From NCBI GenBank assembly GCA_032128875.1, contig JAVLKG010000002.1, positions 1,024,001 to 1,088,000 of the forward strand: a stretch of 64,000 bases of DNA, in the 5' to 3' direction. Both the position numbers and the translations under genes were made by a program. This DNA comes from Candidatus Melainabacteria bacterium 17Bon1m (GTDB lineage Bacteria; Cyanobacteriota; Vampirovibrionia; Obscuribacterales; Obscuribacteraceae). This document shows, piece by piece, positions 1-64,000 of this stretch (position 1 is the stretch's first letter; every line of letters starts with the position of its first letter). The notes under the pieces were generated by a model. That model saw nothing but the letters and a program-made list of their open reading frames with translations. It had not been told where the DNA came from and made no database searches.

Positions 1-616
1 TCCAAAAGGCACACGGATGTGGTTCGTCAACGAGTCTTCTGAAAATTCATTCAACGGTATGTGGGCAACCAGTGTTTTAGGTGCTCAATTATTTTCTGGT
101 CGCACTGCTCTAATTTGCTCAGCCCCCCGTCTGGAAGCCCTTCTTCAGCGACGCCGCACTCCTCGCGCAGCACTCGACGTGAACGCAAGCCTTAGAATGG
201 AAGGCGATGAAAAAAGCTTTCATTTGCGCACACAAGATATTTCGAGCTCCGGCATAGCGCTAGTATCTCAAATTGACTTGCCTGCCGCCGTCGATGTTGG
301 TGAAAGTATCGTCGTTAGTATTGATGCTAAGACAGGTAAGATTGAAGCTACTTGTCGCGTCATCAGAATTGAGAAAAACTGGCTGGCCAATAAGACCGTT
401 CTGGGCGTCGAAATGACCGATATGGATGATGATTCTTCGGAGACTCTTATGAAACTGCTGAATCTACTTGGTCTGGACAATAAGTCTGAAGCCGAGACTC
501 AAACAGCGACCAGTAAACTGTTTGGATGGAAGGGCGAGCAACGCGGTGAAAAAGAAGACCGCAGTTTTATAAGAAAGACAGGAGAGATTTCACCACCGGA
601 TGTTGAACCAAGTTAA
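1..616 (+). CDS. PilZ-domain (YcgR-like) c-di-GMP-binding protein, probably 5'-truncated by the window edge
   Basis: PilZ motifs QRRRTPR and DISSSG; the frame is open back to the window start. Confidence 0.75.
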   Translation, partial: PKGTRMWFVNESSENSFNGMWATSVLGAQLFSGRTALICSAPRLEALLQRRRTPRAALDVNASLRMEGDEKSFHLRTQDISSSGIALVSQIDLPAAVDVGESIVVSIDAKTGKIEATCRVIRIEKNWLANKTVLGVEMTDMDDDSSETLMKLLNLLGLDNKSEAETQTATSKLFGWKGEQRGEKEDRSFIRKTGEISPPDVEPS

Positions 617-620
617 CTCG

Positions 621-1448
621 ATGGAAACAATACAAGCGATAGTTTTAGGCGTTGTTCAGGGACTAACGGAATTCTTACCAATAAGCAGCACGGCTCACTT
701 AAGAGCTGTACCGGCATTGCTAGGTTGGGCCGATCCGGGCGTCGATTTCACAGCTGTTATCCAGCTGGGTTCGGTTTTGGCTCTATTCGCTTATTTTCGA
801 AATGACATCGTGACGCTCGCTGCCGGTTCTTTCCAGGCGCTTAGAAAGGGCGATTTGGAGAGTAAGGAAGCGCGCATCGCAGGCGCGATTATTGTCGGCA
901 CAATTCCGGTTTGCGTAATCGGACTCGCTCTGAAAAACATTCTTGAGCAAAATGGTGGACCTTTGCGAAGCCTTGTCGTAATTGGCACTGCCTCCATTGT
1001 GATGGGGCTGCTGCTGCTGGTTGCAGAGAAGGTAGCCAAACACACTCGCACTCTAGATTCGATTGGTGTCAAAGACGGATTGATAATCGGATTAGGGCAA
1101 GCGATGGCACTGATTCCGGGCTGCTCTCGCAGCGGTTCGACATTGACCGTAGCAATGCTTTCGAATTTGAAACGTGAAGATGCGGCTCGCTTTAGTTTTT
1201 TGCTGGGAATACCGGCCACAACTTTGAGCGGTTTATTTGAACTCAAGCACTTCTTTGAACATGGCTCAACCGAATCAGGAATTACGTCTCTGGTTGTCGG
1301 AACAATTGTCTCAGCAATCGTCAGTTATGCCGCAATTGCCTGGCTGCTCAAATATTTGAGCAACCATTCGACTTGGTTGTTCATTATTTACCGCATCATA
1401 TTTGGTGCAACCTTAATAGGGCTATCATTGGCTAATGTAATTCATTAG
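621..1448 (+). CDS. uppP: Undecaprenyl-diphosphate phosphatase (BacA/UppP)
   Basis: Motifs VQGLTEFLPISSTAH and PGCSRSGST; multiple TM helices; start set at ATG 621. Confidence 0.95.
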   Translation: METIQAIVLGVVQGLTEFLPISSTAHLRAVPALLGWADPGVDFTAVIQLGSVLALFAYFRNDIVTLAAGSFQALRKGDLESKEARIAGAIIVGTIPVCVIGLALKNILEQNGGPLRSLVVIGTASIVMGLLLLVAEKVAKHTRTLDSIGVKDGLIIGLGQAMALIPGCSRSGSTLTVAMLSNLKREDAARFSFLLGIPATTLSGLFELKHFFEHGSTESGITSLVVGTIVSAIVSYAAIAWLLKYLSNHSTWLFIIYRIIFGATLIGLSLANVIH

Positions 1449-1485
1449 TTCAAGTTTCTCTCTTTGTTTTTCGCAAGAAACTTGA

Positions 1486-2664
1486 TTAGCCTCTGATTAG
1501 TCGCTTTAGCAGAGCGCTTAACCGATGTCTCGATTGGTCGCTCTTCGCTTGTTCTCGTTTGACGTCTTCTATACGTTTTTCCAAAACGCGCACCCACGAA
1601 TCAGTAATTCCTTTGTCTTTCGCAGCTTTAACCAGACTGCCGAAACCGCCAATTTGGTGGGCTGATGGAATGTTTAACACAGAAAGTTTTGCGTCAGACA
1701 ATTCAGGAATTGCTTTGGATTGCGGAATGCCGTGAAGCCTCGTGAGCAGAATATCCATGACACACTTCGCGCAGACTCCGCAGTTTTCATCGCGTCTTTC
1801 AGCGCTGAAGCAAATTCTCAAATTGTCATAGCCGTCCGCCCATTCGGTGAGTTGCTTTATTTTTTCAACGCGTTTTACGCTTGCTCCGTCGTGAACAATA
1901 CCAAAACTGCAACTCGATAAAAGATGATCTGTTATCGGGTTCGACCCCCAGGGTAAAACCAGTCCGCCGTATGCGCATCCGCTCGCCACAAGCCCTTCAG
2001 AAAAGTTGTTTTTGAAGAACATCAGTGTTGATGCCAGTCCTGCGATATGCGTGTCGTCCCACTCGATATTCATCGCCTGAAGATTCGTAGACATTGTGAT
2101 CAAATTGATGCCTACTTTGTCGAGGGTCGCTTCGATGGGTTTAATTGCTCTCTCAAAAGCATCAGGTGCAGCCAGAGGAATATCAAACCCGTGCACGAAG
2201 AGGCAGCTTTTTATTTCGCGCTTCCAGGCTTTTGGGCAGGAGCCGAGCGTGTGTCGGAAAATCGTGTGTGTGCTGTCGACGCCACCGCTGAACGCTGCAA
2301 TTGCATTCGAACGTTCAATCGCAACGACTTCTTCAGACTCGCAGTCCGGGGTGATTTCGATCTGTTTGTATCTTTCCGGTCGCCAGACCTGCCAAACAGA
2401 CTGGAATTCACTGAGATTGCGCAGCAATGAAGGTGAAAGGTTGCCGTGGAAGCGGCAATCAAAGCCCGCTTTCATCAAAAGAAAAACGTTTGCTACGGCA
2501 AAAGAGTCTGCAGTGCAAACGGCTAAATGTGCGTATTTGCCAGGAATTTTGAACCAAAGGGTTTGACGTTCTTTATGCGGAGTTTCAATAACAGCGCTGA
2601 AGGTCGTATCTTCATTGAGACAAACCGGTTCTTCAATCCAAATGTGAGTCGTGCTGCTGGACAT
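1486..2664 (-). CDS. Uncharacterised PP-loop (QueC/ExsB-like superfamily) protein with a C-terminal Cys cluster
   Basis: AFSGGVDS PP-loop; C-x9-CGVCAKC. Confidence 0.65.
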   Translation of the reverse strand: MSSSTTHIWIEEPVCLNEDTTFSAVIETPHKERQTLWFKIPGKYAHLAVCTADSFAVANVFLLMKAGFDCRFHGNLSPSLLRNLSEFQSVWQVWRPERYKQIEITPDCESEEVVAIERSNAIAAFSGGVDSTHTIFRHTLGSCPKAWKREIKSCLFVHGFDIPLAAPDAFERAIKPIEATLDKVGINLITMSTNLQAMNIEWDDTHIAGLASTLMFFKNNFSEGLVASGCAYGGLVLPWGSNPITDHLLSSCSFGIVHDGASVKRVEKIKQLTEWADGYDNLRICFSAERRDENCGVCAKCVMDILLTRLHGIPQSKAIPELSDAKLSVLNIPSAHQIGGFGSLVKAAKDKGITDSWVRVLEKRIEDVKREQAKSDQSRHRLSALLKRLIRG

Positions 2665-2902
2665 CAGTGCTTCTGTCTATAAGTTCAGTTCGCCAAAGAT
2701 AAACCAAGTTCGATTTAAGTTACGGTTAACCAAAAATAACCCCCAAAATTGCAAGATTTATCCTCAATAGATCCCTCATGAAGTTAAGATTACCGGAGAG
2801 TCACCGAACGGTAACTTTCATATTGCTTGCGTGTAACTTTCGGCTTGTTCACGGGCATTGCAAGTAAGCAAATTGGTAGATATTAGAAACTGGAGCACAA
2901 TA

Positions 2903-3061
2903 ATGACGAAGAACGAAGTACAAAGTTTTTCCGTTGATGTTAAGGAATCCGAGGCAGTTACACAATTAGAGAAAGTCAAAAACCCAGTCCTGAAGAAGAT
3001 CATCCAACAGGTGCTGGTAGAAGATGAAGCAGGAAGTTCTTTCGGCGAAGGTGGCGCTTAG
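2903..3061 (+). CDS. Putative RiPP precursor peptide (52 aa), triceptide/FxsA-like leader
   Basis: GGAG RBS at 2892-2895, ATG 2903; helical leader NPVLKKIIQQVL; C-terminal AGSSFGEGGA; 63 bp upstream of the rSAM gene. Confidence 0.8.
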   Translation: MTKNEVQSFSVDVKESEAVTQLEKVKNPVLKKIIQQVLVEDEAGSSFGEGGA

Positions 3062-3124
3062 TTTTATCACTAAGGATGGCTGCCAGGTTGTTCGCTTCTT
3101 TTCCGTTGCTCAATCGGAGTTTCA

Positions 3125-4348
3125 ATGAAGTCAGTAATTGAAAACAAGAGAAGTGTGGAAATCAAGAGGCGGCCGATTACCTCTTACGTCCTGAAGATAG
3201 CGAGTCGATGCAATTTGAATTGCAAGTATTGCTATGTTTACAACCTGACGGACAAGACGTATCTGAATCAGCCTGCTGTGATGTCTGATGAAGTGGTGAA
3301 TTCCACTATTCAAAAGGCGCGCAATCATTGCATATCAAATAATCTCACCACTGTGGAATTTATCTTCCATGGTGGTGAGCCTCTTTTGGTTGGCCAAGAA
3401 TTCCTGCGTAGATTCACAGAACAAGCAAAGAAAGTTTTGCTTCCTGAAATTCAGCCTCATTTTTCGATACAAACAAATGGCACTTTACTAACCACTGAAT
3501 GGCTTCATCTTCTGAACGAGCTGAATATCAGCTATGGCATTAGTTTGGACGGCACGCCCGAAGTCAACGATGCCAACCGTGTCGATCATCAAGGCAAAGG
3601 TTCTTACCATCGAGTCAAGGCAGCGCTGGATTTGATTCACTCAGATCCGCAGTTTGAGCCGCGAATGAACGGCATCCTTTCTGTCATAAATATCCATAGC
3701 GATCCGATCGAGATTTACAGACACTTTCGCAGCCTGGGCTTGCGCTCGATTGATCTGCGCTTGCCTGATGCAACACACGATATTCCGCCGCCTGGTGTTG
3801 ACGTAAACGGCACTAATACGCCCTATGCGGACTGGCTGATACCAATCTTCGACGAGTGGTTTGCGCAATCAGAAGCCGAATTCAATGTTCGATTATTCCA
3901 ATATATTATCGGGCTAATTTTCGGATCTCAAAAGTCAACAGTAGATGTCGGTGCAATCAGCTCAAACTTTGCAGTCATCGAAACAGATGGCGGCATCGAA
4001 CCAAGCGGCGCACTGAAAGCCTGTTATGAAGGAATTACCAAAGTCGGCTTGAACGTACTCACCAACGAAGTCGATGAGATCTTCGATATTCCTGTGGTGG
4101 CACTATTTTCTGCTGCGGAAAGTGAATTGCCGGATACCTGCAAGCAGTGCCCCATAGTCAGCGTTTGCGGCGGCGGAAAGCCTCCGCACCGATACAGTGC
4201 AGACAATGGCTTCAACAACCCGTCAGTGTATTGCAGAGACTTGATGAAATTGATTGTGCATATTCAAGAAAAGGTTGTTGCCGAATTGCCTCAAGAACTG
4301 AGACAGCAATTGACTTTGGCCCCGCTGCGAGAATTAGTTGCCGACTGA
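3125..4348 (+). CDS. Radical SAM/SPASM peptide maturase, FxsB-like (cyclophane-forming)
   Basis: LKIASRCNLNCKYCYVY, FHGGEPLL, QTNG, SLDG, and C-terminal CKQCPIVSVCGGGKPPHRY...NPSVYC. Confidence 0.88.
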   Translation: MKSVIENKRSVEIKRRPITSYVLKIASRCNLNCKYCYVYNLTDKTYLNQPAVMSDEVVNSTIQKARNHCISNNLTTVEFIFHGGEPLLVGQEFLRRFTEQAKKVLLPEIQPHFSIQTNGTLLTTEWLHLLNELNISYGISLDGTPEVNDANRVDHQGKGSYHRVKAALDLIHSDPQFEPRMNGILSVINIHSDPIEIYRHFRSLGLRSIDLRLPDATHDIPPPGVDVNGTNTPYADWLIPIFDEWFAQSEAEFNVRLFQYIIGLIFGSQKSTVDVGAISSNFAVIETDGGIEPSGALKACYEGITKVGLNVLTNEVDEIFDIPVVALFSAAESELPDTCKQCPIVSVCGGGKPPHRYSADNGFNNPSVYCRDLMKLIVHIQEKVVAELPQELRQQLTLAPLRELVAD

Positions 4349-4876
4349 GTTTGCATCGGTCTTAGTATCTGTGCTCGTCACGCCTGCATTTTTTGAAAAA
4401 TGTTTTTTCAGTTTGGGAAACAATGCGAGTGCAATTGTGCCAGTAATTGGCATGATCGGAATCCACTGGCTGACAGGGGCAAAGGGGTCTAGTATGCCGG
4501 TTGTGTAGCTCAGCGCTTTGAAGTTGGTAGCAACCAATTTGCCTAACGGTGTGTAGGCGATGAGCAAACCGATGACGCCGCCGGCGGTGTAAACAAGAAT
4601 GCGAGGCCAAAACTCTTTGCCGAGCTTGCGCGTTAGTTGAAACACGTTCAAAATCGTCGCGCCCCACATCGCTCCCATAGGGACGCCAACAAAAAGCCCC
4701 CAGAAAATCCCCACCATGCCGTTGATCAAAAAACCTAACTTTTGATGGGTGATGCTCATGACGATGCCATTCACAAGAGCCGCCGCTACTAAGCTCACGC
4801 ACCCTGCAGCGGCGCCAAAAATTGCGCTCTCCAAAAGATGTTCTCTTACCTTTTCAAAGGATTGTAAGAGCGGCAT
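4334..4876 (-). CDS. Hypothetical membrane protein (about 4 TM segments)
   Basis: 180-aa ORF with Gly-rich hydrophobic segments; follows the kinase gene on the same strand. Confidence 0.65.
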   Translation of the reverse strand: MPLLQSFEKVREHLLESAIFGAAAGCVSLVAAALVNGIVMSITHQKLGFLINGMVGIFWGLFVGVPMGAMWGATILNVFQLTRKLGKEFWPRILVYTAGGVIGLLIAYTPLGKLVATNFKALSYTTGILDPFAPVSQWIPIMPITGTIALALFPKLKKHFSKNAGVTSTDTKTDANSVGN

Positions 4877-4912
4877 TTTTGATTCTCGGACCTATCTGTG
4901 GTGATTGTGTAA

Positions 4913-6253
4913 CTAGTGATTGTCTGTCGACTTGAAGATGGGAAAGCCGAAAGGCGATTTCTTTGAGTCTTCCTCAAGTGGCGCCAGCCCTTCTGGATCT
5001 GTAAGCTGCGCTTCTGAATCTTCTTGGAAGAGGACGTCTGGCTCTTTCACTTTATTTGGTTCACTTCCCGGGACGGGACTGACTTGCGGCAGTGGTATCG
5101 GTGAAACGTTGGGAGTGCCAGTTTCCGACGGTGTTGCGGCAACCTTCGGCGGCTCCTCTGTCTTTTTCTTGCTTTCGTCTTCCATATGCTGACGCAGAAT
5201 GTCGAGCTGTTTTTTTACTTGGTCTTCTCGATTGCGAGTCTCAGTCAATTGCTGTTGCAGAGAATCGACTTTCTTTGCTGTGGTGCTTGCGATTTGACCA
5301 TCCTGCTTGGGCAGCATAGCGCTGTGCCAGCCGACATACAAAATCGCAAATGCAAGAGCGACAACCGAAACCCCGATGATACCGCCCCAGAGCCAATTCC
5401 CCTGAGGCAATCCACGTTTGACTTCAGGTTGATACTCCAATTCCTCCAGCATCTCCAGAGCATTCTGAAAACGCAGCCAGGGATCTTGCGCGGTGGCACG
5501 CTGGACGATGTAGTCGATATGCTCGGAAAGGCTGTCGATATGTTTGCGCGGCGATGATGTTTGTAGAGCAAGAGGCTCTTGTCCTGTGAGCAAAAAGGAC
5601 ATGGTGGCGCCCAAAGCATAAACGTCTGAGCGAGGCTCTGCGGCACCCCAGTATTGCTCCGGAGGTGAATATCCTGCAGACACAACGTGTGTGTTGTCCG
5701 AGTCGTCTCTGTATTGGCGCGCGATTCCGAAGTCGACCAGCTTAACGCGACCAAGCGTATCGATCATGACGTTGCTCGGCTTCAAATCTCGATAGATAAC
5801 AGGAGGATCGTGCGTATGCAGATAATTCAGCACTTTGCAGATTTGCACCGACCATTCCAGAACTTGTTCTTCAGCAAAGGGCTCGCCGCGCTCGTGCAGC
5901 ATCTCGTGAAGATTCTTACCTTCTACGTACTCCATAAGAATGAAGTAGTCGTTGCCCTCTGGAAAGTGGTCTTTGATATCGACGATGTTGGGATGCTTTA
6001 GATCGCAAAGTACCTCGATTTCGCGCATGAAGAATGCCATCGCCTTTTCTCGATCTTCATCGCGGAAAAAGTCGTCGCGCAGCTTTTTAATAACGTAAGT
6101 ACGCCCGTGCAGGCGGTGATCTCGTGCCAGATACACCGTGCCCATCCCGCCTTGGCCAAGCTGGTCAATGATCTCGTAGCGCCCTTGTAAAACGAGCGCT
6201 TGCGAATTTTGATGCCCCTGATGAGGCGGTCTTTGGTAAGGCGATTCCGTCAT
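4913..6253 (-). CDS. Membrane Ser/Thr protein kinase (Hanks type)
   Basis: LGQGGMGTVY, YRDLKPSN, DFG, GYSPPEQ; TM helix then a coiled-coil and Pro-rich tail. Confidence 0.93.
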   Translation of the reverse strand: MTESPYQRPPHQGHQNSQALVLQGRYEIIDQLGQGGMGTVYLARDHRLHGRTYVIKKLRDDFFRDEDREKAMAFFMREIEVLCDLKHPNIVDIKDHFPEGNDYFILMEYVEGKNLHEMLHERGEPFAEEQVLEWSVQICKVLNYLHTHDPPVIYRDLKPSNVMIDTLGRVKLVDFGIARQYRDDSDNTHVVSAGYSPPEQYWGAAEPRSDVYALGATMSFLLTGQEPLALQTSSPRKHIDSLSEHIDYIVQRATAQDPWLRFQNALEMLEELEYQPEVKRGLPQGNWLWGGIIGVSVVALAFAILYVGWHSAMLPKQDGQIASTTAKKVDSLQQQLTETRNREDQVKKQLDILRQHMEDESKKKTEEPPKVAATPSETGTPNVSPIPLPQVSPVPGSEPNKVKEPDVLFQEDSEAQLTDPEGLAPLEEDSKKSPFGFPIFKSTDNH

Positions 6254-6483
6254 GCTTCTGAACAGTAAGCGCGTTAAATAATAGAGACTCCGGCTTTCCT
6301 AGTTCGTTCGTGTCATCGGACCCGACAGCCCTAATTAGCCAACATCAGTATAACAATAGTTAAGCCATCTGAATCGCCCATTATTTCCGAATCTTGGCAG
6401 TTGGCAAGAGAAGGCTTTTGGTAGCGGTCGGTAGTGCTCTGTCCTAATGAACGGTTCAAGCGTCCAGTTTGCAAAAGACAGGC

Positions 6484-7323
6484 TCAGTCCAGGATCGAAT
6501 GCTTTACGAGTTGCTCATTGAAAAGAGAAAGACCGGCCAGGTGCTCTTCTTCCAGGCAATAGTCAAGTTCTTCCAGGAAATATCTTTGTAAGCGCTCACG
6601 GCTTAGGGAAGTGCGCTTCTCTGCTTGCTTTAAAACCTCGCTGAAGAGAGGTCCAAGACCGAGGTCTCTTGCAGTTTGCAGTTCGCGGCTCAAATGTTCA
6701 AAAGCTTCTGTATTGCCGTCACGCCAGGTTTTTCTGGCTGCCCAGACTCCAAAAACCATTGGCACTTTGAAATTGGTCGACCACCATTGACCGAGGTCGA
6801 TGCGCTCAGCGTTTTTCGACCACTCGGCATCGACAGTCAAAGCCCGATCGCCAATGACAAGCGCGGCGTCGTATGTTTTTTCCTTGAAGTCCGGCTTAGC
6901 GCTCGTAAAAATTTCAGCTTTCACCGAGTGAACAATTGCCAGGTAAAGTTTCAACAGAGCAACAGAAGTAGCAGAGGAAGCCGGCACCACTATGCGGCAT
7001 CCAGTTTCGATCTGGTCTTTTGCAAAGAAAAGAACCGAGCCGACTTCCGCCTTTGTCGAAATCGAAAGACCAGGCAACAGGACCAGATCATCAATGTTTG
7101 AAAGGTAGTAAAAAGAGCTCATCGCTCCCAGGTCCAGTGCTCCGCTTGAATAACCAGCGTTGAGGTTGGCAGGAGTGTCTTCGGTAATGTCAGCGTCGAT
7201 TTGCACTTGCCCGGATGTCAAAGGAAGGAGCACCGGCAAGCAATTAACGAAGTTGATTTGTCCGAGGCGCGGGCGAATCTCTTTGATTTCGTTTTTGTTT
7301 TCGGGCTGACTAAGTAGCGGCAA
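6484..7323 (-). CDS. mqnA: Chorismate dehydratase MqnA (futalosine menaquinone pathway)
   Basis: RLGQINFVNCLP, SATSVALL, AALVIGDRAL, DLGQWW...PMVFGVW. Confidence 0.88.
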   Translation of the reverse strand: MPLLSQPENKNEIKEIRPRLGQINFVNCLPVLLPLTSGQVQIDADITEDTPANLNAGYSSGALDLGAMSSFYYLSNIDDLVLLPGLSISTKAEVGSVLFFAKDQIETGCRIVVPASSATSVALLKLYLAIVHSVKAEIFTSAKPDFKEKTYDAALVIGDRALTVDAEWSKNAERIDLGQWWSTNFKVPMVFGVWAARKTWRDGNTEAFEHLSRELQTARDLGLGPLFSEVLKQAEKRTSLSRERLQRYFLEELDYCLEEEHLAGLSLFNEQLVKHSILD

Positions 7324-7452
7324 ACCAAGGACCTCCAGCGGGCGGACAAAAGCATAGCAAAAGCCGCGCCTGAGATACCCGGCTTACCGTCTAACCTGGC
7401 TAATCTGTAAAAGAATGAGATTCTCGCCGGACAAAATAGTGTCGTAAAAAGC

Positions 7453-7475
7453 AAAAAACTCGCGCCGAACGCGAG
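7453..7475 (-). terminator. Rho-independent terminator
   Basis: Minus strand CTCGCG-TTCGG-CGCGAG followed by T6. Confidence 0.7.
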
Positions 7476-7544
7476 CGAAATACGCACAAGAAGAAGATGG
7501 GACCCGGCCGTGAGTAAATATTGTTTTTCATAGGCCGGGGTCCC
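7453..7544 (-). ncRNA. Candidate ~90-nt small RNA, or attenuated leader of mqnA
   Basis: Promoter-like TTGACG-N16-CATAAT just upstream; 5' GC-rich hairpin at 7499-7544; CU-rich linker; terminator. Confidence 0.45.
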
Positions 7545-7551
7545 TATGACC

Positions 7552-7579
7552 ATTATGCAGAAGATTTGCGGGTCGTCAA
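7552..7579 (-). promoter_or_regulatory. Sigma70-like promoter
   Basis: Minus strand TTGACG-N16-CATAAT. Confidence 0.5.
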
Positions 7580-7688
7580 GAGGTGTGGCAAAATTTCTTG
7601 CTTGTGAATTTCGCAGGACAAATTTACAAGGCAGGGAAAGAAGGCACGTTCCCGCTACAATTCAAATCCGTCTTGTAGGAGAGTGCTC

Positions 7689-8999
7689 GTGAGAATGGTC
7701 GATGTAATCCTGGCGAAACGCTCAGGAAAAGAACATACAAAACAAGAAATCGACTTTATCCTGAACGGGATTATGACCGGCTCCATCCCGGACTATCAGC
7801 TTTCCGCATGGCTAATGGCCGTGTGTTGGCAGGGCATGACGCTCGAGGAAACGGCACATCTCACCGACGGCATGTGCAAATCAGGTGAAGTTCTCGACCT
7901 TTCATCAATCGGTCCTCTGGTGGCAGACAAGCATTCCACCGGCGGAGTGGGCGATAAAACCACTCTGGTTTTCGTCCCTCTTATGGCCGCAGCCGGACTG
8001 CCAATGGCTAAGTTGTCCGGTCGAGGCCTCGGACACACTGGTGGCACCATCGATAAATTGGAAGCAATACCAGGATTCAAAACAGACATTTCAATCGAAC
8101 ATTTCATCCAGCAGGTAAAAGACATCGGCATGGCAATTGCCGGTCAGACCCAAGAATTGGCGCCGGCTGACGGAAAGATTTATGCGTTGCGCGATGTGAC
8201 CGGCACGGTCGAGTCCGTACCGCTGATTGCCGCATCTATTGTTTCCAAAAAAGCCGCAGCAGGCACCAACCTCATCATCCTTGATGTGAAGTGTGGCCGT
8301 GGTGCCTTTATGGAAACCGAGGAGCAGGCACAAAATCTGGCACGCGTTATGGTCGAAGTCGGTAAGCTCATCAAACGCCCAATTACTGCTGTCGTGACAA
8401 ATATGGAGCAGCCGTTGGGAATGGCGGTGGGTCACACACTTGAAGTTATTGAGGCTGTTGCGACCTTGCAAGGTAAAGGACCTGGGGACTTGCATGAGCT
8501 CACGCTTGCACTCGGCTCTCTGGCGCTTGTAAAAGCAGGCAAAGCAAAAGACGAGGAAGCTGCCCGCCGCAAGTTGATTCAACTCATGGAAAGCGGCGCG
8601 GCACTTGATCACTTTAGAAAGTTGATTGTCGCGCAGGGTGGCAACCCCGAGATAATTGAAAAGCCTGAGCTGATGCCTACTGCAAAACACGAGTTCGATC
8701 TTTTACTGCCCGGCACCGGACAGAAATGGATCAAGCATATCGATGGAAGAAAGGTCGCCGAAGCCTGCAAAATTTTGGGCGCCGGCCGCACCAAGAAAGG
8801 CGATCCCATTAACCTCGCTGTCGGTGTAGTGTTGACCGGTAAAGTCGGCTCTGTAATCAGAGGCGGCGATGCGTTAGCCACTGTGTACGCCGACTCGGAA
8901 GGCGAATATGATGCTGCTCTGCCGCTATTGAATGAGGCATTTACCTTCAGCGATTCGCCTGTGGCAATGGAGCAAATCATCAAAGCAAGTGTTGCCTAG
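7689..8999 (+). CDS. pdp: Pyrimidine-nucleoside/thymidine phosphorylase
   Basis: DKHSTGGVGDK, SGRGLGHTGGTIDKLE, LRDVTGTV; AGGAG RBS. Confidence 0.95.
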   Translation: MRMVDVILAKRSGKEHTKQEIDFILNGIMTGSIPDYQLSAWLMAVCWQGMTLEETAHLTDGMCKSGEVLDLSSIGPLVADKHSTGGVGDKTTLVFVPLMAAAGLPMAKLSGRGLGHTGGTIDKLEAIPGFKTDISIEHFIQQVKDIGMAIAGQTQELAPADGKIYALRDVTGTVESVPLIAASIVSKKAAAGTNLIILDVKCGRGAFMETEEQAQNLARVMVEVGKLIKRPITAVVTNMEQPLGMAVGHTLEVIEAVATLQGKGPGDLHELTLALGSLALVKAGKAKDEEAARRKLIQLMESGAALDHFRKLIVAQGGNPEIIEKPELMPTAKHEFDLLLPGTGQKWIKHIDGRKVAEACKILGAGRTKKGDPINLAVGVVLTGKVGSVIRGGDALATVYADSEGEYDAALPLLNEAFTFSDSPVAMEQIIKASVA

Positions 9000-9013
9000 A
9001 CTACTGACGTCGC

Positions 9014-9793
9014 TTGAAGACCATGAAAGACACCTGGCGATTAATTGATTACGAAAGCTTCGATGCTGCCACCAACATGGCGTTGGACGAAGCCATTCTC
9101 GAGGCGCATATTGCAGGAGCGGTGCCTCCTACTCTGCGGTTTTACGGGTGGGCACCACCTGCAGTGTCAATTGGCTACGGACAGAAATTGCCGGAAAAGG
9201 CGCGGGAGAAAATTGTCGCACGAGGATTCGATGTTGTCAGACGACCCACCGGTGGACGTGCCGTTCTTCATCTTGATGAACTCACATATTCATTCGTCGG
9301 GTCTGGAAAGACTTTAGGCTCGAGCGTAATCGAATCCTATAAAAAAATATGTCAGGCTTTGATTCTTGGTTTTAAAAATTTAGGCGTCGATGTGGAAATT
9401 GGCAAAGGTCAGACCGCTGACAGCCAAATGCACGATTGCTTTACGGCGACTACGACCGCCGATTTGCAATACAAAGGCAAGAAGATAGTCGGCAGTGCGC
9501 AACTGCGGCGCCATGATGCTCTCTTACAGCATGGCTCGATTCTTTTGTGTCAGGAGCAAAATTTGATGGGCGAGCTTTTGCTTAGCCGGGAAAGAAGTTT
9601 TTCCGAGGAAAAGCAGAGGCACGCCAATTTGTTTGAGATTACCGGCAGTGTCGTATCTGCGTTGGAATTAATTCCGGCGTTCAAAGACGGTTTTGAGAAA
9701 ACTTTCTCAATTGCGCTAGAGCCGGGCAATTTGACCGCGCTTGAGTGGCAAAAGGTCGAGGAGCTGAGAGCTAAAGAAGGGCTGCTCGTTTAA
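9014..9793 (+). CDS. Lipoate-protein ligase A family protein (LipM-like octanoyltransferase)
   Basis: NMALDEA, VRRPTGGRAVLH, KIVGSAQ, LQHGS. Confidence 0.88.
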   Translation: MKTMKDTWRLIDYESFDAATNMALDEAILEAHIAGAVPPTLRFYGWAPPAVSIGYGQKLPEKAREKIVARGFDVVRRPTGGRAVLHLDELTYSFVGSGKTLGSSVIESYKKICQALILGFKNLGVDVEIGKGQTADSQMHDCFTATTTADLQYKGKKIVGSAQLRRHDALLQHGSILLCQEQNLMGELLLSRERSFSEEKQRHANLFEITGSVVSALELIPAFKDGFEKTFSIALEPGNLTALEWQKVEELRAKEGLLV

Positions 9794-9800
9794 AGAAAAA

Positions 9801-9826
9801 TGCCGGCTGACCGCAATCAACCGGCA
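9801..9826. terminator. Probable bidirectional terminator hairpin between convergent genes
   Basis: TGCCGG...CCGGCA stem with an upstream A-tract. Confidence 0.45.
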
Positions 9827-9846
9827 CTCTTCATGGCGTAAAACTA

Positions 9847-10491
9847 TTATTTGAGAATTCTCTTCAGGGACGCATCAACTGCCACTTGCGGCGGTTCCAC
9901 GTTCCTCTTCAAGTCGCGGAAAATGTTTTCTGCTGTGTCTTTGAGCGTCTTGTGCACAAACATCTTTGGCGTAAAAAAGCCGGGATCGACATGTTTGGCA
10001 TAGGTCACCAATGTGGATCTCCCGCCATCAACTGCTGCAAGGTCCCAATATCCTTCATTGGCTTTGAAAGACCCCTGTACTCGAGTCCATTCGATGCGAT
10101 TCGGTTTGCTTTGATCGATGGCTAGAACATAATCAAGCTTTACCAGCCCAGCTGCTTTTGCATTAAATCTTACGTGTTTGACACCATTCTTCTCGCTCAG
10201 AACTTCGCAAGCTGTCAGGTTTGAGAAATACCGGACGGCATTCGGATAGTCGGTGACTACGTCGAAAACTTTCTGAGGGGGAGCATGAACAACTGTTTTA
10301 CTGATAATGAAGTCTTTTTTGCCGATTTCCTGCTCCTGGTGCACAACTCCAGTGAGCGGAACAGCCATTGCGACTGCTTTTGAATCCACTTGAGCTTCGG
10401 CAAACGAGGGAACATTTAGGCTGGAAGACAGCAGCAAGGCCACCACGGCTGCACCAATAGCGGTGCTCCGCGTCCACAGGGTAGGGCGCAT
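9847..10491 (-). CDS. Exported SRPBCC/START (polyketide cyclase-like) lipid-binding protein
   Basis: Signal peptide ending SFA; HAPPQKVFDVVTDY, GSFKANEGYW. Confidence 0.8.
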   Translation of the reverse strand: MRPTLWTRSTAIGAAVVALLLSSSLNVPSFAEAQVDSKAVAMAVPLTGVVHQEQEIGKKDFIISKTVVHAPPQKVFDVVTDYPNAVRYFSNLTACEVLSEKNGVKHVRFNAKAAGLVKLDYVLAIDQSKPNRIEWTRVQGSFKANEGYWDLAAVDGGRSTLVTYAKHVDPGFFTPKMFVHKTLKDTAENIFRDLKRNVEPPQVAVDASLKRILK

Positions 10492-10916
10492 ATCAGATAC
10501 CTATTTCATGAGACGACGCAACAGACAGTTAACAGCAATGCAGCCATGCCCCTGGCTCGCTGCCTATGCGATCAAACGACGCCCCCTTGGTTGCAAAGTT
10601 CCCAAGAATCAAGAAAGATAGCTTTCATCGGCAATGAGCAAAAATGTTAGTTGCCTCGTCCTAATCTACTAAGAGCTATGGAAGAACTCTCGGCAACATT
10701 TATGGACCCAACTAGTCCAATAAATGTGGGCAAGAAACCTTGAAAACCCGCGCCCGCTTAAAATTCTTAAAAATCACCCGACTTTTGGACTTTGCTGGCA
10801 GGACAAGTCAATGAAATAGTTCGTCACGACCGCTGGGATAAGCGTTTCCTCAATTGTATAATCTTCATTAACGCCGCAAAGCCGTAACGGCGCATCTTTT
10901 TTATAGGAAGCTTTTG

Positions 10917-13247
10917 ATGCCCCAGCCCATTGAGGCTAGACTCTTTGAAATTCTCAGCCGTCAAGCTCGGCCGCAGGAAGAGCTCGACTATGTTCGCAAG
11001 GCTTATGAATTCGCCTTCAAGAGTCACGATGGACAGGTTCGAAAGTCGGAAGAGCCATACATAATTCACCCTGTAGAAGTCGCCTGCCTGCTTTCAGAGC
11101 TCAACTGCGACTATCAGACCATAGCCGCTGGTCTTCTTCATGATGTCCTTGAGGACTGCGATGTTAAGCCTAAGGAGATGGAAGAGAAGTTCGGCAAACC
11201 AGTCCTCAAGATTGTCGAGGGTGTCACAAAGCTAGGTAAGTTCAGCTTTAGCTCTAAGGAAGAACGGCAAGCCGAAAATTTCCGCAAGCTTATTGTTGCT
11301 ATTTCAGAAGATATTCGAGTCGTTCTTGTGAAACTGGCAGACCGTCTGCACAATATGCGGACGATGGAGTACATGTTGCCGCGCAAGCAATGTGAAATTG
11401 CCAAGGAAACTCTCGAGATTTATGCGCCCCTGGCTAACCGTTTCGGTTTGGGACGCATGAAGTGGGAACTCGAGGACCTCGGTCTCAAATACCTTCACCC
11501 TGAAGAATTCACTGAGATTGAAAGACTGGTAGCTGATACGCACTCTGAAAGGGATTACTTGATTGAGCAAGTAGTCGAGAAAATGCGCAGCGAGTTGGAT
11601 AACCGCGGCATTGAAGCGGAGATAGTGGGGCGTCCCAAGCACTTCTTCGGCATCTGGAAAAAGATGAAGAAGCAGCAGAAGACTTTCGAAGAACTCTATG
11701 ACGTTCTGGCCATCAGAGTAATCATCGATAGCAATCAGGACAAAAATTACTGCGAACTGAACGCAGACCCAGACACTCAAAAATGCTACGAAGTTATGGG
11801 ACTGGTACACGCGCTGTTCAAGCCGATTCCAGGCCGCTTCAAAGATTACATAGCCATGCCGAAGGCAAATAACTACCAGTCGTTGCACACGGCTGTGGTT
11901 GGACCAAAAGGCAAGCCTGTTGAAATTCAAATCCGTACGCGCAGAATGCATCACGTTGCCGAGTATGGTATCGCGGCTCACTGGGCATACAAAGAAGCTG
12001 GAGATTCTGTCGTCGCTGACAGCCAGGATGATCAAAAGCTCGCATGGTTGAGACAGTTAGTCGACTGGCAACAAGATCTTGCCGATGCGCAAGAGTATCT
12101 TGATACGGTGAAAATGGACCTTTTCGCCGACGAGGTATTTGTATTCAGTCCGCGTGGTGATGTCTATGATTTACCGAAAGGCTCCACACCAATCGATTTC
12201 GCTTATCGTGTACACACAGATGTAGGTCATAAGTGCATTGGTGCCCGTATCAATGACCGGATAGTGCCTCTGAATACTGCGATGAAAAACGGCGATATTG
12301 TCGAAATCATCACCAGTAAAAACGCGCACCCGACCATGGACTGGCTTAACTTCGCCAAGACCCACAGCGCTAAGAGCCGAATTCGACAGTGGTTCAAGAA
12401 GCACCATCGCGAGGAGCATATCCAACAGGGCCGTCAAATGTTGGAAGAAGAACTCGGCAAAGGTGCGCTCGACGAATTTCTCAAATCGGACAAGGTCAAG
12501 GAAGTCGGAAAACGGCTTAACATCTCTGATCCTGACGACATTTTGGCAGCTGTCGGTTATGGTGATCTGTCCGTCGTGCAAGTTGCAAATCGAGTTCGTG
12601 AAAAAGACGCCAAGGATGCAGTCGATAAGACACTCGAAAAAATCTCGATCGGTGGTCAACCCGCCAAGCAAAGCTCGATCGGCAGCCTGGGCGGTTTGCT
12701 GCACCACCTGGCAAAATGCTGCCAGCCTGTTCCGGGCGAAGAGATCATCGGTATTGTCACCAGAGGCAGTGGCATCGCCGTGCACAAAGCAGACTGCAAC
12801 AACTTACAGAAGGTTGATGTCGAACGCTGTATGGCTGTAGATTGGTCGCCTGAAAGACACACCACCTATCCTGCCGCGTTGACAATCGAATGCCTCGATC
12901 GCATCGGTATTGCGCACGACATTCTCAAAAAAGTTTCCAACTTCGAAGTCAACTTGCGCGATCTGAAAGTCGAAACGCAACGAGATAAAAAAACCGCCAC
13001 TATTCATTTGATTATGGAAGTTCTCGATATCGAGCAGTTGACGCGGGTTGCGCAGTCGATCAGCCAAATCAGCGATGTCCTTCGTGTACAAAGAAAGGAT
13101 CACAGACGCCGAGGCGGCAATGGCAACGGCAATGGCGCAAACTCACAAGCTGCTAAAACAAGTAATGTGACACCGCTCAATTCTGCTAAAAAAAAACGGA
13201 CAGATGAAGGCAAAGGTCAGCGGAAGGGTCAGAAAAAAGCAGAATGA
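10917..13247 (+). CDS. rel: Bifunctional (p)ppGpp synthetase/hydrolase, RelA/SpoT family
   Basis: Intact HD motif LHDVLED, KLADRLHN, RFKDY, EIQIRT, TGS, Zn-finger and ACT domains; basic C-terminal tail. Confidence 0.96.
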   Translation: MPQPIEARLFEILSRQARPQEELDYVRKAYEFAFKSHDGQVRKSEEPYIIHPVEVACLLSELNCDYQTIAAGLLHDVLEDCDVKPKEMEEKFGKPVLKIVEGVTKLGKFSFSSKEERQAENFRKLIVAISEDIRVVLVKLADRLHNMRTMEYMLPRKQCEIAKETLEIYAPLANRFGLGRMKWELEDLGLKYLHPEEFTEIERLVADTHSERDYLIEQVVEKMRSELDNRGIEAEIVGRPKHFFGIWKKMKKQQKTFEELYDVLAIRVIIDSNQDKNYCELNADPDTQKCYEVMGLVHALFKPIPGRFKDYIAMPKANNYQSLHTAVVGPKGKPVEIQIRTRRMHHVAEYGIAAHWAYKEAGDSVVADSQDDQKLAWLRQLVDWQQDLADAQEYLDTVKMDLFADEVFVFSPRGDVYDLPKGSTPIDFAYRVHTDVGHKCIGARINDRIVPLNTAMKNGDIVEIITSKNAHPTMDWLNFAKTHSAKSRIRQWFKKHHREEHIQQGRQMLEEELGKGALDEFLKSDKVKEVGKRLNISDPDDILAAVGYGDLSVVQVANRVREKDAKDAVDKTLEKISIGGQPAKQSSIGSLGGLLHHLAKCCQPVPGEEIIGIVTRGSGIAVHKADCNNLQKVDVERCMAVDWSPERHTTYPAALTIECLDRIGIAHDILKKVSNFEVNLRDLKVETQRDKKTATIHLIMEVLDIEQLTRVAQSISQISDVLRVQRKDHRRRGGNGNGNGANSQAAKTSNVTPLNSAKKKRTDEGKGQRKGQKKAE

Positions 13248-13831
13248 AGGTCATTCTAGCCACCCATAATCCGGGCAAGATTCGAGAGTTCTCGCAAATG
13301 GCCGAGCCTTATGGCATCGAGCTTTTGCCTATGCCTGATGATTTAGATCCGGAAGAAACCGGTTCGACTTTTCTCGAGAATGCACTTATAAAGGCTCATG
13401 CGGCCGCCAAGGTCACGAACATGCCTGCCGTAGCAGATGACTCGGGGCTGGAGATCGAAGCCTTAGATGGGCGTCCTGGAATACGTTCGGCGCGTTATTG
13501 CGAAGGAACCGACAAAGACAGAAGAGAAAAGATTCTCGAGGAAATGGCCGGCATACCTGAAGGGAAGCGACAAGCGGCATTCGTTTGCGCAATGGCTCTT
13601 TGTTTGCCGGATGGCACTGTTCTCAAAACTACTGAGGAGCGTTGGCACGGCAGTATTGGATTTGCCTCGCGCGGTGAAAACGGATTTGGCTATGACCCGA
13701 TTTTTGAACTAGATGGTAGAAATCAAACCTCAGCAATGATTACAAATGAAGAGAAAAACACACTTTCTCATCGTGGTCAGGCTTGGCGCAAAATGGTTGA
13801 TTTCATCGGGTCTGCGGACATGAAAGTCTGA
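13244..13831 (+). CDS. rdgB: Non-canonical purine NTP pyrophosphatase (RdgB/HAM1)
   Basis: ATHNPGK, ADDSGL, GFGYDPIF, SHRG; ATGA overlap with rel. Confidence 0.95.
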   Translation: MKVILATHNPGKIREFSQMAEPYGIELLPMPDDLDPEETGSTFLENALIKAHAAAKVTNMPAVADDSGLEIEALDGRPGIRSARYCEGTDKDRREKILEEMAGIPEGKRQAAFVCAMALCLPDGTVLKTTEERWHGSIGFASRGENGFGYDPIFELDGRNQTSAMITNEEKNTLSHRGQAWRKMVDFIGSADMKV

Positions 13832-13915
13832 AAACCGGCTTGTCAAGCACATTCAAACTTTCCAAGGTGGGAATTTCAGCATAGGCCTGGCAGTTTCCAA
13901 GAATTAGGCTCTTAA

Positions 13916-14272
13916 TTGTGGATGCACTCGCATTCCACAACCCAATCCCTTTCGGAGTTTTTCTGCGTGACCGAGCCGTTTTCTCCTAACGCATTGCCGT
14001 CCTCGACAAATGCCGCTGCAGTTGCTGCCGGCGTGTCGCCATCTGGTTCAAATTCGATCTCACTGTCACCGGTGGGAGAGCAAATTTCCTTTCAACCGGG
14101 TGAACGGTTCGAGCCGACTGATGTACAGCAAGTACAGACACACAACGACTGGCAGCCTAATGAGGAAGATTTGATTCCAAGCTTTGGCGTCGAACGCGCC
14201 CGTGAATTGCTCATGTGGCTCATCAATTTGGAACTTCGTTTGCCTCCATACAGTGAAGTTTCGCCGGCCTGA
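13916..14272 (+). CDS. Hypothetical protein (true start may be GTG 13967)
   Basis: The ORF fills the gap between rdgB and the deaminase gene on the same strand; no recognised motif. Confidence 0.4.
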   Translation: MWMHSHSTTQSLSEFFCVTEPFSPNALPSSTNAAAVAAGVSPSGSNSISLSPVGEQISFQPGERFEPTDVQQVQTHNDWQPNEEDLIPSFGVERARELLMWLINLELRLPPYSEVSPA

Positions 14273-14343
14273 CTTCCGGGACGGATTTCATCTTCCACTT
14301 ATGGTATGTTTCTTCCTGTTTTATACTGCAGGGAGTCACTGAT

Positions 14344-14736
14344 TTGGAGCGTCTGGCTGAATATAAAGCGCTTGTCGACTACGCGAAGAAAGCCGCTGAC
14401 TCGGCGTACGCTCCGTATTCAAAGATGCCTCAAGGAGCTGCAGTGCTGTCTGTCGACGGACGGATGTACAAAGGTTCGAAAATGGAATGTGCTGCGTATG
14501 GTGGCGCTGTCTGCGCTGAGACTGCGGCACTGACTGCTGCCGTTAGCGAAGGCGTACGCAAGTTCAAAGCCATCGCCATTCATCCTGCCGAGTATCCATG
14601 CGGGTCAACCAGACAAATGCTGGCCGAGTTCGGTATCGATCTGGATGTTGTAACCGAGAATGCAGATGGTCAGCTAAACGTGGTCAACTTGAAAGACCTG
14701 TTGCCATCTCACTTTGGCCCGGACAACTTGAGTTAG
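14344..14736 (+). CDS. cdd: Cytidine deaminase-like protein with a divergent Zn site
   Basis: AYAPYS, GAAV, CAE, PCGSTRQ, LLPSHF; AGGGAG RBS before TTG. Confidence 0.8.
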   Translation: MERLAEYKALVDYAKKAADSAYAPYSKMPQGAAVLSVDGRMYKGSKMECAAYGGAVCAETAALTAAVSEGVRKFKAIAIHPAEYPCGSTRQMLAEFGIDLDVVTENADGQLNVVNLKDLLPSHFGPDNLS

Positions 14737-16188
14737 GTGCGCATGACTACAGCAACGGATCAAACACCACCGACCAACAGTTCTGAAAGTACCGGCGATG
14801 TTGCTGGACTTTGGGGACATCCAAGCGGTCTCACCACGCTATTCTTCACGGAATTGTGGGAACGGTTTAGCTACTATGGTATGCGCGCAATCTTGATGCT
14901 GTATATGGTGGCAGCCGTTGCTGACGGTGGAATGGCCATGGACACAAGAACTGCTGCCACTATCTATGGTGCGTACACTTCCGCTGTGTATGTTACTTCT
15001 ATTCCAGGCGGTCTAATCGCAGATAAGTTTCTTGGTGCCAAAATGTGCATCCTTGTGGGTGGAAGCATTATTGCGCTTGGTCACTTTACGTTGGCGATTC
15101 ACTCGCAGTTCGCTTTCTATGCAGGATTGATCTTGATTATTCTAGGAACAGGCCTGCTCAAGCCGAACATCAGCACATTGTTGGGCAGTCTTTATTCTGC
15201 AGATGATGACCGCCGCGATGGTGGCTTTTCGATTTTCTACATGGGCATTAATATCGGCGCCGCACTATCACCACTGGTTTGTGGATATTTGGCGCAAAGT
15301 GACCAGTTCAAGTCTTTCATTGCTGGTTATGGATTTAAACCATCAGATAGTTGGCACTTCGGATTTGCGGCTGCGGGAATCGGGATGCTTATTGGGCTTG
15401 CGCATTTTCTCTTTCAATACAAGCGTCTAGGCAGTAAGGGGGCAAGACCAATTGGAAAACAAAGCGTTGCTGCAAGTTCCGATTCTAACGAAACAAAACC
15501 AGTCGATGAACCGAGAAAAAACGAAGAAAAGCTTCCTCTGTCAAAGCAGGAATGGAGCCGTTTGGGAGCGATTGCAATTCTGTTTTCGTTCGCTGCCTTC
15601 TTCTGGGCGGTTTATGAACAAGACGGATCAAGTTTGAACTTATTTGCCGATCGACTGACTGATTGTTCTATCGCAGGCTGGAAATTTCCCTCCAGCTGGT
15701 TTCAAACATTGCCAGCGGTTTACTGCATTATTCTCGCGCCGGCTTTCTCTGTACTATGGGTGAAGATGGGACATAGGCAGCCGTCCAGCCCTGCTAAGTT
15801 CGCAATTGGTCTTGCTTTGTTGGGTGCCGGGATCGGTATTATGGTGCCCGCATCACTGCTTGCTGCGCAAGGAAAAGTTGGGCCTATTTGGCTGGTTCTT
15901 TCGTATCTTTTGCAAGTGCTCGGCGAAATGTGTTTGAGTCCGGTTGGACTTTCAACTGTTTCAAAACTCGCACCAGCACGTTTTGCCAGCAGCACAATGG
16001 GTGTCTGGATGCTCGCTACGGCGTGTGGAAACTTCTTGGCTGGCTATCTTGCAGGCTTCTTCGACGAGAACAGCACCAGCACGCTGATATCCATGTTTGG
16101 ATTTATGGGCGGTTTCCTATTCCTAGCCGCTTTCGTTCTCTGGTGTCTGACTCCACTTGTAAAACGGCTTATGAGTGGCATTCGCTAA
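14737..16188 (+). CDS. Proton-dependent oligopeptide (POT/PTR2) MFS transporter
   Basis: ELWERFSYYGMR, GLLKPN, FYMGINIGA, EMCLSPVGLS. Confidence 0.93.
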   Translation: MRMTTATDQTPPTNSSESTGDVAGLWGHPSGLTTLFFTELWERFSYYGMRAILMLYMVAAVADGGMAMDTRTAATIYGAYTSAVYVTSIPGGLIADKFLGAKMCILVGGSIIALGHFTLAIHSQFAFYAGLILIILGTGLLKPNISTLLGSLYSADDDRRDGGFSIFYMGINIGAALSPLVCGYLAQSDQFKSFIAGYGFKPSDSWHFGFAAAGIGMLIGLAHFLFQYKRLGSKGARPIGKQSVAASSDSNETKPVDEPRKNEEKLPLSKQEWSRLGAIAILFSFAAFFWAVYEQDGSSLNLFADRLTDCSIAGWKFPSSWFQTLPAVYCIILAPAFSVLWVKMGHRQPSSPAKFAIGLALLGAGIGIMVPASLLAAQGKVGPIWLVLSYLLQVLGEMCLSPVGLSTVSKLAPARFASSTMGVWMLATACGNFLAGYLAGFFDENSTSTLISMFGFMGGFLFLAAFVLWCLTPLVKRLMSGIR

Positions 16189-16232
16189 TTAGTAGTGCCA
16201 CTATATGTGGTGCGTCAAAAAGTGCGCACAAA

Positions 16233-16268
16233 CAAAAAGACCGTCCAGATTGCTCTGCGACGGTTTTC
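16233..16268. terminator. Bidirectional terminator
   Basis: AAAAAG-ACCGTC-CAGA-TTGC-TCTG-C-GACGGT-TTT: T-runs follow the stem on both strands. Confidence 0.6.
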
Positions 16269-16442
16269 ATGCTACTGCCTGACTGCCCTTTGCGTTAGGG
16301 CTCAGTATTTCGATGCGCTTCAGTCAGTCCTTCACGCATTGCGGGCTCGCTTGCTACAGTGTCCGGTCAGCGCCGACCTGTCGTTTCCACAAGGCCCCTC
16401 GGCTCAAAGCGCTCAACATTTAAGTGAGCACTCACCGTTGAT
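16233..16442 (-). ncRNA. Candidate ~210-nt structured RNA
   Basis: Minus-strand TTGAAG-N16-TAAACT promoter-like site, four consecutive hairpins and a terminator. Confidence 0.4.
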
Positions 16443-16778
16443 GCATTTAGTTTATCGCGTTGACGCATAGCTTCAAGTACCCCACTGAACATTTTATGGT
16501 TGCATACTTGGCAATAGCGAGATGCTGAGCGGATATAGGACTTCGATTGTCTAATGCGTTAACAAGCGCTCGGCCCTTTTGTGTCCCTTAAAGAGTTCCT
16601 GTTGCGTATGCTTTGTGCCTCTTTTGGATATTTTTCGAATATTTGTTGATTATCTTGCGAGTTCATCATTTCGATTAATAAATGAGACACAACGGGCGTT
16701 TTCTCCGTCCCTGGTGGTTATTGCGGATAAAATAGCGTTTTCCTCGCCCAGTCAAACGTTATAGAGGCAGAACAGTCC

Positions 16779-18362
16779 ATGGGTTACAACGATCTCAGAG
16801 AATTCATCGAAGTGCTAGATCGGCACGGTGAGCTAATAAGAATCGATGCCAAGGTTTCAGCTGATTTGGAAATCGCTGAAATTACCGATCGCGTGAGCAA
16901 ATCCACCGATGGTTCTAACAAAGCGCTCTTGTTCACTAACGTTGATGGCTACGACATGCCAGTTTTGATTAATGCGTTTGGATCGATGAAACGCATGTGC
17001 TTGGCGTTGGAAACTGAAAGTTTGGACGATATCGCCGATCGTATCCGTCATTTGATCAAACCGAAGGTTCCAGAAAATTTCCTTGAAAAGTTGGCTCTCC
17101 TACCCACTCTTATGGATGTGGCCAAGTTTCCGCCTAAACTTTCCGGCGGTGCTGCACCGTGTCAGGAAGTGGTCATTACCGATCCTTCCGAGCCGATGTT
17201 GGACAAGCTGCCCATTATTAAATGCTGGCCGGAAGATGCTGGTCCTTTCGTAACCTTAGGCGTTGTGATCACTCGTGATCCAAAAACCGGCATCCGCAAT
17301 CTTGGAGTTTACCGGCTTCAAAAGTACGGCAACAATCTCACGGGAATGCACTGGCACAAGCATCATGACGGTGCAAAACATTTTGAAGAATCTCGCCGTG
17401 ACTCACGCGGAGAATGGAAAGAAACGTCACGCGGCACAGAGCCGCCCAACTATGGAACGTTTTTTGACGAGAAAGAAGCACAGAAAGCTAGCAATAAACT
17501 AGAAGTAGCTATTGTTCTTGGTGCAGACCCAGCGGTAACTTACGCTGCTACTGCTCCTTTGCCGCCGGATATAGATGAGCTTTTATTTGCGGGATTTTTG
17601 AGACAAAGCCCTGTACGTCTAACCAAATGCAAAACAATAGACCTAGAAGTACCCGCTAATGCGGAGATCGTTATTGAAGGCTATGTAGAACAATCGGAGT
17701 TGAGAGAAGAGGGGCCTTTTGGTGATCACACAGGCTTCTACAGCTTAGCCGGGCTTTTCCCTGTTCTTCACGTAACTGCAGTCACTCACAGAAGAAACCC
17801 TATATATCAAACAACAATAGTAGGTATTCCTCCTCAAGAAGACTGTTATTTAGGCAAAGCTACAGAACGTATATTCCTGCCAATGGTTCAGATGCTTGTT
17901 CCGGAAATCGTAGATATGAATCTTCCGTGGGAAGGTGTCTTCCACAACTGTGTAATTCTCGCGATAGACAAACGCTTTCCTGGCCATGCCAAAAAGGTGA
18001 TGAGCGCTTTGTGGGGATTAGGTCAGCTTATGTTCACCAAGTTCGCCATAGTGCTCGATAAGGACGTGGATGTTCAGAATCTGTCTCAGGTTGCTTTGCA
18101 CGTGTTTGGAAACACAGATCCAAAAAGAGACATGATGTTCGTAGAAGGACCTTTGGACATTTTGGACCACGCCAGCCCCTTGCTGGGCTATGGCAGCAAA
18201 GTTGGCATTGACGCGACCCGAAAGTGGAGAGCAGAGGGCTTTGAGCGGGATTGGCCAAAACCTTTGGAAATGTGCGAAGATGTCAAGAAGGTGGTGTCTA
18301 CCCGGTGGGAGGAGTATGGCATTAGCGCCGTAGCGCGCCCACCTGCGGCTTTTAAGCGTTAA
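16779..18362 (+). CDS. UbiD-family decarboxylase (menaquinone biosynthesis type)
   Basis: DLREFI, NLGVYRLQ, MHWHKHHDG, EGPFGDHTGFY, GPLDILDH, GIDAT. Confidence 0.9.
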   Translation: MGYNDLREFIEVLDRHGELIRIDAKVSADLEIAEITDRVSKSTDGSNKALLFTNVDGYDMPVLINAFGSMKRMCLALETESLDDIADRIRHLIKPKVPENFLEKLALLPTLMDVAKFPPKLSGGAAPCQEVVITDPSEPMLDKLPIIKCWPEDAGPFVTLGVVITRDPKTGIRNLGVYRLQKYGNNLTGMHWHKHHDGAKHFEESRRDSRGEWKETSRGTEPPNYGTFFDEKEAQKASNKLEVAIVLGADPAVTYAATAPLPPDIDELLFAGFLRQSPVRLTKCKTIDLEVPANAEIVIEGYVEQSELREEGPFGDHTGFYSLAGLFPVLHVTAVTHRRNPIYQTTIVGIPPQEDCYLGKATERIFLPMVQMLVPEIVDMNLPWEGVFHNCVILAIDKRFPGHAKKVMSALWGLGQLMFTKFAIVLDKDVDVQNLSQVALHVFGNTDPKRDMMFVEGPLDILDHASPLLGYGSKVGIDATRKWRAEGFERDWPKPLEMCEDVKKVVSTRWEEYGISAVARPPAAFKR

Positions 18363-18517
18363 ACACGTTGTAAAGAGATATTTTTTTTCTGAAAACGTGT
18401 TGAAACTCGCTTAATCGTGGCATAAGACCTTTACGGACCCCTAGATTGCACGGGGTCGACAAACCGCTCCACTGAGCGGTGGTCTCATCATACTTATTAC
18501 GCCTGGTGTGGTTCCCT

Positions 18518-19723
18518 ATGAAACACGTTAAGCGCATTAGCGCTTTGTTTTTGTCTGCGTTTTTTGTCGTATCGATGCTGTACCAGCCCGCATCTGGTCA
18601 CAGATCGCAACCGGTGGAAATTTACCACCGCGCCTGGCAGCTCGTAAAAGACAACTACTACGACGCCAACATGTCCGGCAAGAACTGGGGCGACCTCGAA
18701 CACAAGTACGACGGTCAAATCCACACCAATGCTGACGCGTTCCGCTTCATCAAAGCGATGCTCGAAACGCTCAACGACCCGTACACCCGCTTCCTCGATC
18801 CTCGCGCATTCCAGGATGAGAACGACGCTATCGACGCACGCATCGTCGGCATCGGCGTCAATCTCCAACAAAAAGACCAACGCCTCGTCGTCACTCGCAC
18901 AATCGAAGGTGGACCCGCTGAAACAGCTGGTATGAGAGCGAAAGACGAAATCGTTGAAATCGACGGTTCAAATGCAGTAGGTATCACCCCTGAGCAAGCT
19001 GCTGAAAAAATCCGCGGCAAAGCCGGCACCCCTGTCACCATCAGCGTCAAGCGCCTTGATGACACAAAGAAATTCAACATCGTCAGACAAGAAATTGCTA
19101 TCCACGCAGTTTCCACCAAGTTCCTCGAAGGCGGCAAGATCGGGCAAATCACCCTGTCTACATTCATCTCCAACGACGCCTCGAAAGAATTCCGTGCAGC
19201 ACTGGCGAAGACAGCAAACTGCGAAGGCTTGATAGTCGACCTCAGAGACAACCCCGGCGGTTTACTTTCCAACGCCCTTGAAATTGCCGATATGCTCCTC
19301 GAAAAGGGAACTATCGTCAGCACTATCAGCCGTCACGGACGTCATGCAGACGTCGCTTCCGGAGACCCGGTAACCCGTCAACCGATCGTTGTTCTTGTTG
19401 ATGAAGAAAGCGCCAGCGCCAGTGAAATTTTGGCAGGTGCATTGAAAGACAACGGCAGAGCCGCTATCGTCGGTACCCGCACCTACGGCAAGGGGCTTGT
19501 TCAAGAAATCAACCGTTTGCCGGGCGGCGCAGCAATCCACATCACGGTTTCGCGCTACCTCACCCCAGATGGTTCTGATATCAACAAAATTGGTGTCAAA
19601 CCGACGATCGAGTGCAAGTCAGACAGAGACAGCCAAGAGCGCACTGCTATGAACGAACTCAAAGCCAAAATCGCAATGGCTAAAAAGCCGGTCAGAACCA
19701 GCAACCTCAGCTTCAGCAAGTAA
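18518..19723 (+). CDS. ctpA: S41 carboxyl-terminal processing protease (PDZ + catalytic domain)
   Basis: Signal peptide, DPYTRF, GIGV PDZ loop, DLRDNPGG, SASASEI, GKGLVQ. Confidence 0.93.
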   Translation: MKHVKRISALFLSAFFVVSMLYQPASGHRSQPVEIYHRAWQLVKDNYYDANMSGKNWGDLEHKYDGQIHTNADAFRFIKAMLETLNDPYTRFLDPRAFQDENDAIDARIVGIGVNLQQKDQRLVVTRTIEGGPAETAGMRAKDEIVEIDGSNAVGITPEQAAEKIRGKAGTPVTISVKRLDDTKKFNIVRQEIAIHAVSTKFLEGGKIGQITLSTFISNDASKEFRAALAKTANCEGLIVDLRDNPGGLLSNALEIADMLLEKGTIVSTISRHGRHADVASGDPVTRQPIVVLVDEESASASEILAGALKDNGRAAIVGTRTYGKGLVQEINRLPGGAAIHITVSRYLTPDGSDINKIGVKPTIECKSDRDSQERTAMNELKAKIAMAKKPVRTSNLSFSK

Positions 19724-19750
19724 TTCACCAAGTTTAGAAAGGATGGAACG

Positions 19751-20806
19751 ATGAGACCATCCAATAAAGTGCAACGGAACCGAAGAGCCAATTTGGCTCT
19801 TCTTTCCGCTTTTTTCTGTAGTGGTTTTATCGCGACACCCGGTTATACGTGGCAGAAAAACACACTGCTGATTGCTCAGCAGGGCGCGCCGCAACAGGCT
19901 CCCTATCAGACCCCATATCAGCCGCCGCCACCTCAGTATCAGAATGCACCCCCCATGCAATGGCAGGGACAAACTCCCCAGAGCGCTCCAGCAGCTCAAT
20001 GGAGTGCGCAGCCACCTTCGCAGAATGGACAGTGGGGACCGCCGCAAGGTTCGATGGGACAAGGGGCACCGATAGGACAGGGAGCGCCCATGGGACAAAT
20101 CGTGCCGTCTGGAGCTCCAAATTATTCGAACGGTAATCAGAGTGTGCAGCAACCGCCACCTCAATGGCAAGGTGCTCCTCAGCAAAATATGCAATCACCA
20201 CAAGGATTTGGTCTACAGTCTGGTTATCCTCAAAGCTCACCACCAGCTAATTTCGTAGCGCCCCCCGGCGGCAATACTGGGTATGGTGCGCCTCCTCAGT
20301 ATCAGCAATCACAAGAGCAAAATTGGAATTATCAAAACCAAAATCAGCAGAATATGCAGCCGAGCATGCAGCCAAATCTGCAAGGTCAAGCGCAGCAGTA
20401 TGGTAATTATGCGCCTCCGCAGGCTCAAAGCTCCGTGCCTTCGCCACCGGCAAACGAAGGCTATCCGAGCGTTGAAGAGCTGAATGAAACGTTTCAGCAA
20501 AATCCGGCAAAAAATGTTCAACAACCTTCCACTGCTGAAAAGGTCGGTACTGGATTGTTGAATATGGTCAAAAACTCGATGATGACGCCGTCTTATGGAA
20601 TGGGCGGTATGGGTATGAACGGGTATGGAATGGGCGGTTATCCCATGGGAGGCATGGGAATGCCGATGGGCGGCTATGGCATGCCTTACGGCGCTGCTCC
20701 AATGGGCTACCCGATGATGGGTTCTCCAAGCATGCTGGGAGCCCCAATGGGCGGCAGTATGATGAACAACATTTTGAATAATGGATTACGTAATCTGCGT
20801 TTTTGA
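19751..20806 (+). CDS. Exported Q/P/G/Y/M-rich low-complexity protein
   Basis: Basic n-region plus hydrophobic segment; prion-like composition; ends GLRNLRF. Confidence 0.75.
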   Translation: MRPSNKVQRNRRANLALLSAFFCSGFIATPGYTWQKNTLLIAQQGAPQQAPYQTPYQPPPPQYQNAPPMQWQGQTPQSAPAAQWSAQPPSQNGQWGPPQGSMGQGAPIGQGAPMGQIVPSGAPNYSNGNQSVQQPPPQWQGAPQQNMQSPQGFGLQSGYPQSSPPANFVAPPGGNTGYGAPPQYQQSQEQNWNYQNQNQQNMQPSMQPNLQGQAQQYGNYAPPQAQSSVPSPPANEGYPSVEELNETFQQNPAKNVQQPSTAEKVGTGLLNMVKNSMMTPSYGMGGMGMNGYGMGGYPMGGMGMPMGGYGMPYGAAPMGYPMMGSPSMLGAPMGGSMMNNILNNGLRNLRF

Positions 20807-20922
20807 GCTTTCTGCGTCCTGCTGAAAAACTCCTGAAAGCCGCAGGAATCCTGAAAAGGAACCTTGACAAGTGCTAAAATTAGGTATTAGATACGACTAC
20901 TTACTATATTTGGAGAAGAATC

Positions 20923-22029
20923 ATGATCAGGTCTAGGGATAGGTCTGCTTTCGGCGGCCGAATTCTTGCTGCTATTTCTTGCGGAGTTTTTATAGCTTCT
21001 CCGGTCTTCGCTCAGCAAGGTCTTTCAGACTGGCAGTCATCTGGGGCTTCTTCCACTCCTGATGCAAATTGGAGTTCGACTCCACCAGGAAGTTACTTGC
21101 AGCAGTCCAAAGCTCCCGCAAAGAAATCGACTTCGTCTTCCAAAAATTCTGCTCCTCCACTTAGAACCGACGACTTCTCCAGTGACTTCTCCTCAAAAGG
21201 GCAAGGCTTGTCCGGTTGGCAAGGCGGCAGTAGTGGTGGATCAAGTTCGGGAAGTGCCGGGGGACAAGGGTTGTCCGGCTGGCAGGGCGGCAGTGGTGGT
21301 GGATCAAATTCCGGAAATGTCGGTGGACAGGGGTTGTCCGGTTGGCAGGGCGGCAGTGGTGGTGGAAGTTCCGGAAGTGGTGGACAGAGCCTGTCCGGTT
21401 GGCAAGGCGGTAGCGGCGGCTCGAGTTCCGGAAATGGCGGACAAAGTTTATCTGGCTGGCAAGGCAGTGGAGCCGATATGGGTGGCGGTGCTACTCTCGG
21501 CGATGTTTTGCAACAAGAGCAGTCGATGGGCGGCGCGAACACCCAACTTCAGGGTGGGGTTGAACGCGACCGCATGGTCAATAATGGTGCCAACACTATG
21601 GGTGGTGGCATGGGTGCCGACCCGAATGCAATGGGCGGCAACCAGATGAACAACATGGGTGGCGGTATGCCTAATCCGATGGGCGGTATGGGTGGCGGCA
21701 TGGCCACTCCGAACCCAATGGGCGCCATGGGCGGCATGGGCGGCATGGGCGGTGCGCTCGGTGGCATGGGTGGCGCAGGCGGTCTCATGGATGTTCTTAT
21801 GAACATCATGCCCAAGCATAATGCCCCAGGTACTGTCGGAGCGACCGGAGCCCCTGGTACCAATCAAACGTTCTTCCGCACTAAGTCGCGTAGTCCGAAC
21901 ATGCTGACCGGTGTACCGAAGACCATCAACAGGTCAGTCAACCGCGCCTTGAATCGCAACCTCAATAGAGGCATCAATACTGCTGCAGCACGCGCAACAG
22001 GCTCAGCTCTTCGACATCTGCGTTTCTAA
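20923..22029 (+). CDS. Exported Gly/Ser/Met-rich repeat protein
   Basis: GGAG RBS; signal peptide ending VFA; GQxLSGWQG repeats; ends ALRHLRF. Confidence 0.78.
   Translation: MIRSRDRSAFGGRILAAISCGVFIASPVFAQQGLSDWQSSGASSTPDANWSSTPPGSYLQQSKAPAKKSTSSSKNSAPPLRTDDFSSDFSSKGQGLSGWQGGSSGGSSSGSAGGQGLSGWQGGSGGGSNSGNVGGQGLSGWQGGSGGGSSGSGGQSLSGWQGGSGGSSSGNGGQSLSGWQGSGADMGGGATLGDVLQQEQSMGGANTQLQGGVERDRMVNNGANTMGGGMGADPNAMGGNQMNNMGGGMPNPMGGMGGGMATPNPMGAMGGMGGMGGALGGMGGAGGLMDVLMNIMPKHNAPGTVGATGAPGTNQTFFRTKSRSPNMLTGVPKTINRSVNRALNRNLNRGINTAAARATGSALRHLRF
21199..21470 (+). repeat. Five tandem coding repeats (57-63 bp units) encoding GQ[GS]LSGWQG-(G/S)n
   Basis: Direct DNA repeats of the form gg(a/g)ca(a/g)...tc(c/t)gg(t/c)tggca(a/g)ggc. 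Confidence 0.85.
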
Positions 22030-22132
22030 ACCACAGTTGAAATCAGCAACGACGAACGAGTCTACTCTCGTCTCTATTTGCTGTTTACTGCTATTTTTCT
22101 AGTGCGAGTAGATCTGTAGTGCGAGCGAATGT

Positions 22133-23320
22133 CTAGTGCTTAAGCGGTTCTTTGCCAATTGACTTTCTAATCATGTTGGCGATCTGATAGATCGAATCCA
22201 TCGTGTCGTTAAAATCCGCTGTGTGCTTTGCACGCAAGGAATTCGGCAATAGCAAAAGAGCATCGCCAAATTTGCCTTGGAAAATGTAGATGGTGATTAG
22301 CTTGTCTATCAGCAAATTTTCGAGTCGCATTTCACGCGAGCTCAAACTCTCGATCATGCGAAGTCCACGTTTTACGTAAGGTTCGGCTTCAGCGAACTGA
22401 TAGTCTTTCAGATAAGTCAGGCCCAAACCAAGAACTGAGTCCAATTTGAATACAGTGTCCTCCGGATAGGCACGATCGCAAATATCCAGAGCTTCGCTAT
22501 AAAGTTTGGTGGCTTCTTCCGAACCTCGCAAAATAAGGGCGCAAGCGGCCAGCCTATTAAGCACGGAAATCCTGGCTGGGTGCTCTTCTGGAAGGGCCGG
22601 AGCCAAGATGTCTCTGACTCTGCGCCAGTTTTTCTCAGCCTCTATTGGTCTCTTTCTTTCAAACTGTTGTTCTGCTAGCAGGTCGAGAGAAACTCCAACT
22701 TCTGGATGGTCTTTCCCTAAATGTCTTTGCAGGATGTCTACCGACTCATTCAGCAATGGCTCTGAGAGCGAGACTTTACCTTCTTTCTGGCGAAGGATCG
22801 CCGTATGCCTGAGCGAAATTGCATAGTCTTTGTGCATTTTGCCGGGCTTTCTACGTCTGATTCCCATAGATTTGACGAGGCTCTTTTCGGCTTCTTTGGG
22901 ATGACCGCAGCTCAAATGCACCAGACCCAGGTCATCATAAGCATCAGCAGCTTCTGGACTATCAACTCCGCAAGCCTGGCAACGCAGTTTGGTAGCTTCT
23001 TCGACCAGTGCTTCTGCCTCATTAGTGTCGCCGTTGGCAGCAAGAGATAATGCGAGTGCCGACATAGCTTCTGCTGTCTTTTCGTTGTTTTCCCCAAAGA
23101 CTTTCTTCGAGATCTCGACGGATGTCCTCAAGTAATCAATTGCTTTTTCGATATTGTGGAGCCTGTCTTGCAGTCGTCCAAGCTTAAGCAGCGTCAGTGC
23201 GCGCTCCGCGGAATTTTCAGGCAAACCGGAAAGCACCCGAGAGCATTCGGCGGCAGCTTCCTGGTATTTCCCCTGGGCATACAGGTCATCCACTTTAGAA
23301 AGTTGCTCACTCTTTGCCAT
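22133..23320 (-). CDS. Tetratricopeptide-repeat protein (kinesin light chain-like repeats)
   Basis: Repeated G.DHPEV..SL..LA-type TPR units. Confidence 0.85.
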   Translation of the reverse strand: MAKSEQLSKVDDLYAQGKYQEAAAECSRVLSGLPENSAERALTLLKLGRLQDRLHNIEKAIDYLRTSVEISKKVFGENNEKTAEAMSALALSLAANGDTNEAEALVEEATKLRCQACGVDSPEAADAYDDLGLVHLSCGHPKEAEKSLVKSMGIRRRKPGKMHKDYAISLRHTAILRQKEGKVSLSEPLLNESVDILQRHLGKDHPEVGVSLDLLAEQQFERKRPIEAEKNWRRVRDILAPALPEEHPARISVLNRLAACALILRGSEEATKLYSEALDICDRAYPEDTVFKLDSVLGLGLTYLKDYQFAEAEPYVKRGLRMIESLSSREMRLENLLIDKLITIYIFQGKFGDALLLLPNSLRAKHTADFNDTMDSIYQIANMIRKSIGKEPLKH

Positions 23321-23323
23321 CTA

Positions 23324-24241
23324 TCAAGGCTCCTCATCTGGGGCTGGGGTGCCCCCGTCCGTGAGGGCTACACTACTACTTGCCACATTACCAGACAAAT
23401 CCCCTCTTCCGCTTGCCGTTACCTGGGTGCCAATTTTGAGCCTTATCGCGCAGGGGAGTTTGTTTGCGAAGCTGACCTTTTGCGTTTGCGGTTGTATTTT
23501 AGATTGACTGACGAATTTTTCGTCTGACAGCAATCGTGCACCAGATATGGTGCGCTTTACGGGAGCCGGCAGGGCAGTAAGTTTGAAATGCAGATCATCA
23601 TCCGGTGAAGGAAGAGTCGCATCGATATTGCCTCTGTATAGTCTGCTCTGTCGATTGACCCTGTCGGCTTGAAGGTCCAAGGTTTTTAACTCTTCAAAAC
23701 CTTCCGGCACGGCAACGTTTGAATCCAAATCTTTCAATGTTCCAAATTCGCACTCTGCGATAGTTGGGGTGGCAGTCTTCAACCAGGCTAAATTGAGAGA
23801 ACGCTTTTCCGAAAGCAACTTCGCGTCATCTTTAAGGACTTCAGATAACTCGCCTTCTATCGCTTTTTCTATCGTTGCTCTCTCTTCATCTACCAAAGTT
23901 GCGCCCCGCCTGGACTCTTCAACTGTTTGTCTTGCAAGAGGTTCTAAGAACTTGTATCTTCCGTTTAAGTCCGAGTATGTTTTTCTTGATGAGAAAACCA
24001 GCTCTCGTGAGCGTTCTACTAAGATGTTGGCTCTACCTTGCCGATCGTCTGCATTTAAGACTTTCGCTGCGCCCAGAGCGAGTTCATCAGCAGCATTCTT
24101 ACCATGACTGCTCGAAGAAAAAAGCAACATTAAGCCGACGCCTACTAGCGCTACCACTATCACAATTCCTACTACCATTGCGACCATGACCAGCATGTTG
24201 CCGTGTCCGGAGCGGATGTGACGACGTTTATAATTGCGCAT
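23324..24241 (-). CDS. TadG/TadE-like pseudopilin
   Basis: Basic leader RRHIRSGHG, hydrophobic helix, then AADELALGAA. Confidence 0.6.
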   Translation of the reverse strand: MRNYKRRHIRSGHGNMLVMVAMVVGIVIVVALVGVGLMLLFSSSSHGKNAADELALGAAKVLNADDRQGRANILVERSRELVFSSRKTYSDLNGRYKFLEPLARQTVEESRRGATLVDEERATIEKAIEGELSEVLKDDAKLLSEKRSLNLAWLKTATPTIAECEFGTLKDLDSNVAVPEGFEELKTLDLQADRVNRQSRLYRGNIDATLPSPDDDLHFKLTALPAPVKRTISGARLLSDEKFVSQSKIQPQTQKVSFANKLPCAIRLKIGTQVTASGRGDLSGNVASSSVALTDGGTPAPDEEP

Positions 24242-24253
24242 CAGAATAGATTA

Positions 24254-25612
24254 CTACTGGCAGGCGGCATAAGCATCAGGTATGCCATAAGCGAAGTTTT
24301 TGAAGGAATATTTTTTGAATGATTTCCATGATGTGTTGACCATTCTGTTGAGCGTTTGCACCCCTGTTTCGCCCGGATGCGCGCTTGCAACCAGTGCTGC
24401 CACGCCGGCTGTGATTGGTGCAGAAAAAGATGTTCCGCTGATGTGTACTGGATAACCGTACCTGTCTGAGCATTGAACAAGAACACCAGGAGCAGCAAAC
24501 CAGACTGAAGAGCCGGTGTTGGAAAACTTCGCTATTTTGAGATTGTAGTCCACCGCAGAAATGCAAATAAGGTTTGGCCGAAGTGGGTCTTTGCACTTCT
24601 TCTTCTCGTTACCGACAGCATTGAAGAAGATGCCACCGGCAGCATTGTATTCATTGAGCGCGACGTGCAAGCCCTGGTGTAAGGAAGCATTGGAGAATGA
24701 ATAAGGCGGAATTGCGTTAAAACTGCAGCTTGCGATCTTAATGCCTTTCGATATCAGGTCTCCAATAGCAGCAATGAGATACTCATCGTCCGTATATCCT
24801 TCATCATCGCTGATGATGATTGGATAGATTTGCGATCTGTAAGCGGGAGATGCGCTATTCAAAGAGTTATTCGCAGCGGCTGCGGCAGTGGTGGCGCATG
24901 CGGTACCATGGCCTAACGAGCCAGGATCAGTATCATGATTTCCAGGTCCGCTTCCTGTAAAAGCATTAAATCCGGTGAGCAATCTTCCGTTAAGCTCAGG
25001 TACCGGATTCACACCTGTATCAAGTATTGCAATGGTAACCCCCTGCCCATCTGTGCTGGAGCACCAACCGTATGGGACATTCAACATGAATAGCTCGTAC
25101 TGGCTAGGAAATCCGGGATCGTTGACCAGGTCGCATTGCTCTTTTTTGTAAGTGTGATTGCGCTGAACAAGGGAAAAGTGCTCGCCATCCTTGACCATAT
25201 TTTTGTAAGTCTCTTCGAGCTTTCCCTTCTCTGTTTTGACGACGAGGAATTCCTGTGTACCGACCTTAATTCTTCGTGTGACGGTACCTTTTACTTCCTG
25301 AAGCGCATCAGTAAGGTCTTCCTTGGTCGATCTAGGGTTGGCGATGACGATTAATGTGTCTTCGCGCCAACCGCCGTCTCCCTTGGGCGGCATTTGCTTA
25401 AACGTGAGAGGGTAGCTCGATTCCGGCTTTACTGAGGTGTCAGCAATCGATGCTGTCCAGAATCCGGAAGTGCCAAAGGCAGCAACAAATAAACCCAGCA
25501 ACCCTGTGGTTGCCAACATTTTCGGCTGTTTTTGCTTCTTCAATTGAGTTTCAAACCTCTGGACGCGGGGGAAACGGCAGCGTCTTATATTAGAATGCCC
25601 AATACTTTCCAA
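24254..25612 (-). CDS. Secreted S8 (subtilisin-like) serine peptidase; start uncertain
   Basis: Catalytic motifs ILDTGV, HGTACA, GTSFSAP; N-terminal prodomain. Confidence 0.9.
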   Translation of the reverse strand: MESIGHSNIRRCRFPRVQRFETQLKKQKQPKMLATTGLLGLFVAAFGTSGFWTASIADTSVKPESSYPLTFKQMPPKGDGGWREDTLIVIANPRSTKEDLTDALQEVKGTVTRRIKVGTQEFLVVKTEKGKLEETYKNMVKDGEHFSLVQRNHTYKKEQCDLVNDPGFPSQYELFMLNVPYGWCSSTDGQGVTIAILDTGVNPVPELNGRLLTGFNAFTGSGPGNHDTDPGSLGHGTACATTAAAAANNSLNSASPAYRSQIYPIIISDDEGYTDDEYLIAAIGDLISKGIKIASCSFNAIPPYSFSNASLHQGLHVALNEYNAAGGIFFNAVGNEKKKCKDPLRPNLICISAVDYNLKIAKFSNTGSSVWFAAPGVLVQCSDRYGYPVHISGTSFSAPITAGVAALVASAHPGETGVQTLNRMVNTSWKSFKKYSFKNFAYGIPDAYAACQ

Positions 25613-25764
25613 GTATATACATTCGACCGGACCAGCCGCCAGTTTTACGGCGAGAATTTATCATTCACTCTTTCAGGGTAGATTCTCCGGTAAGCTGATG
25701 TGACAACCTGTTTTTTCCAAATCCTGTGGACGGTTCGAAATGCCACTATATATGGTGACATAAG

Positions 25765-26421
25765 ATGGATAAATTGAAACTAAAAACGGGCGAAAGTTTT
25801 ATCGCAAAGATGCTTTTTTCATCTCTGCTTGTTTCGTTGTTCATTGTCTTTCCCTCTGCAGTTTCTGCTGACGACGATGACGAAATCGACACGGAGATCG
25901 ACTGGGAAGGCCGATTCACGCAAGTTGTTGATATAAAAACAGAACCACTTGCAAATTACCTTCGCAAAGATAAGAACGAATTCGATAACTTGGTCTTGGC
26001 GCGCGTCAACAGTCAGTCGCCTAAAGAAAAGAATTCCAAAAAATACGAAGTAATCTGGTATAGAAAAGGCGATCCTATTGGGGTGCGCCGTCTGAATGGG
26101 CTCGCATTTCAAGCTCCACAAAGAATTGCATTGCATGTTCTTCATTCATCGTTGCCGGCTAGTGACGATGATGTAAAGTCGGCAGCAAACGCTTGTTTGC
26201 GATTGTATCTTGAACTCTATGCCAAGACGATGTCTCCCAGTGCAATTGTTGTACCGAAGCAATCGTTCAATTCTTTTGTGCAGCGCATGAACCAGTTGAA
26301 TTTCTATTCTGCCGAAGAGCCAGAACCGAATACTCCAGTCCGTACATCAATCATTCTTACAGTCGAATCAGAACCGCCCGGATTGAGGCAGTTGCTTTTC
26401 TATTCAGGAAGTGGACTCTAA
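25765..26421 (+). CDS. Hypothetical exported protein
   Basis: Signal peptide ending AVSA; 218-aa ORF. Confidence 0.65.
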   Translation: MDKLKLKTGESFIAKMLFSSLLVSLFIVFPSAVSADDDDEIDTEIDWEGRFTQVVDIKTEPLANYLRKDKNEFDNLVLARVNSQSPKEKNSKKYEVIWYRKGDPIGVRRLNGLAFQAPQRIALHVLHSSLPASDDDVKSAANACLRLYLELYAKTMSPSAIVVPKQSFNSFVQRMNQLNFYSAEEPEPNTPVRTSIILTVESEPPGLRQLLFYSGSGL

Positions 26422-26434
26422 GGATTGCTTGAGC

Positions 26435-28165
26435 TTACGCGCTGTGCAATCTACGAGTCGGGCAGACTTCTTCCAGAACTGTCTGGATATTTTGCAGCAA
26501 TCCACCAAGTCCGGTGCGCATCACTGCTGATACCATGACCGGGTTTGGAACTTGAGCAGCAAGCCACTCCAAATCTTCTTTGCGTGCCTTATCGGTTTTG
26601 TTCAAAACAGTGATGATAGGCTTATCAACAGCACCCAGTTCGCTAAGAACATCGTATACCGAGCTCATATGTTCCATCACATTCGGGTGGCTTGCATCAA
26701 CAACATGCAAGAGAACATCTGCAACGGCGACTTCTTCAAGTGTTGCTCTAAATGCAGCAATCAAAGACGTCGGTAGTTTCTTGATGAATCCGACTGTGTC
26801 TGTGAGCAAAACCGGTGAGTGGTCAGGCAAGGTCGTTCTTCTTGTTGCTGGGTCCAACGTTGCGAAGAGTTTGTCTTCTACAACCATGTCCGACTTTGCA
26901 AGAGCGTTTAGCAGAGTGGATTTGCCTGAGTTCGTATATCCTGTCAATGCAACCACCGGCAGATTTTCATCTGTGCGTTTGCGTCTTTGTGTATCGCGAT
27001 AGTTTTTGATGCGCTGTGTTTCGCGTTCTAAAAACGTAATGCGATCGCGATTGCGACGTCTGTCGACTTCGAGTTTGGTTTCACCAGGACCTCTTGTGCC
27101 GATGCCGCCGCCCAGCCTACTGAGTGCCGTACCTTTTCCGACCAGTCGGGGGAAAAGATATTTGAGCTGAGCGAGTTCGACTTGCAGCTTACCTTCTTTA
27201 GTTTGCGCGCGTTGCGCAAAGATATCTAAGATAAGCTCAGTGCGGTCGATAACCTTCACTGCAACGATCTCTTCCAAGTTTTGCTGCTGGTTGGCAGAAA
27301 GCTCTTTATCGACGATGACAATGTTAGCTCCCATCTCCTGAACCAAGAGTGCCAGCTCTTGCACTTTTCCGGACCCTAAGAAGTATTTGGGATCAGGTTG
27401 CGAACGTGATTGAGTCAAACGTCCACAAACGGTTGCGCCGGCGGTTTTTGCCAGCAAAGACATCTCATCAAGATCGTCGTCAACTTGAAAGCCGTTTTGA
27501 CCCTCTGAAATCAAACCGACAAGGATTGCACGCTCCTCACCTTTTGCGACTTGCAGTCCAGGCGCTTCACGTCTGAATTCATTTTCTAAAGCTTGAATAA
27601 GCTCTTCAAAATCTTCTTCCTGAGCGCGTCTTGCAGTCATGGGCGGAAATAGCTTCCAAAGCTGACCTTCAGAATCTCGCCCTGGAAGTATGTGTGCTAC
27701 ATATACGACGTCGGCAAATCTCGTCTGCTCACCCTTGGAGCGGCTGAAATCGCCGTCTGTGTTGACTGAAATTTGAGCAATTGCATCAAGACGGTTCTTG
27801 AGCAAGCACTGCAGATCTTCTTTTCTGAAAGACAGCTTGTTGGCCGGCGCCGTCTTGCTGCTATCAAGGTTGGTATGAATGATTCTGTGACCGCAGAGCC
27901 TTCCAGGACCGACTCTTACGCCCCTCAGCTCTGGCATATTCACTTCGGAGGGATGTCCGAGAGTGACATTAACTACCTGTCCACGCCTGTTAACGACAAC
28001 TGAAACTGGGTGCCCGGTGGAATGGGATACTTCGGCGACGCTCTCAGCCAGGTCGATAGTTAGCAACTTACCGGCTGGAATTCTTTGCTGAAGAATGCGA
28101 TTAAGCTGTTTAATCTCAGACTTCTTCAGTCCTTTAGCTTTACCAAGATCAAGTTTTCCGTGCAA
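26435..28165 (-). CDS. hflX: GTPase HflX, long form with an extended N-terminus
   Basis: LILDIFAQRA, GIGTRGPGETKLEVDRR, GYTNSGKS, DTVGF, NKTD. Confidence 0.95.
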   Translation of the reverse strand: MHGKLDLGKAKGLKKSEIKQLNRILQQRIPAGKLLTIDLAESVAEVSHSTGHPVSVVVNRRGQVVNVTLGHPSEVNMPELRGVRVGPGRLCGHRIIHTNLDSSKTAPANKLSFRKEDLQCLLKNRLDAIAQISVNTDGDFSRSKGEQTRFADVVYVAHILPGRDSEGQLWKLFPPMTARRAQEEDFEELIQALENEFRREAPGLQVAKGEERAILVGLISEGQNGFQVDDDLDEMSLLAKTAGATVCGRLTQSRSQPDPKYFLGSGKVQELALLVQEMGANIVIVDKELSANQQQNLEEIVAVKVIDRTELILDIFAQRAQTKEGKLQVELAQLKYLFPRLVGKGTALSRLGGGIGTRGPGETKLEVDRRRNRDRITFLERETQRIKNYRDTQRRKRTDENLPVVALTGYTNSGKSTLLNALAKSDMVVEDKLFATLDPATRRTTLPDHSPVLLTDTVGFIKKLPTSLIAAFRATLEEVAVADVLLHVVDASHPNVMEHMSSVYDVLSELGAVDKPIITVLNKTDKARKEDLEWLAAQVPNPVMVSAVMRTGLGGLLQNIQTVLEEVCPTRRLHSA

Positions 28166-28341
28166 TCAGATACGCCCTCCTGATGGCCCGCCGGTTGTTT
28201 GTTGATGGGAATTCTGCAAAAGCTTACGCCACGTAGTAAGTCTCACACCCGAATCATACCCGCTCAGTGGCAGATATTCACGGATATTTAATCTGATAAT
28301 GTCCGGCAAAACCGGCTAAATATGAGGATGCAACCTCATGA

Positions 28342-30882
28342 CTAGTGCGGTGATTCCACCGGCTGGCGGCTTTCGGAGTTTGTCATCACAATGCCTTGTA
28401 CTAGTCGACTAACTGATTCGCAAAATTCGTCTGTAGAAATTCCCGCTCCCGTGAGGTGTCTGGTCAGACCAAGCGTCATCTTATTTATGTCTGCGTTCGC
28501 CAAACCTTTTTCTGTATATACGATGAGAGGTAAAGAATGCTCCTCGCCTTGTCTCAATCCGGCAAGTACTTCAAAACAGCGTTCGTTTGAAACGGACAGA
28601 TCAAGCACAATCATGTCAGGTTCGAGTTCTCGGACCGTAGCTGAAAGTGATTGATCAACTTCATCAACAACGTGAAAGCCGCCACGCAGAATTGTCTTCT
28701 TCAATAGATTTGATTTTGCAGAGTCACCTTCGATAACAAGAATTCTGCTTTCTGCTGCAAGCACGCCGGCTTGCCTTCCGACTTTTCGCAGGCGCGCGCA
28801 GTCGAATGGATTTTTTTGTATATCCAGAAGAACCGGGCTGGCGATTCTGCCGGTTTCTTCATTCCATCCCCCTAAAACTATGATCGGCACTTCTCTAGTA
28901 ACTAGTGCGCCGCCCGCGTGTTTGATGATCTCCAACCCGCTGCCGTCAGCCAATTCGACATCCACAAGCACGACATCTGGAAATGTCTTTTCTATGATCC
29001 TCTCTGCTTGAGCTAGTGTCGCCGCGCGCAAAAGATCGAAGCCTGATTTTTGCAGTAAGTCTTTTAGAGGCTCGGTGACCTTTTCGTCGTCTGCTACCAA
29101 CATGACGCGCAGTCTGTGCAGAGTCAATGTCTCGTCTGGCGCCGAGGGCAGGCTTTCGCCCGGAGAAAGTTCAAACCAGAAGTTGGAGCCCTTTCCGACT
29201 TCTGTTTCTACGCCGATGTTGCCGCCGTGCTGCATTACAATCGCTTTTGAAATTGCCAGTCCAAGCCCCGTGCCACCCTTCTTTCGAGTATCGGATGAAT
29301 CTAGTTGTTGGAATTTCGCAAACAACTTATTCATTTGATCGTCACGAATTCCAGGTCCCTGGTCAATAACTGCGAAACGTGCTCTACCTTCTTTTGTCTC
29401 AGTAACTAAGATTTTGACTTCTTTTCCTTTCTCGGAAAATTTGATTGCGTTTGATATTAGGTTGTTCAAAACTTGCACGATTCGATCGGGATCGCAGAGT
29501 AAAGCTTCGTTGAATTCAATCGACTTCGTTAGCGACACACCAGCGTCGTCCGCAAGCCCACGAATTGCCTGAAATGTTGTGTCGACAAGCGATTGTGGGT
29601 TTGTCAGTTGAGGCTTGAGCATCAACTTGCCGGCCTCGATTTTTCTGAAATCTAAAATGTCATTGATGAGCCGGATCAATCTGTCGCATTCACCACCGGC
29701 GATGCGTACTAAGTGACCACCTTTTTGCGACAGTTCGCCCACTGCGCCACTGGTCATCAAACCAAGCGCTGTGCGGATAGACGTAAGTGGAGTTCGCAGT
29801 TCGTGCGAAACAGTCGAATAGAATTCACTGACTCTTTTTTCGGCTTCTTTCCGGGCTGTGATATCACGCACAATACCAGTATAAATTCGCCGGTCTCCCA
29901 AATTGAGTACAGAAAGCGCTGCTTCAACGGGAAAGGTGCTGCCATCCTTGCGCCTGCCTTGTATCTCTTCCCCGATACCGACTACATGTTTTTCGCCAAA
30001 CTGTGATTTTTTTTGCTCATCAGGTGTTTCCAAAGTCAGATTTTCCATTACTGTTGCAATCTGAACACCAAGCAACTCTCCTGCGCCATAGCCAAACATG
30101 TGCTGCAGTGCGTCATTGGCAGACTCAATCTCCCCTGAATCAGAGAAGGTGACTATACCGTCTGGAGCGGTGTCTACGATTGCCCTCATTCGAGCTTCTC
30201 TTTCCGCTAGTTTTCTTTCTGCTTCTCTCGAGTCAACGACATACCGATTGAGAATGAACAACATAGACAGCAAGATAAGAAAAGCGGCCGTCATCATGAT
30301 CCAGATGGCGCCAAGCGTTTGCAAGTTGTTGTTGCTTATAGTTTCACTCGTGGCGAGCTGCATTTGTTTTTCTCTAGTGCGTAAATCGACAAGTTGTCCT
30401 TCGATGAGCACTGAGAGCTTTCTGAATTCGTCAGTATCTAATAGCTCCGCAGTTGCAGAATAGCCCTTCTTCTTGCGGGTCTCGATTATTTGCTCGTTGA
30501 CTATGAGTCGATCGTTCAGATTGCGTTTTATCGATTGCACTTCATACTTGTTGGCGCGGTCGCCCAGCAACTGAATCAACTTATCGAGGTGCTGATTTAT
30601 CCGGGTCGCGCAATCCCTCATATAGGGCAATTCACGATCTTCACCATTGGTGATGAAGGCAATTTCCGCACAGCGCAAATCAGAATATGCCGTCATTGTC
30701 TCTTCCATCTCGTACAAAGCTTCCTGGCTTTGTGAGATGGAATTGTTGCCGGGTTGCAGTTGTTGACTGGCGACGCCGCCAATGTACAGAAGAACCAATG
30801 CAGTTGCCAGCACGGCGAACGCGGCTTTGATGGTCAAGTTGGCGCTGGAGCCAATCTGTTTAGCGTTTGCCGACTTTTCCAT
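28342..30882 (-). CDS. Hybrid sensor histidine kinase (TM-CHASE3-like-TM-PAS-HisKA-HATPase-2 REC)
   Basis: SHELRTPL, NLISNAIKF, GGTGLGL, PAS RRKDGSTFPVE; C-terminal receiver-like domains. Confidence 0.92.
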   Translation of the reverse strand: MEKSANAKQIGSSANLTIKAAFAVLATALVLLYIGGVASQQLQPGNNSISQSQEALYEMEETMTAYSDLRCAEIAFITNGEDRELPYMRDCATRINQHLDKLIQLLGDRANKYEVQSIKRNLNDRLIVNEQIIETRKKKGYSATAELLDTDEFRKLSVLIEGQLVDLRTREKQMQLATSETISNNNLQTLGAIWIMMTAAFLILLSMLFILNRYVVDSREAERKLAEREARMRAIVDTAPDGIVTFSDSGEIESANDALQHMFGYGAGELLGVQIATVMENLTLETPDEQKKSQFGEKHVVGIGEEIQGRRKDGSTFPVEAALSVLNLGDRRIYTGIVRDITARKEAEKRVSEFYSTVSHELRTPLTSIRTALGLMTSGAVGELSQKGGHLVRIAGGECDRLIRLINDILDFRKIEAGKLMLKPQLTNPQSLVDTTFQAIRGLADDAGVSLTKSIEFNEALLCDPDRIVQVLNNLISNAIKFSEKGKEVKILVTETKEGRARFAVIDQGPGIRDDQMNKLFAKFQQLDSSDTRKKGGTGLGLAISKAIVMQHGGNIGVETEVGKGSNFWFELSPGESLPSAPDETLTLHRLRVMLVADDEKVTEPLKDLLQKSGFDLLRAATLAQAERIIEKTFPDVVLVDVELADGSGLEIIKHAGGALVTREVPIIVLGGWNEETGRIASPVLLDIQKNPFDCARLRKVGRQAGVLAAESRILVIEGDSAKSNLLKKTILRGGFHVVDEVDQSLSATVRELEPDMIVLDLSVSNERCFEVLAGLRQGEEHSLPLIVYTEKGLANADINKMTLGLTRHLTGAGISTDEFCESVSRLVQGIVMTNSESRQPVESPH

Positions 30883-30974
30883 CCAACTGCTGCGTCCTAT
30901 ATAGATGATCGCCCATTTTTTTGCTGTTTCATCAAAAGCGCAATCGTGTTAGCAAGAAAATGAGATGATTGCGG

Positions 30975-31649
30975 CTATTGGTCGACGATACGGTAGCCTA
31001 CACCGCGTTTTGTGCGAATAATTGAATTGTCTTCGCTGTCTCCAAGCTTCTTGCGCAGTGTTTTCATATGTGTTCTGACCGTATCGATCGATGCGGAAGA
31101 ATCAGTTTGCCAAAGGCGATCGAGAATTTGCTCTAGCGAAAAACTTTGATTCGGGTGACGCATCAAGAGTTCTAGAAGGGAGAATTCCTTGGCTGTGAGT
31201 TCAATCGTTTTGTCAGCACGCGAGACTCTGTTTGTGACGGTGTCTAGCTCTAAGTCTTGAATCTGCAAAACTCTTCCGGCGAATGCCGCAGGACGACGGA
31301 TCAACGCCCGCACACGCGCTCCCAGTTCTGTCGGGTGAAATGGCTTAACCAGATAATCATCAGCACCAGCGTCCAACCCTTGAGCCATGTCTTCTGGTGC
31401 GCCTTTAGCTGTAAGCATGAGTATTGGCGTACGACCGCCGATGTTTCTGAATTTTGAGATGACATCGACTCCGCTCAGGTCGGGAAGCATCCAGTCCATG
31501 ATGACGAGATCGTAAGTGTGATCCTTTAGACTTTGCAGCGCATCCAGCCCTGAATGTACGACATCAACCATCTGCTTCTCATGCTCGAGCTGCATCTGGA
31601 GCAGGAAAGCGAGATTTTGATCGTCTTCGACAAGAAGAATCTTAGCCAT
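30975..31649 (-). CDS. OmpR/PhoB-family response regulator
   Basis: LVEDD, DWMLP, GADDYLVKPF, winged-helix LTAKEF...RGVGY. Confidence 0.95.
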   Translation of the reverse strand: MAKILLVEDDQNLAFLLQMQLEHEKQMVDVVHSGLDALQSLKDHTYDLVIMDWMLPDLSGVDVISKFRNIGGRTPILMLTAKGAPEDMAQGLDAGADDYLVKPFHPTELGARVRALIRRPAAFAGRVLQIQDLELDTVTNRVSRADKTIELTAKEFSLLELLMRHPNQSFSLEQILDRLWQTDSSASIDTVRTHMKTLRKKLGDSEDNSIIRTKRGVGYRIVDQ

Positions 31650-31726
31650 AATGTTAGGTCTAAGTACGAGCCTGTTTTTAGTAATAAGCCTCTCTATTTA
31701 TGCCCGGTTTGCCGATATTCATATAA

Positions 31727-33208
31727 TCAGCAACCGCTCAAAAGCTTGTGCCGCAATAGCGGGCGCATTCCGGACTCTCCGCAAGATTTCAGCTGAGGAA
31801 TGATCTTGCCGGGATTGCAGATGGAGCGGGGGTCGAAGGCGTTTTTAATCCATGTCATTGCTTCGAGATCGTGAGCCGAAAATGCCATCGGCATCTCATG
31901 AACTTTCTCGATTCCAATGCCGTGTTCGCCTGATAATGTTCCTCCCAGCTCCACGCAAAGTTCCAAAATTTCCTTACCGGCGAGCATTACGCGTTTGACT
32001 TCGTCTTCATTTTCGCGGTGGTAAAGCAAGCAGGGATGCAAATTGCCATCACCGGCATGATAAACATTGGCAATCGTAAGTCTGTGTTTATCACCAATCT
32101 CGGCAATTCTTTCAATTGCTTCTTTCAATTTACTTCTCGGAATAACTCCATCGAGAACATAGCCATGCGGAGCGATGCGCCCGAGCGCTCCAAATGAAGT
32201 TTTGCGAGCTTTCCAAATCAATGCTCTTTCTTTTTCGTCTTTTGCCCAATTAAGCGAGAGTGCGCCGTTTTCTTTTGCGACCGATTCGACAATTTGTCGC
32301 TGCACATGAATGCTTTCTTGCGGTCCATCCAGCTCGACTATGAGAAGGCTGCCGGCGGCGCGATTCAAGCCCATGTGCAGATAATCTTCAACGGCGTTTA
32401 GCGTCAGACTGTCGATCATTTCCATAGCGGCAGGTATTACGCCATGTGCAACAATTTCGGAGACGGCCTGTCCACCTGTTCCTACACTCGGAAAATAAGC
32501 GAGCATGGTCTCTACAAAGCGAGAACGCGGCAAAAGCCTTACTGTTGCCTCAGTGGCGATTCCTAGAGTGCCTTCGGAGCCAACCATCAAACCAAGCAGA
32601 TCGAGAGAAAGCTTATCTTTTGATCTGCCACCGAATACGGTGACACCGCCTTCCGGCAAAACCACTTTTGTGCTCAGGACATGATGGATGGTCATGCCAT
32701 ATTTAAGTGTATGAGGACCACCTGAATTTTCCGCGAGATTTCCTCCAATCGTCGATGCCGACTGGCTGGACGGGTCCGGTGCAAAATACAGTCCATAAGG
32801 CGCCGCAGCGTGCGAAACAGAGAGATTCGTCACGCCCACTTCAACTTCTGCCACCATATCCTTTGGATCGATACGCAAGATGCGATTCATTCTGGTGAGC
32901 ACCAAACTGATTCCGCCATATATAGTCGTGGCGCCACCGGAAAGCCCGGTCGCCGCACCTCTGGCGGTAAACGGCATCGAATACTTGTTCGCCAGTTCTA
33001 CAACCTTCTGGACTTCCTCAGTTGATTTCGGTAATACCACCAAGTCTGGACGTGCCACATCCATTGTCTCCGCGTCGCATTCATATAGAGCCAGCGACAG
33101 CGGAGTGGAAAGCACATAGTTCTTTCCAACCACTCTTGCGAGTTCGTCAATTAGAGCAGCTTTCGCCGTATCGGGCACGTATATCCTCGACAGTCCAGAC
33201 GTATACAT
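31727..33208 (-). CDS. glcD: FAD-linked oxidase, glycolate oxidase GlcD-like
   Basis: RGAATGLSGG, APDPSS, GSEGTLG, HAGDGNLHP, GEHGIG. Confidence 0.85.
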   Translation of the reverse strand: MYTSGLSRIYVPDTAKAALIDELARVVGKNYVLSTPLSLALYECDAETMDVARPDLVVLPKSTEEVQKVVELANKYSMPFTARGAATGLSGGATTIYGGISLVLTRMNRILRIDPKDMVAEVEVGVTNLSVSHAAAPYGLYFAPDPSSQSASTIGGNLAENSGGPHTLKYGMTIHHVLSTKVVLPEGGVTVFGGRSKDKLSLDLLGLMVGSEGTLGIATEATVRLLPRSRFVETMLAYFPSVGTGGQAVSEIVAHGVIPAAMEMIDSLTLNAVEDYLHMGLNRAAGSLLIVELDGPQESIHVQRQIVESVAKENGALSLNWAKDEKERALIWKARKTSFGALGRIAPHGYVLDGVIPRSKLKEAIERIAEIGDKHRLTIANVYHAGDGNLHPCLLYHRENEDEVKRVMLAGKEILELCVELGGTLSGEHGIGIEKVHEMPMAFSAHDLEAMTWIKNAFDPRSICNPGKIIPQLKSCGESGMRPLLRHKLLSGC

Positions 33209-33251
33209 AGTCCTTGCGGACAGTGGATATTATGTCCGAAACGCTGCCGCT

Positions 33252-34115
33252 TTATCTACGGTTTTGCATTCTCATAGTTTCTTGGTCGCCCGTGATGGAT
33301 CTAAATCCAGTCGGACCGCCATTGTTGTGTCCGAATGTGGAAATCTTGTCCACTGTCATACGCCTACTTCCTTGGGGGAATTGCAGCACTGGATTACCAG
33401 CCATTTTTGACACGGTCGCATATACCATCGCGTTATACACAATGCTGCTGCTGTTCGACTGCATGCGCACGTTGATGACACGACCGTCTCTAGTGATGGT
33501 GTAGTTAATCACGCAGACGAGGGGCGGACTCTTTGCCAAGAACGTTTTTGCATAGCCACTAATCTGATTGAAAATTGTTTCTGCCACCCGTCTGTGCCAT
33601 TCGTCCCAGGCGAGTTTCATCTCCTGACCATCAGGATCGTTGGGGTTTTGACGCATTTGATTCATCATTTGTGTGGGCGGCGCCATATCCGGCTGCATCA
33701 TTTGCTGACGGCCTTGCTGCGGAGGCGGCATCTGGTCGCCCATGCCCGGCATACCCTGCCCGTTGAATTGCCCACCATCGTTGGCGCTTAAGTTGTACTG
33801 GGGCGGCATTCCTGTTTTTGCCGCTTGTACTTGAAATGCAGACGGTGGTGCTTCAAAAGTATCTTCCTGCCCTGCGCCGCTGCTGTCGAAAGGATCTCCG
33901 GCATTCTTCATGTCATTGCGATTTAAGCTGGGTCCTTCCTCGGGTCGGATAAAACCCTGGTCGGCGCGCAGTTTGAATGTTTTATTCGGCTGGGTCGCAG
34001 CCTGGACCGGTCCGACCATAAGCTGACCGGCAAACGCGGTGGCCAGTGTTAATGTGGTCACCTTGTGAAGAATGGGTCCGAGACAGGATGATTTAAATGG
34101 CTTCATGGCAGACAA
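33252..34115 (-). CDS. Exported protein with a TonB/TolA C-terminal-like domain
   Basis: Signal peptide, P/Q/M-rich linker, AWDEWHRRV...YTITRDG...SNSS...FPQG. Confidence 0.6.
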   Translation of the reverse strand: MSAMKPFKSSCLGPILHKVTTLTLATAFAGQLMVGPVQAATQPNKTFKLRADQGFIRPEEGPSLNRNDMKNAGDPFDSSGAGQEDTFEAPPSAFQVQAAKTGMPPQYNLSANDGGQFNGQGMPGMGDQMPPPQQGRQQMMQPDMAPPTQMMNQMRQNPNDPDGQEMKLAWDEWHRRVAETIFNQISGYAKTFLAKSPPLVCVINYTITRDGRVINVRMQSNSSSIVYNAMVYATVSKMAGNPVLQFPQGSRRMTVDKISTFGHNNGGPTGFRSITGDQETMRMQNRR

Positions 34116-34291
34116 GTTCGAGTGGTAAGGGTTGTCAGGGTTCCATATATGTAATGTACTCGAAAACGCAAAAAAGTAAATTCGGATACTACGTAGCTGG
34201 AAGTGAGTGTTTAATTAAACGTTTTAGCTCTAAGAACTCATTTAGTAAGGTCGGTCAGTCCCATTTTAGTTGATCCAGGTGACTCGAAAGT

Positions 34292-35116
34292 ATGGAAAAG
34301 ACGAAAGAATTACCCAAAAAACCATGCGGAATTATTGACAGCCATGCGCACGTAGTCAGTGAGTTCTTTGGCGAAGAACGCGAAGAAGTCATTCAGCGTT
34401 CGTTCGACAACGGTGTCGTTCAGATGGTGAATCCAGGCGTAGTTTTAAACAATATCGATGAACTGAAGGATCTTGCCGAGCGCCACGCCAATCTCTTTTT
34501 TGCAACTGGGCTGCACCCGCACGAGGCGAAAGATTGGACGGATAGGTGCGGTGAGGAGATCGAAAAAGCTTCGGCGCATCCTAAGGCAGTAGGTGTGGGT
34601 GAATGCGGTTTGGATTTCTATTACAACAATAGCGATCATGAAAGCCAAAAGAAGGCTTTTGCGGCGCAATGCCGGCTGGCAAAAAAGTTGAACAAACCAG
34701 TTATCGTTCATTGTAGAGATGCATGGCAAGAGGCTTTCGACATTCTCAAAGAAGAGGGCGCCGGCAATTCTCCGGATTCTCTTAGAGGTGTTTTCCACTG
34801 TTTTACTGGTACACCTGAGCATTTACCGAGCATTGCAGAGCTCGGATTCTACGTTTCTTTCTCAGGCATCGTTACGTTCAACAGTGCAAAGACTTTGCAG
34901 GAAGCCGCTAAGCATGTACCGCAAGATAAGATTCTCGTTGAAACCGACTGCCCGTTTTTGGCACCGCAGAAGGTGCGCGGCGCGAAGAATGAACCAAAAT
35001 ATGTTTGGTATGTCGCGGAAAAACTTGCCGAATTGCGGGGCTCGACTGTCGAGTCGATCGCTCAAAGCGCCATGGAGAATACAAGAAAACTCTTCAAATT
35101 GCCAATGCCGGAATAA
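34292..35116 (+). CDS. tatD: TatD-family DNase
   Basis: DSHAH, GLHPH, GECGLD, HCR, HCF, ETDCP. Confidence 0.93.
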   Translation: MEKTKELPKKPCGIIDSHAHVVSEFFGEEREEVIQRSFDNGVVQMVNPGVVLNNIDELKDLAERHANLFFATGLHPHEAKDWTDRCGEEIEKASAHPKAVGVGECGLDFYYNNSDHESQKKAFAAQCRLAKKLNKPVIVHCRDAWQEAFDILKEEGAGNSPDSLRGVFHCFTGTPEHLPSIAELGFYVSFSGIVTFNSAKTLQEAAKHVPQDKILVETDCPFLAPQKVRGAKNEPKYVWYVAEKLAELRGSTVESIAQSAMENTRKLFKLPMPE

Positions 35117-35166
35117 AAGGGTCAGCGCCTGCGGACGGTTTTTTTGAGGGTTTGCGAATTGGGAAA

Positions 35167-35212
35167 GATTTGCGAACGATTTTGCGAACGATTTTGCGAA
35201 CGATTTGGGAAC
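35167..35212. repeat. Short tandem repeat of 11-12 bp units (GATTTTGCGAAC) between convergent genes
   Basis: gatttgcgaac gattttgcgaac gattttgcgaac gatttgggaac. Confidence 0.8.
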
Positions 35213-35242
35213 GGTTTTCGCCGAACAGTTAAGCCGAATAAA

Positions 35243-36553
35243 TTACTTTGTAGCGACTTGCAAGCGCACCTCGGCACCTTCACCTGGTTGAGATGAAAAG
35301 GTCAGCTGAACAGCGTATAAAGAACGCATGATCTCAGCACGTTGACGCATACTGCTCATGCCCATGCCTCCGGCATCCGTCCGTTCTTCGTCGAGAATTG
35401 CCGCATCGTAGCCGGTTCCGTTGTCGCTCACGACAAAAACGTAGCATCCGTCCGATGGCTCTTCAATTCTGACTGTTATTTCCGAAGCAGAGGAATACTT
35501 CTCTGCATTGTTTAACGCTTCTTGTATGATCCTGAAAATGTGCAGCTGAATCAGCTCGGGCAGTCGCGGTAATTCTGTTTCGACATCAAGATTGCAAGAA
35601 ATGCCCGAACGTTCTTCCACCCTCTCCAAAAGCCCTTCGACGCTGACTTTCAATCCCCAATCTTGTAGGTTTCGAGGCGCGTAATCATTGCAAATGTCGC
35701 GAAGTTTTTCGACGACTTCATCTAGCGTCTCCAGCAATTCATCATTTGTCAGCGCTCGGTCGCCGGACATGTAGCGCTTTAGCATCAACAAATCTGCAAT
35801 CACAGTGTCATGCAAATCCCGGGCAACACGCCTCTTTGTCTCTTCTTGCTGCTGGACAATTTTCCACGCTAAGTTTTGAACTTCCAACTTGTGTTGGTCG
35901 ACTTTGTGCGCGCGTGGGAGTTTTAACGGCGCAACTAACGGCTTTTGCAGGGACGGATCGCTGATGCCTTCCTTGTTTTCTTCGGGATAAAGAGAGCCAA
36001 GACAACGATCGAGCAGGAGCAAGATTTCTTCTACTCGCAACCTCTCACCATTGCGCATCCAGGCTGGACCATATTTTGTGTGCACGAGGTCTAATTTGTA
36101 TTTGAGTCGCGTGTCGAATTCTGCGTAGGAAAGGAAAACCATCTCTTTTGTAGGGATGATGAACATTTCAATGGCTTGAGCGGATGCTCTCACGGAAAGA
36201 CAGAGGGCGTCATTTTTAGCGCGAAATCTATAAAAGCTTTTGGGCAAATTCTTTTTGCTCACCAGCGCGTTTATGTGAGGAGGGCTCTCTGGTTCTTTTA
36301 TGTGCTTCGGTGGCGTCAATTCAAGACTTCTGAAACGCTCTTTCTGTGTTTCGTTTTCGATGCGATGCTTCAATGCGTCAAACAGGCTGTCCATCAATTC
36401 GACCGCGACTAGAATATTCTCACGCCCATCGGTGTCAGTGAGCGCAGCGGCTTGCGCCTTTTTCTCTGCGGGTGCCGAATGTTTTACTTCTAATGACTTA
36501 GCCGGAAAAAGAAGTTTTGCCAGCTTTCGTGCGTCGAATGGAAAGTTAACCAC
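35243..36553 (-). CDS. Soluble HisKA_3 (NarX/DegS-type) histidine kinase
   Basis: VARDLHD, RIIQEALNNAEKY, SDNGTG, GMGMSSMRQR; no TM segment seen. Confidence 0.88.
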   Translation of the reverse strand: MVNFPFDARKLAKLLFPAKSLEVKHSAPAEKKAQAAALTDTDGRENILVAVELMDSLFDALKHRIENETQKERFRSLELTPPKHIKEPESPPHINALVSKKNLPKSFYRFRAKNDALCLSVRASAQAIEMFIIPTKEMVFLSYAEFDTRLKYKLDLVHTKYGPAWMRNGERLRVEEILLLLDRCLGSLYPEENKEGISDPSLQKPLVAPLKLPRAHKVDQHKLEVQNLAWKIVQQQEETKRRVARDLHDTVIADLLMLKRYMSGDRALTNDELLETLDEVVEKLRDICNDYAPRNLQDWGLKVSVEGLLERVEERSGISCNLDVETELPRLPELIQLHIFRIIQEALNNAEKYSSASEITVRIEEPSDGCYVFVVSDNGTGYDAAILDEERTDAGGMGMSSMRQRAEIMRSLYAVQLTFSSQPGEGAEVRLQVATK

Positions 36554-36559
36554 GGCAGC

Positions 36560-37198
36560 CTATACGCCTCTTGCGCTTATATCCAAACTGCCATAGCCAT
36601 TTTCAACTGCCCACGCAATTAGCTGTTCTCGGGTTTCTAGTCCTAGTTTTAGCAGCAGCGTCTCGCACTGTTTTCTTACTGTAGTAATGGAAGTTGTTCG
36701 TGCGTCGGCGATGTCTTGATACTTCATTCCTCTGGCCATCATGCGCAGCACTTCGTCTTCACTGCGAGTGAGTTTTTTCCAATTGCCTTTCACTTGCTCT
36801 GAGACGATTCCTGTCTCACCTTTTGCTACTCGTCTTATTGTTTCGGCAACCTTTGCCACTCTTTCCGACTTCAGTAAATAGGCTTGAACTCCCATTCCTA
36901 GCACGGTCTGAATGAAAGCCATACGACTCTCCGCTGAAAAGATCACCAGCTTCGAATCTTTCAATTGAGAAAACTTTTCCACCATTGAGCGCGGACCGTG
37001 CGAGCCAGGCAAGTGAAGATCAAGAAGCACCACATCCGGCTTCATCTGTTCGACCATCTGATAGCCTTCATCGCCATCAAGAGATGTGGCAATCACTTTG
37101 ATATCGCTCTCTTGCGACAGCCCAATCGTCAAGCCATCCAGAGTAGCTTGATGATCCTCGATGATCACTACCTTGATAGGCTCTGTCACTTCATTCAC
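36560..37198 (-). CDS. NarL/LuxR-family response regulator
   Basis: IIEDH, LLDLHLP, YLLK, HTH LTRSEDEVL...KLG. Confidence 0.92.
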   Translation of the reverse strand: MNEVTEPIKVVIIEDHQATLDGLTIGLSQESDIKVIATSLDGDEGYQMVEQMKPDVVLLDLHLPGSHGPRSMVEKFSQLKDSKLVIFSAESRMAFIQTVLGMGVQAYLLKSERVAKVAETIRRVAKGETGIVSEQVKGNWKKLTRSEDEVLRMMARGMKYQDIADARTTSITTVRKQCETLLLKLGLETREQLIAWAVENGYGSLDISARGV

Positions 37199-37217
37199 TC
37201 CAATGTGTGTGTTTAAC

Positions 37218-38717
37218 TTAATTTTCGCTGAGTTTTCGATATCGCTTGCCCAGACTTGTCGCTTTTGCGAAGTGCTCGGAGTTTTTTGAAACTCTCAAGA
37301 GCGAGTCGGCAGCGCCTTGATAGTTTTTCGCTTGGGCAAGTCTTACGCCTAAATTGAAGAGCAAATCGTCAACGTAAGTTTGCTCTTGGGGTTTTAACCT
37401 CTGCCGCTTTATTTTGTCGAGCATTTGGAGCGCTTCGACTGTTCTTCCCTGAGTAATCAACTCTTCAACAGAGCTGAGTGCGGGCGGCGGCTGTTCGGGG
37501 AAAACCAGCTTGAGAGCAGAGAACATGAGGAAGGCTGAGACCAGAGTAAAGACAAAAACGTTGAAGCGGTGTTTTGAACCAGCGGAAAGAATGTCCTTCT
37601 TGCTGGTCGCTTGCTCCGCGTGAGCGGTGTCTTCCCGCATGTCCGGAACGTTAAGTACTTCCTGTGGTGTCGTTATTGCAAACTGGCTTTCTTTCAAAGC
37701 CATATGCACTGCTTTCGTCGAAGCATCGTCGAAAGGAATCCAACCAGATGCTCCGACCGCGCTCTTGTCCTTTTTCTTCTCAAATTTGGACAGAGCCATC
37801 TCGATATCATCGAGAAGCTCTTCAGCATTAGCTTGGCGCTCAAACTTGGTTTTGCTCAGCGCTTTTTTGACTGCTGCTTCCAGACCTGAAGGAAACGGCA
37901 AATCGACACGAATAGCATTCATACTCGGCGGTGGACGATTGACGTGCATAAACATCAAGCCCATGACGTCGTCCGCATAGAAGGGACGCTTGCCTGTTAG
38001 CATCTCAAAAATCGTCACGCCCAGCGAATAGACGTCGCTGCGAATATCCAGCTCTTCGCCTCTGCATTGCTCTGGGCTCATGTATCCGGGCGAGCCGCAG
38101 ACCTTGCCGTCCATAGTCAGAGACCCCGATTGCTCGTTGCGCTCGAACATGAGTTTTGCGACACCGAAGTCGAGCACTTTTACAATTTCGTTTTCGAGGA
38201 CGATGTTTTCCGGCTTCAAGTCGCGGTGTATGACTTTGGCTCTGTGAGCCTCCGCCACGGCGCTGAGAACCTGGCGCATGATAGGCAAAGCCTCATCTAG
38301 AGATATGTGTCCTTTATCGCGAATTCTGCGCGACAGAGACTCTCCTTTGAGAAACTCAGTGACGATATAAGGCTGTTCTTCGCCCAATAAGCCGTAATGA
38401 AAGAGCTTGACGATATTGGGGTGGTTGAGACTGCTGATAGTCTTTGCTTCGCGCAAGAACCGGCGGCGTGAATTGGGATCGGATACACGGCTGCCGTGCA
38501 GGAGCTTAATGGCCATTTGCCGTGATGTTGTTTCATCCAGCGCGCGAAAAACAGCACCCATCGAGCCTTGCCCTAAGAAGGCCAAAATGCGATAGCGGTC
38601 ATCGATATACTTGCCGATAAAAGGGCTCTTTCCGGCATCAGCAAGGCGAACACTGTCGACCGGACAAAGGTCTTTGTCGTCCTCGAAAAGTTCGTTGCAG
38701 GTGTCGCAAAGCTTCAT
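37218..38717 (-). CDS. Zinc-ribbon Ser/Thr kinase with TM helix and TPR-like tail
   Basis: MKLCDTC...CP, HRDLKPEN, DFG, GSPGYMSPEQ. Confidence 0.92.
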   Translation of the reverse strand: MKLCDTCNELFEDDKDLCPVDSVRLADAGKSPFIGKYIDDRYRILAFLGQGSMGAVFRALDETTSRQMAIKLLHGSRVSDPNSRRRFLREAKTISSLNHPNIVKLFHYGLLGEEQPYIVTEFLKGESLSRRIRDKGHISLDEALPIMRQVLSAVAEAHRAKVIHRDLKPENIVLENEIVKVLDFGVAKLMFERNEQSGSLTMDGKVCGSPGYMSPEQCRGEELDIRSDVYSLGVTIFEMLTGKRPFYADDVMGLMFMHVNRPPPSMNAIRVDLPFPSGLEAAVKKALSKTKFERQANAEELLDDIEMALSKFEKKKDKSAVGASGWIPFDDASTKAVHMALKESQFAITTPQEVLNVPDMREDTAHAEQATSKKDILSAGSKHRFNVFVFTLVSAFLMFSALKLVFPEQPPPALSSVEELITQGRTVEALQMLDKIKRQRLKPQEQTYVDDLLFNLGVRLAQAKNYQGAADSLLRVSKNSEHFAKATSLGKRYRKLSEN

Positions 38718-38721
38718 TCTT

Positions 38722-40623
38722 TCACCTGCCGCCCGTCGAATTCAGTTGCCGTTTGTAAGCTGACATCAATCCGCTTGCTGTCTCCTGGTATTGCGAATTT
38801 GCAGGAATTTTCTTCAACGTGTTTATAGCTTGAGTATATTTGTTCTGGTTGGCAAACTTACGTGCAAGGTTCAAATAAGCCGTGTGCAGAGTAGAAGTTT
38901 GAGCCGGCGTCAAATGCCTTGTCACGCGCTGCTGGTTCTCCAGTTTGCTGATGGCTTGCTCTGTGTGTCCTCTCACCAACATTTCGTCGGCAGTATCGGG
39001 TGTGGCAATATCCCATAATTTTAAAATACCGATTCCGCCGACCACAATAATGACAATCAAAGGAAGAATAATTTTCAGCGCACTGGGCGCCCACTCTGAT
39101 TCATTGTGATAATGATCGGCCGCATCCTGGGCGAATGAGCCGGTGCTGCGAACGTCTCTGCTTCTGGCAGTGCCACTGCCAGTGTCTTCATAGCGCTGAA
39201 CCACTGCCTGTGGTGGCGCTCCTGAATCTCGATTTTTGTGGGCGGGTGCAATTGAGTCTTGAGTGTTTTGGTCGTAAGACTGAGCGATAGCTGCAGCGTT
39301 AGCGGGCTGTATGGGCGGCATTTGTTGCGGCTGTTGTACATTGGCGAGCCTTGAAACAGTGTCACCCGAAGTGCCAGGCGCCGCATCGAACGAGGTTTGT
39401 TGCGGCGCATACGCGCTCAAGGAGTCATTGCTCAATTCAATCAAAGAAGCAGCAACAAAGTCTGCGCCGCTCGAATCCGCACCGTTTGTATTTGGATTTG
39501 CGGCGTGCCTGTTTGCCGGTGAGCTATTGTTTTTTGCTTTTACCCCGATGAATACGTCTTGATTGTCGCTGCTGGCGCTGTGCGATTTTTCTTTTGCAGT
39601 CGTGAAAAGTGGTGATGCCTCTTCTCTAACTGCGTTGGGATCGACAATTGGTGCTGCCGGTAAGTTGTTGCTGCACTGTTCCAGTACCGAATTCATTTTA
39701 GCGAGAAGCGCTTCAACACTTTGTGGGCGGGCGGCAGGATCTTTAGCCAGAGTGGAAGAGATCATGTCTTCGAGAACAGACGGAAAATGCAAATCCGGCT
39801 CTACATCAGAGAGTCTTGGGGGTTCGTCATTGACATGCAAATACATCAAGCTGACCAGATCCTTCGCCGAGAATGGTCGCTTGCCTGTCAGTGCTTCGAA
39901 AAGTACGATACCGATCGAATAGATGTCACTGCGACCGTCGACGTCAGAACCACGGCACTGCTCGGGGCTCATGTATGCAGGGCTGCCGCAGATTATTCCA
40001 TCCACAGTTAGCTGCACCGGGTCTACAGTCGAATTATCTGCCATCTTCGCGATGCTGAAATCGACCAGCTTCACAAAGTCTTTGGTGTCTTCTTTTTCGA
40101 CCAATACGATATTGGGTGGTTTGATGTCCCTGTGTACGATTCCTTTTCTATGGGCTTCCGAGAGGGCTTCCAGAACCTGTTTGACTATGGCAATTGCTCG
40201 TTTTGCTTCCAAGCGGCCTTCAGTGGACAGCACTTTCGCCAGGGTAGTGCCGTTGAGAAGGTCCATCACAAAATAAGGCTGACCGTCCGAGGTCATACCG
40301 AAATCGTACAAAGTGAGGAGATTTGGGTGTTCGAGCCTGCTAATCGCTTTTGCTTCTCTGTGAAAACGCACCAGCGATTCCGGATCTGCGCCGAGATAAC
40401 CGTGCAAGACTTTGAGGGCGACCTGCCGACCCAATAGCTCTTGTTTGGCCTTGTATACGCTGCCCACTGCCCCTTTGGCAATCAAAGATTCGACCCGATA
40501 ACGTTCGTCTATCAGCGCGCCAATAAGCGGATCGTTCGGTAAAGGAACGAGAAACGAACCCTCATGCGGGCACAATTCGACCTCGTCGGTGAATTGTTTA
40601 TGGCAGTTGAGGCAAAGCTTCAT
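38722..40623 (-). CDS. Zinc-ribbon Ser/Thr kinase with TM helix and TPR-like tail
   Basis: MKLCLNC...CPH, HRDIKPPN, DFS (DFG variant), GSPAYMSPEQ. Confidence 0.92.
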   Translation of the reverse strand: MKLCLNCHKQFTDEVELCPHEGSFLVPLPNDPLIGALIDERYRVESLIAKGAVGSVYKAKQELLGRQVALKVLHGYLGADPESLVRFHREAKAISRLEHPNLLTLYDFGMTSDGQPYFVMDLLNGTTLAKVLSTEGRLEAKRAIAIVKQVLEALSEAHRKGIVHRDIKPPNIVLVEKEDTKDFVKLVDFSIAKMADNSTVDPVQLTVDGIICGSPAYMSPEQCRGSDVDGRSDIYSIGIVLFEALTGKRPFSAKDLVSLMYLHVNDEPPRLSDVEPDLHFPSVLEDMISSTLAKDPAARPQSVEALLAKMNSVLEQCSNNLPAAPIVDPNAVREEASPLFTTAKEKSHSASSDNQDVFIGVKAKNNSSPANRHAANPNTNGADSSGADFVAASLIELSNDSLSAYAPQQTSFDAAPGTSGDTVSRLANVQQPQQMPPIQPANAAAIAQSYDQNTQDSIAPAHKNRDSGAPPQAVVQRYEDTGSGTARSRDVRSTGSFAQDAADHYHNESEWAPSALKIILPLIVIIVVGGIGILKLWDIATPDTADEMLVRGHTEQAISKLENQQRVTRHLTPAQTSTLHTAYLNLARKFANQNKYTQAINTLKKIPANSQYQETASGLMSAYKRQLNSTGGR

Positions 40624-40782
40624 GGGACACGAACAAACAGGTCTTTATTTCTTTTTACCCACGCAGGTATGTATTAGTACCGCGCGCGCGTGCGTGAGGC
40701 TTTATCAGACAACAAAAGGCATGCTCAAGCAGATGAGCTTCTAGCTTGAAATGATTCTAGGCCAACCCCTTGCGGCGGCGAT

Positions 40783-43700
40783 CTATCTGCGCAGCTTGCG
40801 ATATTTTTTGAGCAATTCCTTGACTTTCGCTTGATGCGGAGAGTCTGCAGGGATCTTCTTGAGCAGTTTTTTTGCTTCAGTGTAGCGTTTGGACTTCGCC
40901 AGGACTTCGGCTTGCTTGTAGCGAGCGTGATGGAGCAGATCTTCCTCTTCTTCAGTAAGTGGAGCTTTCTTCTCCATCTTTTCCAGAGCATCGATTGCTT
41001 TGGTGTACTTACCTTCGGTGAAACTCTTCTGCGCTGGGCTTATCGCTGCTTCGGCAGGGGCAGCGGGTTTGTCCATTGTCGGCTTGAGAATAAACCAGTA
41101 TCCGGCGCCGCAAGCGATAACCAGTGCGAGTCCAAGGACGATCCAGCGAATATCCATGCCTTGGTTATTGAATGCGCTGCGCATTCGTGAGCGTGTCTGA
41201 TTTGCTCGTTTACCAGGCGCATCCAGGTTGATTTCCAGGTCTCCGCCGCCACGATGCTGAGTCAACTGATGCAGTTGAAGATCAGACGGGCGCATCGACG
41301 AGAGATCAGGCATTTTGGGAGGAGCCGGACGAGCAGCGTGTTTGCCCGTCGATTCCATTGCCATGCGCAGGCGCTCTTGCGTTTGCTCGGCGATATCAAT
41401 TTGCGGAACATTATCCATCGAAGCTGGAGAAGGACCAGGTTGGTTCATCTCACGATTAATAGCTTCACCACGAGCCGCATTGGCAGCAGATGCCTTTTGC
41501 TTCAATTCAGAGCCGCGATTAGCGGCTTCGAGGAAGCGGTTCATCAAGTCTGACGTCAGTGCGTCGTTCGCATCCCCGCTAGCAGCAGCCAATCTGCTTG
41601 CAGCTGAGCCGAGATCAGGTCTTGCATCGGCTGGAATTGCTGATGCAGAGCCCGATTGCAGAGGTGACGCCCCTGATATACCTGCACCGCCCATCGCTGC
41701 CGAAGCGCCCGAAGCGAAGCTTCCACTTTTTGCCGAAGCATCTTGTTCTTTGCGTTTGGCGGCTTCCATCAGTCTGCTTACGGCAGAGGAAATCTTTTCG
41801 TCGCCCACAGGACTCGCCGATGTCGAATCGCTGGATTGGGACCCAGTGGTTTCGGAGCCGGCGCTCGATGCCGCGGACAATCTGTCTTGCGCGCTTCCGG
41901 TTTTGAAGTCAGTGTCGGAGTTAAATCCTGTGTCGGAATTGAAACCGGTGGACTTATTGAAATCGGAATTAAAGCTGGCTGAAGCTGCCGTTTCGAACGA
42001 TTGCGCCGGAAGGTCGGTACGCGAGCGCTTCGGCGGATCAGGACGCTTATCTGGAGGAGTCTGAGCGGGCATATTCGTGCGCGATTGAATGGCACTGAAA
42101 TAGCCAGATGTCTTAGCTTTGGGTTTTTCCGGCGGGTTTGCCGAAGGAAGACCTGTTTTCGATTCATTTGCCAATGGAGATTCTGGCAGTTTGGCCGCAG
42201 GAATTCCGGTCATAGAATCCTTCGGTTTTGCAGCCGGCATGCCGGTCATCGAATCGCTGGGTTTGGGTGGCGGCGGCGCCGATGCTTCCTTGTCACTTGG
42301 AGGCTGCACCTGGGACACTTTGGCAGAAAGCAAGTTCCCAAGACCTGTACTTTTCTTTTGCGATGACTCGAGAGGTGAAGTTGGCTGTGTGGGTGGTTCC
42401 ATAGACTCGGAATCAGGCTCTGGTTTCTTAGCTTCTTCAGCAGGCGAAGCGGCTGGTAATTTTGTCTCTGAAAGCTTACCAGCAGAACCCAAAGATTGCA
42501 TACCCGTCTTCGATTCACGAAGGTTTTCGGGAGGTTTTTCCGGTGACTTCTCTGCGGCCTGTGCGCTGTCGGCGTTCTTCTTCGCAAACAATGCACCTAA
42601 GCCGGTTTTAGACTCCGATGTGGGTGGTTTATCTTTGCCGGCGGCTGCTTGTAAGAGCCTTGCGGCCGCGCCCGTTCCAGCTGAGCTGTCGGTTTCCGGT
42701 TTCTTTGCAGTTGTCTCTGGTTTAATATCCGAAGATTCTTGTTTTAAGAAACTGGCGGCCGCGCTGCCCATAAAATCGGGTTCGGGAGCTTCAGATGACT
42801 CGGACGGCTCTTTATCTTCGAGCTCTGGACCTGGTTGGAAAAGATCGTTGGGACTCGTCGCAAATTGGTCGGCCTCAGGCAGAGCCGCCGTTTCACTTTG
42901 AGATTCTTTCTGCAATTGAGCTGCTTTATTCGCGGCTTGCGCCAGGCGATCAGCCATCGACATAGGAGTTTTGGACTCTGCCAGCTCATCTACACTGGGA
43001 GCAGAAGATAGAAAATCCGGCAATACTTCTTTTTCGTCCGAGCCAAAATTAAATGGCTGCTCATCCGCAACATCTTTAGGCGCGCGCATCAAAAGTTCGC
43101 TTTCATCTAAGGCCGGCTCTATGAGCGTCGAATCGTGACGCTTCGGTCGCAGAGGATCTTGTGGCTTAGGCGCTATGGGTTTTTCCTTTGCTGGCGGTTC
43201 TTTCGGCGGCACAGGCGCAGCAGGTGGAGCTGGTGTAGCCGTTGCAGCTGGCTCCTGCGGTTTTGTTTCTTTAGGTGCAATCTCGTCGGCAACGTCTTTC
43301 GGTGCACGAGTCAACAACTCATCTTCGCTGATGGCCGCTTCAATCAATGTCTGATCGTGACGCTTCGGTCTGAGTTGATCTCCCGGCTTTACTGCTGGTT
43401 TTGTCTCGCTGGCGAGCGGTTTTTGTTCTGCTGGTTTGGAAACAGGCGCAGGCGGTGATGGTGGCGGGGGTGGTGCCGGAGGCGTCGACGCAATTGGTGT
43501 TGGTTTTACAGCAGGCTCAGGCGGAGATTTCGCAACCGGAGCCTGTTGCGGCAAATCGGCAACATCTTTAGGGGCGCGCATCAAAAGTTCGCTTTCATCA
43601 ATTGCGGGTTCGATCAATGTTTGATCGGCGCGTTTCGGCCTGCCAAGATCCGGTGATTTTGGAGGCAATGGTTTTGACTCTTGAACCGCCCTCTCTTTGA

Positions 43701-46161
43701 GCGTCTCGTCCAGTGGTTTTGATGCTTGAGACTGCGCCGGAGCAGCTGGTTTTGCAGGTGCTGGAGGAGCCGGAGGAATGGGGGCCGGCGGCGGAGGTGG
43801 AGGAGGTGGTGGTGGCGCCGGTCCGTCCGCGATATCGTTCGGAACTCGTGTCAGTAACTCATCTTCCGTTATAACTGGTTCAATAAGCGTCTGATCTGCA
43901 CGTTGGCGTTCTGGTGCAGCTGAAGGCTTGGCAGATAGTGGCGCTGCTGATGCCGCGACTTTTGGTGGCTCTTGTTTGCCTGCAGCTTCTTCTTCTTCGT
44001 CACCGAAATCAAGCTCTATTGCAGATTTGAACCGCGACATTGCTTCGTTGACTTCTTGTTTCTTTTCTCCTGCCGCTGGTGGCACGGGTGGTGCACCGGA
44101 AGAGGACTGACCAGCCGGGGATGGTGGCATATTTGGTGCACCAGGCGCTTGTGGCGGAACCGAACCCTGAGCTGGAACGCCCATAGGTTGAGTTCTCTGA
44201 GCCTGTGGTGCAGCGCCGATTTTTTGACCTTGTTGAATTTGTTGCCCTTGCGGAGCGCCAGGAGCACCCGGCGGTTTTGGTGCTGCGCCTTGCGGTTGTC
44301 CAGCGCCGATGCGTTGTGGCTGTCCTGCTCCTGGGGCGCCTGGTGCACCGGCAACTGGGCGTGCTGGGGCTCCTGGCTGTGGGGAGGGTGGTGTCATCTG
44401 TGGTGCAGAACCAGAACTTTGAGCATTGGGTGCTTGCGGAATTCCGCCTTGATGATTCGGCACTGCGGCCGGCTGCCCTGGCTGTTGAACAGGATTTTGA
44501 CCGGACTTTTGGACAGCAGGGACCGCAGGACCACCTTTGCTGGGAGGTTGCACAAGTGGTCTGCGTGGTTGGAGCGCAGGATTTGGCAATGGTGGTGTCG
44601 CCTGTGGTGCAACCGCGGCAGCCGGCGTCGGCGTGGGAGGTGGAGGTGGTGTCGCAGGCGGCGGACTTGGTGGTGCTGCTTGCGCTTGCTGCGAAGAAGC
44701 ATAATTGGTGACGGATGGACGAGCCGGTGCCGGCGCTTCCAGCATAGGAGAGATTGTCGGCGTTATACCAAGACCGGGCAACGGAGAGTATCCCGGCGGA
44801 GGAGGGGGCGGAGGTTGTCCTGCCTTGAAAATCGGCGCATTTGGGTCTTCTCCCCATCCGCTTTCAAAGGAAGACTCGCCATTTGAATGAACTTCTTGCC
44901 CTTGACCCTTCTTGAGCCATTTTTCCGGATCTAGTGGAGCAGGCGCTGCTGGAGCGTCGTCGCGTTGCGGTTCCAGCGCCCAGAGATCGTCTCCAATTTC
45001 ACCAGCCAGCGCGCGCGCTGCTTCATTGGTATATGTCATGACCGGCAGTGGTGGGGGAGGTGGTGGTTGAGGGAGATCGTCTCCCCAGGGAATCACTTGA
45101 CCCCCGGACCCGCCGGTAGTAAGCCGCTCTTCGGGCTGAAATTCAAAAGCATCGACCTTGACACTGTCCGTCTTTTTGGTCGGACGCGGCGAAGGAGGCG
45201 GACTCTTGATGCCTTTGCAAGCATCCTTGAGGGCTCTCCAGAATTCATTGATATCGGAGTATCTGGCGTCAGGCTTTTTCGCTAATGCTTTTGCAATGAC
45301 ACTTTCCAATTCATCAGGAAACTTGAGGTCGCTGCGAACGGCGCCCAATTTTATCGGCGGTTCGGTGACGTGTGCGAGCATGAGTGCTCGGTGTTCTTCA
45401 TGCTGGAATGGTCTCTCGCCGGTCAGCATCTCGAAAACCATGACAGCCATAGAATATATGTCACTGCGAGCATCGAGCGGCATGCCCTGGCACTGCTCCG
45501 GGCTCATGTATGCGGGACTTCCCGCTACTGTTTTCGGACGCCCGACTTGAGCGGATTTGGCTTCAGGTACATCGGCAATACCGAAGTCGAGAACTTTTAC
45601 GTAGTCATTAACATAGTCGTCACCATCGCCCATTTCTTCCAGAACAATGTTTTCCGGCTTGATGTCACGGTGAACGATGTCTTGCGAATGAGCTTCTGAA
45701 AGCGCATCGCAAACTTGCTCCACGATTGGCAGTGCGCGAGACGGGTGCAGGAATTTGCGCTCTTTGATCAGGTCGGCAAGAGTTCCGCCTTCCAGGTAAT
45801 CCATGACCAGATAAGGCTGTTGGTCATCAGTGATGCCGTGTTCCCAGAGGGTGATAATGTGCGGATGGCGCAATTTGCTTGCCGCTGCAAACTCTCTCAA
45901 GACTCTGTCCAAAGAACCAGAGTCGGCTCCCAAGAAGCTGTGCAGCACTTTGACAGCCACTTCTCGTCCCATCATCAGACGGGTCGCTTTGTACACGATG
46001 CCGCTCGAGCCTTTGCCGATGACAGAATCGACAACATAACGGTCGTTGATCAAAGCGCCGATAAGTGGGTCTTTACCGACCGACTCAAGAACGGAATTGT
46101 CCCTTGGACAAGCCGCCATTCCGTCGGCAAAGTACTGATTGCATCTGAGACAAAGCTTCAT
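40783..46161 (-). CDS. Giant (1792 aa) zinc-ribbon Ser/Thr kinase with a very long disordered linker, TM helix and TPR-like tail
   Basis: MKLCLRC...CP, HRDIKPEN, DFG, GSPAYMSPEQ; Pro/Ala/Ser-rich linker; TM WIVLGLALVIACGAGYWFI. Confidence 0.9.
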   Translation of the reverse strand: MKLCLRCNQYFADGMAACPRDNSVLESVGKDPLIGALINDRYVVDSVIGKGSSGIVYKATRLMMGREVAVKVLHSFLGADSGSLDRVLREFAAASKLRHPHIITLWEHGITDDQQPYLVMDYLEGGTLADLIKERKFLHPSRALPIVEQVCDALSEAHSQDIVHRDIKPENIVLEEMGDGDDYVNDYVKVLDFGIADVPEAKSAQVGRPKTVAGSPAYMSPEQCQGMPLDARSDIYSMAVMVFEMLTGERPFQHEEHRALMLAHVTEPPIKLGAVRSDLKFPDELESVIAKALAKKPDARYSDINEFWRALKDACKGIKSPPPSPRPTKKTDSVKVDAFEFQPEERLTTGGSGGQVIPWGDDLPQPPPPPPLPVMTYTNEAARALAGEIGDDLWALEPQRDDAPAAPAPLDPEKWLKKGQGQEVHSNGESSFESGWGEDPNAPIFKAGQPPPPPPPGYSPLPGLGITPTISPMLEAPAPARPSVTNYASSQQAQAAPPSPPPATPPPPPTPTPAAAVAPQATPPLPNPALQPRRPLVQPPSKGGPAVPAVQKSGQNPVQQPGQPAAVPNHQGGIPQAPNAQSSGSAPQMTPPSPQPGAPARPVAGAPGAPGAGQPQRIGAGQPQGAAPKPPGAPGAPQGQQIQQGQKIGAAPQAQRTQPMGVPAQGSVPPQAPGAPNMPPSPAGQSSSGAPPVPPAAGEKKQEVNEAMSRFKSAIELDFGDEEEEAAGKQEPPKVAASAAPLSAKPSAAPERQRADQTLIEPVITEDELLTRVPNDIADGPAPPPPPPPPPPAPIPPAPPAPAKPAAPAQSQASKPLDETLKERAVQESKPLPPKSPDLGRPKRADQTLIEPAIDESELLMRAPKDVADLPQQAPVAKSPPEPAVKPTPIASTPPAPPPPPSPPAPVSKPAEQKPLASETKPAVKPGDQLRPKRHDQTLIEAAISEDELLTRAPKDVADEIAPKETKPQEPAATATPAPPAAPVPPKEPPAKEKPIAPKPQDPLRPKRHDSTLIEPALDESELLMRAPKDVADEQPFNFGSDEKEVLPDFLSSAPSVDELAESKTPMSMADRLAQAANKAAQLQKESQSETAALPEADQFATSPNDLFQPGPELEDKEPSESSEAPEPDFMGSAAASFLKQESSDIKPETTAKKPETDSSAGTGAAARLLQAAAGKDKPPTSESKTGLGALFAKKNADSAQAAEKSPEKPPENLRESKTGMQSLGSAGKLSETKLPAASPAEEAKKPEPDSESMEPPTQPTSPLESSQKKSTGLGNLLSAKVSQVQPPSDKEASAPPPPKPSDSMTGMPAAKPKDSMTGIPAAKLPESPLANESKTGLPSANPPEKPKAKTSGYFSAIQSRTNMPAQTPPDKRPDPPKRSRTDLPAQSFETAASASFNSDFNKSTGFNSDTGFNSDTDFKTGSAQDRLSAASSAGSETTGSQSSDSTSASPVGDEKISSAVSRLMEAAKRKEQDASAKSGSFASGASAAMGGAGISGASPLQSGSASAIPADARPDLGSAASRLAAASGDANDALTSDLMNRFLEAANRGSELKQKASAANAARGEAINREMNQPGPSPASMDNVPQIDIAEQTQERLRMAMESTGKHAARPAPPKMPDLSSMRPSDLQLHQLTQHRGGGDLEINLDAPGKRANQTRSRMRSAFNNQGMDIRWIVLGLALVIACGAGYWFILKPTMDKPAAPAEAAISPAQKSFTEGKYTKAIDALEKMEKKAPLTEEEEDLLHHARYKQAEVLAKSKRYTEAKKLLKKIPADSPHQAKVKELLKKYRKLRR
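43063..43908 (-). repeat. Four dispersed ~29-aa coding repeats R.DQTLIEP...E.ELL.R.P.D.AD
   Basis: Copies at about 43825-43908, 43555-43641, 43284-43370 and 43063-43150. Confidence 0.85.
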
Positions 46162-46395
46162 GTGTTGCGGTTTTAGGCTTCCTGTAGTTTCAGCTACTTA
46201 GTGATAAATGCTTGCCCCGGGTGTGATTCTGTTCCGGCTCACGCCATATTGATTAACGCCAGCAACAGGTGAAGGAACCGTGCCCCCTCATTTAAGATAC
46301 CCTGTTAATAAATCAATATTCGTCATAAGACAAAAAACAAAGGTTTTTCACAGGTTAAATTCGCTGTTCCGCCACTTGACCGCCTCTCAAGGCCT

Positions 46396-47595
46396 TCAGA
46401 TTGTGGAAACTTTGCTCTGGCGAGCATACCAGTCTCCAGGCAAGCGCTCGACAATACCCGCCAACTCAAGCATGGTAAGGGTCGCAGACAGCTCGCCTGC
46501 GGACATTTCCAGCTTTTGGCTCAAAACATCAAAGTGCACCGGCTCGCCCGTTACCAGTTCGAATACTTCCTTTTCGCGACCAAAAAGTTCGACCATAGTC
46601 GGTACTTCTCGCGGCGTCGGAACTGATACCCAGTTGAGAGCATTCAAAACGTCAATGTAATTCATGACCAGTTGAGCTTTATTGGCCGCAATGAGCTTAT
46701 TGCAACCCATCGACATCGGAGCGTCGACGCGCCCCGGTATCGCGAAGATTTCACGGCTTTGTTCAAAACCGATGTCAGCCGTTATTAAGGAACCGGAAGT
46801 TGCTCCTGCCTCAATTACGACTACACCTTTGCTTAGTCCGCTGATAATTCTGTTGCGGGCGGGAAACCGCCAAGGTTCAGGCTTTGTACCGGGAAAGAAT
46901 TCGGAAAGAACAGCACCATGAGTACCGTCGATCAGACCGTTGTAGAGGGGTTTGTTTGAAGTCGGGTAGCAAAGATCTGGACCACTAGCCAAGACCGCTA
47001 CAGTCCTGCCACCACCTTCGATGGCTCCCCAGTGGCAAAGCGAATCAACACCAACTGCCATGCCACTGACTACCGTTGCACCGGCTTGCGCCAATCCACG
47101 GGCGAACTCCTTAGCCAACCTTTGTCCGTAAGTTGTCGGTCTGCGAGTGCCGACAATAGCAATCGAATGATCCAATTCCTGCGGAGTGAGCTGCCCTTTC
47201 ATGTAGAGGACAATCGGAGGATCGGCGATTTCACGCAGCCGAGACGGATAGAGCGGATGGTTCAACGGCAATGCTGTAACGCCAGTTTTTTCAAGCGTTT
47301 CTAATAACTGATCGAAATTCACTTCTTTGCGCTTTTGGACGATTTGCTCAATTTGTTCGGTCTTTAGCCAAGGCAAAGTCCTAAGCTCGGCGGCGCTTGC
47401 GATCCATGCCGCTTCGATAGACAAAAAGTGGTCGAAAAGCATGCGTAGCCGCTTTCCACCAAGACCAACTCCGGACAACTGGTCGAACGCCAGCCAGTAT
47501 GGCAACTCACGAGTCAGTTGTTGTCGCAACTCTTTTTCGTCGCGGTTGGTAATTTCGCTGAAAACTTCATCGTCCGGCAGTTGGCCGCAACTCAT
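46396..47595 (-). CDS. dprA: DNA-processing protein DprA
   Basis: AIVGTR, VSGMAVGVD, FPARNRIISGLS, SGSLITA, C-terminal winged helix; AGGAGAG RBS before ATG 47595. Confidence 0.95.
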   Translation of the reverse strand: MSCGQLPDDEVFSEITNRDEKELRQQLTRELPYWLAFDQLSGVGLGGKRLRMLFDHFLSIEAAWIASAAELRTLPWLKTEQIEQIVQKRKEVNFDQLLETLEKTGVTALPLNHPLYPSRLREIADPPIVLYMKGQLTPQELDHSIAIVGTRRPTTYGQRLAKEFARGLAQAGATVVSGMAVGVDSLCHWGAIEGGGRTVAVLASGPDLCYPTSNKPLYNGLIDGTHGAVLSEFFPGTKPEPWRFPARNRIISGLSKGVVVIEAGATSGSLITADIGFEQSREIFAIPGRVDAPMSMGCNKLIAANKAQLVMNYIDVLNALNWVSVPTPREVPTMVELFGREKEVFELVTGEPVHFDVLSQKLEMSAGELSATLTMLELAGIVERLPGDWYARQSKVSTI

Positions 47596-47845
47596 GTCGA
47601 CTCTCCTCAGGCCCAAAACCCAATAACTCTTACTGTCGTGTCCCCCGGACAAGTTGGAAAACAGGTGCTCGCTGATTGTGACAGACCCTACATGTTTAAC
47701 GCATCTACAAATAATTTATCGGTCGCCCACTGCCCCAGGTTGGGATTCTTCTCCCCACTACCAACCATCCCTAACTGCATATAAGCATGTCTACGTAATT
47801 TCACCAGTTACAGTCCCTTGCGCCAATTTTATGATTCCAAGCATC

Positions 47846-48586
47846 ATGAAAAATCCGCGATACATTGTCATCGCGCGCCTGGGCGCTCTCATTGTCCTGG
47901 CGGCAAGCTTATCCACCGCCGTCATGGCGCAGGAGCCCGCCGCCAGCCGTCCTGCACCTTTCAAACTGAACGCTCAAGTCAACCAAAATCCGCAATTGAG
48001 CCGTGAGGGGGGCGATATGATCGTCTCTCATCTCTCTCCTGCAAATCAGCAACAGACAAGCGGACTAATTCCGCCCGGTGTGCCTGCTCAGGCAAAAGTC
48101 GCTCCTGGTCCCTTAGGGTTCAATCCAAATTCTCCACTTATCGGCAATGCTCGAGCTGTTGCCGAGTCCCAACAAGCTCCTCAGGCCTATCTAAGCGAGT
48201 ACGACGTTGACTGGTCCAGTTGGATTAGCCAAATGGCCGCTCGTTGGCATTACAACCTGAAGAGGTTGGAAGCACAATCGAATATTTGCTTTGTTACTGA
48301 ACGCCCTGCTTTGATTCAATTTACCTGTGCCTCGAATGGGCAGGTCGGCAATTTTTCTCTAAAACAGTCGTCCGGTATATATGCGTACGACCAGTTGCAG
48401 ATGTTAGCATTGAGTCAGGTTACCCCTTTGCCGCCATTTCCCAAGGGGACCAGATGCGCCACCATTACTCTTGTACAGGGTTGGGAATCGCATGCAAAAC
48501 AACCGGGAGAAAACGGTTTTGATCCAAGAGCGTTTGGACGGCGCTTTCCAATGGAGAAAGTCCAGCAATGGGTAAGGTCAAACTAA
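47846..48586 (+). CDS. Exported protein with a TonB C-terminal-like domain (probable paralogue of 33252-34115)
   Basis: Signal peptide ending VMA; VDWSSWI...FTCASNG...QSSG..AYD...LPPFPKG. Confidence 0.65.
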   Translation: MKNPRYIVIARLGALIVLAASLSTAVMAQEPAASRPAPFKLNAQVNQNPQLSREGGDMIVSHLSPANQQQTSGLIPPGVPAQAKVAPGPLGFNPNSPLIGNARAVAESQQAPQAYLSEYDVDWSSWISQMAARWHYNLKRLEAQSNICFVTERPALIQFTCASNGQVGNFSLKQSSGIYAYDQLQMLALSQVTPLPPFPKGTRCATITLVQGWESHAKQPGENGFDPRAFGRRFPMEKVQQWVRSN

Positions 48587-49929
48587 GCACCTCACTTACT
48601 AGTCTTCTTTTATCTGTAAATCTAGCTCTGGCAGGCGTTTTCTCAATCCCTGCCCTGGGACAAGGCACCGGTGGCAGTGTCAAACAGCAGCTATCGGCTT
48701 TGGAACAACGACTGTTTTTCAAAACCTACGAAGATGCCGACGACCAATCTCGCCTGCAGAGAATTGAAAAACAGGTATTCGGTCAACCTCTGGAAGGGGC
48801 TACACAAGAGCGTCTTTCAAAGATAAGTTCTGCTCTGCCGCCAATGCGCGAACCGGAGCGCACCGCGCCTGGTGCACCACAACAGCAGCCGGCGCCACCA
48901 CAGGCGACACAACAAAGTCATAACGAATATGAAGCCGAAGACGCAATTGAAAAAGCTCGATTGCAGGTTCAAGCCGCCAAAGAGGCAGAACTTCAGCGGC
49001 TTCTAGCAGAAGGGGTGCAGCTCTGGCGCAATCGAAGAGCACATGAAGCGACCGAAAAATTCGAACAGGTCATTCGGCTTGATCCGAATAATGCCGAAGC
49101 ACATTTTAGTATGGGCATTATTTATGAGGCGTCCGGCAACTTTGCCGAGGCCCTTTCCAGTTATCAGCGCGCATCGGCATCAAGGCCGGACAATAAGGAT
49201 TATAAGAGCGCTATTGGCGATGTAGAAAAGAAAGCGCGCTCCAAAGAGAAAAACGATGGCTTGAGTGGCGAGCTGAAGATGATGGCAGAAGATGCCGCAG
49301 CAGCATTTAGGCGCGGTGAGTACATGTCGGCTCTCGACCTATATAAGCAGTTCGAAGCGCGCACACCGCCGCAGGCAAATATCAAATACAACATCGGGAC
49401 GATTTATCTGATGATGAAAAACTATCAGATGGCGCTCGAATACTACAAGCAAGCAAAAAAGCTCAAGCCTTCCGAACCTAAATATGTGCAAGCTGTGCAA
49501 CAGCTGGAAAGCAATATGAAGAAGGACACCGCTGAGCGCAAGCAGGCGCAAAAGGAATCTCAAGCCGCCTACGAAGAGCAGGAAAAGCGGCGTATGCAGG
49601 CGCAAAACCGTAACGTGCCTAATATCAATCCAGGGGCGAATAAATTTGCTCAGCTCGGCACCCAACCCTCTGCACAAAAGGGTCAGGAGTTTATGAACAG
49701 CGTCGGGCTAATCGGAAAGAGCGGGCGCGACGGTGTCGTGATAGTGGCAGTGGGAATTGCCTCGAGAGCGACGCGAGCCGGAATATTGCAAGGCGATGTA
49801 ATCAAAGCGGTTGATGGAATGGTCATCAAAAGCACCGGCGATCTCAACAGTGCCATCGAGTCCAAAGGTGGCCAGCAAATACAGTTGACCGTGCAACGTG
49901 GAAATCAGCTCGGTCTGGTGCGCTTCTAA
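48568..49929 (+). CDS. Exported TPR + PDZ domain protein
   Basis: Signal peptide; TPR units (LDPNNAEAHFSMG); PDZ AGILQGDVIKAVDG. Confidence 0.85.
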   Translation: MGKVKLSTSLTSLLLSVNLALAGVFSIPALGQGTGGSVKQQLSALEQRLFFKTYEDADDQSRLQRIEKQVFGQPLEGATQERLSKISSALPPMREPERTAPGAPQQQPAPPQATQQSHNEYEAEDAIEKARLQVQAAKEAELQRLLAEGVQLWRNRRAHEATEKFEQVIRLDPNNAEAHFSMGIIYEASGNFAEALSSYQRASASRPDNKDYKSAIGDVEKKARSKEKNDGLSGELKMMAEDAAAAFRRGEYMSALDLYKQFEARTPPQANIKYNIGTIYLMMKNYQMALEYYKQAKKLKPSEPKYVQAVQQLESNMKKDTAERKQAQKESQAAYEEQEKRRMQAQNRNVPNINPGANKFAQLGTQPSAQKGQEFMNSVGLIGKSGRDGVVIVAVGIASRATRAGILQGDVIKAVDGMVIKSTGDLNSAIESKGGQQIQLTVQRGNQLGLVRF

Positions 49930-50070
49930 AACTTGCGTTTTAATAGCATTAATAAGGATGGGGCAGTATTTCCTTGCATTTCGGCAGTTTTTCTTGCCAA
50001 TCAACTCAAAACCAATGCCAGGTAAGAAATCCCGGCTTTCAATCTGAATCGAACTGCCGAATGCAAAAAT

Positions 50071-51255
50071 CTATTTTGCGTGTGCCAATTCGGTTGTCTT
50101 ACTGCTTGCGGATGCCTGAGCGGCGCCGGATCCACCAACATGCTTGATATTGTATATGGTGTCACGCTCAACGGGCGTGTAACCAGCTTGGGAAATCAGA
50201 TATTCCATCTCTTCTTTCGCCAGTTGCAGCGGCGTCATGGCGCCAGCAGCGTGCGTTATCTTCTCTTCGCCAATGGTGCCGTCCATATCGTCTGCGCCGA
50301 ATGAAAGCGCTATTTGCGCTATTTTTTCGCCGAGTTGAATCCAGTAAGCTTTGATGTGCGGGAAATTGTCCAGCAAAATGCGCGACACCGCTACGTCTTT
50401 GAGCAAGTCATATCCTGTCGGCTCTTCAACTTCACCTTTGATAGTGGTGCCTTCGTAGTAGCACTTCAGTGGAATGAAACATTGGAAGCCGCCGGTTTTG
50501 TCTTGTTGTTCTCGCAACAAGAGCATGTGATCGACTTTGTTTTCAATTGATTCGCTAATACCTGTGAGCATCGTAGCGTTACTGTACAAGCCAAGCTTGT
50601 GTGCGATGCCATGAATTTCCAACCAGACGTGTGCTGGTGTCTTCTTCACAGCCATGCGCTGACGAACGCCTTCGTCAAATATTTCGGCGCCGCCGCCGGG
50701 CATTGACTGAAGACCCGCTGCAATCAAGCGTTTTAAGCAATCTTCGTAGCTGATCTTTTCACGATCGGCCAGGTATTCGATTTCTACCGCAGTCATTGCT
50801 TTCATATGGATGTGCGGGAATTTTGCCTTAATCTCTTTGAGAATCGTCTCGTAGTATTTGAGATCTGCAGCCGGGGTGAGACCTCCAACCATGTGGATTT
50901 CGTTGATGCCTAATGCAGCACCTTTAGCGGCTTCTTCCAAAACCCGCTCGACAGACCACATGTACGCCTTGCCTTTTTCGGCAGGATTGGCGTACGAGCA
51001 GAATTTGCATGTCTCACCGCAAATATTCGTCGGGTTGAGATGCATGTTGTGGATGTAATAAACGTACTTTTCTTTGTCCAGTCCGGCTTTTTTCTTTCGA
51101 GCGTATTCGCCGAGTGCGCCGATCACTGTGAGGTCATTGGACTGATAGAGTCGAATCGCATCGTCGCGCGTGATGCGGGTGCCGTTAACTACCTTCTCTG
51201 CAATATCGCTGAGCGGGTGTTTGCTTTCAATGATTTTTTCTATCGCAAGTTCCAC
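50071..51255 (-). CDS. mqnE: Aminofutalosine synthase MqnE (CofH-family radical SAM)
   Basis: HLNPTNICGETCKFCSY, MPGGGAEIF, SNATML, HIKAYW, FGADDMDGTIGEEKI. Confidence 0.85.
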   Translation of the reverse strand: MELAIEKIIESKHPLSDIAEKVVNGTRITRDDAIRLYQSNDLTVIGALGEYARKKKAGLDKEKYVYYIHNMHLNPTNICGETCKFCSYANPAEKGKAYMWSVERVLEEAAKGAALGINEIHMVGGLTPAADLKYYETILKEIKAKFPHIHMKAMTAVEIEYLADREKISYEDCLKRLIAAGLQSMPGGGAEIFDEGVRQRMAVKKTPAHVWLEIHGIAHKLGLYSNATMLTGISESIENKVDHMLLLREQQDKTGGFQCFIPLKCYYEGTTIKGEVEEPTGYDLLKDVAVSRILLDNFPHIKAYWIQLGEKIAQIALSFGADDMDGTIGEEKITHAAGAMTPLQLAKEEMEYLISQAGYTPVERDTIYNIKHVGGSGAAQASASSKTTELAHAK

Positions 51256-51439
51256 TTTCTCGTCCTCAAGATTCCGGTCGGCTGCTGCGGTTGAAATGCT
51301 CGCTGTGCAAGCCTGGACTTAATTACAATGCGGTTGATCCTATCATGTCGGCGGCTTGTAACCGACCAGGCAGGCCCTCTTGTTGAGATAATGTCGTGAT
51401 AGAGATTAGATATGGTTATTCTTTCGGGAAAGCGCCGGA

Positions 51440-52522
51440 ATGCGGGATCTCTCAGCTAGACAATATGATGCACATTACCGAAGACTAGGTCTAGCACCGG
51501 GTTCTGGTCCTGCCGAAATCGACGCGGCTGCCATGGCACTGCGGGCAAAACTGAGCCCAGGGCGCTTGAAAGATGGACCGCTCAAGGAAATTGCGCCTAT
51601 CAGGTTGGTCGAAATCGGCGAATCTGCGCTGCTTTTGATTGACTATTGGCAACGTCATGATATTGCCCCGCCCAGTATCCAGAGCCGTTATCTGGCAGGT
51701 TCACACGCCTTTGCCGGAATCGAGTCGGTTAATGCAATAACGAAACAGGCTGAGCAAGATGCCGTAAAAGAGCCAAAAACGCTGCCCGTTCTGATTGCTG
51801 AGCCAGACGAGAGAGAAAAGCAGACACACCTCTTTCCTCCTGAAAATGAGAGTGAAATAACATTTTTGGAGCCTGTTGGACCTCAAGCGCCTCAGCTCAA
51901 TTTCAGCTATTCACTTTTCAAAAAGGTCGATGGGGCTGTCTCCCCAAACGCCGATCTAATCAAATCACGTTCAATAATCGGTCTTATAGTTCTGGCAATC
52001 ATCTGGGTTGTGATACCGCTTTTACTTGTCAAAACCGTTGCCTTCATTTTTGAAGACTGTGGCATTGAGCGCTGGTTGGAGTATTTCAGCATTCTTGCCA
52101 AAGTGATTCCGGTTTGTTTTGTTCCGCCGCTAGTCATGTATGAATATGCCTTCTTTCGCCAGTTGCAGTTTCCTTTTGCCGGTGCGCTGAGATTGCCTGT
52201 TGCACAGGCTATGGACAGGTGTGTAGAAAGACTGACAGTTGCGAGTATAGGAAATTCTGCTGGCTGGACCGTTGAAAGCAGGCATGTCCGAGAGCGCAAT
52301 GGTGAGGTAGTTGCAGGCGAAATTGTCGCTGCTTACAGTGGCACAAGCACCGACAGGAAAGTGCCGCTCAAGATTTACATGCGTATTGAAAAACTCAGCA
52401 CCAGCAGCAGTTTTCTTATCTATTGGTTCGAGCTTGATTGGAAATTGCTCTTCAAGGGCAAAGCAGTATCGCGCATGAAGTCTGCGCGTTTCGAACTAGA
52501 CAGGCTGATTAAAGAAAGCTGA
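51440..52522 (+). CDS. Membrane protein with a degenerate N-terminal J-domain-like segment
   Basis: HYRRLGL...EI...LRAKLSPG; two TM helices. Confidence 0.55.
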   Translation: MRDLSARQYDAHYRRLGLAPGSGPAEIDAAAMALRAKLSPGRLKDGPLKEIAPIRLVEIGESALLLIDYWQRHDIAPPSIQSRYLAGSHAFAGIESVNAITKQAEQDAVKEPKTLPVLIAEPDEREKQTHLFPPENESEITFLEPVGPQAPQLNFSYSLFKKVDGAVSPNADLIKSRSIIGLIVLAIIWVVIPLLLVKTVAFIFEDCGIERWLEYFSILAKVIPVCFVPPLVMYEYAFFRQLQFPFAGALRLPVAQAMDRCVERLTVASIGNSAGWTVESRHVRERNGEVVAGEIVAAYSGTSTDRKVPLKIYMRIEKLSTSSSFLIYWFELDWKLLFKGKAVSRMKSARFELDRLIKES

Positions 52523-52553
52523 ATTTGAGCTGCGCTCAAAGCGGATTGTGCCT

Positions 52554-53384
52554 TCAGCACTCGAATTCCGTGGTCTCAGGATAACCGTCATCTATAGGCA
52601 TGCCGGCAAAAATGTGGTCGTCAGCATGTTTGTTTGAGTACACACCGTAAAAGAGATAGACCGCGGCCAAAATTCCGTAGATGCCCAGCCAGAGCTGGAA
52701 AAACTGGTTTGATACTATCAACAGTGTGCCAAGTACAACACCTGGCGTTACTGCTACAACAGATACGCGCACTAGTTTGCTATATGAGAGATAAAAGCTC
52801 ATGGTGGCTGTGAAGACTCGACCAATAAAGCCTAAAACAAGGACTTGCGATGCCACCCAAGCAAAGTGAATAGGAAGGAGAACGCCAGCTACGATCACGC
52901 CCAACCATGTCTTGAGAAATTTGATGTGCTTCGAGACACCCAAAGGATCAAGTACAAGCGTCCAAATCTTCTCGTAAATCCATTTTTTTACTCTGCCTTG
53001 ATCGCGAACGAAATGTGCGCAGTCAGTTTCGCCAAAAATAATGGGGGCAAATTCAGCTGCTTCAGCTGGTGCCTGGCTGGTCTTATCAAAACGAATTGCC
53101 GGTCTGTCCTGAATCGTAATTACGTATGGCAGCTCTTTATCAATGGTCATTCGACCATCTTTGAGCGTTATCGTAGGCATTTGCGGCAAAATGACCTTTT
53201 CTACCTGCAAAATGATTGCATTTGCCCAGGCATGCACCCAAATGCCGATACATATGGTCGATGTAAGAACCAGGACGAAGAGATAACCAAACCCGATGCC
53301 CCGCCATTCGCGAGCCGCCCGGATGTACGCGTCTCTCGAATAGAACGACAAATATAGAGTTCGAATGTTGTTAATCCAGGCCAT
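52554..53384 (-). CDS. DUF1189-like membrane protein
   Basis: SFYS..Y, GFGYLFVL, PTITLKDG; several TM helices. Confidence 0.6.
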   Translation of the reverse strand: MAWINNIRTLYLSFYSRDAYIRAAREWRGIGFGYLFVLVLTSTICIGIWVHAWANAIILQVEKVILPQMPTITLKDGRMTIDKELPYVITIQDRPAIRFDKTSQAPAEAAEFAPIIFGETDCAHFVRDQGRVKKWIYEKIWTLVLDPLGVSKHIKFLKTWLGVIVAGVLLPIHFAWVASQVLVLGFIGRVFTATMSFYLSYSKLVRVSVVAVTPGVVLGTLLIVSNQFFQLWLGIYGILAAVYLFYGVYSNKHADDHIFAGMPIDDGYPETTEFEC

Positions 53385-53482
53385 TTGCCTGCCTCGCAGA
53401 CTGTCCTTGGTAGATATCGTCTAGATTACATCCTAACGCAAAGCGCCCAGGAAGCAACACCTAGAATCTTGCAGTCGCGAAC

Positions 53483-54070
53483 CTAAGACTGGCGCCAGTT
53501 TGAATTCGTTCGCGAGGTAAGAATATGGTCCTGCCATTTGCCATTCAAGCACAGATAGTCCCTGGCGTAGCCTTCGACGACAAATCCAAGTCGACTCAAT
53601 ACGCCGGCGCTCTTAAGATTGTGCGGAACGTAATTCGCCATGATACGGTGAACATTCATCTCCTGAAAGGCAAAGTCGATCGCGACAGCAGCTGCTTCTG
53701 TCATATAGCCTTGCCCCTGTTGGTCTTTGTCGAGGCTATAGCCGAGATAGCAAAATTGAGCAGCTCTTCTCAGAATTGAGGTGAAATTAACTGTGGCAAT
53801 GACCCGCTTTCCATAACCGTGTTCGCCTTTACGAAGGAAGGCAAATAGGTTTAGCGCTTCATCGCGCTGGTATGCGTCGACATTTTTCACAAGCCTGTCG
53901 CTCCAATGCATCGCGGTATAAAACGATTCCGGCATAAGCGCTTGTGAGTTTGCGATGTGCTCTCGATTTCTAACGTAATAATCGACGACTTCATCGACGT
54001 CGTTTTCACCTGGCATCGTTAATACCAGTCGCTCGGAAAACAAGAGAGGAATAGTTTTGGTTGGAGGCAT
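53483..54070 (-). CDS. rimJ: RimJ-like GNAT N-acetyltransferase
   Basis: CYLGYSLD..QQGQGYMTEA, HRIMANY.PHN, EGYARDYL..NGKWQDH. Confidence 0.85.
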   Translation of the reverse strand: MPPTKTIPLLFSERLVLTMPGENDVDEVVDYYVRNREHIANSQALMPESFYTAMHWSDRLVKNVDAYQRDEALNLFAFLRKGEHGYGKRVIATVNFTSILRRAAQFCYLGYSLDKDQQGQGYMTEAAAVAIDFAFQEMNVHRIMANYVPHNLKSAGVLSRLGFVVEGYARDYLCLNGKWQDHILTSRTNSNWRQS

Positions 54071-54186
54071 TACTTATCTTCCGGCTTGATACAAAGCTCA
54101 ATTGCCCATGGTTTCTTGCGAAACACCATCATCAGTCAAGTGACAGAGTCAGATCTTAGCGCGTTTCATTTCACATATACTCAGAG

Positions 54187-55281
54187 ATGGGGGGCTCATC
54201 TGTGGGACAATTTCGATGCCTATGGATGGATGGTTATTTGATAAGTAGTTTGAAAGTTAGCAAAATTTGCCTGCTTTCTTCCGCGCTGGTGTTGTTCGCA
54301 GCCGGTTGCGCACCAGTGTCCGACAAACCAGATATCTCAAAACTGATCAAATCTTCAATTGAAGCTCGCGCGGCTGGACATGAGGATCTGGCGGCAAACG
54401 ATCTAAAAGAGGCTTATGAAAATCTGCCGGCTAGGGGACCCGGCAGGGTTGAGGCAATAAATCAGCTCTACGTTCCCACACTGGATTTAGCTGCTGACTT
54501 GCGAAAATCCGGACGCCTTTCTTTGTCTAATACTATGTACGACAAAGCAATAGAGATCGAGCCAGAATGCACGTTAGGCGGCAGGTCCTCAGCTAGGCGA
54601 CTTAAGCGTGAAACGGAAGAAGTTTTTGACACAGAAGAAAGAATAATTACAAACCAGAGCACGTATAGCGCTCAAAAAGCAAGAATCAAAGCTCTTCAAG
54701 ATAAAACGGAGAGTCTCGAGCGGCGTGTCCTGACCGATGATCCCAAGCCACTAGAAGACGAAGCGATCAAGCATTTGGATGTTATTCGAAATTCTTTTGG
54801 CGTCGCTAGTTCACAATACGTGGACGCAGTTCGCGCCACAGGAGAGATTTTAATCAAGCTGAATAAGGCTCCGGTTGCAGTGAGAATCTTAGAAGTTGAT
54901 ATCAGACAACTTTCTGAACCAAAAATTGAAAGCATCAAAACTGGTGATATTGATGCTGTTCAAGATCTCTACTTCCATATTCCGCTAAAGAGCGAACTAG
55001 CATATCTTCAGATAAAAACCGGCCAGCTTGATGAAGCAGAGCAAAATGCTCGCAAGTCTTGCGAACTGGCAAAGTGTGTCGGTGGCGAGATGAAGAGCCG
55101 ATTGGCTGTGGCACAGTTGACGCTCGCCACTGTCTTGAACCTCAAAGGAGATAAGGAAGGAGCGCTCAGGCTTTTGAAGGAAACTTTGCCACTTCTTCGA
55201 GTAGAGAAGTTGGGCAAAGATTCAGAAAGATGCAAAAAAATGATTGAGCAAATTGAAAAAGCTCAAACCGGAAAGCAGTAA
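54187..55281 (+). CDS. TPR-like lipoprotein (true start probably TTG 54250)
   Basis: Lipobox FAAGC; helical repeats; paralogue of the next gene. Confidence 0.7.
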   Translation: MGGSSVGQFRCLWMDGYLISSLKVSKICLLSSALVLFAAGCAPVSDKPDISKLIKSSIEARAAGHEDLAANDLKEAYENLPARGPGRVEAINQLYVPTLDLAADLRKSGRLSLSNTMYDKAIEIEPECTLGGRSSARRLKRETEEVFDTEERIITNQSTYSAQKARIKALQDKTESLERRVLTDDPKPLEDEAIKHLDVIRNSFGVASSQYVDAVRATGEILIKLNKAPVAVRILEVDIRQLSEPKIESIKTGDIDAVQDLYFHIPLKSELAYLQIKTGQLDEAEQNARKSCELAKCVGGEMKSRLAVAQLTLATVLNLKGDKEGALRLLKETLPLLRVEKLGKDSERCKKMIEQIEKAQTGKQ

Positions 55282-55284
55282 GAC

Positions 55285-56682
55285 ATGGAAAAAGAGCTCT
55301 TATCGAAATTTGCGGCGTTTGCAACCACGGCGATCATGTGTCTCGCCGCTTGTGGTCAAACTGTCAAGAAAGATGTGTTTGCAGACTTGATTAATGATGG
55401 CGCTCAGGCCAGATCTACAGGTCATGAAGATCGAGCTGCCAACAGCTTGAAAGAAGCTTTCGAAATGTTGCCTCCGGTTGGAAGTCCAAAACGGGTGGAA
55501 TGCGTCAACAGACTCTATCCAGAAATTCTGGCATTATCAGCGGATTTAAGACGCTCTGGTCGCTTCAGTCTTTCGAAAACCATGTTGGACAAAGCAATAG
55601 AAATTGAGTCTGAGTGCAACTTGCCGGACAAGAAATCTGCAGTTGCTCTGAAGGAAGAGACAGAGAAAGTCGGCGAAATGGAATTGAGTTTGCTGAAGCG
55701 AGCAGACAAGGCAAAAGAGCTTCGGTTCGAGTTGAAGCAGTTGAAACATACGACTCGCGATCTTGCAAAGCAATTTGCCAGCGGCGATTTTGAACAAGTC
55801 GCACGCGACGGTCGCGCGCACCTGGAGGTTTTACGAAAGACCAGAGGTGTAGCCAGTAAAGCCTATTGCGATGCGCGAAGGTTGATCATCGAATCGATGC
55901 TTCATCAGGGAAACCCTGAGGGTGCATTGAAGCTTCTTGAAGATGATGTTCTTGAACTGAATACGTTTAAAGACAGCGAATTAATGAATGCGGACGAGGA
56001 GGCTGTCGAAAATGCACTTTTCCTTAGTCCGTTGCTCGCCCAGATTTCCGGGTTGCAACTAACTCTCGGAAAGCAAGCTGAAGCAGAGAAGAGTGCGCGC
56101 CGCTCACTTGAGATTGCAAAAATCCTTGGCGGCAAGGCTAACCCTGATGCTTCTTCCAGTCAGCTAGTCTTGGCTATTATCCTGAAGCAACAAGGCAAGA
56201 ATAAGGAAGCGCTACTGAGCGCGCGCGGAGCATTGCCTCTTCTGGCGAATGCAAAGCATCAGCGACAAAACTGGATTCGTTGTCTTTGTACGATCGCAGA
56301 GCTCGAAGATTTGTTGGGCTTGAAAGTTGAGGCGAGAAGAGACTTTGACCAGTTGATAAACGAGGCGGAAACTGCCAGAGATCCCGGCGCGGCGAGTGTG
56401 TCTCTTGCGGTTGCAGCGGCTTATTATCGAACACAAGGCGATCAAGCAAAGTATTTGAAACTGAAAGAAGAAGCGATAACTCTAGCTCAGCGAAAAAGTG
56501 AGCCGCCATTTTCTGTGGCAATGACATACGAGACGCTAGGTGACTCTTCTGTGCGTTTTTCGAAGTTTTCCGAGGCGCTGCAGTCATACGAGACAGCGGT
56601 TAGATATGCTTCCCAACATCAAAAAGAAAGCATAGAGCAAAAAATTGCAGCTTGCAAAAAGAACAAGTCCGTAGCTTCGTAG
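55285..56682 (+). CDS. TPR-like lipoprotein
   Basis: Lipobox LAAC; helical repeats. Confidence 0.75.
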   Translation: MEKELLSKFAAFATTAIMCLAACGQTVKKDVFADLINDGAQARSTGHEDRAANSLKEAFEMLPPVGSPKRVECVNRLYPEILALSADLRRSGRFSLSKTMLDKAIEIESECNLPDKKSAVALKEETEKVGEMELSLLKRADKAKELRFELKQLKHTTRDLAKQFASGDFEQVARDGRAHLEVLRKTRGVASKAYCDARRLIIESMLHQGNPEGALKLLEDDVLELNTFKDSELMNADEEAVENALFLSPLLAQISGLQLTLGKQAEAEKSARRSLEIAKILGGKANPDASSSQLVLAIILKQQGKNKEALLSARGALPLLANAKHQRQNWIRCLCTIAELEDLLGLKVEARRDFDQLINEAETARDPGAASVSLAVAAAYYRTQGDQAKYLKLKEEAITLAQRKSEPPFSVAMTYETLGDSSVRFSKFSEALQSYETAVRYASQHQKESIEQKIAACKKNKSVAS

Positions 56683-56695
56683 TTCCAGTTTCAAA

Positions 56696-57892
56696 CTAGA
56701 TAAAACTGTTTCGCTTCTTGCTTTCCTTGGCGCTGAGCTTGACCGGTTTCAACCCAAGCTGTACAAGTTGGCGTGCGACCAACTCGAAAAACCGTTGTCT
56801 GTCACCGCCTTTTATTACAGCCAGGTTGTGAGCCTCTGCTAAACAGACTGGGTAGCCCATCCCCTTCTTCACCTGTGCTTTCACGGCTACCAGTGCACTA
56901 TCCAGGAGTTCTTTGTGCTCCAGCATCCAGCGAGGAAATTCAATGCGCGCGACTTCGTTGCCTACATTGAAATAGGCAAAACAAATTCTATGATCGGCGG
57001 CCATCAGTTTTGTCACCGACGCACCAGACTGAAAAGCTGCAGTGCGCTCGCCGTATTTAAGAGAATTTGCCACCAACTGGCGGTCGCTCAGCGGCCAGAT
57101 CTTAGAGCATGGGAAATCTTCTTCGTTTAGCTGACCGCAATGATCGCGGCAGTGGCTATTTTCATAAGGGCAAATATACACTCGCAAGTCATTGACCACG
57201 TCGCCGCTTCGGCTGTTGCTCAGGTATCCGAAAAGAGGTACACCGGCGTCGTGCAATTTGTCGAAGGCATCAGACATTCTCTTAAGGTATGTCTCGATGT
57301 ATCCTCCTGGCATTTTTTCCACAGACCATGGGATAAGGGAGCCGTCGACTAGTGCCACAACCGGTGCTCCGCGCAGCAGTGACTGAAGCGACAACTCAAC
57401 CAATTTTTCCAGTTCTAGCATTTGCCTTTCGAGTGAAACATACAGCTCGTCAATGTGCATCCGCCTTCTGTCTACCAGTGGATAGAGGTCATCGTCCGTA
57501 TGGAAAAGCCTGGGCTCGGTATCAAGAATCGGAGGTGCTTTTATGCCGTAACTGATTACCGCGGAGCCGATATTCAAAAGAAAGCACGTGTGAATCTCAT
57601 GGTGACTCGGCATGATCTGAGAGCCATCTACTGCCACAACTGTGACCGGTTGGTCAGCGGAATTGCTTGCGACCACTACATTTTTGTCGATCGGCTCCAG
57701 AGGAATTGCCGTTGGCCACCACGTCCAGGCCCGGTTTTGCTCGAGTTTTTCCACAAAAATTTCTTGATTCGCAAGCGCACTTTTGTAGGCTGCTTCTCCT
57801 GCTTCCAGCGTTTCTTTTTTTGATAGCGCGGTTGGAAGCCCTTCGACTCCAACTTTCTCTATTTGCTGAATCAGTTTGCGAAAGTCCAGCAT
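56696..57892 (-). CDS. nurA: NurA-family DNA double-strand-break repair nuclease
   Basis: VAVDGSQ, LVDGSL, ARIEFP, GYPVCLAEAHNLA; ATG overlaps the upstream TAA. Confidence 0.85.
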   Translation of the reverse strand: MLDFRKLIQQIEKVGVEGLPTALSKKETLEAGEAAYKSALANQEIFVEKLEQNRAWTWWPTAIPLEPIDKNVVVASNSADQPVTVVAVDGSQIMPSHHEIHTCFLLNIGSAVISYGIKAPPILDTEPRLFHTDDDLYPLVDRRRMHIDELYVSLERQMLELEKLVELSLQSLLRGAPVVALVDGSLIPWSVEKMPGGYIETYLKRMSDAFDKLHDAGVPLFGYLSNSRSGDVVNDLRVYICPYENSHCRDHCGQLNEEDFPCSKIWPLSDRQLVANSLKYGERTAAFQSGASVTKLMAADHRICFAYFNVGNEVARIEFPRWMLEHKELLDSALVAVKAQVKKGMGYPVCLAEAHNLAVIKGGDRQRFFELVARQLVQLGLKPVKLSAKESKKRNSFI

Positions 57893-59217
57893 TATGGCTT
57901 GCCCTCGATTTTTGAGGTCTGCGTGCGTCTGAGTCGCTCTTCGTGCCGCTTTAGGATCGCACGAAGTTTTTGAATGGAGCCCAGCGGGTTCTTGTTTTTC
58001 GATGAATCCGTCAGAAGCTCTATTGCTGTGGAAAAACATTCATCAGTCGCAAATGATTTTGAAATCGCTTTGGCAAGTTCTGAAAAGCTTCTGATATCCT
58101 GTGTTTGTGACGTTTTTTCAGCAGGTGATGTAGATGCTGTCAGTGCAGAAATTATGTATTCGTCAAAAGAACGGTACACAAATTCATTCTCAGTCGAGCC
58201 GGAAAAGAAATTATCCTCGGTCAATTCCGGTGGCACTAAAGGCGGTGTCATTGAGTTTAGCTGTAAAAATGAATCGCAGACTGCAATCAACAGATTGTGA
58301 GCAGTTTTTACCGAAGAATTTAAGGGTTGCTTTTCTTCAGGATGAGGCAAAAATGACAGGCAAACAAAATCCTCGCCGATGTGAAAGTCCAGAAGGTGAG
58401 GCAGGAGTGCAAGACCGCTGATTTGAATCGAAGAAAGATTGTTTGCAAGTTGCTTTCTTGTATCGGATTCAAGCGAGCCTGAGAGATTGAATCGTCTAAT
58501 GCAAACGGTTCGACAGTCTGTCCAGAGATCCTGCCAGAGTTCTTGCCAAACGTCATGCTCTTTCCATTCAGCGGCATCAGTTTGTTGGATAAGTTTGTAA
58601 CGTCCCAACCAATTTTCAAAATGTGTGTTTCTCTGATCTCTTGTAAGCCCCTGCACAGGCTCTTTCGACTGCGCCGGTTTTGATGTTTCAGTGCATTGAG
58701 TAATGGTATCGAGCGGTATGACTTTGAAGCTAAGACTGACCTGCGGGGCTACTGGACGCTTTTGGCTTCGTTTGCAAATCTGTCGGGAAAGCCTCTCTAA
58801 AACCATCGTTGACTCTGTCTTCGCTGTCTCAGGAAGGTAAATGAAATACTTGCCGGAGCCTGCATAAGCCACGCGGTCTTCATGACGCAATTGCGTACTA
58901 ATTTCTCGCTCAATAACTTGCGCCAGCTTTTCGGCTTGTTCGGAACTCTTAGATTTTGCAATATGAGCAAATTCGAATAGCTCGATAGATGCCAATGTAA
59001 ACTTATTGTTTGTGGTCTTCGCTGCGTCTATAAGGTCTTTGCAGGATACTGATTTGCTGTCTATTCCGCTCTTCTCGGATTTTGCCGCGCGTAGGCGCCT
59101 TTCCAGACCTGGGCGCAGTATTTCTGCCTCAGCCTCTGATGTCGAACGCTCTGGCTTCTGCTTTTCCGGCTTCTTTTCGGGAGACAAAATGATGCTCCTC
59201 TTCCGATAGAGTGGCAT
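57892..59217 (-). CDS. Degenerate GGDEF domain fused to a pseudokinase-like domain
   Basis: LRHEDRVAYAGSGKYFIYLPET; LPHLLDFH...LNSMTPPLVPPELTEDNF...DIRSF. Confidence 0.55.
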   Translation of the reverse strand: MPLYRKRSIILSPEKKPEKQKPERSTSEAEAEILRPGLERRLRAAKSEKSGIDSKSVSCKDLIDAAKTTNNKFTLASIELFEFAHIAKSKSSEQAEKLAQVIEREISTQLRHEDRVAYAGSGKYFIYLPETAKTESTMVLERLSRQICKRSQKRPVAPQVSLSFKVIPLDTITQCTETSKPAQSKEPVQGLTRDQRNTHFENWLGRYKLIQQTDAAEWKEHDVWQELWQDLWTDCRTVCIRRFNLSGSLESDTRKQLANNLSSIQISGLALLPHLLDFHIGEDFVCLSFLPHPEEKQPLNSSVKTAHNLLIAVCDSFLQLNSMTPPLVPPELTEDNFFSGSTENEFVYRSFDEYIISALTASTSPAEKTSQTQDIRSFSELAKAISKSFATDECFSTAIELLTDSSKNKNPLGSIQKLRAILKRHEERLRRTQTSKIEGKP

Positions 59218-59265
59218 TGAGGCCAGGCTGTAATATACTTGTGAGATCCTATCAGATCGGAATAA

Positions 59266-59730
59266 TTGCCAATGGCCAAAAAAGAGCCTAAACCTCTTCA
59301 GCTAGTATGCGACCTGGCGCCTACGCTGGCGCAAAGAGTGTTTCAAATTCGTGAGATGCGAAATCTTACTGTCAAAGATTTGGCGAAATTGTCGCGATTC
59401 AGCGTGAGCCGAATTGAGGACATCGAATCAGGCGTTGAAACCTGGCTATCAGCCAGCGACAGACAGTTGCTGGCACGCGCGCTGAATGTTGAACCTGTGT
59501 TATTGCTGGAGGTTGAAGCAAAACGCTTAGACAGCGCCAGCGAAGAAGAAAAGTTGAAGGTTCATACGGAACTGGCGGAGAAAATTCTGACAGGGTTGAG
59601 GGAAGCAAGTTGCCCTAACTGCGGCGGTTCTCTTAAATGCTCTGTTGAACATGGTCTTGATCTGGACGGCAAAGTTCAAGAATATGCCAAAGCTTTTTGC
59701 CTCAAATGTCCGTTCGTGCTTAGAGCTTAG
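59266..59730 (+). CDS. XRE/Cro HTH regulator with a C-terminal zinc ribbon
   Basis: IREMRNLTVKDLAK...IEDIESG; CPNC...CLKC. Confidence 0.75.
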   Translation: MPMAKKEPKPLQLVCDLAPTLAQRVFQIREMRNLTVKDLAKLSRFSVSRIEDIESGVETWLSASDRQLLARALNVEPVLLLEVEAKRLDSASEEEKLKVHTELAEKILTGLREASCPNCGGSLKCSVEHGLDLDGKVQEYAKAFCLKCPFVLRA

Positions 59731-59756
59731 CGATTTTCTATTTTGGAGTCTTTACT

Positions 59757-60575
59757 TTGAGAATTCTTCTTTCCAACGATGATGGCATCAATGCGCCCGG
59801 CATTCGCGCATTGGCAGAACGGCTTTCAAGAGACAGCAATCATGAAGTTTACGTGGTCGCGCCTGATCGCGAACGCAGTGCAACAGGGCATTGCCTGACA
59901 CTTCATAAACCCTTGCGCGTAACCGTTGAAGAGTTGCCTGGGAATGTGAAGAAGGCCTGGTCAACTACCGGCACGCCCAGTGATTCGGTAAAGTTGGCGG
60001 TATCCGAGTTGCTGCCTGAAAAACCAGATCTTGTGATTTCTGGAATCAACAATGGACCGAATTTAGGAAGCGAAATTCTTTACTCTGGTACAGTTGCCGC
60101 CGCCATGGAAGCTGCTTTTCTTGGACTTTCTTCAATTGCTGTGAGTCTATTTTGGGGTGAAACTCGTCGCTTCGATGTTGCTGCGGAGTTTATAGCCAGA
60201 TTGATTGGCTCCGTTCCTGATATGAAAATGCGTGAGCGCAGTCTACTGAATATCAATGTTCCCAACGTTCCGTTTGATGAAATTGCCGGAGTTTCAGTCA
60301 CCGAGGCTGGTATCAGATTGTACGATGATCGTTTTGAAAGACGCGAAGATCCGCGCGGCAAAACCTATTACTGGCTGACAGGACACGCGGTGGACAAGGA
60401 TGAAGCGAAGACAAGCGATGTCTATGCTGTTTTGAACAAGAAAATTTCAATCACGCCGGTCGTGTTTAACATGACAGATCATCAAGCCGTCACCAGATTG
60501 AGCGCCCTTGCTCAAATCGATGCGGCGCTTGAAACAGCTAAGATTGCAGGAAAAGAAGAAGCTGCCAGAAAGTAG
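59757..60575 (+). CDS. surE: 5'/3'-nucleotidase SurE
   Basis: ILLSNDDG, GTPSD, SGINNGPNLG, YSGTVAAA. Confidence 0.95.
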   Translation: MRILLSNDDGINAPGIRALAERLSRDSNHEVYVVAPDRERSATGHCLTLHKPLRVTVEELPGNVKKAWSTTGTPSDSVKLAVSELLPEKPDLVISGINNGPNLGSEILYSGTVAAAMEAAFLGLSSIAVSLFWGETRRFDVAAEFIARLIGSVPDMKMRERSLLNINVPNVPFDEIAGVSVTEAGIRLYDDRFERREDPRGKTYYWLTGHAVDKDEAKTSDVYAVLNKKISITPVVFNMTDHQAVTRLSALAQIDAALETAKIAGKEEAARK

Positions 60576-60604
60576 AACGATTAAAGAGAAGCTGAAAGCA
60601 ATAA

Positions 60605-61351
60605 ATGTCTGAGTCTAAGTCTAAACCTGACCAAATAACATCCGGACTCGATCCGGATCTCGCAGCCAGGACTTTTTTCCGTGATCCTCAATGGCTATTC
60701 AAGACAGGTATCGGCGGTTTTTTGAATGTTTTGTCCTTCATTCTCTGCGCCGTGAATTACCTTCTGATTCCGATTGCGTTTCTCCTCTGGGGAGTAGTTA
60801 CCGGCTATGTATTGCGTGCGGCCCGGACGCACATCAAAAATCCAGAAGACAAATTGCCTGAGTGGAATGATTGGTTAGACCTACTAATATCTGGTCTCAC
60901 GTGGATGGCTATCTACACTGGGCAATTGCTCTTTTTCTTCTCCGTGTTTTCCACTTTGATGCTTGTGGGACTCTCCTTCGGCATGGTCAGCGCGGCCAAC
61001 CCAAGCAACTTAGCTTGGTCTTTTGGAAGCCTTTATGGTCTCGTCGCGTTGGCTTCGGTCATCAGCATGAATTCAGCGTATTTGATGATCAACTTGGCTC
61101 AAGAAGAGCAGCTTTCCGGTGCGTTTGCAGTCAATGTCGTCATTTCGAAAGTGCTGTCGCGACCGGCGGACTTCATTCTTGCCTGGTTGTTGTCATTGGG
61201 AATTCAATTGGCGGCGATTGTTTTGCCGGCATTAACTGTCGTCGGCTTGTTCTTTCTGCCGTCGATTTGGTTTGCAGGTCAAGTGCTGAGCGCGTTGGTA
61301 CTCGCCCAAGTGTGGGCTTCGGTACCGCGTGAGGCGAAAGTTAGTGCTTGA
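60605..61351 (+). CDS. DUF4013-like membrane protein
   Basis: DPQWLFK..IG, GY.LR, LPEWNDW; multiple TM helices. Confidence 0.7.
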   Translation: MSESKSKPDQITSGLDPDLAARTFFRDPQWLFKTGIGGFLNVLSFILCAVNYLLIPIAFLLWGVVTGYVLRAARTHIKNPEDKLPEWNDWLDLLISGLTWMAIYTGQLLFFFSVFSTLMLVGLSFGMVSAANPSNLAWSFGSLYGLVALASVISMNSAYLMINLAQEEQLSGAFAVNVVISKVLSRPADFILAWLLSLGIQLAAIVLPALTVVGLFFLPSIWFAGQVLSALVLAQVWASVPREAKVSA

Positions 61352-61865
61352 CGACGGTCTTTAGACGACCTTCATTCGTAAAGTACAGCTGGTGATTAAC
61401 AGGACCCTGGACATATGGCGAGCCAACAGGCGTGGCCATTGGCATTGAATGGTTCTGCTTGTACCAAGCAGCCAACCATTTCCAGACTTCCATGACCTTC
61501 TGATAGCTGACTTTGGCAAACTTGTTACCCGCCACCCATGCTGCGTCCGCAGCTTCTTCCAGGGACTTGGGAACGGTGATTGTTGTAGTGCGCCCCTGTG
61601 TCTGAACAATTGGAGTAGTCTGTCTGGGTTGGGGGCTCGGCGCCATGTTCGGGACCGTAATCGTAATCGGGCGCGGCATTCCCGGGATCACTGCGGCTAT
61701 CTGTCTATGGTTGTTATCGGACTGCTTGTCTACGTGCTTGGCAAGTGATTGTTGTCCGCTGAGGAGGGCAGCAGTCAGGCAGATACCGGCGAGGATATGC
61801 CGACGATTCTTAATGGATATAGACAGTTGCATCTTTTTTGAAATTGCCTTTGCGACCGAAAACAC
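61341..61865 (-). CDS. Hypothetical exported protein
   Basis: Signal peptide ending SLA; 174-aa ORF. Confidence 0.55.
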   Translation of the reverse strand: MFSVAKAISKKMQLSISIKNRRHILAGICLTAALLSGQQSLAKHVDKQSDNNHRQIAAVIPGMPRPITITVPNMAPSPQPRQTTPIVQTQGRTTTITVPKSLEEAADAAWVAGNKFAKVSYQKVMEVWKWLAAWYKQNHSMPMATPVGSPYVQGPVNHQLYFTNEGRLKTVVKH

Positions 61866-62287
61866 ACACCAGGGTGCCTTCCGGCGCCGATTATCCCATA
61901 AGAACGTCGTCGAAAGCCGCTCGGCTGGATTATATCTTGATAACCGATTGGTATCTTTGGCCGGATCTTGTCACTGCATCCCCAATTTGGGCGCTTGAAT
62001 CTGTCGTAAAGTGTGCTCAATACACTCTTTGGAGCTGCGAGCACTTATGGTAGGATAGGCATAATTCTGGCACAGTTAAGCCAGAGCCTGTGTACATTGG
62101 TTAATGGACGAAACGCAAACTAACAAGTCCAGCTCAGACGACCCCCCTCAGTGGTGCTCGTCTTTTCGTGCGGCAAGTTATACAGCAGCTTTCATATATT
62201 CAAAACTCCGGCTCGTGCAAGGCATACAGCCGGTTTTCCATTTAAGAGCCTTTTGCGACCGATAAACAAGGAGTAAGCATCCAGCGT

Positions 62288-63691
62288 TTGGATGCGTGAT
62301 TTGCCATTCTTCAAATTCTGTGGATTCCAGTTCTAATCATCTTTAACGCCTTTTTCGTGGCGGCGGAGATGGCGCTCGCGCGTGTCAGAAGAACCCGTAT
62401 CGATCAGTTGGCCGAAGAGGGCAACCGCGCAGCTATTTTGACTCAACGCGCGATGGAAGATACGGACGGATTTATCTCTGCCTGCCAATTAGGAATCACA
62501 ATCGCAACCCTGTGTTTGGGTGCGGTGGGCGAATCGACGTTTGCTGAAGATCTGGCAAAGCTTGTGGAGAGTGTTTTCTCCGGAGTTATTTCGAGCGCAT
62601 CGATTCTCACAGCTGTCAAAGGATTTTGCTACATTCTTGCCTTCTGCGTAACGGCGTTTTTGCAGACAGCATTCGGTGAATTGCTGCCAAAACAGTGGAC
62701 ATTCCAGAGAGCCGAGCAAACCATTTTGCTTTTCATCTATCCGATGAATGTATGGTGCTGGATAACACGACCGTTCAACTATGTATTGAAAGGCTTCACT
62801 GAAATTGTGATGCGAGCATGCGGCGTCAAGGATGTGCTGGAGCATGAGCAAGTACACACTGAAGAAGAGCTGAAAATGCTCGTGTCCGAAAGCCATGAAG
62901 GTGGTGTGCTTGAGCCTGAAGAGGAAGAGATGCTGCACAGTGTCTTCGACTTCGCCGAAACCACAGCCGGCGAGATCATGACTCCTCGAACAGATCTTAT
63001 AGGTATTGCAGGCAGTGCCACGGTCAAGGCATTCGTTGATGTGGCTCTTAAACACGGTTTCTCCCGCCTGCCCGTATTCGAAGACAATCCGGACAACATA
63101 TTTGGATTGGTGCATATCCGCGACTGTTTGCGTGCGATTCTAGAGCACAAAGAATCAACGAGCGTGGGCGAACTAGCCAGAAAGGTTCTGGTTGTTCCTG
63201 AGAATAAGAGCCTTGGCGATTTGTTGCCGGAGTTTCAAAAGATGAAAACTCACATGGCAATTGTTGTCGACGAGTATGGTGCTACTCGCGGTATCGTCAC
63301 GTTGGAAGACTTGCTTGAGGAATTAGTCGGCGAAATCGCTGATGAATACGACATCGTCAAAGAGTATATTCAACCGCAAATCGATGGATCGATCATAATC
63401 GACGGTAAACTTGACCTTGAAGAAGCGAATGAAAAGCTCGGTTTGAACATCGAAGACGAAGAATTCAACACAATGGGCGGTCACGTTTTTGGCATGCTCG
63501 GTCACGCACCTGAATTGGGCGATGAGATCAAAACAGATGAATACATTCTGCGAGTGGAAGAGTCTGATCGCCGTCGCATCAACAAGCTGCGTCTGATCAT
63601 GTTGAAGTCGCCCGTGCCTGCACCAGAAAACGGCACGAGCACAACTAGTAAGAAGCGTAATACGAAGTCAGTGGAGGTTCCTCGCAATTAG
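62288..63691 (+). CDS. HlyC/CorC (CNNM-CBS-CorC) family transporter; 5' end interrupted by an in-frame TGA at 62297
   Basis: NAFFVAAEMAL begins upstream of the called GTG (62357); QLGIT, GELLPK, IMTPR, FSRLPV, VDEYG...TLEDLLEELVGEI. Confidence 0.85.
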
Positions 63692-63722
63692 CGCGACGGA
63701 GACACCTACAAAAGCCCAACTG

Positions 63723-64000
63723 ATGAAGGCAGCCCGCGTTTTTCATACGAAAAAACGTCTAGGTCAGAATTTCCTCGTTGACCCCGATGTTCTCTCCAGA
63801 ATCGCCGGCGCACTGGAATTAGATTCTACAGATTGTGTCGTAGAAATCGGTCCCGGTCTAGGTTTTCTGACCAGGTTTCTTTCACCTTATGGCTGCCGTA
63901 TCCTTGCAGTGGATCTCGATCGTGAGTGTGTCGAAGAACTCGAGAAAAGCAATTACGAAGGTGTTGAAATCTTTCATCAGGACTTCCTTCAGTTCGATTT
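63723..64000 (+). CDS. rsmA: 16S rRNA dimethyltransferase RsmA/KsgA, 3'-truncated by the window edge
   Basis: Not in the ORF track; my translation gives MKAARVFHTKKRLGQNFLVD...VVEIGPGLGFLT...AVDLD. Confidence 0.93.
   Translation, partial: MKAARVFHTKKRLGQNFLVDPDVLSRIAGALELDSTDCVVEIGPGLGFLTRFLSPYGCRILAVDLDRECVEELEKSNYEGVEIFHQDFLQFD

Follow-up and report, generated by a model that had tools for sequence, protein, structure and literature searches.

A probable Obscuribacterales cassette for a peptide stapled through an unusual Phe-Gly-Glu ring

The window, a stretch of 64,000 nucleotides, probably carries an Obscuribacterales cassette, from an uncultured non-photosynthetic relative of the cyanobacteria, for a peptide stapled by an unusual Phe-Gly-Glu ring (Table 1). 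The small open reading frame was preceded by a ribosome-binding site of its own (GGAG at 2892-2895, 7 nt ahead of the ATG), and its stop codon (3059-3061) was separated by 63 bp from the start of the radical SAM gene (ATG at 3125), which had a second GGAG at 3116-3119. This was the arrangement given in the preliminary description. The same description called the system minimal, which became doubtful because a divergent gene upstream, which it had overlooked, was found to be co-inherited with the enzyme; this gene encodes a QatC/QueC-fold PP-loop protein and belongs with the peptide-enzyme pair. The remaining neighbours encoded PilZ, BacA/UppP, a Ser/Thr kinase, an MqnA-type protein, a pyrimidine nucleoside phosphorylase and a membrane protein of 180 aa that matched no family. 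As had been stated, neighbour annotation placed no HExxH domain, protease or exporter among them, and leader removal and export are not encoded locally. Scanning 2500-4600 for promoters and terminators yielded 2 and 3 sites, respectively (3.2 and 2.2 expected), and the spacer region at 3050-3135 folded no better than its shuffles (z 0.04). Four RNA-labelled runs contained the whole 9 kb in single identical contigs of 18-34 kb, on both strands, a pattern that does not demonstrate transcription; this DNA may itself derive from those runs.

Table 1. Features of the proposed cassette, with positions in the window.
Feature	Position	Strand	Remarks
QatC/QueC-fold PP-loop ATPase-like protein, 392 aa, candidate third cassette gene	1486-2664	-	divergent from peptide gene
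Precursor peptide gene	2903-3061	+	ATG ORF, 52 aa + stop; leader, acidic spacer, core GSSFGEGGA
Conserved leader motif NPVLKKIIQQVL, residues 27-38	2981-3016	+	family pattern [N/H]-P-[VILM]-[VL]-K/R/D-K/Q-[IVA]...
Phe47-Gly48-Glu49, proposed three-residue ring motif (aromatic-X2-X3)	3041-3049	+	
Radical SAM cyclophane-synthase-like enzyme, FxsB/YhhB/ChlB type, 407 aa	3125-4348	+	
CxxxCxxC radical SAM cluster motif, Cys29/Cys33/Cys36	3209-3232	+	invariant in 28/28 aligned enzymes
Gly295 codon in EPSG295ALK, candidate determinant for acidic position 3	4007-4009	+	
Auxiliary-cluster cysteines Cys339-x2-Cys342-x5-Cys348-x21-Cys370	4139-4234	+	invariant in 28/28 aligned enzymes

The product of the small reading frame was MTKNEVQSFSVDVKESEAVTQLEKVKNPVLKKIIQQVLVEDEAGSSFGEGGA. 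A profile built on this precursor retrieved 36 database peptides at E <= 0.001, and the reading frame is therefore more than a chance occurrence, even though no NCBIfam family, and no FxsA model, matched it. Comparison with three close relatives gave synonymous changes in 7-16 of the 52 codons and non-synonymous changes in 6-7, with DNA identity of 84-91% in the reading frame and 75-76% in the upstream spacer; the pattern of codon changes was consistent with a coding gene. When small reading frames upstream of the closest homologues were collected, as the preliminary description had proposed, a precursor was found in all five close loci, in one to three tandem copies that without exception ended in GS[SAT]FGE... 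and so kept F-G-E. The leader was conserved as well: the pattern [NH][PQS][VILM][VL] was present in 36/36 peptides, Pro28 was invariant in one precursor alignment (A3), and His/Asn27-Pro28 was nearly invariant in another (A4). As far as these comparisons indicate, the 52-aa peptide is a real, conserved precursor of the radical SAM enzyme.

Conservation of the proposed ring motif was equally marked. Glu49 was invariant and Phe47 and Gly48 were nearly so in 34 aligned precursors, and FGE occurred in 34 of the 36 peptides, the other two having YDE/FAD/FPE. At a paralogous locus (L037), a 163-aa precursor carried eight [S/A/G]-F-G-[E/Q] units, one of them FGQ, and multi-core precursors are typical of triceptides. 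Phe-Gly-Glu is, as judged from the alignments, a conserved, repeatable unit of the precursor family. In the enzyme tree, 21 enzymes formed one clade (support 100/99); 18 of them adjoined aromatic-x-Glu/Asp/Gln peptides, one adjoined FGR/FGS peptides and two lay at loci cut by contig ends, with precursors outside Obscuribacterales being assigned by eye from position and motif. The nearest outgroup member to this clade retained Phe-Gly at positions 1 and 2 (FGR, FGS). The claim that a Phe-to-Glu crosslink would be unlike described families stood in part: characterised triceptides in the literature covered included none with Glu at position 3, with a predicted aromatic-x-Glu family possibly present in published supplements, but an acidic residue at position 3 is not without precedent, OscB and YxdB having already been reported to cross-link Asp.

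The start and tail motifs attributed to the enzyme were both present in its product, the N-terminal VLKIASRCNLNCKYCYVY carrying Cys29/33/36 and the C-terminal CKQCPIVSVCGGGKPPHRY...PSVYC carrying Cys339/342/348/370. Pfam Radical_SAM matched at E 1.1e-13, and the model scoring that had been proposed as a check gave 361.5 bits for FxsB (TIGR04269), 8.5 bits short of its cut-off of 370, followed by 342.2 bits for YhhB (NF041707; cut-off 445), 190.3 bits for XyeB and 105 bits for GrrM/OscB. NCBI-named FxsB-family proteins were 49% identical to the enzyme, and the best solved relative was the radical SAM domain of the triceptide synthase ChlB (9gm3, E 5.2e-65, residues 18-390). The family search in control genomes returned nothing above the cut-off, and PADLOC matched only generic viperin models. 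Anaerobic sulfatase maturase (anSME) models also matched, both by profile (TIGR03942, 178.3 bits) and by solved structure (PDB 4k36/4k37, E 2e-30), as would be expected if the enzyme were a sulfatase maturase or some other protein maturase, the system were not a RiPP and the small reading frame were incidental. However, the anSME score was half of its cut-off of 349. While anSME Cys317/320/326/348 aligned with Cys339/342/348/370, no enzyme cysteine lay opposite anSME Cys255/261/276/330, leaving the Aux-I cysteines and Asp277 without a counterpart, and the small reading frame was conserved, multiplied and repeat-bearing. A maturase was thus considered exceedingly improbable, and the original assignment to three-residue cyclophane synthases of the FxsB/YhhB/ChlB type was upheld.

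The sequence IEPSGALK, at enzyme residues 292-298, had been noted to depart from the acidic residue of relatives, and this was confirmed: the counterpart of Gly295 was Asp in ChlB and most relatives, and Gly295 aligned with anSME Asp277, which adjoins Cys276. Across the 120 best homologues, this position was Asp in 85, Gly in 26 and Ser in 9, the Gly/Ser-type homologues including myxobacterial and Nocardia ones, and Gly or Ser there tracked acidic or amide ring residues. Of 15 enzymes paired with an acidic position 3, 13 carried Gly or Ser at residue 295, and all five paired with R/S/K carried Asp, a rule that, on present alignments, is one-directional and underlain by related sequences. Asp-type enzymes also stood beside acidic motifs at L019 (WIE), L022 (YGE), L077 (WVE) and L110 (FSD, four times). 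A metagenome scan for independent Gly/Ser-type enzymes, used as a contrast set only, found 78 of 80 to be Asp-type, and many of these Asp-type relatives had upstream peptides ending in F-x-S/N-x-x. Gly295 is a candidate for the residue that admits a carboxylate at position 3.

The findings in this study suggested, with a probability of roughly 0.65, that the locus is a triceptide-type RiPP cassette making a Phe-Gly-Glu cyclophane, with Gly295 permitting the carboxylate. By homology to characterised relatives, the conserved leader would serve in recognition of the 52-aa precursor; the enzyme would cleave SAM, and the resulting 5'-deoxyadenosyl radical would take a hydrogen from the Glu49 side chain, most likely at C-beta. 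The Glu49 carbon radical would then attack the Phe47 ring, and re-aromatisation would yield the three-residue cyclophane (-2 Da), the position-3 carboxylate being admitted to the active site by Gly295 in place of the conserved Asp.

A ring could instead form with another topology, such as Phe to Glu C-gamma or through the meta instead of the para carbon, which would place the product outside the canonical aromatic-to-C-beta triceptides. With its longer side chain, and with Gly before it at position 2, Glu leaves room for a C-gamma link or another outcome, and Glu at position 3 is absent from characterised triceptides in the literature covered. In PqqE chemistry, Glu C-gamma is linked to Tyr, which provides a precedent for such a linkage. 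ChlB forms a metacyclophane from a non-native Phe motif, and WprB is reported to join Trp-C5 to Arg-C-gamma. Against this, C-beta linkage was reported for all characterised relatives in the literature covered (MscB, OscB, YxdB, HaaB, YhhB, HtkB and MicB), and the enzyme resembled them much more than it did PqqE-type models, none of which was among the NCBIfam matches listed; an alternative topology was accordingly regarded as distinctly unlikely. A second possibility was that Glu or a neighbouring residue is altered with no ring at all, whether oxidised, epimerised or changed by decarboxylation-type chemistry. Without the usual conserved Asp at 295, the radical reaction could take another course, and a related promiscuous enzyme is reported to make aminomalonate from Asp, but an aromatic residue two places before the acid was kept in every unit, including the two peptides that depart from FGE. 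Were the ring to play no part, such conservation would be difficult to account for, and the ring-free outcome was judged very unlikely.

The PP-loop protein contained an SGGVDS loop and an invariant Cys285-x9-Cys295-x2-Cys298-x2-Cys301 site. Searches with this protein against Pfam and NCBIfam gave no match at E <= 0.01, QueC (PF06508) falling below its gathering score at E 0.13 (12.2 bits vs 22); the PDB sequence search gave only weak GMP-synthetase PP-loop matches, the protein atlas only unnamed clusters, and PADLOC no match. Its AF2 model (pLDDT 89.9) was best matched in Foldseek by QatC (9y01/9y02, E 8e-6), and VIA-align Z was 15.2 for QatC (residues 2-367), 12.2 for Cap9 and 12.1 for QueC; the SGGxDS loop, the four-Cys site and the fold were all of the QueC type. 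A complex prediction with the precursor (alignments A2 and A4) scored 0.00 and gave no answer. The N-terminal 115 residues, folded alone (pLDDT 91.8), were considered as an RRE, but no PqqD-like match was among those listed; the best, at Z 6.5, were RNase H-like domains (integrase cores, TerL), and all matches were below the tool's trust level. A lasso-peptide reading, with an Asn-synthetase-like cyclase, was also set aside, given the QueC/QatC-like fold, the lack of a leader peptidase and the presence of only three residues after Glu.

Co-inheritance of this gene with the enzyme was observed at several levels. Copies at least 47% identical occurred only in the nine enzyme-bearing genomes among 107; those adjacent to the radical SAM gene formed a single clade (SH-aLRT 99) whose topology mirrored the enzyme tree; adjacency persisted in three genomic contexts with otherwise different gene order and neighbours; and in one genome (G089) both genes were duplicated together. 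These observations speak against a cassette of two genes in which the PP-loop gene is a bystander, a polysaccharide-type amidotransferase-like gene adjacent by descent. Even so, most PP-loop relatives adjoined glycosyltransferase and polysaccharide pyruvyl transferase genes rather than peptides, and GT2 and PS_pyruv_trans genes lay beside its paralogues and cyanobacterial homologues and close by in L039 too. No PP-loop gene was found within 4 kb of 11 Bacteroidota and Bryobacterales enzyme relatives, and because all linked copies came from one bacterial family, the contexts were few. The bystander reading was accordingly given slightly less than even odds. The PP-loop protein probably has a tailoring or partner role, and the chances that it acts on the peptide at all are about even. 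A bolder version, in which it is a dedicated tailoring enzyme that adenylates the Glu or C-terminal carboxylate to give an amide, nitrile, thioacid, or amine or nucleobase conjugate, and in which Asp-to-Gly295 is a natural switch opening cyclophane synthases to acidic residues, is rather unlikely; if its carboxylate tailoring were true, the type of modification would be undescribed for ribosomal peptides.

Should the Phe-Gly-Glu ring exist, the cross-linking repertoire of three-residue cyclophane synthases would extend to Glu, and the change from Asp to Gly/Ser at the position aligned with anSME Asp277 would represent a natural specificity switch useful for engineering; only one other switch position in a cyclophane synthase is in print. 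The multi-repeat precursor of L037 would be an ideal substrate, as eight rings would give a read-out of -16 Da. The co-inherited QatC-fold enzyme is also a candidate, open to testing, for a new carboxylate-tailoring chemistry. A literature search on such products in the host lineage found nothing relevant, and the cassette would give Obscuribacterales a defined family of peptide natural products.

Among known systems, the PP-loop model was built like QatC, in three parts: a beta/alpha extension at the N-terminus, a Rossmann core holding the four-Cys site, and helices at the C-terminus. Protein termini are the reported targets of QatC and Cap9. Identity to QatC, Cap9 and QueC was only 11-12%, however, with no PADLOC or Pfam membership; the spacing C(x)9CxxCxxC differed from the canonical C(x)8CxxCxxC of QueC; and unlike the QatABCD defence system, the locus had no QatA, QatB or QatD genes near the PP-loop gene, its neighbours being unrelated. 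The enzyme differed from anSME in its sub-threshold score and in having Gly opposite Asp277. It differed also from YhhB, whose members score at least 445 bits and accompany H/Y-N-R precursors: its score lay below that cut-off, its precursor carried F-G-E, and loci with ...YNRTHNRHNRGR peptides formed the outgroup of the enzyme tree.

With FxsA/FxsB (MscA/MscB), where the MscB cross-link runs from Phe C4 to Ser C-beta, the system shared its best NCBIfam model, Phe at position 1 and a motif close to the C-terminus. Unlike FxsA, the precursor ended in F-G-E-G-G-A rather than F-x-S-x-x-COOH, with Glu in place of Ser, and 3-16 residues followed the ring motif across the peptide family, as opposed to two. 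The enzyme score was below the FxsB cut-off, Gly295 replaced Asp, and neither an alpha-KG HExxH domain, fused or neighbouring, nor any other Fxs partner was present, in contrast to locus L025, where an alpha-KG HExxH fusion was found. ChlB (a multiple cyclophane synthase; PDB 9gm3, 9gmc) was the closest solved structure, aligned over nearly the whole length and sharing CxxxCxxC and Cx2Cx5C...C with no Aux-I cysteines; it differs in having Asp at the Gly295 equivalent, a native YDR motif and, reportedly, a radical SAM portion fused to an alpha-KG HExxH hydroxylase. OscB and YxdB join Trp C7 or Tyr C3 to Asp C-beta, and a carboxylate-bearing position 3 therefore has precedent, although the residue there is Asp and not Glu and the GrrM/OscB model scored low here. 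Although the position is probably another one (204-214 vs 295, by residue number only), the one-residue switch proposed for Asp-to-Gly295 follows the same logic as in HtkB and HaaB, where a single active-site residue (D214 and H204, respectively) tunes which position-3 residue is accepted.

By sequence comparison, the 52-residue peptide and the radical SAM enzyme form a real, conserved cassette, and its predicted product, to which we give a probability of about two in three, is a Phe-Gly-Glu cyclophane. As the preliminary description held, the peptide has its own ribosome-binding site (GGAG, 7 nt 5' of the ATG) and lies 63 bp before the enzyme gene, all the enzyme motifs quoted there were found in the 407-aa product, and no protease, exporter or HExxH domain was found among the neighbours within 5 kb. 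Those neighbours encode a PilZ protein, BacA/UppP, a Ser/Thr kinase, an MqnA-type protein, a pyrimidine nucleoside phosphorylase and a 180-aa membrane protein without a family (no Pfam, NCBIfam or PADLOC match), which was kept only in syntenic close relatives and was absent from the other two cassette contexts. Positions 1-9000 of the window were present in four public runs whose label is transcriptomic cDNA, each of which covers them with one contig of 18-34 kb; the contigs are identical and cross genes on both strands. These libraries evidently hold genomic DNA of the source organism or a near-identical one.

Coordinates of the cassette and of related features (window positions unless a genome contig or locus is named)
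Feature	Position	Strand	Description
Precursor peptide gene	2903-3061	+	ATG ORF, 52 aa, C-terminal end ...VEDEAGSSFGEGGA
Radical SAM enzyme gene	3125-4348	+	407 aa, own GGAG, 63 bp 3' of peptide ORF
Third gene, PP-loop protein	1486-2664	-	392 aa, divergent
Predicted membrane protein	4334-4876	-	180 aa, convergent with enzyme gene
Third-gene paralogues, own genome (L042, L043)	G000:C3:371898-373037 and C3:384501-385457		39-40% identical, 12 kb apart
Distant radical SAM/SPASM-like paralogue, own genome (L002)	G000:C1:238653-239189		33% identical across residues 19-208; 493-aa open frame
Repetitive ORF	L038:447-1433		328 aa, extremely acidic, lysine-rich, just past eight-repeat precursor gene
Alphaproteobacterial pair (L025)	L025:541-1677 and L025:3977-6154		YhhB-like gene and 725-aa FxsB-HExxH fusion (TIGR04267 E 2.2e-27)

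The proposed kinship with three-residue cyclophane synthases was upheld. NCBIfam scores were highest for FxsB (361.5 bits, cut-off 370) and YhhB (342.2, cut-off 445) and far lower for XyeB (190.3), anaerobic sulfatase maturase (178.3, cut-off 349) and GrrM/OscB (105), and the best solved structure was the ChlB radical SAM domain (9gm3, E 5.2e-65, enzyme residues 18-390). The anSME structures matched much more weakly (E 2e-30), and the score of 178.3 against 349 speaks against the alternative that the enzyme is a sulfatase maturase. Homologues numbered 2857 at E ≤ 1e-30 among 8000 scored database candidates; close ones were unnamed or just 'radical SAM protein', and a Nocardia protein 49% identical carries the FxsB-family name. 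All 28 aligned enzymes share seven cysteines (Cys29/33/36 and Cys339/342/348/370). The last four pair with anSME Cys317/320/326/348, the Aux-II ligands, and no enzyme cysteine pairs with Cys255/261/276/330, the Aux-I ligands. Because only the former set has aligned cysteines, the enzyme seems to keep one auxiliary site, like ChlB.

Conservation of F-x-E upstream of close homologues, which the preliminary description proposed to check, was found in all five close loci, where one to three tandem small genes precede the enzyme and all end in GS[S/A/T]FGE and a short Gly-rich tail. A profile of 13 such peptides matched 36 database proteins, all unnamed (E ≤ 0.001); FGE was found in 34, and the other two, from a second genus, end in ...SAYDEFADFPED. 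In the 34-row precursor alignment Ser45 and Glu49 never vary; Phe47, Gly48 and, in the leader, His/Asn27-Pro28 are nearly invariant. Against three relatives, the precursor had 7-16 synonymous and 6-7 non-synonymous codon changes, and its DNA was better kept than the upstream spacer. Another genome (G089) encodes a second enzyme, 57% identical, with a downstream 163-aa precursor of eight units (AFGEQG, SFGEGG four times, SFGQGS, SFGELG and GFGEVV). Since nothing else is common to all eight, this repetition identifies F-G-[E/Q] as the proposed modified motif. The 328-aa ORF next to that precursor matched no Pfam family. In the second genus, a 57-aa downstream ORF retains the leader (ENPILDKIM...) and has the candidate motifs Y-D-E, F-A-D and F-P-E.

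A maximum-likelihood tree of the 28 enzymes yielded a clade of 21 (support 100/99) with nine members from Obscuribacterales, one from Bryobacterales and 11 from Bacteroidota. With precursors outside Obscuribacterales assigned by position and motif alone, the Bryobacterales peptide ends in ...VFGRFGSFGSFGRVVIFE, and in ten Bacteroidota loci G-G in the upstream peptide is followed by an aromatic-x-x motif (WLD/WLE, WRE, FIE, WKE, WKE, WNQ, FRQ, WNQ, WIE and YGE). Across the clade, 18 enzymes adjoin aromatic-x-Glu/Asp/Gln peptides, one adjoins FGR/FGS, and contig ends truncate the remaining two loci. The loci that fell outside it were of Nostoc type with His motifs or YhhB-like with ...YNRTHNRHNRGR, together with an FxsB-HExxH fusion; the two cyclophane-synthase-like genes of L025 lie 2.3 kb apart. 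Spirosomataceae-type loci have another conserved small ORF at a greater distance, ~200-450 bp upstream of the enzyme, reading R-G-G-D-[R/K]-[E/P]-Y-x-P-[M/I]... after Gly-Gly. It was found in seven of the ten complete Bacteroidota loci (L010, L011, L013, L016, L017, L018 and L019) and in metagenome locus L077, and may represent another kind of precursor for that enzyme.

The enzyme reads G-A-L-K where an acidic D-x-L-K was expected (IEPSGALK at residues 292-298), as first noted. In the 28-row alignment, position 295 was Gly or Ser in 13 of 15 enzymes with an acidic peptide position 3, Asp in all five with Arg, Ser or Lys, and D, G and D in the three with Gln. The best 120 database homologues carry Asp (85), Gly (26) or Ser (9) there. 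It was Asp in 78 of 80 metagenome loci; precursors were recognisable by eye in ~31 of these, most ending F-x-S/N/A-x-x, the classic FxsA form. Gly or Ser at 295 so predicts an acidic or amide position 3 (14/14 cases seen), yet four Asp-type enzymes adjoin acidic motifs, namely L019 (WIE), L022 (YGE), L077 (WVE) and L110 (FSD, four times); Asp thus appears compatible with an acidic position 3 too, making the rule one-directional. As the sequences are related, there were few independent changes at this position. Pairwise alignment placed Gly295 opposite the Asp of ChlB ...HDLDVLK and opposite anSME Asp277, next after Cys276. From the 2013 work of Goldman et al., Asp277 is said to adjoin the side chain that loses its C-beta hydrogen. 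If this placement is right, residue 295 would face substrate position 3, where Asp would repel Glu, and Gly295 would fit as a natural active-site substitution for an acidic substrate.

The third gene, judged from its predicted structure, is a QatC-fold enzyme co-inherited with the cassette. Pfam and NCBIfam searches of the protein gave no family, just a sub-threshold QueC match at the cysteine cluster; its 859 database homologues are all hypothetical, and no Pfam model or published function was found for this family. The AF2 model (pLDDT 89.9) best matched QatC of the QatABCD defence system in Foldseek (E 8e-6) and in VIA-align (Z 15.2, model residues 2-367), followed by Cap9 (12.2), QueC (12.1) and general PP-loop enzymes (~9). 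The protein has SGGVDS and an invariant Cys-x9-Cys-x2-Cys-x2-Cys, differing from the canonical QueC spacing C(x)8CxxCxxC, and the modelled N-terminal beta/alpha extension and C-terminal helices resemble those of QatC. QueC-family enzymes activate carboxylates with ATP; protein N-termini are the reported targets of QatC and Cap9, and other branches include LarE and sugar amidotransferases.

Whether the third-gene protein acts on the peptide stands at about even odds, as does the alternative that it has no role there. Its paralogues and cyanobacterial homologues adjoin GT2 and polysaccharide pyruvyl transferase genes, and Bacteroidota relatives of the enzyme have no third gene within 4 kb, both speaking against a role on the peptide. 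However, copies of at least 47% identity are confined to the 9 of 107 genomes that carry the enzyme, G089 having two of each. In 9 of the 34 examined loci with a third-gene homologue the enzyme is adjacent, and in a tree of 33 third-gene proteins these nine copies group in one clade (SH-aLRT 99) with two more, which come from truncated contigs of a genome that also has the enzyme; the clade mirrors the enzyme tree and leaves 12 other Obscuribacterales paralogues outside. The gene also stays beside the enzyme although cassette gene order and surroundings differ in three lineages (UppP and kinase here; glycine-cleavage T and H proteins in L038; RND/OEP efflux genes and pyruvyl transferase in L039/L040).

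The closest loci, in MAGs labelled Candidatus Obscuribacterales or Melainabacteria, have enzymes 77-91% identical and are fully syntenic between UppP and the phosphorylase. In the genome that contains the window (7.55 Mb in 35 contigs), the enzyme and the peptide occur once each; the two further third-gene paralogues of this genome have as neighbours a gene of the nitroreductase family and one for a GT2 glycosyltransferase. Carried by only 9 of the order's 107 genomes, including six of the 12 other own-genus genomes and both second-genus genomes, the enzyme is an accessory trait. A literature search pairing RiPP or radical SAM with Melainabacteria, Obscuribacter or Vampirovibrionia gave nothing relevant among the matches listed.

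Triceptides as a class have been charted well, and acidic residues at position 3 have been described before; concrete leads are the predicted Glu ring, the proposed switch at residue 295 and the third gene. In the publications covered, position 3 of the characterised systems is Arg, Asn, Asp, Ser, Ala or Lys (XncB, OscB, MscB, YxdB, HaaB, YhhB, HtkB and MicB), WprB links to Arg C-gamma, and no case with Glu at position 3 was found. The cassette would work like an FxsB/MscB-type triceptide cassette. Because its enzyme fell narrowly below the curated FxsB cut-off (361.5 against 370) and its peptide outside curated FxsA, we filed it as a variant beside the FxsB family and not as a member.
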